NCBI RefSeq assembly: GCF_006345805.1
Contig: NC_043025.1
Span: 558,001-622,000, forward strand
Direction: 5' to 3'
Length of the DNA: 64,000 nt
Source of the DNA: Octopus sinensis
Lineage: Eukaryota
Below the pieces are notes generated by a model. It was not told where the DNA came from, searched no databases, and was given only the letters and a program-made list of their open reading frames with translations. A program made the translations under genes and the position numbers. Shown piece after piece: positions 1 to 64,000 of the stretch (position 1 is its first letter; every line of letters starts with the position of its first letter).

Positions 1-12800: not shown

Positions 12801-13573
12801 CATGACGTTAAATGACGTTTAATGACGTGAAATGGCATGACGTTTCTTGACCTTAAATGACATGACGTTAAATGACGTTAAATGACGTTAAATGACGTTA
12901 CATATCATGACGTTATATGACGTGAAATGACGTTAAAAATAATGACCTTAAATGATGTTAAATGACAAGTCGTTAACTGCTTTAAATGACATTAAATAAC
13001 ATGACCTTAAATGACGTTAAATGACATGACGTTAAATGACATGACGTTGAATGACGTTAAATGACATGACACTAAATTACGTTAAATGACGTTAAATAAC
13101 GTGACGTTAAATGACGTTAAATTACATGTTATTTGGCGTTAAGTGACGTTAAATGACGTGAAATGAAATGACGTTAAATGACATTAAATGATATGACGTT
13201 AAATGACATGACGTTAAATCACGTTAAATGACACGACGCCAAATGACGTTAAATGACGTTAAATGATATTAATAACATGACGTTAAATGACATGATACTA
13301 AATGGCATTAAATTATATCACGTTAAATGACGTTAAAAGGCATGACGTTAAATGACATGACTTTAAATGACGTTAAATGACATGACCTGAAATTACTTAA
13401 AATGATGTTAAATGACGTGACGCAAAACAACGTTAAATGATATGACGTTCAATGACGTTAAATGACATGACCTTAAATGATATTAAATGACATTACTTTA
13501 AATGACGTTAAATAACGTTAAATGACGGTACGGTGTTAAATGACGTTAAATAACGTTAAATGACGGTACGGTG
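9865..13573. repeat. Telomere-adjacent satellite of 10-bp ATGACGTTAA and 15-bp ATGACATGACGTTAA monomers with a ~1.11-kb higher-order repeat (~3.3 copies)
   Basis: The diagnostic string gatatgacgttaaatgacatgacgttaaatcacg starts at 9865, 10975, 12083 and 13190 (periods 1110, 1108, 1107). Confidence 0.95.
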
Positions 13574-14344
13574 TTATAGTGAAAGTTTCAGAATTCCTCG
13601 TGCCTTTCAGCTGCATTTGGTTCCAATCGTTCACACTTACATCTCAATACAAATCATAGGTTGGATGCTGCAGCAACTGAAATCACAAGTCAACGCGCAT
13701 TCGCGTTTCTTCATCCTTTTTCCCTTTGTGGATGCGGCCAAGCTTCCATTCGGCGACGCAATACACAGCACTTAGAAGAGGCTCAGACTTCATTCCGCTG
13801 TTTAAACAAGTTTCGTGCAAATCGTTCGCTCTGATGACGCGTCAGAGAACGTTAGGATATTCTCCTAAGCTTAGCCTCGCATCATGCTAGAAATAACAGC
13901 CAGGTACCACATATCGACATTGTTTTTGCTTTTCAGTTTATTGTCTTTTTATTCCCATCCTGAATGCAGATGGTGAAGTCCATGGAGACACGTTCCTTCT
14001 CTTTCCATAGATGCGACCTTCTTTGAGCTAGAAACAACAGGCAGAGTACCCTCAGCCATATCTTAAATCAATTAGCAATTTTGGAATATATTTCACTTTG
14101 AAAAGAAATCACATTTAATTTATTTGGTTTGCAGATTTTTCTGTATTCTTTCTTTCAGCGCGTGAATACTTAAAACGAAAGATTATCGAGATGGATGTCA
14201 GCTGAATTAAAAGAAACGATATTACAGCCATAGCGTGAAATATTTCACGCCTCCTTCTCTCCATGAATACATGTGGAGCAGAAAGTTCAACTATCAGAAA
14301 CATGTATCCGAAGATTTTATTTGTTTTATCAACTAAAATTACAG

Positions 14345-14500
14345 ACAGGGCTTTACGGTAAGAAAGTTGGTTCCCAACCGTATGGTTCCAGGTTCGGTAT
14401 CACTGCGTGGCGCCTTGTCCGAATGTCTTCTGTTATACCTTCGGGTCGACCTAAGAGTAGACTTGGTAGACGGAAACTGAAAGAGGCTCTTCGTATACAC
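14345..14500 (+). mobile_element. Degenerate SINE copy (CORE-type family)
   Basis: ggtaagaaagttgg...caggttcggtatcactgcgtggcgccttg...ttggtagacggaaactgaaagagg. Confidence 0.6.
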
Positions 14501-14504
14501 ACAC

Positions 14505-15475
14505 ACTTTTTTCTTTCTTTCTTTCTTTCTTTCATTCTTCTTTATTTTTTCTTTGTTTGTTTGTTTCTTTCTTTCTTCCTTCATTTCCCTCATTTCTTTC
14601 TTTCTTTCTTCATTTCTTTTTTTCCTTTTTCTTTCTTTCTTTCCTTCTTTCTTTCTTTCTTCCTTCCTTCATTTCTCTCATTCTTTCTTTCCTTCCTTCC
14701 TTTATTTTCCTTATTTCTTTGTTTACTTTCTGTTTTTCATTTCCTTCTTCTTACCCTTCATTCTTTTTTTCTTTCTTCCCTCTCATCTTTCCTTCTTCAA
14801 TCCGTCTTTCATTTTTCTTCCTTTCTTTTTTCTGTCGTTGCTTCGTTTCCTTTCCTTGTCTCCTTTTTCTCTCTCTCCCTCTCACCCTGCTCTTATCCTT
14901 CTCACTTTCTTTCCTTCTTTTTTCCTTCTTTCTTTCTTTTTTCTTTTTTCCCTTCATTCTTTCTATCTTTCCCTCTTTTTCCTTCTAACCTTCTTTCTTT
15001 TCTGTTTCCCCTTCTTTCTTACTTTCTCCCTTTCTTCCTTTATTTCTCCCTTTCTTTCTTTCTCTCTTTCTTTCTTTCTTTCTTTCCTTTCTACTTTCTT
15101 TCTTTCTTTCTTTCTTTGTTTCTGTCTCTCTTTCTTTCTTTCCTTACTGCCTTTTTTCCTTCTTTCTTTCCTTACTGCCATTCTTTCCTTCCTTCTTTTA
15201 CTTCCTTATTTCCTTCATTCCTTATTTCCTTCTTTCCTTCCTTCCTTCTTCCTTCCTTCCCTCCAGCCTTCCTTTCTTTCTTTCTCTCTCCCCGCTCCCA
15301 TTTCATGCATTATTACAGAATCACGTTACTTTATTCCTTCCTTGCTCTTTTCTTTCTTTCCTTCTTTTTTTCTCTTTTCATTCTTCCTTTCTTCTCTCTC
15401 TCTCTCTCTCTCACTCTCTTTCATTCTTTCCTTCTTTTTACTCTCTCTCTCTCTCACTCTCTTTCTTTCCCTTAA
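14505..15475. repeat. Pyrimidine-rich (TTTC/TTCC/TC)n low-complexity tract
   Basis: Almost exclusively T/C on the + strand. Confidence 0.9.
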
Positions 15476-16287
15476 TCTCATTGTTTCCCTCCCAAAACAA
15501 TTTCGACTTTTATAAAAGAATCTCACCTCTCTATTGTCTCGCATCATTCGTGAAACAGCAACCAAACACCTTGAAATTCCTAAAGTTTTTATTTTATAAA
15601 AGCAGGACACTTGACGAAGCGTCTATCAAACATATTGTCCTACAGGTGGTCGGGTAAGATGGTAGAAATAACAGTTCAATACACTATATTCTGCATTGTT
15701 TTTCATGAAAGATTGAAGGAGACGTTAAGAAGCATCCGGAGGAATAATATACAATTGGTGAACCTAGGTGATGCTAGAAATAACAGCCAAGTATATCAAA
15801 GTTTTGTGTTGTCACTCATATAAAAATTAAGGGTACTTAGAAAATCCTCGCTCTCCCACCTCAGCATATATTAATATATCACCCCAAATCTAAGCCGAAT
15901 ACCCCTAACCTCTAAGCCACTTGCCTTCACTCCAGCGACCATGCAAACTGTGTGATGATTGCAGGCAGAGTGAAAGGAAAAGTAAAGAATTGGAAATGTG
16001 AAAAAGCGAAATAAAAAACGAATCAGTGACGTGGAGTCGCAATCTGTACTAATTCCATTGATCAATGTTCGATCTTTATCGATAATGTGTTATAAACACT
16101 ATTTTATATTATTCTCACTCTTTTTAATAATAGGCATCACTCGCCGTCGCTCCGTCCCTTTCTCTCCCTCCACACACCGCACGATGCTCTCTGAAGCGGA
16201 GTTCCATCCAGATGTCCTCACATCCGATTCTCTCATCAATAGGCAAACCGTTGTTCCATCCGCCGTCCGACTTGTGTGTGTGTGCGT

Positions 16288-16324
<37 letters not shown>

Positions 16325-16327
16325 ATA

Positions 16328-16569
16328 TATTGGGTTGGTGCATAATCATTGCGGCTTTTTCAACAAAGTTTATTCAACAAAAACAATAACATGTAACAAA
16401 ACATCTTTAAATGATTATTCCGGAGCACATTCACCATCTACTTCAATAACTACTTCCCATTCGCTTGATAGACGATCATGTAAAGATGTTTTTGATAAAT
16501 AGTTTTATTGTTTTTGTCGAATAATATTTGTTGAAAAATAGCTGCAAATAATTATGCACCAACCCGATT
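16328..16569. mobile_element. Mariner-type MITE
   Basis: Left end tattgggttggtgcataatcattgcggctttttcaacaaag resembles mariner TIRs; right end ttgaaaaatagctgcaaataattatgcaccaacccga is its inverted repeat (~65 bp of imperfect IR). Confidence 0.75.
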
Positions 16570-17002
16570 CTTTACTTGACCCTGGGATGGTGTGATATCT
16601 TGAATTGAGCGTGACATGGATTAAAGTGAGGGAAGGTTGCACAATAGCATCTGACTCACTCTCTCGTCCCTTCCTCTGTGATTCCAGTGGAAGGATGAAG
16701 GCAAGAAAACTACAGACAGGTTGCAGTTGGCCCTCCACAAAGTTTGCCGGTCCGTCGAGCCTGTCTAGTGGTTTCCTCAGCACACTCAACCGGTTCACAT
16801 CCTTAGGTAGACTAGCCCTAGTCCACTAATGGTTAAAGGCCGTTTGCTACCCTTTCCATGGTTTAGCCAGCCTGTGGAAGCCATGAGCCTTGGTGTGGAT
16901 ACTGTTGCATACAGAGGGCATTGATGAACCACAGGTGAGAGGTGGGAGTCACGGGAGGACCAAAGCGGACGGACTACTCCAAGGAGTACTACATATTTTC
17001 CA

Positions 17003-17003
<1 letters not shown>

Positions 17004-17078
<75 letters not shown>
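17004..17078. repeat. (ATT)n microsatellite
   Basis: About 25 perfect ATT units. Confidence 0.95.
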
Positions 17079-17081
<3 letters not shown>

Positions 17082-18265
17082 ATCCCTGTCTGGAATCGAG
17101 AATCGAACTCGGAATCTTAGGGTTAGTAGCCCGCGCTCTTAACCACTGCGTCATATGCCCGTGTGCAATTATGGAGTGAATCTTAGGATCAACACCACTA
17201 AAACCAACCCTATGGCTGCGATATGTTGATGACACGTTTATAGTCTGGCCCCACAAGGAATATGGCCAAGTGCTGTTATATCATGTGAACTCAATAAAGC
17301 CATCCATACAGTTCACAATGGAAAAGGAGAAATACAATCAGCTGGCATTCCTGGACGTATTAATAACATGCACCAAGTATGGATTCAGGACATCCGTATA
17401 CTACAAGCCGACCTTCACCGGACGATACCTCAACTTCAATTCCTACAATCCATACAGTGTAAAGAGAGGGATTGCTCAGTGCCTAAAACATCGAGCAATG
17501 AATATAAGTAGCGATTGTGATACCCACAACGAAGAAATGATCAAGCTAAGTAACAATCTATTAAGTAACAACTACCCCAAAATATACAATCCACTCTAAT
17601 TATGAAGAAAAGAGAGGATGAAACCAATGAACTGTCCACAGTCTGTCTACCCTATGTGAAAGGCTTCTCCGAAAAGATACAAAAGATATGCGGCCCATAG
17701 GACATCAGGACAGTATTCAAGAGTAATACAACACTTAACAAATATTTCCTTCGAGTAAAACCACCAATAGAAGAGAATATGACCAAAGACTGCGTGTACT
17801 CCATCCCATGCAGCTGTGGTAGGTTATACAAAGGCGAAACATGCCTCCCCCTCGAAACAAGGGTAGACGCACATCGCAAAGCTGTGACACGAGGAGATAT
17901 TGATAAAACGGGTATAGGTGATCATGTATGGAAAAATGGAGACCACCTCATCCGGGTGGGATGAAGTTAAAATAATAGACAGAGAACACCACTGGAAAAT
18001 AGGAAAACTAAAAGAAGCAGCACATATGCAAAGACACAACATCCTCCTAAGCAGACCGAGTGCAGATATGAGCAGCATATGGGAACCGGTATTAAGGAAG
18101 GATAGGGAAATATTAGGTTTATAACCCATAAAATTCACTCCATAATTGCCCACAGGCTACTAACCCCAAGATTCCGAGTTCGAATCCAGGCAATGACCTT
18201 AATAATAATAATAACATCGAAAAATACCTTAGGAATGAGAACAACAAACAAAATGAGGACAAATA
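17079..18265 (+). mobile_element. 5'-truncated Penelope-like retroelement (RT C-terminal half + GIY-YIG endonuclease), degenerate, with inverted terminal repeats
   Basis: LWLRYVDDTFIVWPH (~17210-17255), IQFTMEKEKYNQLAFLDVLI and DCVYSIPCSCGRLYKGET motifs; 17079-17181 is the reverse complement of 18133-18215, which has an internal deletion. Confidence 0.85.
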
Positions 18266-18269
18266 AATA

Positions 18270-20110
18270 ATGTATCCTTATTGTAGTTCTCAGCCTTTTC
18301 ACTCGCTACGAATCCTTTCACAACAGCCACAAATGAATCCCATGCTCTTTTTTCTACGTCAGTCATCGAGCACGAGAATGTCTGGCATTTCATTAACTTT
18401 CGGATTTGTGACCCATCAAAAAACACCATCCATTATTTTATCATAACACAGGAAATGCTAGGAAATGCTAAACATATGAATTTGAAACAGCTACTCTTCA
18501 CATTAAGAACTTCGATATATTACTTCATTAGTCTTAGTTTAAAATTAAGGGTTGAGAAAATGATTTTCTCTCGCTCAACAAGTGTTTCGTGTATGATATT
18601 CTTCTCTCCAGAAGTCAAACTTTTCCTTACTTGCCAGAGTTTCCACTCTCTATGATTGTCTCTCGTTTGGTTATCGCATAAACCCAGGAAAGACGGATGT
18701 TTTGTGTAAACTCTTTGTTGACCAAGTAAAAAGTTGAGCATTTTTAGATCCACACATATGACCCATTTGTGTTCATCAGATTTGGGTAAATCTAATTCAA
18801 CTTTTATGTGATCATAATTCTCTTTTAAGTTCACAGAGTGACCAATAGGAAGCGCAGCAAACAAGTTTCAATTATGGACTAACAAACATTTTAGACACTT
18901 CTTTCAGCTATCTATAAACTCACTACGGTCATAGTATCCACCACCCATCGCATTTAACAGCCCCGCCACGTCACAACAGTAAACAAAATAATTTTCAGTT
19001 GTAATGAATGCTAAGAGGACTTTTTCTTTGTTCTGATAAAAAGTCACGTTTCTGCAACACATTCTTCTCTTTAAGCCTAGAAGATAAGTTCCGATAACTC
19101 TTGTGACAGTCCTAGGTCTCTAACGAAATACTTGAGTTCTGCCTGGTTTTCACGTTCTTTGGTCGATGTTACTACAAAGTCTGTATCACTGTCATCTTCA
19201 TGTTTTACATCTACTTCACATATACCAGTTTTATCTTGCAATGACGGTAGATCCTTGAAACTGGGTTTGGGTGTGAAACATTGGACGATTTGATGAATCC
19301 AGATTTGTTCTGTCGCAATCTCTTGCTATAACCAGAAGAATTTGTGAGACAAAAGTAGCAATCTTTAATATGGTTCTTCGGTTCTTACCATGCCATAGGA
19401 ATGCCAAAAGTTAGTTGTTTGTTTGAGTCCTTTGTCGATTGGCATAGATTTTTCGGCACCGGGTTTACATATATTGAGCGGGACCCATGATTTATACCGA
19501 TTGCCAACTTTAATCTTCAGGTAAGTCAATTGAGCAATGTTCATTCTTGGACTTGATACTGTAAAACACCCACAGGTGTCAGGGAATTTCAATCATTTCC
19601 TTCGCAATGACACCATGCTACTGAACCTCTGCATTATTTCAGGAGATAAATGTGAAAAGAGAGAAAAGAACAAAGAGCATATTTATGTATCTAGGTTTGT
19701 CTAAATAGATGTCGAAATACTTGGATAAAATAAATATTCAACAGAAATGTTTAACGATGATGTCTTTTGTACATTTGTTGATAGTAAGAAGAGATTAACA
19801 AAGCAGATTGAGACGACCGAGCGTTGAAGCTCAGAGATATTAGGAAACACACTTCTATACATGTATGTATACGAGGCCAACAGAGCGTCACAACCTCACT
19901 CACTGAATGCTCAACTGACTCTGAGATTCTTACTGCTAAGCTACTCTACCAAAAACACATCGAGAAATTTCTGAAAGATGGAGCTATGGGTGGGTTAATA
20001 TGGACCAGTCCGTAGGGAAAAATCACGTGATGTGATAGAAAAGAAAAATATTGCAATTTTAAAACTTAGTGACCCCAAATTACCCCTAAATAGGTTTCAG
20101 ACTTATAAAT
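18270..20110 (-). mobile_element. Degenerate DNA transposon, probably CMC/Chapaev3-type (copy 2, longer)
   Basis: Transposase fragments KWVICVDLKMLNFLLGQQRVYTKHPSFLGLCD and FDGSQIRKLMK...VEKRAWDSFVAVVKGF..KAENY, with stops and frameshifts. Confidence 0.65.
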
Positions 20111-20147
20111 GGGAAGAGAGGCAGAATGGTAGAGTAATAAATAATGA

Positions 20148-20149
<2 letters not shown>

Positions 20150-20182
<33 letters not shown>

Positions 20183-21263
20183 GCAAAGAAAAGGAGAGGA
20201 GACACACAGGTAGACAGACAGACAGTCAGATACAGGATGGGTCAGAGTTAAAGAGAGAGAAGAAGAGAAAAGGAAAGAGAGAGAAGAGATGAGGTTTAAG
20301 GGAGAGAGAGGAGAGAGAGAGGAAGAGGAGAGAGAGGATAGAGAGACGAGAGAGAGAGAGGAGGAGAGAGGAGAGAGGGGAGGATTGAGGAGATGGGGTT
20401 ACAGAGATGACAAAAGGGAAAGTGAAAGGAGGAGAGAGGAAGGACAAAGAGAGAGAGAAATCAAGAGAGAAAAGAGGAAAGAAGGAAAAAAAGATGAAGG
20501 AAGAAAGAAAGAGAAAGAAAGAAAGAAAAAGAAAAGGATGGAAGAAAGGAATGAAATGAAGGAAGAAGGAAAAGAGAAAAGAAAAGAAGAGGAAAGAAAA
20601 GAAGAAAGAGAAAAGAAGAGTAAGAAAACAAAGAAGGAAGAAGAAAGAAAAGAAGAAAGAAAAGAAGAAGAAAGAAGTGAGAAGAAGAAAGGAAGAAAAG
20701 AGGGAAAGAAAGAAAAAAACGTGAAGTGATTCTGTAATAAAGAACGAGATGAGAATGAGAGAGAGAAAGAGGGGAAGGAGAGAGAGAGAGAATAGAAGAT
20801 AGTAAGAGAGAAAGAATGAATGAAAGAAGGAAACAAGGCTAGAGACAAATAGAAAGAAAGAAAGAAGGAAAGAGAGAGAGAAAGAGAGGGAGAGAATAGA
20901 AGATAGTAAGAGAGAAAGAATGAATGAAAGAAGGAAACAAGGCTAGAGACAAATAGAAAAGAAAGAAAGAGAGAGAGAGAGAAAGAGAGAGAGAGAATAG
21001 AAGATAGTAAGAGAGAAAGAATGAATGAATGAAAGAGAAACAAGGCTAGAGAAATAGAAAGAAAGAAAGAAGAAGTGAGAAGAGAGAGAGAGAATAGAAG
21101 ATAGTAAGAGAGAAAGAAGGAATGAAAGAAGGAAACAAGGCTAGAGACAAATAGAAAGAAAGAAAGAAAGAGAGAGAGAAAGAGAGAGAGAGAATAGAAG
21201 ATAGTAAGAGAGAAAGAAGGAATGAAAGAAGGAAACAAGGCTAGAGACAAATAGAAAGAAATA

Positions 21264-21309
<46 letters not shown>

Positions 21310-21783
21310 AAAGGAAAGAGAAAAACAAAAGAGAAAAAAACGAAAGAAAGATGAAAAGAAGGAAAAGGAAAAGGTGAGAAAGAAAGAAGAATAAAACGAA
21401 AGAGGAAAGAAAGAAAGAACAAGAAAACAAGGAAAGAAAAATATGTAAAGGAAAAAAAAGAAACAAAGGCTAAAAAAGATAAAGAAACAAGAAGAAAGAA
21501 AGAAAGAAAAAAAGAAAGAAAGAAAAGAAAAAGAGAAAGAAAGAAAGAAGAAAGGAAAGAAGGAAAGAAAGAAAGAAAGAAAGAAAAAAAAAAGGAAAGG
21601 AAAGGAAAGAAAGAGAAAAAAAGAAAGAAAGAAGAAAGAAAGGAAGAAAGAAAGAAAGAAAGTCGAAGTGATTCTTTCGTTCTTTGAAGAGAGGAGGAGG
21701 GAGAGTGAGTGGGAGAAAAAGCGAGAGACGGAAAGAGAGGGAGAAAGATGGAGAGTAAGAAGGAGAGAGAGAGAGAGAGGATT
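20150..21783. repeat. Purine-rich low-complexity region with about 5 units of the same minisatellite as 3340-4490
   Basis: The aaggctagag(ac)aaatag core recurs at ~20835, 20940, 21040, 21137 and 21237. Confidence 0.85.
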
Positions 21784-21972
21784 AGAACAAAACATAATTG
21801 ATAGAGAGGGAGAGTAGGAGTTGAGAGACAAGGAGAAAATAGGCGGAGAGTTAATATATAATGAGGTAAGAGAGAGAGGGGGGAGTGACAGTGACAGGGG
21901 TTGGAAGATAGAGAGAGAGAGAGAGTAAGAAAAGAGAGTGAGAAAGAGAGAGGCAAATAATGAGACAGACAA

Positions 21973-22014
<42 letters not shown>

Positions 22015-23385
22015 ATAGAGAGAGAGATAGAGAGAGAGACTGATAGAGAGAGAGATAGAAAGGGAGTAAAGAAGGATATATAAGCTTAGCAAAAGAGGGA
22101 AAGTATGAGGTAAGAGATAAAAGCAAAGAAGGCGTAGTCATATAATGAGGGGGGGGAGAGAGAGAGGTTTGGAAATTGAGGGGGAGGGATTGACGTGGGC
22201 GAGAAAGCAAAAGAAGTAGAGGGATATTATGATATATGAGGTGGTAAAGAGGGAGAGAGAGAGAGAGAGAGAGTGAGGGGGTCTCCTCTGAGACAACGAT
22301 GGGAGAGGGAGTGTATCGGTTGAGAGAGGGAGTGAAAGAATTGGAGAAGCACAGCGAAGGATATGTGTGTGTGTGTAGAGGGTTTTTTAAGTGTCCTTAT
22401 TTCTTATAGGAAAACAATACAAAATTTTAGCGTACGTGGCTGTTATTTCTAGCATCACGTAAGACCACCAGAAGGACAATATTTCTCCAGATGCTTTTTA
22501 AAGTATCCTTCAGTCGTGCATGAAAATGATACAATGAGCTATTATTTCTAGCAAGATACCGGACCACCTGTAGAACAATACGAAGCATCGTTGGTCTTTC
22601 TTGAATGATGCGAGACAATATAGGGGTCAGATTGCTTCATAAAGTTTTCTGAAGTTATCCTTCACTTACATACATAAAAAAGGATAAACAAAGGGAATTT
22701 GAAGTCCCTTGGTTTGTGTTTTCAGCATCAATACTGGCCACTTTGACGGGGGCAGATTTATGATTCTTTAAGACCTTTCAGTTCTCTATGAAAAAGAACA
22801 CAAATTTCTGAGCACTTGACAGTTATTTCTAGCATGATGTGAAGTCCTCTATAAGACAATTCTTTTAATAATGGTTTCTTAAATTGTCCTTCAATGACTG
22901 AACTATTTTCATTAAATTAGTTAAATAATTAATTAGTTAGTAATCAACGTAAACAAGAAAACAATTTTAAGGCAAATCTGAAAATATAATTTATTAGAAG
23001 GACAGAAGCGTCTGAGAAATAAAATTAAAGGAAGAGGGAAAGGGTAATGTATAATGCGGTGGGGGGAGTGGGAAAAGGGAGAGGACGGGGTGTGATAGGT
23101 TAATGCATGGGGGTAACAGAGAAAGAGAGGGGGTGAGTATGAGACATAGAGTTGCGGCAAGTGAGGGAGAGGATAAGGTAAGTGATGTAGCAAGGGAGGT
23201 GGAGAGATTGAAATGAATGTGTAACGAGATGGTGAGAGAGAGGAGAGAAAGAGGGATAACTCGAATATATGATGTAGATGCGAGGAATAGAGAGAAAGAG
23301 AGAGAGGGGGAGAGGGTAGGAAAGAGAGAGAGAGGGGGAGAAAGCAGATGTGAGGAAAACAGTGTGTGAGGTAAGAGAATCAATA

Positions 23386-23625
23386 AGAAGGCGGCGAGCT
23401 GGCAGAAACGTTAGCACGCCGGACCAAATGCTTTGTGGCATTTCGTCCGCCGTTACGTTCTGAGTTCAAATTCCGCCGAGGTCGACTTTGCCTTTCATCC
23501 TTTCGGGGTCGATAAATTAAGTACTAGTTACGCACGGGAGTCGATGTAATCGACTTAATCCGTTTGTCTCTCCTTGTTCGTCCCCTCTATGTTTAGCCCC
23601 TTGTGGGTAGTAAAGAATTAAGCCG
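23386..23625 (+). mobile_element. tRNA-derived SINE with Meta-type central domain
   Basis: aaggcggcgagctggcagaaacgttagcacgccgg...ctgagttcaaattccgccgaggtcgactttgcctttcatcctttcggggtcgataaattaagtac. Confidence 0.8.
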
Positions 23626-23717
23626 GAGTTATATAGCGATATATATATAATACGGGAGAAAAGAGAGAGAGAGAGAGGGGGAGAGAGAGTGACTGAGACG
23701 GAGAGAGATTGACATCA

Positions 23718-23999
<282 letters not shown>

Positions 24000-24001
<2 letters not shown>

Positions 24002-26088
24002 AGTTCTTTATTAGCCACACAGGGCTGCACACAGATGGGACAAATTACAAGGCAGAGCTTTTCTTTTGGGGGATGAAAAAAAAAGTGGCGTAGGTTTTCG
24101 ATCAAAAGGGATCGTAAAAGGGAGAAAAGAAAAAAAGAAAAAAAGGGAAAAGAACAAAGAAAAGAAAAAAAAGAAAGAAGAAGAAAAAGAGGAAGAGGAA
24201 CATAAACGATCAATAGGGATCGTGTATCACAGTGTCATGATGTACGGTGTAAAGGGGTAGGCAGATAAGGTTTATCCGTGGGAAGAAAAGCCTAGGAAAA
24301 AGACAACGGTAACCTCGGTCAATATTGTTATATGTTACCACATTTGTTTGCAAGTGGGTAATCCTCTGTTTTCAATTTCTGGGTTCATAGGATTATGCTC
24401 AAGGTGGCTTCGTCATTCATACGTGCCATCCTTTCTACATTCACCCATCTTTTTTTAGAACATTCGCTAGACAAAACTTGCCTCTCTACTCTCACTTTCC
24501 TCTTCAAGTGGTACTTGAAGAAGTTGACGAGAGATTGACCAGAGAGGAAAGTGTTTGTCTCCAATCCTTTCAGACGCGTCCACCAGATGCATTTCTTTCG
24601 CCATAGCCACAAGGATGATGAAAATAGCTCTTCCTTCCCGTTTGAAGGAAAGAGGCGTGACAATATTGACGATAGACTCAGCTGATAAACCGACTCGACC
24701 CACACGTGACAGCAGTTGTTCGACATAAGCCCACAGGTCGGAAATTGTTGGACACTGCACGAGTGCGTGCAGAACGGTTTCGTCGCTCTGACCGCATCTC
24801 GGGCAGGTCGGCCCCGTGTTTCTCGAGCCGTGTCTGTAGAGCTTATCCCGAACGGGTAGTGCTTCTCGGTAGCACTGCCAGGCCAGGGATCTCTGGAAGT
24901 TGTCCATGGGCCCTGGCCGAAAGTAGTCCCGACAGGCGGGTCAGGTATTCCTCGTCGACGTCCAGGTTCGCCCCGAGCTCATCGTCGTACCTCCCCTCCA
25001 CTAATCCCCTATAGAATGCTTTGGTTGTGATGGAGTCACTCAAGGTTGACCCAGGACGGCAGAGTTGCTTGAGAGCAACGCGACACTCGCGATGCCATTC
25101 GCCCTTCCTCGGCCTCTTTTTGATCTACAATTGCATTTCGGTCAAGGAGACGAGCTGCGGGAACGCGTGCCTCACAAACGGTGACCACACCTGTTCACCG
25201 TCGTCTACGAAGAGCCTGAGATGTCGCAGTCTCAGCGCATGTCTGCGCATCATCAACCACGGCATGCCCAGCCCTCCTTTTAACGGGAGTTGGCAGCAAA
25301 TGAATCGTCTGACCATCGGGACGCATCCTTTCCACAAGAAGCGAAAGAGAATACGTTCTAGTTTGGTGACGGTAGGGTCGGAACAAGGCACGACGGTCAG
25401 GCGGTAGTAGATGATGGACGCGATGTACGTGTTCGCCACTTCCGCCCGACCTTTTAGGGACAGTTTCCTCTCGGCCCATTGCTGGGCGAGAGTGACCACC
25501 CTACTCGTTATCTCGTTCCAGTTCTTCTCCATTTGGAGGTCCGGACTGAACCAGACCCCGAGCAACTCGACCGGACCGTCGGTCCAGCGTCCCACAACGG
25601 AGGCGCTGGTGGACGGCATGGGTTTGCTTCTCCAGGTGCCTAGTCGCAAGCCCACTGACTTTTCCCGGTTGATTTTTGCTCCTGTCACTGCTTCGTAGTT
25701 TTTCAGTGTCTCGCCGACCTGCTCGATGTGCTCGTGGCTAGACACTATGACGGTGACGTCGTCCGCGTATGCAGACACGCTCGTCCCGCATCCCAGTTCT
25801 CACGGGATGCCCCTCAGAGTTGCCAGCTTCCGCAATAGTGGCTCGAGAGTCAATACGTATAGAAGCGACGAGAGGGGGCATCCCTGAGGAACCGAACGTG
25901 CGATGTCGAAAGTTCTCGATAGATGTCCATTTACGCGAACTCCCGAACGGATGCCTCTGTACAAAGTGGCTATCCAGCCGCGGAAGACGGGACTGAAGCC
26001 AGCCGCTCTGAGGACTGCCTCCAAGTATCGATGGTCTACCCTATCGAAAGCTTTCGATTGATCAGCGCCCCACCCATGCCAGGTTCGT
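24000..26088 (-). mobile_element. Tx1/L1-clade non-LTR retrotransposon ORF2 (RT + C-terminal zinc finger) and 3' UTR, frameshifted, cut by the gap
   Basis: DQSKAFDRVDH, SVPQGCPLSSLLY and SAYADDVTV RT motifs; CPRCGQSDETVLHALVQC zinc finger; GC-rich relative to the flanks. Confidence 0.88.
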
Positions 26089-26188
26089 NNNNNNNNNNNN
26101 NNNNNNNNNNNNNNNNNNNNNNNNNNNNNNNNNNNNNNNNNNNNNNNNNNNNNNNNNNNNNNNNNNNNNNNNNNNNNNNNNNNNNNNN
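26089..26188. other. Assembly gap (100 N)
   Basis: Run of N; the round size suggests a scaffolding gap of unknown length. Confidence 0.99.
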
Positions 26189-26221
26189 TTTGATGGTTGA
26201 AATGTTTTGTTCCAAAGATCT
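26189..26221 (-). CDS. LRR exon 11 (partial, cut by gap; DLWN..ISTIK, 1 nt short)
   Basis: Same acceptor (ctttactgctatag) as the other exons; one base is missing relative to paralogues, possibly a contig-end error. Confidence 0.55.
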
Positions 26222-28576
26222 CTATAGCAGTAAAGAAAGAGTAAAATAGATTATATGGAAAATATTTGTGATACAACATCAAACACTGTGACTTGAGAAT
26301 GAAAGGAAAAAAAGAAGAAAGATAACGAAGAAGAAAGGAAGAAGAAGAAGGAAAGGAGGAGGCGAATAGAATTAGAAGAAGAAAGGAGAAGAGGTAGAAG
26401 AAAAAGAAGAGCAAGAAGGAATAGGATGAAAAAGGAGAGGAGGCTGATAAAAGGGAAGAAGATGTAGGAGAAAATTAAAAGAAGGAGAAGGAGGGGGGAT
26501 GAGGAGGAAGAGATAACAAGAAGAAGAAGATAAGAATAAGAAAGACGAGGAAGAGGAGGAGGAGAAGTAGATGAAGAAGTAGAAAGAAGAAAGGAGAAGA
26601 AGAAGAAGAAGGAATGAAGAGGAAAAGAATAAGAAGAAGACGAAAAAGAAGGAGGATGAGAGGGGAGGGGAAGAAGAAGAATTGCAAGAGAAGGAAGGGA
26701 AGAACAAGAAAAGAAGACGTAGAAGAAGTTGAACCAGAAAAAGAAGAATAATAGATGAAGAGAAGAAGAGGAGGAGAAGGAGAAAGAGAATAACAAAACA
26801 GAGTTAAGAAGAGAGGAGGAGGAGAGAAGATGTAGAAGAAGAAGAAGAAGAAGAAGAAGGAAGAGGAAAAAGGAGGAGGAGTAGATAAGAAGGGGAGAAT
26901 AAGTAGGAGAAGATGAAAAAGAGAAGAAGATGAAGAGGAGGAGGAGGAGATGAGAATGACAAAAGAGAATATAAGAAGAAGAGGGGTAGGAGGAGAAGTA
27001 GATGTAGAAGTAGAAAGAAGAAGAAGAATATAAGAAGAAAAAAAAGAAATAGAAGAATGAGAAGAAGAAAAGAAAAAGAAGGAGGAGGAGGAAAAGAAGA
27101 AGAAGAATTAGAAGAAGAAGCAGAAGAAGAAGAAAAGGAGCAGGAGTGGAAGGGAGGAGGAGAATTACAAGAAGAAAAAGGAGGAGGAGGGGCGGAGAGG
27201 ATTGGGTAGAAAAAAGAAGATGAAAAAAAGAAGTAGAAGAAGGAAGAGGAAAAAGGAGGAGGAAGATGATGATAGGGAAAAAGTAGGTGTAGAAGAAAAA
27301 GAATAAGAATAAGAATAAGAAGAAGGAGGAGGAGGAGGAAGGGTAGATGAAGAAGTTGAAAGTAGAAGAAGAAGAGGAAGAGCAGAAGAGGGAAGAAGAG
27401 AAGAAGAGAGAAAAGACGGAGAAGAAAATGAAGAAAAAAGAAAAAGGAGCAGAGAGAGGGGGAGGAGAGAATTACAAGAAGAAATAGGAGGAGGAGGGGC
27501 GGAGTGGAGGCGGAAGAGATTTAAAGAAGAAAATGAAGAATAATAATAAGAAAAAAATTAAAGAGAGAGGAGGAGGACCAGGAGGAGGAGACCAGAGGAG
27601 GGGAGCAGGATGAGGAGGAGGAGAGAAGAAAAGAAAAAAGATAAGAAGAAGAAGAAGAAGATGAAGGATAGAAGTGAAGAAAAAGAAGAAAAGAAGAAGA
27701 AGAAGAAGAAGAAGAAGAAGAAGAAGATGAAAGAAGAAGAAGAATAAGAAGGCAGAAGACGAAAGACAAATGAACAAAAATAAAAAGGCAGAGAAGGAGA
27801 AGTAGAATAAGAAAAAGAACAAAAAGAAGAAGGAGAAGAAGAAGAAGAAGAAGGAGAAGAAGAAGAAGAAGAAGAAGAAGAAGAAGAAGACATTGAAAAT
27901 CATGGTGTTTAAGATGAAACTGGAAATATTTTCGAAATATCAGGAAATAATTCAAGGATAGAAAGAAAAATTTTTGGCGAGAAGACATGGCAGAAAAATC
28001 AGGGAATTTACGGAATCAGAAATCAACATATTCAAATGCACTCATACGCATTCTTATATTCATAGTATCAACGACGGAATGCGGTATGCACACTCACATC
28101 ACACATATTCCCATTCAACCTTGTGGAAATATGGTGAGAGAGATTATTTATTTCATATCGCTTCATTGTCACAAGAATATTAGAAAACACACGCTCACAA
28201 GAAATATATCAGCACTTTAATTGTATCAGGCCAAATATTCCAGCTTACAAGTACAGTAAGTATTTCAGGTTTACAGAAAGAATGTATGTGACTATATTTT
28301 TTGAATATATATTTTCCGCTTCCACTTCAGTTGCTCTATATATAAAGGAACATTATATTTTTCCTATTATTTTAATTTCTCTCTCAAATTCTCTCTCTTT
28401 CTTTCACATTGTCTCGCTCTCTCATATTCTCTTTGTATCTTCCTAAATCGTGTTCATTCTACAAATTCGAATTGATTTTGTTTGGCGCAGTCTGAAATTT
28501 TTTACATTTGTGAGCTGATATATCAGCATCAATTATTACTTTCGGAAAATAGTATCAAGAAACTGAACGAACTTAC

Positions 28577-28648
28577 AATGTCTTTAAATTCGAAAGCGCC
28601 GTGAATGCTCCTTCTTTGATGGTTGCTATGTTGTTGGAACCAAGATAT
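28577..28648 (-). CDS. LRR exon 10, 72 nt: YLGSNNIATIKEGAFTALSNLKT(L)
   Basis: tactctttctttactgctatag acceptor, gtaagt donor, open 24-codon LRR. Confidence 0.88.
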
Positions 28649-30968
28649 CTATAGCAGTAAAGAAAGAGTAACATAGATTTATGGAAAATATTTGTGATAC
28701 GACATCAAACACTGTGACTTCAGAATGAAAGGAAGAAAAGGCAGAAAGATAACGAAGAAGAAAAGGAAGAAGAAGGACGAGGAGGTGAAGAAGAAAAAGA
28801 AAAAGAAGAAGAAGAATAAGTAGAAGAAGAAAGGAGAAGAAGGAGAAGAAAAAGAAGGGGAAGAAGTAATAGGAGGAAAAAGGAGGAGGAGGATGGTAAA
28901 AGGGAAGAAGTAGTAGCGGAAAAAGTAAAAGAAAGAAGGAGAGGAGAGGAGGATGACTATAGATGAAGAAGTAGAAAGAAGAAGAAGAAGAAGGAGAGGA
29001 GAAAAGGAGAGAGGAGAGATTGGAAGAATAATTAGGAGAAGATGAAAAAGAAGAAGAAGATGAAGGAGGAGGAGGATGAGAATAACAAAAAGAAGGATAT
29101 AAGAAGAAGAAAGAGTAGGAGGAGAAGTAAATGTTGAAGTAGAAAGTAGTAGAAGAAGAAGAAGAAGAAGAAGGAGAAGAAATATAAGAAGAAAAAAAGA
29201 GTAGAAAAATGAGAAGAAGAAAAGAAAAAGGAGGAGGAGGAAAAGAAGAAGAAGAAGACGCAGAAGAAGACGCAGAAGAAGAAGAAAAAGAAGCGGGAGA
29301 GGAGGGGCGGAGAGGATTGGGAAGAAAGAAAGAAGAGGAAAAAAGAAGTAGAAGAAGGAAGAGGAAAAAGGAGAGGAAGCAATGAAGGGGAAAAGTAGTG
29401 TAGAAGAAAATAACAAGAATAAAAGATAAGGAGGAAGGAAAGAGGAGGAGGAGTAGTTGAAAAAATTGAAAGTAGAAGAGGATGTAGGAGAAGAAGAAGA
29501 AGAAGAAATATGTAGAAGCGAGAGAAGAAGAAACAAAATAAGGAGAAGGAGGAGAAGAAGAAGAAGAATAAGAAGACGAAGAAGGAGAAGAAGAAGAAGA
29601 AGAAGAAGAAAAACGAGCAGGAGAGGAGGGGAGGTGAGAATTACAAGAAGAAAAATGAGGAGGAGGGGCGGAGTGGAGCGGGAGAGAATTTAAAGAAGAA
29701 AATGAAGAATAAGAAGAAGAAAGAAATTAGAAGAGGAAGAAGGAGTAGGAGGAGTAGAAAGAAGAAAAAAGAAAAAGAAGAGAAGCGAGAAAGAAGAAGA
29801 AAAAGGAAAAGAAGAAAAAGAAGAGAAGAAAAAGAAGGAGGAGAAGGAGCAGCAGGAGGAGAGGAAGAAGAAGGAGAAGAAGAAGAAGTAGAAGAAGAAG
29901 AAGGAGAAGGAGAAGGAGAAGAAGAAGAAGTTGAAGAAGAAGAAGAAGAAGAGGGAGGAGAAGAAGAAGAAGGAGACGAAGAAGATACATTGAAAATTAT
30001 GGCGTTCAAGATGAAACTGAAAATGTTCTTAAAATATCAGGAAATAATTCAAGGATAGAAAGAAATATTTTGGGCGAGAAAACATGGCAGAAAATTCAGG
30101 GAATATGCGGAATCAGAAATCAACATATTCAAATGCACTCATACACATTCTTATATTCATAGTATCAACGACGGAATGCGGTATGCACACTCACATCACA
30201 CATATTCCCACTCACCCTTGTGGACATATGGTGAGAGAGATTATTTATTTCATATCGTTTCATTGTCACAAGAATATTAGAAAACACACGCTCACATGAA
30301 ATATATCAGCTGTTTAATTGTATCAGGCCAAATATCCCATCTTACAAGTACAGTAGTATTTCAGGTTTACAGATAGAATGTATGTGACTATATTATTCGA
30401 ATATATATTTTCCGCTTCCACTTCAGTTGCTCTATTACATAAATAACGTGAAGTGAATGACAAAATTCGAAGTTGAATGATAATATCGAAACACGAAGAG
30501 AATATTGAAATAAAAATGGAGGAGGATGCAAAATATAAAATAAAGGAATAATATAGTCACATTTCACACAGAACTACACTTATATATGAACATACACATA
30601 TACTTCAGCTAAAAATATTTGATGCAAACATGTAAACTCACAAACGTTACCATTTCTAATACAAATTCATATCAAAATCATTGAAATTGGGGAACAAAAA
30701 TGAGTTATTGAGATGCGAATTGAAACAAAGCAACTACAATAAAGGAACATTATATTTTTCCTATTATTTCACTTTCACTCTCAAATTCTCTCTCTTTCTT
30801 TCCATTGTCTCGCTCTCTCATATTCTCTTTGTATCTTCCTATGTCGTGTTCATTCTACAAATTCGAATTGATTTTGTTTGGCGCAGTCTGAAATTTTTAC
30901 ATTGTGAGCTGATATATCAGCATCAATTATTACTTTCGGAAAAGTATCAAGAAACTGAACGAACTTAC

Positions 30969-31040
30969 AATGTCTTTAAATTCGAAAGCGCCGTGAATGC
31001 TCCTTCTTTGATGGTTGCTATGTTGTTGGAACCAAGATTT
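30969..31040 (-). CDS. LRR exon 9, 72 nt: NLGSNNIATIKEGAFTALSNLKT(L)
   Basis: AG/GT splice sites, 72 nt, phase 2-2, LRR consensus. Confidence 0.88.
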
Positions 31041-33299
31041 CTATAGCAGTAAAGAAAGAGTAAAATAGATTATATTGAAAATATTTCTGATACGACATCA
31101 AACGCTGTGACTTCAGAATGAAAGGAAGAAAAGGCAGAAAGATAACGAAGAAGAAAAGGAAGAAGAAGAAGGAGGAGGAGGTGAAGAAGAGGAAGGAAAA
31201 GAAGAAGAAGAAGAATTAGTAGAAGAAGAAGAGGAGGAGGAGGAGGATGACAAGTAGATGAAAAGTAGAAGAGAATAAAAGAAGAAGGAAGAGGAGGAAA
31301 AAGGAGGAGGAGGAGAATGATTGGAAGAATAATTAGGAGAAGATGAAAAAGAAGAAGAAGATGAAGGAGAGGAGGATGAGAATAACAAAAAGAAGGATAT
31401 AAGAAGAAGAAAGAGTAGGAGGAGAATAAATGTTAAGTAAAAGTAGTAGAAGAAGAAGAAGAAGAAGAGGAGAAGAAATATAAGAAGAAAAAAAATAGTA
31501 AAAAATGAAGAAGAAAAGAAAAAGGAGGAGGAGGAAAAGAAGAAAAGAAGAACGCAGAAGAAACGCAGAAGAAGAAGACAAATAAGCGGGAGGGAGGGGG
31601 AGGAGGAAATTACAAGAAAAAAAGGAGGAGGAGGAGGCGGAGAGGATTGGGAAGAAAGAAAGAAGAGGAAAAAAGAAGTAGAAGAAGGAAGAGGAAAAAG
31701 GAGAGAAGCAATGAAGGGGAAAAGTAGGAGTAGAAGAAAATAACAATAATAAGAAGAAGAAGAGGAAAGGAGGAGAGAGTAGTTGAAAAAATTGAAAGTA
31801 GAGGGATGTAGGAGAGAAGAAGAAGAAGAAATATGTAGAAGCGAGAGAAGAAACAAAATAAGGAGAAGGAGGAGAAGAAAAGAATAATAGAAGACTAAGA
31901 AGAGAAGAAGAAGAAGAAGAATAAGAAAAACGAGCATGATAGGAGGGGAGGTGGAGAATTACAAGAAGAAAATGATGAGGAGGGGCGGAGTGGAGCGTGA
32001 GAGAATTTAAAGAAGAAAATGAAGAATAAGAATAAGAAATAAATTAGATAGGAAGAAGGAGTAGGAGGAGTAGAAGAAAAAAAAAAGAAAAGAAGAGAAG
32101 AAGAAGAAGAAGAAGAAGAAGGAAAAGAAGAAAAAGAAGAGAAGAAAAAGAAGGAGGAGAAGGAGCAGCAGGAGGAGAGGAAGAAGAAGAAGAAGAAGAA
32201 GAAGTAGAAGAAGAAGAAGGAGAAGGAGAAGGAGAAGAAGAAGAAGTAGAAGAAGAAGAAGAAGAAGAGGGGAGAAGAAGAAGAAGAAGACGAAGAAGAT
32301 ACATTGAAAATTATGGCGTTCAAGATGAAACTGAAAATGTTCTTAAAATATCAGGAAATAATTCAAGGATAGAATGAAAAATTTTGGGCGAGAAAACCTG
32401 GCAGAAAATTCAGGGAATATGCGGAATCAGAAATCAACATATTCAAATGCACTCATACACATTCTTATATTCATAGTATCAACGACGGAATGCGGTATGC
32501 ACACTCACATCACACATATTCCCACTCACCCTTGTGGACATATGGTGAGAGAGATTATTTATTTCATATCGTTTCATTGTCACAAGAATATTAGAAAACA
32601 CACGCTCACATGAAATATATCAGCTGTTTAATTGTATCAGGCCAAATATCCCATCTTACAAGTACAGTAAGTATTTCAGGTTTACAGATAGAATGTATGT
32701 GACTATATTATTCGAATATATATTTTCCGCTTCCACTTCAGTTGCTCTATTACATAAATAACGTGAAGTGAATGACAAAATTCGAAGTTGAATGATAATA
32801 TCGAAACACGAAGGAGAATATTGAAATAAGAAATGGAGGAGGATGCAAAATATAAAATAAAGGAATAATATAGTCACATTTCACACACAGAACTACACTT
32901 ATATATGAACATACACATATACTTCAGCTAAAAATATTTGATGCAAACATGTAAACTCACACAACGTTACCATTTCTAATACAAATTCATATCAAAACAA
33001 TCATTGAATTGGGGAACAAAAATGAGTTATTGAGATGCGAATTGAAACAAAGCAACTACAATAAAGGAACATTATATTTTTCCTATTATTTCACTTTCAC
33101 TCTCTCAAATTCTCTCTCTTTCTTTCACATTGTCTCGCTCTCTCATATTCTCTTTGTATCTTCCTAGTCGTGTTCATTCTACAAATTCGAATTGATTTTT
33201 TTTGGCGCAGTCCTGTCAATGTTTTTACATTTGTGAGCTGATATATCAGCATCAATTATTACTTTCGGAAAATAGTATCAAGAAACTGAACGAACTTAC

Positions 33300-33371
33300 A
33301 ATGTCTTTAAATTCGAAAGCGCCGTGAATGCTCCTTCTTTGATGGTTGCTATGTTGTTGGAACCAAGATTT
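33300..33371 (-). CDS. LRR exon 8, 72 nt: NLGSNNIATIKEGAFTALSNLKT(L)
   Basis: AG/GT splice sites, 72 nt, phase 2-2, LRR consensus. Confidence 0.88.
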
Positions 33372-35656
33372 CTATAGCAGTAAAGAAAGAGTAAAATAGA
33401 TTATATTGAAAATATTTCTGATACGACATCAAACGCTGTGACTTCAGAATGAAAGGAAGAAAAGGCAGAAAGATAACGAAGAAGAAAAGGAAGAAGAAGA
33501 AGGAGGAGGAGGTGAAGAAGAGGAACGAAAAGAAGAAGAAGAAGAATTAGTAGAAGAAGAAGGAGGAGAGGAGGAGGATGACAAGTAGATGAAGAAGTAG
33601 AAAGAAGAAGAAGAAGAAGGAAGAGGAGGAAAAAGGAGGAGGAGGAGAATGATGGGGAAGAATAAGTAGGAGAAGATGAAAAAGAAGAAGAAGATGAAGG
33701 AGGAGGAGGATGAGAATAACAAAAAGAAGAATATAAGAAGAAGAAAGAGGAGTAGGAGGAGAAGTAAATGTTGAAGTAGAAAGTAGTAGAAGAAGAAGAA
33801 GAAGAAGGAGAAGAAGTATAAGAAGAAAAAAAGAGTAGAAAAATGAGAAGAAGAAAAGAAAAAGGAGGAGGAGGAAAAGAAGAAGAAGAAGACGCAGAAG
33901 AAGACGCAGAAGAAGAAGAAAAAGAAGCGGGAGTGGAGGGGGAGGAGGAGAATTACAAGAAAAAAAGGAGGAGGAGGGGTGGAGAGGATTGGGAAGAAAG
34001 AAAGAAGAGGAAAAAAGAAGTAGAAGAAGAAAGAGGAAAAAGGAGAGGAAGCAATGAAGGGGAAAAGTAGGAGTAGAAGAAAAATAAGAAGAATAAGAAG
34101 AAGAAGGAGGAGGAGAAGGAGGAGGAGGAGTAGTTGAAAAAATTGAAAGTAGAAGAGGATGTAGGAGAAGAAGAAGAAGAAGAAATATGTAGAAGCGAGA
34201 GAAGAAGAAACAAAATAAGGAGAAGGGAGAAAAGAAGAAGAAGAATAAGAAGACGAAGAAGGAGAAGAAGAAGAAGAAGAAGAAGAAGAAGAAGAAAAAC
34301 GAGCAGGAGAGGAGGGGAGGAGGAGAATTACAAGAAGAAAAATGAGGAGGAGGGGCGGAGTGGAGGGGGAGAGAATTTAAAGAAGAAAATGAAGAATAAG
34401 AAGAAGAAAGAAATTAGAAGAGGAAGAAGGAGTAGGAGGAGTAGAAGAAGAAAAAAAAGAAAAGAAGAAGAAGAAGAAGAAGAAGAAGGAAAAGAAGAAA
34501 AAGAAGAGAAGAAAAAGAAGGAGGAGAAGGAGCAGCAGGAGGAGAGGAAGAGAAGAAGAAGAAGAAGTAGAAGAAGAAGGAGAAGGAGAAGGAGAAGAAG
34601 AGAAGTAGAAGAAGAAGAAGAAGAAGAAGAAAAGGAGGAGAAGAAGAAGAAGAAGACGAAGAAGATACATTGAAAATTATGGCGTTCAAGATGAAACTGA
34701 AAATGTTCTTAAAATATCAGGAAATAATTCAAGGAGAGAACGAAAAATTTTGGGCGAGGAGACATGGCTGAAAAATCAGGGAATATACGGAATCAGAAAT
34801 CAACATATTCAAATGCACTCATACACATTCTTATATTCATAGTATCAACGACGGAATGCGGTATGAACACTCACATCACACATATTCCCACTCACCTTTG
34901 TGGACATATGGTGAGAGAGATTATTTATTTCATATCGCTTCATTGTCACAAGAATATTAGAAAACACACGCTCACAAGAAATATATCAGCTGTTTAATTG
35001 TATCAGGCCAAATATCCCAGCTTACAAGTACAGTAAGTATTTCAGGTTTACAGATAGAATGTATGTGACTATATTATTCGAATATATATTTTCCGCTTCC
35101 ACTTCAGTTGCTCTATTACATAAATAACGTGAAGTGAATGACAAAATTCGAAGTTGAATGATAATATCGAAACACGAAGGAGAATATTGAAAGAAGAAAT
35201 GGAGGAGGATGCAAAATATAAAATAAAGGAATAATATAGTCACATTTCACACAGAACTACACTTATATATGAACATACACATATACTTCAGCTAAAAATA
35301 TTTGATGCAAACATGTAAACTCACAAACGTTACCATTTCTAATACAAATTCATATCAAAATCATTGAAATTGGGGAACAAAAATGAGTTATTGAGATGCG
35401 AATTGAAACAAAGCAACTACAATAAAGGAACATTATATTTTTCCTATTATTTCACTTTCACTCTCAAATTCTCTCTCTTTCTTTCACATTGTCTCGCTCT
35501 CTCATATTCTCTTTGTATCTTCCTAAATCGTGTTCATTCTACAAATTCGAATTGATTTTGTTTGGCGCAGTCTGAAATTTTTTACATTTGTGAGCTGATA
35601 TATCAGCATCAATTATTACTTTCGGAAAATAGTATCAAGAAACTGAACGAACTTAC

Positions 35657-35728
35657 AATGTCTTTAAATTCGAAAGCGCCGTGAATGCTCCTTCTTTGAT
35701 GGTTGCTATGTTGTTGGAACCAAGATTT
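35657..35728 (-). CDS. LRR exon 7, 72 nt: NLGSNNIATIKEGAFTALSNLKT(L)
   Basis: AG/GT splice sites, 72 nt, phase 2-2, LRR consensus. Confidence 0.88.
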
Positions 35729-35916
35729 CTATAGCAGTAAAGAAAGAGTAAAATAGATTATATTGAAAATATTTCTGATACGACATCAAACGCTGTGACT
35801 TCAGAATGAAAGGAAGAAAAGGCAGAAAGATAACGAAGAAGAAAAGGAAGAAGAAGAAAGAGGAGGAGGTGAAGAAGAAAAAGAAAAAGAAGAAGAAGAA
35901 TAAGTAGAAGAAGAAA

Positions 35917-35949
<33 letters not shown>

Positions 35950-38060
35950 GAATAGGAGGGAAAAGGAGGAGGAGGATGGTAAAAGGGAAGAAGTATTAAC
36001 GGAAAAAGTAAAACAAGAAGAAGGAGGAGGAGGAGGAGGAGGATGACAAGTAAATGAAGAAGTAGAAAGAAGAAGAAGAAGAAGGAAGAGGAGGAAAAAG
36101 GAGGAGGAGGAGAATGATGGGGAAGAATAAGTAGGAGAAGATGAAAAAGAAGAAGAAGATGAAGGAGGAGGAGGATGAGAATAACAAAAAGAAGAATATA
36201 AGAAGAAGAATGAGGAGTAGGAGGAGAAGTAAATGTTGAATTAGAAAGTAGTAGAAGAAGAAGAGGAAGATGAAGGAGAAGAAGTATGAGAAGAAAAAAA
36301 GAGTAGAAAAATGAGGAGAAGAAAAGAAAAAGGAGGAGGAGGAAAAGAAAAAAGAAGAAGAATTAGAAGAAGACGCAGAAGAAGAAAAAGAAGCGGCGAG
36401 GAGGGGGAGGAGGAGAATTACAAGAAAAAAAGGAGGAGGAGGGGCGGAGAGGATTGGGACGAAAGAAAGAAGAGGAAAAAAGAAGTAGAAGAAGGAAGAG
36501 GAAAAAGGAGGAGGAAGCAATGAAGGGGAAAAGTAGGAGTAGAAGAAAAAGAAGAAGAAGAAGAAGAAGAAGGAGGAGGAGAAGGAGGGTGAGGAGTAGT
36601 TGAAAAAGTTGAAAGTAGAAGAGGATGTAGGAGAAGAAGAAGAAGAAATATGTAGAAGCGAGAGAAGAAGAAAAAATAAGGAGAAGAAGAAAAGAAGAAA
36701 GAGAAGAAGAACGAAGGAAAGAAGAAGAAGAAGAAGAAGAAAAACGAGCAGGTAGGAGGGGAGGAGGAGAATTACAAGAAGAAAAATGAGAGGAGGGCGG
36801 GGGTGGAGGGGGAGAGAATTTAAAGAAGAAAATGAAGAATAAGAAGAAGAAAGAAATTAGAAGAGGAAGAATGAGTAGAAGGAGTAGAAGTAGAAGAAAA
36901 AGAAAAGAAGAGAAAAAGAAGAAGAAGAAGGAAAAGAAGAAAAAGAAGAGAAGAAAAACAAGGAGAGGGAGCAGCAGGAGGAGAGGAAGAGGAAGAAGAA
37001 GAAGAAGTAGAAAGAAAAGAAGAAGAAGAAGAAGAAGAAGGAGAAGAAGAAGAAGCCGAAGAAGAAGACACATTGAAAATCATGGTGTTTAAGATGAAAC
37101 TGAAAATGTTCTCAAAACATCAGGAAATAATTCAAGGATAGAATGAAAAATTTTGGGCGAGAAGACATGGCTGAAAAATCAGGGAATATACGGAATCAGA
37201 AATCAACACATTCAAATGCACTCATACACATTCTTATATTCATAGTATCAACGACGGAATGCGGTATGCACACTCACATCACACATATTCCCACTCACCC
37301 TTGTGGAAATATGGTGAGAGAGATTATTTATTTCATATCGCTTCATTGTCACAAGAATATTAGAAAAAACACGCTTACAAGAAATATATCAGCAGTTTAA
37401 TTGTATCAGGCCAAATATTCCAGCTTACAAGTACAGTAAGTATTTCAGGTTTACAGATAGAATGTATGTGACTATATTATTCGAATATATATTTTCCGCT
37501 TCCACTTCAGTTGCTCTATTACATAAATAACGTGAAGTGAATGACAAAATTCGAAGTTGTGTGATAATATCGAAACACGAAGGAGAATATTGAAATAAGA
37601 AATGGAGGAGGATGCAAAATATAAAATAAAGGAATAATATAGTCACATTTCACACAGAACTACACTTATATATGAACATACACATATACTTCAGCTAAAA
37701 ATATTTGATGCAAACATGTAAACTCACAAACGTTACCATTTCTAATACAAATTCATATCAAAATCATTGAAATTTGGGGAACAAAAATGAGTTATTGAGA
37801 TGCGAATTGAAACAAAGCAACTATAATAAAGGAACATTATATTCTTCCTATTATTTCACTTTCTCTCTCAAATTCTCTCTCTTTCTTTCACATTGTCTCG
37901 CTCTCTCATATTCTCTTTGTATATTCCTAAATCGTGTTCATTCTACAAATTTGAATTAATTTTGTTTAGTTCAGTCTGAAATATTATACATTTGTGAGCT
38001 TATATATCAGCATCAATTATTACTTTCGGAAAATAGTATCAAGAAACTGAACGAACTTAC

Positions 38061-38132
38061 AAGTAGTTTAAATTTGAAAGCCCCGTGAATGTACCTTCTG
38101 TGATGGTTGCAATGTTGTTCTCGTACAGATAT
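38061..38132 (-). CDS. LRR exon 6, 72 nt: YLYENNIATITEGTFTGLSNLNY(L)
   Basis: AG/GT splice sites, 72 nt, phase 2-2, LRR consensus. Confidence 0.9.
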
Positions 38133-40569
38133 CTATAGCAGTAAAGAAAGAGTAAAATAGATTATATGGAAAATATTTGTGATACAACATCAAACACTGT
38201 GACTTGAGAATGAAAGGAAGAAAAAGAAGAAAGATAACGAAGAAGAAGAAGAAGAAGAAGAAGAAGAGGAGGGGGCGAAGAAGAATTAGAAGAAGAAAGG
38301 AGAAGAGGTAGAAGAAAAAGAAGAGCAAGAAGGAATAGAAGGAAAAAGGAGGAGGAGGCTGATAAAAGGGAAGAAGATGAAGGAGAAAAAGTAAAAGAAG
38401 GAGAAGGAGGGGGTGTAGGAGGAAGAGAATAACAAGAAGAAGAAGATAAGAATAAGAAAGACGAGGAAGAGGAGGAGGAGAAGTAGATGAAGAAGTAGAA
38501 AGAAGAAAGGAGAAGAAGAAGAAGGAGAAGAAGAAGAAGAAGAAGAAGACGAAAAAGAAGGAGGATGAGGAGGGGGAGGGGAAGAAGAAGAATTGCAAGA
38601 AGAAGGAAGGGAAGAACAAGAAGAAGACGTAGAAGAAGTTGAACCAGGAAAAAGAAGAAGAAGATGAAGAAGAAGAAGGAGGAGGAGAAGGAGAAAGAGA
38701 ATAACAAAAACAGAAGTTAAGAAGGAGAAGGAGGAGGAGGAGAAGATGTAGAAGAAGAAGAAGAAGAAGAAAGAGGAGGAAAAATGAGGAGGAGTAGGAG
38801 TAAGAAGGGGAGAATAAGTAGGAGAAGATGAAAAAGAAGAAGAAGATGAAGGAGGAGGAGGAGGAGGATGAGAATAACAAAAAGAAGAATATAAGAAGAA
38901 AGAGGGGTAGGAGGAGAAGTAGACGTAGAAGTAGAAAGAAGAAGAAGAATATAAGAAGAAAAAAAAGAAATAGAAGAATGAGAAGAAGAAAAGAAAAAGA
39001 AGGAGGAGGAGGAAAAGAAGAAGAAGAATTAGAAGAAGAAGCAGAAGAAGAAGAAAAGGAGCAGGAGTGGAAGGGAGGAAGAGAATTAGAAGAAGAAAGA
39101 GGAGGAGGAGGGGCGGAGAGGATTGGGTAGAAAAAAGAAGATGAAAAAAGAAGTAGAAGAAGGAAGAGGAAAAAGGAGGAGGAGGAGGATGATAGGGAAA
39201 AAGTAGGTGTAGAAGAAAAAGAATAAGAATAAGAATAAGAAGAAGGAGGACGAGGAGGAAGGGTAGATGAAGAAGTTGAAAGTAGAAGAAGAAGAAGAAG
39301 TGGAAGAAGAAGAAGACGAAGAAGAGAAGAAGAAGAAGAAGACGGAGAAGAAAAAGAAGAAAAAAGAAAAAGGAGCAGGAGAGGAGGGGAGGAAGAGAAT
39401 TACAAGAAGAAATTGGAGTAGGAGGGGCAGAGTGGAGGGGGAAGAGAATTTAAAGAAGAAAATGAAGAATAATAATAAGAAAAATATTAGAAGAGGAAGG
39501 AGGAGGAGGACCAGGAGGAGGAGGACGACCAGGAGGAGGAGGAGGACCAGGAGGAGGAGGGCCAGGAGGAGGAGGAGGACCAGGAGGAGGAGGAGAAGGA
39601 GGTGAAATAGAAGAAAAAGAAAAGAAGAGAAGAAGATGAAGTAGATGAAGTAGAAGTGGAAGAAAGAAAAGAAGAAGAAGAAGAAGAAGGAGGAGGAGGA
39701 GGCAGAAGACGAAATGACAAAAAGATGATGAAAAAGGCAGAGAAGGAGAAGTAGAATAAGAAAAAGAACAAAAAGAAGAAGAAGGAGAAGAAGAAGAAGA
39801 AGAAGAAGAAGAAGAAGAAGAAGAAGAAGAAGAAGAAGAAGAAGAAGAAGAAGAAGAAGAAGAAGAAGACGAAGAAGAAGACACATTGAAAATCATGGTG
39901 TTTAAGATGAAACTGAAAATATTTTCGAAATATCAGGAAATAATTCAAGGATAGAATGAAAAATTTTGGGCGAAAAGACATGGCAGAAAAATCAGGGAAT
40001 ATACGGAATCAGAAATCAACATATTCAATTGCACTCATACGCATTCTTATATTCATAGTATCAACGACGGAATGCGCTATGCACACTCACATCACACATA
40101 TTCCCACTCAACCTTGTGGAAATATGGTGAGAGAGATTATTTATTTCATATCGCTTCATTGTCACAAGAATATTAGAAAAAACACGCTTACAAGAAATAT
40201 ATCAGCAGTTTAATTGTATCAGGCCAAATATTGCAGCTTACAAGTACAGTAAGTATTTCAGGTTTACAGATAGAATGTATGTGACTATATTTTTTGAATA
40301 TATATTTTCCGCTTCCACTTCAGTTGCTCTATATATAAAGGAACATTATATTTTTCCTATTATTTCAATTTCTCTCTCAAATTCTCTCTCTTTCTTTCAC
40401 ATTGTCTCGCTCTCTCATATTCTCTTTGTATCTTCCTAAATCGTGTTCTTTCCACAAATTCGAATTGATTTTGTTTGGCGCAGTCTGAAATTTTTTACAT
40501 TTGTGAGCTGATATATCAGCATCAATTATTACTTTCGGAAAATAGTATCAAGAAACTGAACGAACTTAC

Positions 40570-40641
40570 AATGTCTTTAAATTCGAAAGCGCCGTGAATG
40601 CTCCTTCTTTGATGGTTGCTATGTTGTTGGAACCAAGATAT
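40570..40641 (-). CDS. LRR exon 5, 72 nt: YLGSNNIATIKEGAFTALSNLKT(L)
   Basis: AG/GT splice sites, 72 nt, phase 2-2, LRR consensus. Confidence 0.9.
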
Positions 40642-53242: not shown

Positions 53243-54239
53243 ATCTGTCTCACAAATATTGGAGATCTTGCAGGGGTTAAAAAACTTGTCTGATCCTTTC
53301 TCCAAAATCGCTAAAATAAAAAGTGTGGAATTTTAACTCAGGTCACAGACAACTGGACAATATACTGCAAGGTGTCTTATTCGAGGTCCTCATAGTTGCA
53401 TTTGTTCATTGAACAGTTATGGTTCTTTATTGATCTCTGAAATGAATGACCCAAGGTTGACCTTGGCGGGATTTGACGTCAGATTGCCGTGTGTCAGAAC
53501 GCAATGTATTCTACTAGACGGTCAAATGATTTGTGCCAAACCTCGCTCAAGTTATGAACGATGAAAATATCTAACTTATTAAACAGAACTTCAACTTTAC
53601 TATTCAACATCTTGAGTTATACGAGATTTAGGAATTCCATTATTGACACTTTTCTCTTTATTTTACATTAGGATTTCTCATTTTGTCAAAACGTTCCAAA
53701 TGTTTTGAGAAATAGATCTGATCGAATGAATTGATCCACTTTAGTATTAGAATATTTGATTAAAACTGAAAGTTTAAGGTGATTAATGCAATGATGCAAG
53801 CCAATTAACTGGAAATAATCACCTGGAAGAGCAGTGTGTTGCAACAGAGTATTTGTTATGATTGCATGTATCAAATAATTTCTCTTTTTTATTCTATTCC
53901 ATTTCTTGAGACGTTAAATTTTAATAATTTACTTAAAAATTGCGTAAGATTTCAGGTGAACGGGGATACATCAATCAGCCGAAACTTCAATTAAGCTTGC
54001 ATAATTTTGTAATAAGGTTTATTGTGTTCATGATAGGGTAAATTTTACTGATGACATTCTATCAAAAATAAATTCCTCATAATTTGTTAAAACAACACTA
54101 TTTTGATTTCTTCACTTAGGTATTTTAAGAATTTGGCAATTTAAGCGGATCTCGTCATTATCTGCTGTTTAATTCATCTGTTTCATTTTTAATTATAAAA
54201 ATAATCATTTCTTCTATAGGAACAAACCTGAAATTTTGG

Positions 54240-54415
54240 GAAAGGGACAAGTCCTTTACATTGATCTCAGAGATAAATTGCTATTTATTTTACCGACTCC
54301 AAAAGAATGAAAAACAAAGTCAACCTCGACAGAATTTAAAATCGAAACGTAAAGACGAACGAAATACCGCTCAACATTTTGTCTGGCGTGCACAACGATT
54401 CTGATAGCTCGCTGC
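54240..54415 (-). mobile_element. Degenerate Meta-type SINE
   Basis: ttttaccgactccaaaagaatgaaaaacaaagtcaacctcgacagaattt...gatagctcgc matches the 23386 family in reverse. Confidence 0.6.
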
Positions 54416-54868
54416 ATATTCTATTATAAAATTAACACAAACAATAATTAACAATTATTCTGTGACACGATCAACTGATATTATATCATATTACTGTAAT
54501 AATAAGCAACAATTCAACTAATTAATGATATAACTATGTGGAATACACGTTTTCTTAGCACTAAAGTTTTTACACTGTCCGTTCATTGAATATACCGTAA
54601 GATTTGATAAGTTCAGACAAATGACATCAAAGTCAGATACTAGTCATATCCAATCTCTGTGTATGCGATGTTATATATTATAAATTCAATATGGTAAGAA
54701 ACAGTTTATTTGACTTCACAGCAGGTAACTTATCGATTTGTTTTACTCTAACATAAGATTGTGCTTAAAGCTGTGAGATAAACAGCATAAGCGATTAGCT
54801 GAGAACATAATCAATGAGAATTTAAAATATTGGATGTGGAAAATACGTAGAAAGTGTCAAATACTTAC

Positions 54869-55059
54869 AAATATTCAACATTCGTCGGAATTGGTTGTGG
54901 AATTGATAGTAAATTGCGACGTGCACAATATATTCTCGTTGTAAGTGAATTGCAATTACATGTGTTGCATATATCTGAATCAGCTTGAGTCTCCAAAAAC
55001 AATATCGTACACAGTATCAACACAAGAGACCGTCTATATGATACTACGTGGTGAAACAT
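54869..55059 (-). CDS. First coding exon of an extracellular LRR protein: signal peptide + LRRNT cap
   Basis: MFHHVVSYRRSLVLILCTILFLETQADSDICNTCNCNSLTTRIYCARRNLLSIPQPIPTNVEY(L): hydrophobic leader, CxxCxC...C...LxxIP..IP cap; acceptor ttttcttcttttacag ending at 55080, donor gtaagt at 54868. Confidence 0.92.
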
Positions 55060-55616
55060 ATTGCCAGGCGTAGATTTATCTGTAAAAGAAGAAAATAGGA
55101 AATGTCAGAGATTTCAATGTTATTAACTTCAAATTGCAGATTCTCTGAAGGAACTAAAATTCACCCCTGTTCCACATGACAAATATATTTTTGTTTTCAT
55201 GATTGGATATTTAAAGCTAAAAAATTAAATTTCGATAAATTAGTGTGAAGAAATTTATAAAAATATTATAGCTTTAACGCGTAATAATATCAAAGAAAAC
55301 ACCAAACTCACACACACAAACACAAACGCACTCCTACACACATCTGTAACCATACTCGGAGGGGGGTCTAATATATATATATATACAAAACTAGCGAACC
55401 ATGAGTTTCGTAGACCCTAAATACGCAGTGGTTGTAAACCCGGTTGGGTCGTTAAATCCGATGGGACCCCACAAGCAACTGTATTGTATCAAAGGATTTT
55501 TCCTGTACCCCAGTTTTAGAAGCGTTCATACAAAGTTTTTCCTTAAATAAACTATCATGATTTCATTTTACTTACTTTTTTTTTACTGAAAACAAGAATA
55601 AAGCATGAACGTAAAT

Positions 55617-56140
55617 CTATATATATAAAACTCAACTTGTGTGTCTATCTGTGTATCTGTGTGTGTGTCTGTGTCTTTTACTTCCCGGCACATCTCCTCC
55701 TAGCCAACAAATCGTAGAACCACCAAACATGGGTCACTTAAAGTTTAGGCGAATGAAAATTGAACTGCGCTATTTCTGTTCCGAAATTCATCTCGCAAGT
55801 GCAGAAATCGATAATGTGTTTGTTTAGGCCTTCTCCCATGCATTGAATAGTGAACTTTACTCAGTCAGCTGTTTGACGTGAACTGTGTTCACCACGCGTG
55901 CAAGCATGCGTAAATTGCATGAAAAATAAAAAAGCAAGACGAATCGCCGTAAACATTGTAGAAATTCGGCAAAGAAATGAATTTTCGGGATGTAGCCTGG
56001 AGGGTTTTTCCCTATTAATCGTTTGGACTTTGTGAACTCATACCAATTGTTTTCATACCATTTTTAACGCTTTGAATTAAATGTGACCATTTTGCGTTGA
56101 GTCTGCAGTTTGAATCACTAACCAAATTTTAGCAGGCAGG
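55617..56140 (+). mobile_element. Possible non-autonomous Helitron-like fragment
   Basis: Begins a|tctatatatataaaa followed by tgtgtgtctatctgtg; 3' end not identified. Confidence 0.35.
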
Positions 56141-56224
56141 ATTTTTGATCATCACGATACATCGCCAGCGACTCCCTGAAACTCTCCTCTGATATCCTCG
56201 TTGAGAAATACTGATCTAAAAGAA

Positions 56225-56435
56225 TAATTCAACAATGCAATTTTCTGTATGTTATATGTGTTTGTAAATCCTGGTGTTTTTGTTATGTATTTGTCTGAAT
56301 AATTTTTTATCATGCCTAATGCACTTACTATGATAGGAATTGTTTCTGTTTTTAGATTCCTCGTTCGAGTTACCTCTATTTCCAGGTCTTTGTATTTTGA
56401 AAGTTTCTCCATTTCTTTATTGTTATTATTATTAT
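56225..56435 (-). mobile_element. C-terminal fragment of an R4/Dong-like (restriction-endonuclease type) non-LTR retrotransposon
   Basis: EKLSKYKDLEIEV....LKTETIPIIVSALGMIK...IQKIALL, adjacent to a short (TAA)n run. Confidence 0.65.
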
Positions 56436-57589
56436 TTGTGTCGGTTTTGGAGACTAGTTGTTCGGAGCTCTAAGTTTTCTTTAGAATTTGTTGTTACAAT
56501 GTTGTTTTCAAAATTTTATTGACCACAGAACCCACCTCGCTGTAAGCGGGGCTAGCTGCGGTGGCCAGAATTCGCCCCTTAAAGGCGAATTTTGAGTTTT
56601 AAAAACTACAAATTTATATTTTATAAAGAAAAAGTTCAGTCTGGCTTCCCAAATCGAGGCAAGTAAAGGTTCTTACATCATCCGTTTTGACATTTTGTCA
56701 CCTCCGCTTGTTAATATTTTTGAGAAACAAAGCAAAGACAGCAGCAGCAGAAGCAGTAGCAGCAACAACAACAACAGCATCACAACCATCAGCACCAACA
56801 AAAACATAACAGAAAAATGAAGAGAAGGCAAGGAATCAATCCACTTTGACCCTAAAAAAGAAGACACACCACCAGAAATAGACAGCTGATTCTTGGTGGT
56901 AGATGTCCTCTTGGACATATAGGTCAAAACGAGCATCTTACAGATGCGGAAACTTTACTAACAAACTATTCGGGTCAAGGCCTAAAATTGTGGTGAAAAT
57001 GGACAGCCAAAATCTGGACACAATTCCAGATATCATAAATTCACACGGTGGCACCAACCTCCACGTGGCCTTTGAAAGCTGATGGTTTCGGTATCATCTG
57101 TGTGGGAACACAAATCATCTAAAATTCTTCTATTGCCCACAACAAATTAGAGAAAGGAGCCTCTCAATTTTGCCAACATCACAACACCACCACCACCACC
57201 GCCACCGCCACCACACAGCAACAATAACAACAATAGCAACAGCACCAACAGAGGCAGGTGACCATCGCGGCTACAAAATCAATAGTAACAGTAGCAGCAA
57301 CACTAATCGCAGCAGCAAAAACAACAGCATCAACCCCGGTCCCCGCCACCAAAAAAGCAACAACGTTATGAATAGGACAACGCCAAAAAGCTCTACAAGA
57401 TTTGCCCCTCCCCTGTTCGGAGCACTCAGACATACCTTGCGCGGATAGGGACGACGAAAGACCAAAATGGCAAGAGGTCGCCTGAACACACAAAAGAAAA
57501 AGAAACAGAACCCAAAACACACAGACAATTCAGACATAGACTTTCCCAAATGCATCAATAAATTAACATTGATATTTTTTCACCGTTGT

Positions 57590-58696
57590 TGCAATCATCT
57601 GAAATGCAACTGTCAAAGCGCGATATTCGAGCAATTTTGCTATTCAACATCAAAAAAGGATGTAAAGCAGCTGAAACTGCTCACGATGTCAACGAAACGT
57701 TTGGTGAGGAAATGACCAGTGAGTGGTCAGTTTGAAAATGGCTTAAACGATTTAGCAGTGGAAACCTGAAGATCTTGAGCGTAGTGGACGCCCGTCTGTC
57801 ATCGTATGACGGTCAACTGAAGATTGTCATTGAGAAAGACCCACGTAAAACCACTCGAGAACTGGCAAAAGAACTTCAAGTCAGCCAGAAAATGCCTGAA
57901 ACCATTTGCATGCGATCGGAAAATCAGAAAAGCTCGACATTTGAGTACCACACGATTTGAATGAAAATCAGAAAATGTGAACTTATGAAATGTGCTCGTC
58001 GCTTCTTCGATGAAACCAGACCGATCCAATTCTTGACCGTATTTGCGATGAAAAGTAGATTCTGTATAATAATAGAAAATGTTTTTCGCAGTGGATGGAC
58101 CCAAATGAAGCACCGAAAAGCTTCCCTAAACCCGATCTCTTCAAAAAAGAGATTATGGTGATTGTTTAGTGATGTGCTTGTTGGACTCATCCACTATAAC
58201 TTATTAAAACCCAGAAAATCCATTACTGCAGAAACATATTACCAAGAAATTGCCAATATGAACGAAAAATTGCTACTCCTCTGTCTCAGACTGGTCAACA
58301 GAAGAGGGCCAATCATTCTTCATGACAATACTCGACCACACGTTTCACTAATGACGCCCCAGAGGTTTAGGGAATCTGGCTACGAAGATATTCCCTACTC
58401 AGCTTATTCCCAAGACCTTTCTCCCAACGACTACCACTTTTTCAAGTATCTTTATAGTTTCCTCGAGAGAAGGAGTTGAAAAATCAAACCGATGCTGAAA
58501 GCGCGTTCAAAAAGTCCATCAACTCCAGAACTCCAGATTTTTATGTTAACGGAATAAACAAACTTTGTAACTCATTGGCAAAAATGTGTTTATATTAATG
58601 GTACAGACTTTGATGAATAAAATTTCCGCATTGGTGGAATACATTGTGATGAATTTCATGTTTCAAAACGTTGCTTACTTTTTACTCAGCCTGATA
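57590..58696 (+). mobile_element. Degenerate mariner transposon
   Basis: KKGCKAAETAHDVNETFGE, IEKDPRKTTRELAKEL, GPIILHDNTRPH and YSQDLSPNDYHFFK (YSPDLAPxD motif); multiple frameshifts; TIR-like end ttactttttactcagcctgata. Confidence 0.88.
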
Positions 58697-58704
58697 TTTA
58701 TTTC

Positions 58705-58935
58705 CATGTCAAACGGGAATGAGGGGTGCGGGGGTGGAATGGCAGTGTTGTCCCAGAGACGCCTGGATCTCAACACAAAGATTATCTTCCTGGACCCAGA
58801 AGGTAAGTTGGTGGTCCTGGACGTCGTGAACAGTAGTAACGGAGGTGTCCTAAGTCTGGTGGCTGTTTATGCCTCGACACGTTCCGGATAGCTGAACATC
58901 TTCAGACGTCTGGAGGTTTTCCTTGTAGTGTCTAG
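58705..58935 (+). mobile_element. APE endonuclease fragment of an L1/Tx1-like LINE
   Basis: GGMAVL...IIFLDPEGKLVVLDV...LSLVAVYA. Confidence 0.6.
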
Positions 58936-58937
58936 AC

Positions 58938-61900
58938 GAGGCGTCTGTAACCTGTGGCACGCGTGTCATGTGTAGCACGCGGAACAATTCACAATGGCAT
59001 GCACACCACTTGGCAAAAAATAAAAGTAAAATTTTATTTATAACTAACTCTGAGGAAGCGACATCATAATAATTAATTTACATATCTTTTTTACGATCCA
59101 TCTATTCTAGCCTAAACTATCTGAAGTTAGTTGTATTTGGTAATATTACATTTCCTTAAACATATAGTACTACTGAACACAATTTTGATACGAAATTATG
59201 AATGTTAGCACAATTAATTTGTTTGTAAGCTGGAGCTGAAAGCATTTATATGTACTTTATTACTGAAGCCGGGAGCTAGAGGTGCGAACGCTTGTTGTTT
59301 CGAACTCGGCTGTATATTTAGCAGTGCAGATCATACTATGTTAAACTTGGTTGACCACTTTACAGCAGCCAGTCTAAATAAAGACACTCTTTAAAATCGG
59401 CTGCTACATTGCGGGTCGTCTATAAGTAGACGCTTTTAAAATTATTCTTTCATTTTGGGAAGAAAATGCGGTAACGGGTAGGGTTTTCAAAAGGAATTAA
59501 ACATGAAAAGTCAAAAACTATAGTTATTTTCTTAGGTTTCAATTTCTCCTTCGGGAGTCAAGTTGTCTGATCTTTTGGGTATATATTTTTTTGTTTATTC
59601 ATATCATTTAGTTTAATCTAATTATTTTATTATTACAAAAATTAATTCATTAAATTAATTTCATTCTTTTTTACTATTTATTTTATTCTAATTATTTTAT
59701 TTAGTTATTTTTATTTGTAGAACCTAATTTAAGGGTTTATACACCTGTCATATCACTTATCAATATATAGTGCCCCAAATTGAATAACAAAGGACCAAAA
59801 TTTGACGTTCGTTTCAAGATTTCTGGAGCACTGAGTATGGATTTGTACAACAAAATCGAGTTGTGTGTGCGTTCTGCTGTGAATTTGTCGTATGTCGTAC
59901 ATCAAGTGTACAAAGACACTATCAAACTAGACACCAGACTATGTCTAAAAACGCTGATGATAAAAGGCAAATCATAAAAAGGGCTATTTCTAGTTACAAT
60001 AAAAGCACTTCTGTTTTTGTTCAAATGCTTGGAACCAACAATGAAGCCAAATAATGTAGTTAGACAATTGCTCAATGTAGAGCTGAGAAAGGTAAACCTT
60101 TAACAGTCGGAGAATTTATCAAAAAAGATTTTCTGAGAAGTGCAAAACTTTTGTTCAGTGATTAAGCAAACGCTGAATAAATACTGTCTCGAATTCAAGA
60201 AATACCAACTTCTGCATGATCAGTTGAGAGACGTGTAACTGATATAGCTGAAAACATAATTATAACACAGAAAGTTAGATTACAAAATGCTGCTGCATTC
60301 AGTGACCCCTATCGATGAAAGTACTCAAGTGAATGACATGGCGCACCTAGCAATTGTTGCAAGATACTGGGACAATGATCGTATTTACGAAGAATCATGT
60401 TGTTTGATTATTCCTCTTACCAATACATCTACAGGACAGGACATTCTGACTGCATTTCTAAATTATTTCGAAAATCAAGCCATTAATACAAATAAAATAT
60501 TTTGTATTACTACTGGTGGTGCACGTGCAGTGGGTGGAAAGGAAAAAAAGATTTATTAAGCGTCTTGAAAATCACATTTCACGCAGTGTAATGTGTTTTA
60601 ATTGCATTGTACATCAGGAAAATTTAGTTGCAAAACTTTCGTCACAAAGCTTGAGTTCTGTCGTGGAAACTGTTGTTAAAATAGTTAACTTCATGGTTTC
60701 TTGCTCTTCACTGACTCACAGACAATTTAAGTCTCTTCTGCAGGAACTGGACAGCGAATATGCAGACTTCCCACTTCACAGTAAAGTCCTGCAGCGTAGA
60801 CTCGGTTAAAATTTCTCTCTCCCATTTATTATATATACGTGCATTCGAGAGTAGCACGGAACAGCTAGCCTTTTGCCGCTATTTGGATCCCGTTCTGTCC
60901 ACTACTCTGATTAGTTGGTATTGGCGCAATTTGTCGCGCCAAACTGCCGCGTATAACCAGTCGGAGTCAGCCTGTTCTCTACCCCGTTTTGGCCTATTTC
61001 TCCTTATAAACGCTCCCCCTTTTCTCCTTTCGTCTTTTGGTTCCAGACCTTTTAAGGACTAGCCTCTGACCACAAAGACACAGCCAGTTCCAGAGACTTA
61101 CCAACTTTGTCCAACAGCATTCCAACAACCTCCATCTTCGTCGCTATCACCATGTCCTTAACGTCTTCAACATCATCTCTCTATGTACACAGCTCTGCAA
61201 GCGATGCACCCAGGTTCCAACACTTCACTGTTCATGAATTACTTCATCATGGGTCAACAACAAATATACAACCAGTATGAATTCCTGTACAAGTTCCCCA
61301 GGCAGCAGCATCACAGCCACGACATCACGTTCAACATATACCTCTAATTGTCTCCTACATCTATGAACCCATACGCATACATTCTGTTCTCATGACGGCA
61401 TGTCTATCGTTCAGTATACATGATGCACACACAGACACATCTGTTAACATATCAATAAATCTTCTTTTAATCATTCTACGCGGTTGTCTCCTTTATCCAT
61501 CTGGCAAATAGATGGTACTATCAATTTTCTCTTTATTGTAAGGGCTGTGTGATGTGGTACTAAAGAGCCATTCTTGTCAACTCGCATCGCACGGTCCTTA
61601 CAGTCCGTTGGCTTTGTCGGGGTAATGTTTTGAACAGATTTGTATCATGCTTAGAAGAATATTTCTTGAAAGGAAACAGTTGCCAGAATTGAACAACGAA
61701 GACGGTTTATTTAAACTGATGCTTCTAACTGACAGTCACTTGAATGATTAAAATTTGCATTTACAAGAGAGAGGTCAAACAGTACTTGATGTTTTTGAAT
61801 ATTGGAAAGGATTTTGTTAAAATCAGATTTTTTTTGCGTGATAAACTTAGCAATACATAAAAATACTTTCCAAATGTAAAAGCTTATTCAAATCGATTTA

Positions 61901-62265
61901 ATATTTAATAAAAACGAACTTCAAAAATATATTGCAACGTTGAAAGAAGAATTTTCCAAGTGAGATAAATATTTCGAAACAGATGTTCCTATATTTTCAT
62001 TTCTCATCAAACCCGACTTTGAGGGATTTGAAAACGAACTCACTTAATCTCTCACATTTTGGCTAAAAAACAAATATACAGGATAGTTTTGAAGTGGAAA
62101 TGATTGAATTAACCACTTCAGAATTATGGGGAAAAAATTTATGGAATTACTAAAATCTCTTGAAAGAAGCAGCTTAGAGAAGTCAGTTGCCATCTTCAAT
62201 TGCTGGGAGACGTTGCCTGAAAGATTCAATTCTTTGAAGAAAATCGCCTCAGCTCTGCTTTCAGT
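58938..62265 (+). mobile_element. Degenerate hAT (Charlie/Buster-like) transposon, interrupted by a solo LTR
   Basis: Terminus-like gaggcgtctgtaacctgtggcacgcgtg; BED-like CAFC...VQRHYQTRH, IDESTQVND, CITTGGA, NCIVHQENL, HRQFKSLL...LHSKV|RWLCRGNVLNRF, WETLPERFNSLKKIASALLS. Confidence 0.85.
60790..61602. mobile_element. Solo LTR (813 bp) inserted in the hAT transposase
   Basis: TG...CA termini, GTCC 4-bp duplication (60786-60789 and 61603-61606), internal tataaa (~61005) and aataaa (~61454); removal restores K-V-R-W. Confidence 0.75.
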
Positions 62266-62317
62266 CCAACATATACAGGATTACCCAAAAACAACAGAAC
62301 CCATAAAATTTCGGTTT

Positions 62318-63459
62318 CCGTCTACCAAATCCACTCAAAAAGATTTGGTCATTCCGAGACTATAGTAGAAAACAATTTCCCAAAATGCCATGCAGTGGAA
62401 ACTGAAAAAGGATCTACGTGCTTGCGAAGTAAGTTTCTTACCACACAGCCACGCCTATGCATGTGTGTTTATGTATAAGTCTATATATAGGATGAAAAGG
62501 ACAAACAAATATTTAAATAATAGTTCTGACGTGCGTGTAACAACGTTATGGTTGCTTGGAACCAAATGCTCACCGACAAATGACCGTCAGGAACAAAGTT
62601 ATTCTTTTACGTTGCATAGTTATAGAAAGATAGAGAGAGAGGGAAAAATAAATCATATATACATGTGTGTGTGTAGATACAAATGTTAAATCTTAAAAGA
62701 AAAGTAACAAAAATTTAAAGTCATTTGAGTGCGACGTTGCTGGAGTGCCACCTCAAAAGACTTAAAGCCGAAGAGCCGAAGAAATTTACCTCTGGGCTTA
62801 TTTTTTGTAAGCCTGGTACATATTTTATTGATCGCTTTTGCCGAACAGCTATGTTACGGCGGGCGTAAAAGATCTGATGTCAAACTATGAACGGGTAACA
62901 AACAGAGTCACACAGACACACACACACAGGCAAACACACACACACACAACACTCACACATACACACACACAAACACACTCACACACACACACACACACAC
63001 ACAAATACGACACACACACTCACACAAACATATGTATATATTTATAAAACGGACTTCCTTTGTGTCCGTCTACAATACCCAGTCGCAAGTCTTTGCTCAG
63101 CCCGTGGCTATAGTAGAAGACACTTTCCCAGGTTCCCATGCAGCGAAATTAAACCTGGATCTATGTGCTTGCGGAGCAAGTTTCTTACCACACAGCCACC
63201 CCTATGCATGTGTGTTTATGTATAAGTCTATATATAGTGAGAAAAGGACAAACAAATGTTTAAATAATAGTTCTTACGTGCGTGTAACAACGTTATGGTT
63301 GCTTGGAACCAAATGCTCACCGACAAACGACCGCCAGGAACAACGTTATTCTATTACGTTGCATAGTTATAGAAAGATAGAGAGAGAGGGAAAAATAAAT
63401 CATATATACATGTGTGTGTGTAGATACAAATGTTAAATCTTAAAAGAAAAGTAACAAAC
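62318..63459. repeat. Local direct duplication (~62318-62712 vs ~63066-63459) including minus-strand SINE heads
   Basis: Shared ccacacagccac.cctatgcatgtgtgtttatgtataagtc...aaatcttaaaagaaaagtaacaaa; duplicated spurious ORFs at 62390 and 63032. Confidence 0.85.
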
Positions 63460-63639
63460 ATTGTTTGTCTCTTTGCGTTCTGAGTTCTGAATCCAATTAG
63501 TCGACTGTCCACCTCCCCCACAAAACACAACCACTGGCATTCTACCTAAGCCAGAAACCACTTTATAGGAGGCAATCTAGGATTTCAGGACAAAGAATTG
63601 CTACGCGCGGGGTCATATGTAATCATGTATGGTTATAAA

Positions 63640-63733
63640 GATGCATGAGGATATATATACATAAACAAACACGCACAACTATATGTGTGTGTATGAGTGT
63701 GTGTGCATGTGAGTGTGTGTATGTACGTACGTT

Positions 63734-63785
<52 letters not shown>

Positions 63786-63955
63786 ATGAATGTATATGTG
63801 AGCGTGTATCTACATGTATGTGAATACATGCACAAGGGTACGAGGCGAAACATTCAAACACACACATATATATATAAATATATATAGGTATATAAATACA
63901 TATATATATATTCATACGCGTTTAGATATATACACACGCATATATAAATGTGTAT
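63640..63955. repeat. (TA)n/(TG)n/(CA)n microsatellite-rich tract
   Basis: Perfect (TA)n at ~63736-63782 within a mixed dinucleotide tract. Confidence 0.9.
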
Positions 63956-64000
63956 TCTTTTTCTTTAATTCTGTTACTTGTTGAAGTCATTTGCTACGCC

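Follow-up and report, generated by a model that had tools for sequence, protein, structure and literature searches.

A candidate diversified recognition repertoire in octopus: tandem LRR exon cassettes of adhesion-GPCR descent, mostly predicted to encode soluble proteins

The window, i.e., the whole stretch of 64,000 nucleotides of Octopus sinensis DNA that was analyzed, carries the 5' half of a gene from an Octopus family that has been amplified recently. The reading that we favor, with moderate confidence, is that this family was amplified from an LRR adhesion GPCR and supplies diversified secreted recognition proteins at barrier epithelia. With defined variable residues and mucus peptides, the family is thus a tangible candidate for such a repertoire in octopus, and it has an unusual origin in which an adhesion GPCR would have given rise to secreted binders through loss of GAIN-7TM. 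Questions of ligand, splicing and somatic change become directly testable, which is relevant to aquaculture health as well. The leader and cassette copy numbers, the concave-face variation, the soluble 3' ends, and the splice joints and mucus peptides are new here; in the literature outside subscription journals, no paper that describes the arrays or the soluble forms came up, and none was retrieved for ten gene or protein identifiers of the family.

The features of the locus are as follows; the LRR exons were assigned by splice pattern, with further evidence in brackets.

54869..55079, minus strand, leader exon with signal peptide and LRRNT cap, ATG at 55059, ending in phase 2 (motif and splice joints)
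50891..50962, minus strand, LRR exon 1, 72 nt, type A (spliced to the leader in X1 and X5)
48144..48215, minus strand, LRR exon 2
45406..45477, minus strand, LRR exon 3
42658..42729, minus strand, LRR exon 4, differing from exon 6 by 1 nt
40570..40641, minus strand, LRR exon 5, identical to exon 10
38061..38132, minus strand, LRR exon 6
35657..35728, minus strand, LRR exon 7, same sequence as exons 8 and 9
33300..33371, minus strand, LRR exon 8
30969..31040, minus strand, LRR exon 9
28577..28648, minus strand, LRR exon 10
26189..26221, minus strand, LRR exon 11, first 33 nt, cut at the contig end (comparison with contig C11691)
26222..50962, minus strand, ten tandem exon-plus-intron units of 2088-2748 bp (unit comparison)
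26089..26188, no strand, scaffold gap of 100 N (sequence)

An earlier, sequence-only reading had proposed ten stop-free LRR exons of 72 nt in phase 2-2 and a partial eleventh, and all of them were found in place. In a minus-strand pattern search, the 22-nt acceptor, the 72-nt exon and the 14-nt donor were recovered without mismatch for 10 of 10 window cassettes, and every complete exon was both stop-free and phase 2-2. Genome-wide, this splice pattern had 103 matches, compared to 0 for the reversed control, so that a chance origin is excluded; among the matches listed, 1 of 100 was clearly not LRR. Each unit combines approximately 0.6-1.0 kb of unique intron with a 1.2-1.7-kb degenerate GAA/TTC tract that stops shortly ahead of the acceptor of the next unit. 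The units had been described as near-identical. This holds for the unique intron (1.4-6.9% divergence); the GAA tracts, in contrast, diverge by 4-20%, and the exons show 0-18 differences over their 72 nt, with 7 distinct sequences among the ten.

The duplicate contig C11691 repeats the unit order of the window and terminates at the same exon. A 1-nt deletion in partial exon 11 is absent from C11691 and is, therefore, probably a consensus error, and the C11691 counterpart of exon 2 differs in a concave residue and has lost 15 nt in frame. Neither window positions 1-26088 nor the 10 kb past the left end (C29:548001-558000) contained the 3' half of the window gene. A candidate continuation, from C29:950830 onwards, has the first 36 nt of exon 11 in common with C11691; in the intron, the identity is limited to about 90%, a level that other units match.

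The proposed search for paralogous arrays identified the window gene as one of many copies. With duplicate contigs included in all counts, 28 of 61 genome matches to the leader exon were full-length, at 81-100% identity, and there were at least 145 cassette-pattern matches; for exons downstream of the array, 27 of 78 matches to the Cys-rich exon were near full length at 92-100%, and 30 of 40 scored matches to the last exon reached at least 92%. We gathered 109 cassette exons from 14 stretches. The arrays that were read contain about 5-13 LRR cassettes of two types, and cassette number and order differ between paralogues, as expected under the accordion-like LRR protein that had been suggested.

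The variation among cassettes is concentrated on the predicted binding face: at four concave positions, 10-12 different residues per position occur among 56 distinct type-A exons. Site statistics were calculated for disjoint exon pairs picked by intron similarity (30 pairs of type A and 11 of type B); these are observed-pair statistics rather than tree-based substitution counts, and conversion makes the pairs non-independent. The concave pN was 0.376 for type A and 0.227 for type B, compared to a flanking-intron divergence of 0.040 and 0.012, and it exceeded the exon-wide pS in 24 pairs versus 1 (type A) and 9 versus 0 (type B). At the other exon positions, pN was 0.057 and 0.014, respectively, in both cases below pS, and these scaffold positions are under purifying selection. 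For type B, the pattern argues clearly for diversifying selection on the concave binding face. For type A, the comparison with exon-wide pS and introns points the same way, whereas the comparison within concave codons does not, because pS there (0.50, by a conservative path count) is higher than pN; thus, patch conversion of old variants may, beside point selection, account for part of the type-A signal. The variable residues sit at both exon ends, and each beta-strand is formed by two exons across a splice junction, so that any skip or swap would yield a new strand.

If the array were an exon-carrying satellite that expands and converts without adaptive meaning, or partly an assembly artefact, one would point to the identical neighboring exons 7-9, the GAA-rich introns, the many duplicate contigs, the in-frame deletion in one copy, and the few broken leaders and cassettes among the genome-wide matches. 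However, all ten window exons are open, scaffold pN is below pS, the concave face is where variation accumulates, and spliced RNA-like contigs and peptides exist; in addition, the units diverge by 1.4-6.9%, and their order recurs in a second contig. We regard this explanation as largely refuted and very improbable.

The in-frame splice to the leader at 54869 was corroborated by RNA-like contigs that connect it to 50962, and both leader-LRR and LRR-LRR joints are present in RNA-like runs. It should be noted that X1, X5 and X8 are taken as RNA by guess, none being on record as RNA, and were read as contigs with tissue unspecified; in the DNA-like run X15, neither kind of joint occurred among the matches listed. 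Run X8 also splices an upstream exon onto the leader, and this exon had no match within the window or the fetched paralogous loci. Combinatorial exon skipping may occur, judging indirectly from automatic RefSeq isoform models of paralogues. At the protein level, the readable part of a table from an octopus skin-mucus proteome contains four family peptides with 7 spectra (PMC10138644). These peptides are common to many paralogues, and they could derive from shed cells or shed receptor ectodomains. In the accessible part of a second mucus study, an 'adhesion GPCR G6' is named with no accession (PMC11431876), and the supplement of an ink proteome gave no match to six family terms (PMC10142993).

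We next consider what the scaffold is. The sequence-only reading had looked to agnathan VLRs and Toll-like ectodomains, and this view gives way to descent from an octopus adhesion GPCR with LRR, Cys-rich, SEA-like, HormR, GAIN and 7TM parts, as the sequence comparisons show. The window leader exon is 78-97% identical to young-clade proteins. In a tree of the LRRCT-to-SEA segment with 22 rows (of 39 proteins, 17 lacked the anchor motifs and were left out), the young clade (99/95) lies inside an octopus clade (100/99) with an O. bimaculoides LRR-GPS-7TM-Death protein, and the ectodomain of the window family groups with octopus LRR-GPS-7tm_2 proteins. An HRM match in P0021 (E=0.00079) is below the HRM cut-off. 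The predicted model has SEA-like secondary structure, and Foldseek places the Gpr126 ectodomain at rank 10, in fold searches dominated by matches to the LRR part. The labels 'SEA-like' and 'three-finger-like' are pattern-based, and neither was confirmed by Pfam or Atlas: the Atlas search gave no usable match for the Cys-rich or SEA-like segment, and the Cys-rich domain had no Pfam match, its limpet homologue giving Toxin_TOLIP at E=0.72 only.

Most family members checked appear to have lost the membrane part of the parent receptor. The gapless contig C9761 includes both the leader and the last exon of a gene, with no GAIN, GPS or TM exon in between, and five further 3' ends on C5, C25 and C29 have the same layout. 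Each of the six 3' ends that could be traced as far as the last exon thus lacks GAIN, GPS and 7TM and finishes in the receptor's own last exon, so that the encoded proteins are expected to be soluble; the same is predicted for the window copy from these six paralogues. Of the earlier proposal of a diversified receptor, the variable binding face stands, whereas the receptor part does not extend to the 3' ends followed. Assembly collapse as the reason for the missing 7TM was rejected because downstream last exons are present in 30 copies and the six 3' ends are contiguous.

Conversely, the window copy could be a complete adhesion GPCR with LRRs, signaling through a 7TM and carrying a variable ectodomain, an alternative that we consider improbable. 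The evidence for it consists of two young-clade models, P0001 (GPS and a secretin-family 7TM) and P0022 (GPS and the first TM), and of GAIN/GPS exons on contigs C8188 and C8838, with GAIN, GPS and TM1 on C8188; the window itself has no 7TM, its gene stopping at the gap. However, only 4 of 44 matches to the GAIN exon reached at least 92%, versus 28 leaders and 30 last exons, and when the large last 7TM exon was used in the 7TM search, 1 of 149 rows exceeded 90%. P0001 and P0022 have a GPS motif without the His-Leu-Thr that most older relatives show, and the 7TM exons of P0001 best match different G000 loci, so that this model may be chimeric.

Returning to the predicted soluble proteins, an immune role is plausible, given the skin mucus and the concave-face variation; allorecognition, which the earlier reading had also suggested, and somatic diversification are conjectural. 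Alternatively, the ligands may be self: a variable adhesion or identity code (self-recognition of arms and suckers, neuronal wiring, gametes or kin), with soluble forms modulating 7TM relatives, a reading that we consider unlikely. The octopus adhesion-GPCR expansion has been reported, and in the accessible passages the parent group-3 family is found mostly in axial nerve cord, suckers, skin and gills, with enrichment in the first three in O. bimaculoides, and neural, protocadherin-like roles are proposed (PMC6408891). That expression set seems to be 7TM-defined, to judge from the Pfam-based collection described there, and would miss soluble forms. Among the fold matches, Nogo receptor, NGL and Slit LRRs appear beside VLRs. 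On the other hand, the sequences of the close soluble clade that we found all bear O. vulgaris or O. sinensis labels, and such turnover is more typical of host-parasite conflict, which counts against self ligands, as do the family peptides in skin mucus. Our literature search yielded no ligand, induction or haemocyte data for the family, and the accessible text of a haemocyte single-cell methods paper had no passage relevant to it.

For diversified secreted recognition, the following sequence of events is proposed. It starts from one symmetric exon per LRR inside a repeated intron-exon unit, the arrangement seen in the arrays; exchange between units through unequal crossover and gene conversion, to which the GAA tracts may contribute, would then expand, shrink and homogenize the arrays. 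On statistical grounds, amino acid variation is maintained in the concave beta-strands against a background of similar scaffolds and introns. A SEA-like repeat, and after it the loss of the GAIN-GPS-7TM exons, as seen in six paralogous 3' ends, would leave a soluble product of LRR, Cys-rich, SEA-like and HormR parts plus the old last exon, presumably also from the window copy. Such proteins may be released on barrier epithelia, for example the skin, and bind ligands that are variable and foreign, from microbes or parasites, either as a germline-encoded repertoire or as decoys for membrane-bound relatives. We give little credence to a more far-reaching version, a paired antibody-like system of membrane LRR adhesion-GPCR sensors and secreted LRR effectors, with strands recombined at splice junctions, cell-by-cell expression and perhaps somatic rearrangement between repeat units; if true, it would be an independent molluscan route to an anticipatory repertoire.

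Among known systems, octopus group 3 is the same family as the window array, and the passages available mention a protein like the O. bimaculoides LRR-GPS-7TM-Death protein of the tree; LRRs are reported in 5 of 22 members, with branch-level positive selection and a site test that gave no selected residues (PMC6408891). Unlike the window family, those passages describe neither exon-per-LRR arrays nor members without GAIN/7TM. The closest analogue appears to be the exon shuffling of brown-algal ROCO genes: according to the accessible text, Ectocarpus LRR-ROCO genes likewise have 72-nt exons for 24-aa LRRs, shuffled repeats, positively selected concave-face sites and a proposed role in immune recognition (PMC3341825; follow-up, PMC11378527). 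The Ectocarpus proteins, however, are intracellular ROCO GTPases, whereas the octopus ones are extracellular, adhesion-GPCR-derived and mostly soluble, and whole intron-exon units are amplified in octopus; no ROC-COR GTPase domain was matched by Pfam in 5 of 5 proteins scanned.

Agnathan VLRs, whose assembly is deaminase-driven and whose expression is clonal, resemble the octopus family in having LRRNT, 24-aa LRRs, LRRCT and a variable concave face. For the LRR part of the model of paralogue P0018, hagfish VLR is a fold match (Z 15.9, rmsd 1.8, 114 aligned), and TLR and Nogo-receptor LRRs score within 1 Z of it. According to the parts available of a 2026 review of immune diversification, VLR genes are incomplete and are completed somatically with cassettes that lie outside them; FREPs are the molluscan example there, and cephalopods enter only via white body and haemocytes (PMC13428168). 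The assembled VLR is intronless. The octopus cassettes, in contrast, are spliced in-frame exons with intact splice sites, within a complete gene of unrelated ancestry. In VLRs, a Thr/Pro stalk and a GPI or TM tail directly follow LRRCT, whereas the octopus paralogues continue with Cys-rich, SEA-like and HormR exons and a hydrophilic last exon. VLR membership was rejected on these grounds, and Toll membership because no TIR match was found in 5 of 5 proteins and the downstream exons of paralogues are of adhesion-GPCR type. Crab EsVLR2 is also an invertebrate LRR protein, with ten splice isoforms differing in LRR length and bacterial binding, but is one gene in the accessible text (PMC10045472), whereas the octopus family is multi-copy, with exon-unit amplification and GPCR-derived domains. 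Anopheles APL1C/LRIM1, from partial sources, are likewise secreted pathogen-binding LRR proteins of an invertebrate but are of unrelated origin and complement-linked. Automatic annotation spreads the octopus family across slit-, LRRC15-, chondroadherin- and ADGRG6-like names, and this scatter hides it.

The window array contains ten 72-nt LRR exons on the minus strand, all open, in phase 2-2 and with identical splice flanks, and a partial eleventh exon cut by a 100-N gap, as the sequence-only reading had described. The proposed upstream exon was likewise confirmed:

55079-54869, minus strand, leader exon (signal peptide and LRRNT cap), read from sequence

All cassettes are type A, one of two kinds found in the family, and in every unit (2088-2748 bp) a long, degenerate GAA tract accompanies approximately 0.6-1.0 kb of unique intron. 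Within the window, the description of the units as near-identical holds for the unique introns (1.4-6.9% different) and fails for the exons, which can differ from one another by as many as 18 of their 72 nt. Contig C11691 carries the same array with 98.8% identity over 30 kb and terminates in the same exon 11, free of the 1-nt deletion present in the window; its exon 2 departs from that of the window in one concave residue and has lost 15 nt in frame. We infer that C11691 may be the other haplotype. Intron 1 contains high-copy interspersed repeats (52732-53262 and 54148-54501), whose depth is very high in each of the four runs.

A protein search with the leader exon yielded 22 proteins among 26 candidates. 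Octopus vulgaris and O. sinensis account for all of them, under the names ADGRG6-like, slit-like or LRRC-like, and LRR, GPS and 7tm_2 domains occur in the longest, P0001. The exon-per-LRR layout recurs at two paralogous loci (contigs C25 and C29), with LRRCT, Cys-rich and SEA-like exons downstream of it and, in the case of C29, HormR exons as well; the labels "SEA-like" and "three-finger-like" were given by pattern and model, and Pfam and Atlas gave no confirmation. A tree was built from 22 of 39 proteins, the other 17 lacking the anchor motifs. In it, 12 proteins form a young clade (support 99/95) nested within a wider octopus clade (100/99), to which an O. bimaculoides LRR-7TM-Death protein also belongs; LRR adhesion GPCRs of gastropods and starfish fall outside, on long branches. 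This placement matches, in the accessible part of PMC6408891, group 3, an octopus-specific expansion of adhesion GPCRs, and the window gene is by descent a derivative of that group. That part of the paper reports LRRs in 5 of 22 group-3 members, expression in nerve cord, suckers, skin and gills, and positive selection at the branch level and none at the site level. A self-directed adhesion or identity code is an unlikely alternative for such a family. Older LRR adhesion GPCR relatives cluster at C27:8.4-9.7 Mb, C27:17.4-18.9 Mb and C29:1.4-3.6 Mb. A dense cluster of more than 20 long-open-frame secretin-family 7TM matches at C10:79.8-80.3 Mb is possibly the methuselah-like group 4, a label we infer. 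Two O. vulgaris models, P0016 and P0105, join family segments to MIB2-like ankyrin repeats, either by genuine fusion or as chimeric models.

Paralogous arrays, for which a leader-exon search had been proposed, are present: 28 of 61 leader matches in the assembly are full length (81-100% identity), and genome-wide the type-A splice pattern has 103 matches and the type-B pattern 42 (reversed control, 0 for each), although true loci are fewer because several contigs are duplicates. From 14 stretches we extracted 109 cassette exons; leader-bearing arrays there hold approximately 5-13 cassettes, types A and B being mixed in differing order. The arrays of C9761, C10451 and C12785 are near-identical with single-cassette differences (e.g., one type-B exon start), and may represent alleles or duplicates of very recent origin. 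The Cys-rich exon, too, occurs as a tandem repeat, 3-4 times over, at C29:1825951-1842590, C29:2087014-2101784 and C6381:29293-41594, and therefore forms a second accordion-like domain; protein P0019 carries such repeats.

Near-identical copies in the assembly make up 27 of 78 matches to the Cys-rich exon and 30 of the 40 scored matches to the last exon, but only 4 of 44 to a GAIN exon and 1 of 149 rows for the large last 7TM exon, to which C9912 adds a match spanning introns. The gapless contig C9761 reads leader, LRRs, LRRCT, Cys-rich, SEA-like, HormR, a second degenerate SEA-like segment and last exon; no GAIN, GPS or TM exons were found on it at ≥60% identity. Five more 3' ends (C5, C25 and three on C29) share this order. 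The last exon is hydrophilic and terminated by a stop; since older relatives keep more distant copies directly downstream of their 7TM exons, it is the receptor's own. Judged from these sequences, most young-clade 3' ends encode soluble proteins. Counter-examples are C8188, where exons for GAIN, GPS and the initial TM are present, and models P0001 and P0022, whose GPS is missing the usual His-Leu-Thr. The window copy's end is not in the assembly, and its one candidate continuation is unproven; that it is a full 7TM receptor seems improbable, and we presume secretion. Soluble forms may have evolved on more than one occasion: P0107, an O. bimaculoides LRR protein named toll-like receptor 5, is 40% identical over the post-LRR region and has no Pfam match to GPS or 7TM.

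In the LxxLxLxxN frame, x3, x5, x7 and x8 form the concave strand. These are the variable positions, with 10-12 residues each (2.6-3.3 bits) among 56 distinct type-A exons, C11691 and one indel-bearing exon being left out; most scaffold sites are nearly fixed. Among 24 type-B exons the picture is the same except for a weaker signal at x3. Because x2-x3 end one exon and x5-x8 start the next, each strand is a chimera of two exons. For disjoint exon pairs matched on intron similarity only (30 type A, 11 type B; C11691 and C10451 excluded), pN at concave sites was 0.376 (A) and 0.227 (B), compared to 0.057 and 0.014 at other exon sites, an exon-wide pS of 0.199 and 0.081, and intron divergence of 0.040 and 0.012 (Wilcoxon p = 9e-6 and 0.002, values weakened by conversion). 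In type A, the concave codons have a pS of 0.50, higher than their pN, and exon pS is above intron divergence, suggesting that old variants were transferred as short patches between homogenised introns. Neutral churn or an artefact is hardly credible as an explanation of the array. The observation is real. In Ectocarpus LRRs the same positions form the concave strand, as far as the consulted part of PMC3341825 goes.

Searches with window 49900-55200 found LRR-to-LRR joints in contigs of three runs from three studies (X1, X5, X8), RNA-like by guess, and none among the matches listed for the DNA-like run X15. The leader-to-LRR joint is exact, with GT-AG ends, in X1 and X5, and occurs in X8 via divergent exon starts; junction letters vary, mostly reflecting paralogues. 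One paralogue has 13 RefSeq isoforms in 24-aa steps mapping to different exon subsets, as do isoforms of three more; the models were generated automatically, probably on short reads, and reads mis-mapped among near-identical exons could produce such isoforms. In the consulted part of the O. vulgaris skin-mucus proteome supplement (PMC10138644), at least four peptides and at least seven spectra fall on the LRR, Cys-rich and SEA-like parts of young-clade proteins; one peptide is encoded by window exon 1 and common to 27 database entries. The consulted passages of the paper contain no description of this LRR family.

We lean towards germline-encoded, fast-evolving, mostly secreted LRR binders that would act at barrier surfaces, with a putative ligand class and immune role. 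Unit shuffling, presumably by crossover and conversion, and selection on the concave face would diversify them, and exon skipping would probably add diversity. In the way they work, the arrays are comparable to ROCO exon shuffling in Ectocarpus, and the splicing resembles that of crab VLR2 in the portion of its description consulted. The predicted fold is shared with VLRs; the family was rejected as a VLR because it does not have the VLR-defining genomic features, and a somatic repertoire is very unlikely. No description of the arrays or soluble forms was found in the literature searched, on which subscription journals and one further supplement may bear.

Elsewhere in the window, a 2.3-kb degenerate (CCCTAA)n telomere-type tract (7582-9863) lies approximately 565 kb into C29 and adjoins a 3.7-kb ATGAC-rich satellite (9868-13565). 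A GC-rich frameshifted fragment (24385-26088, minus strand) ends at the gap and, judged by its ORFs, resembles the reverse transcriptase of a non-LTR retrotransposon; short pieces of the same kind lie near 5000 and 14270.
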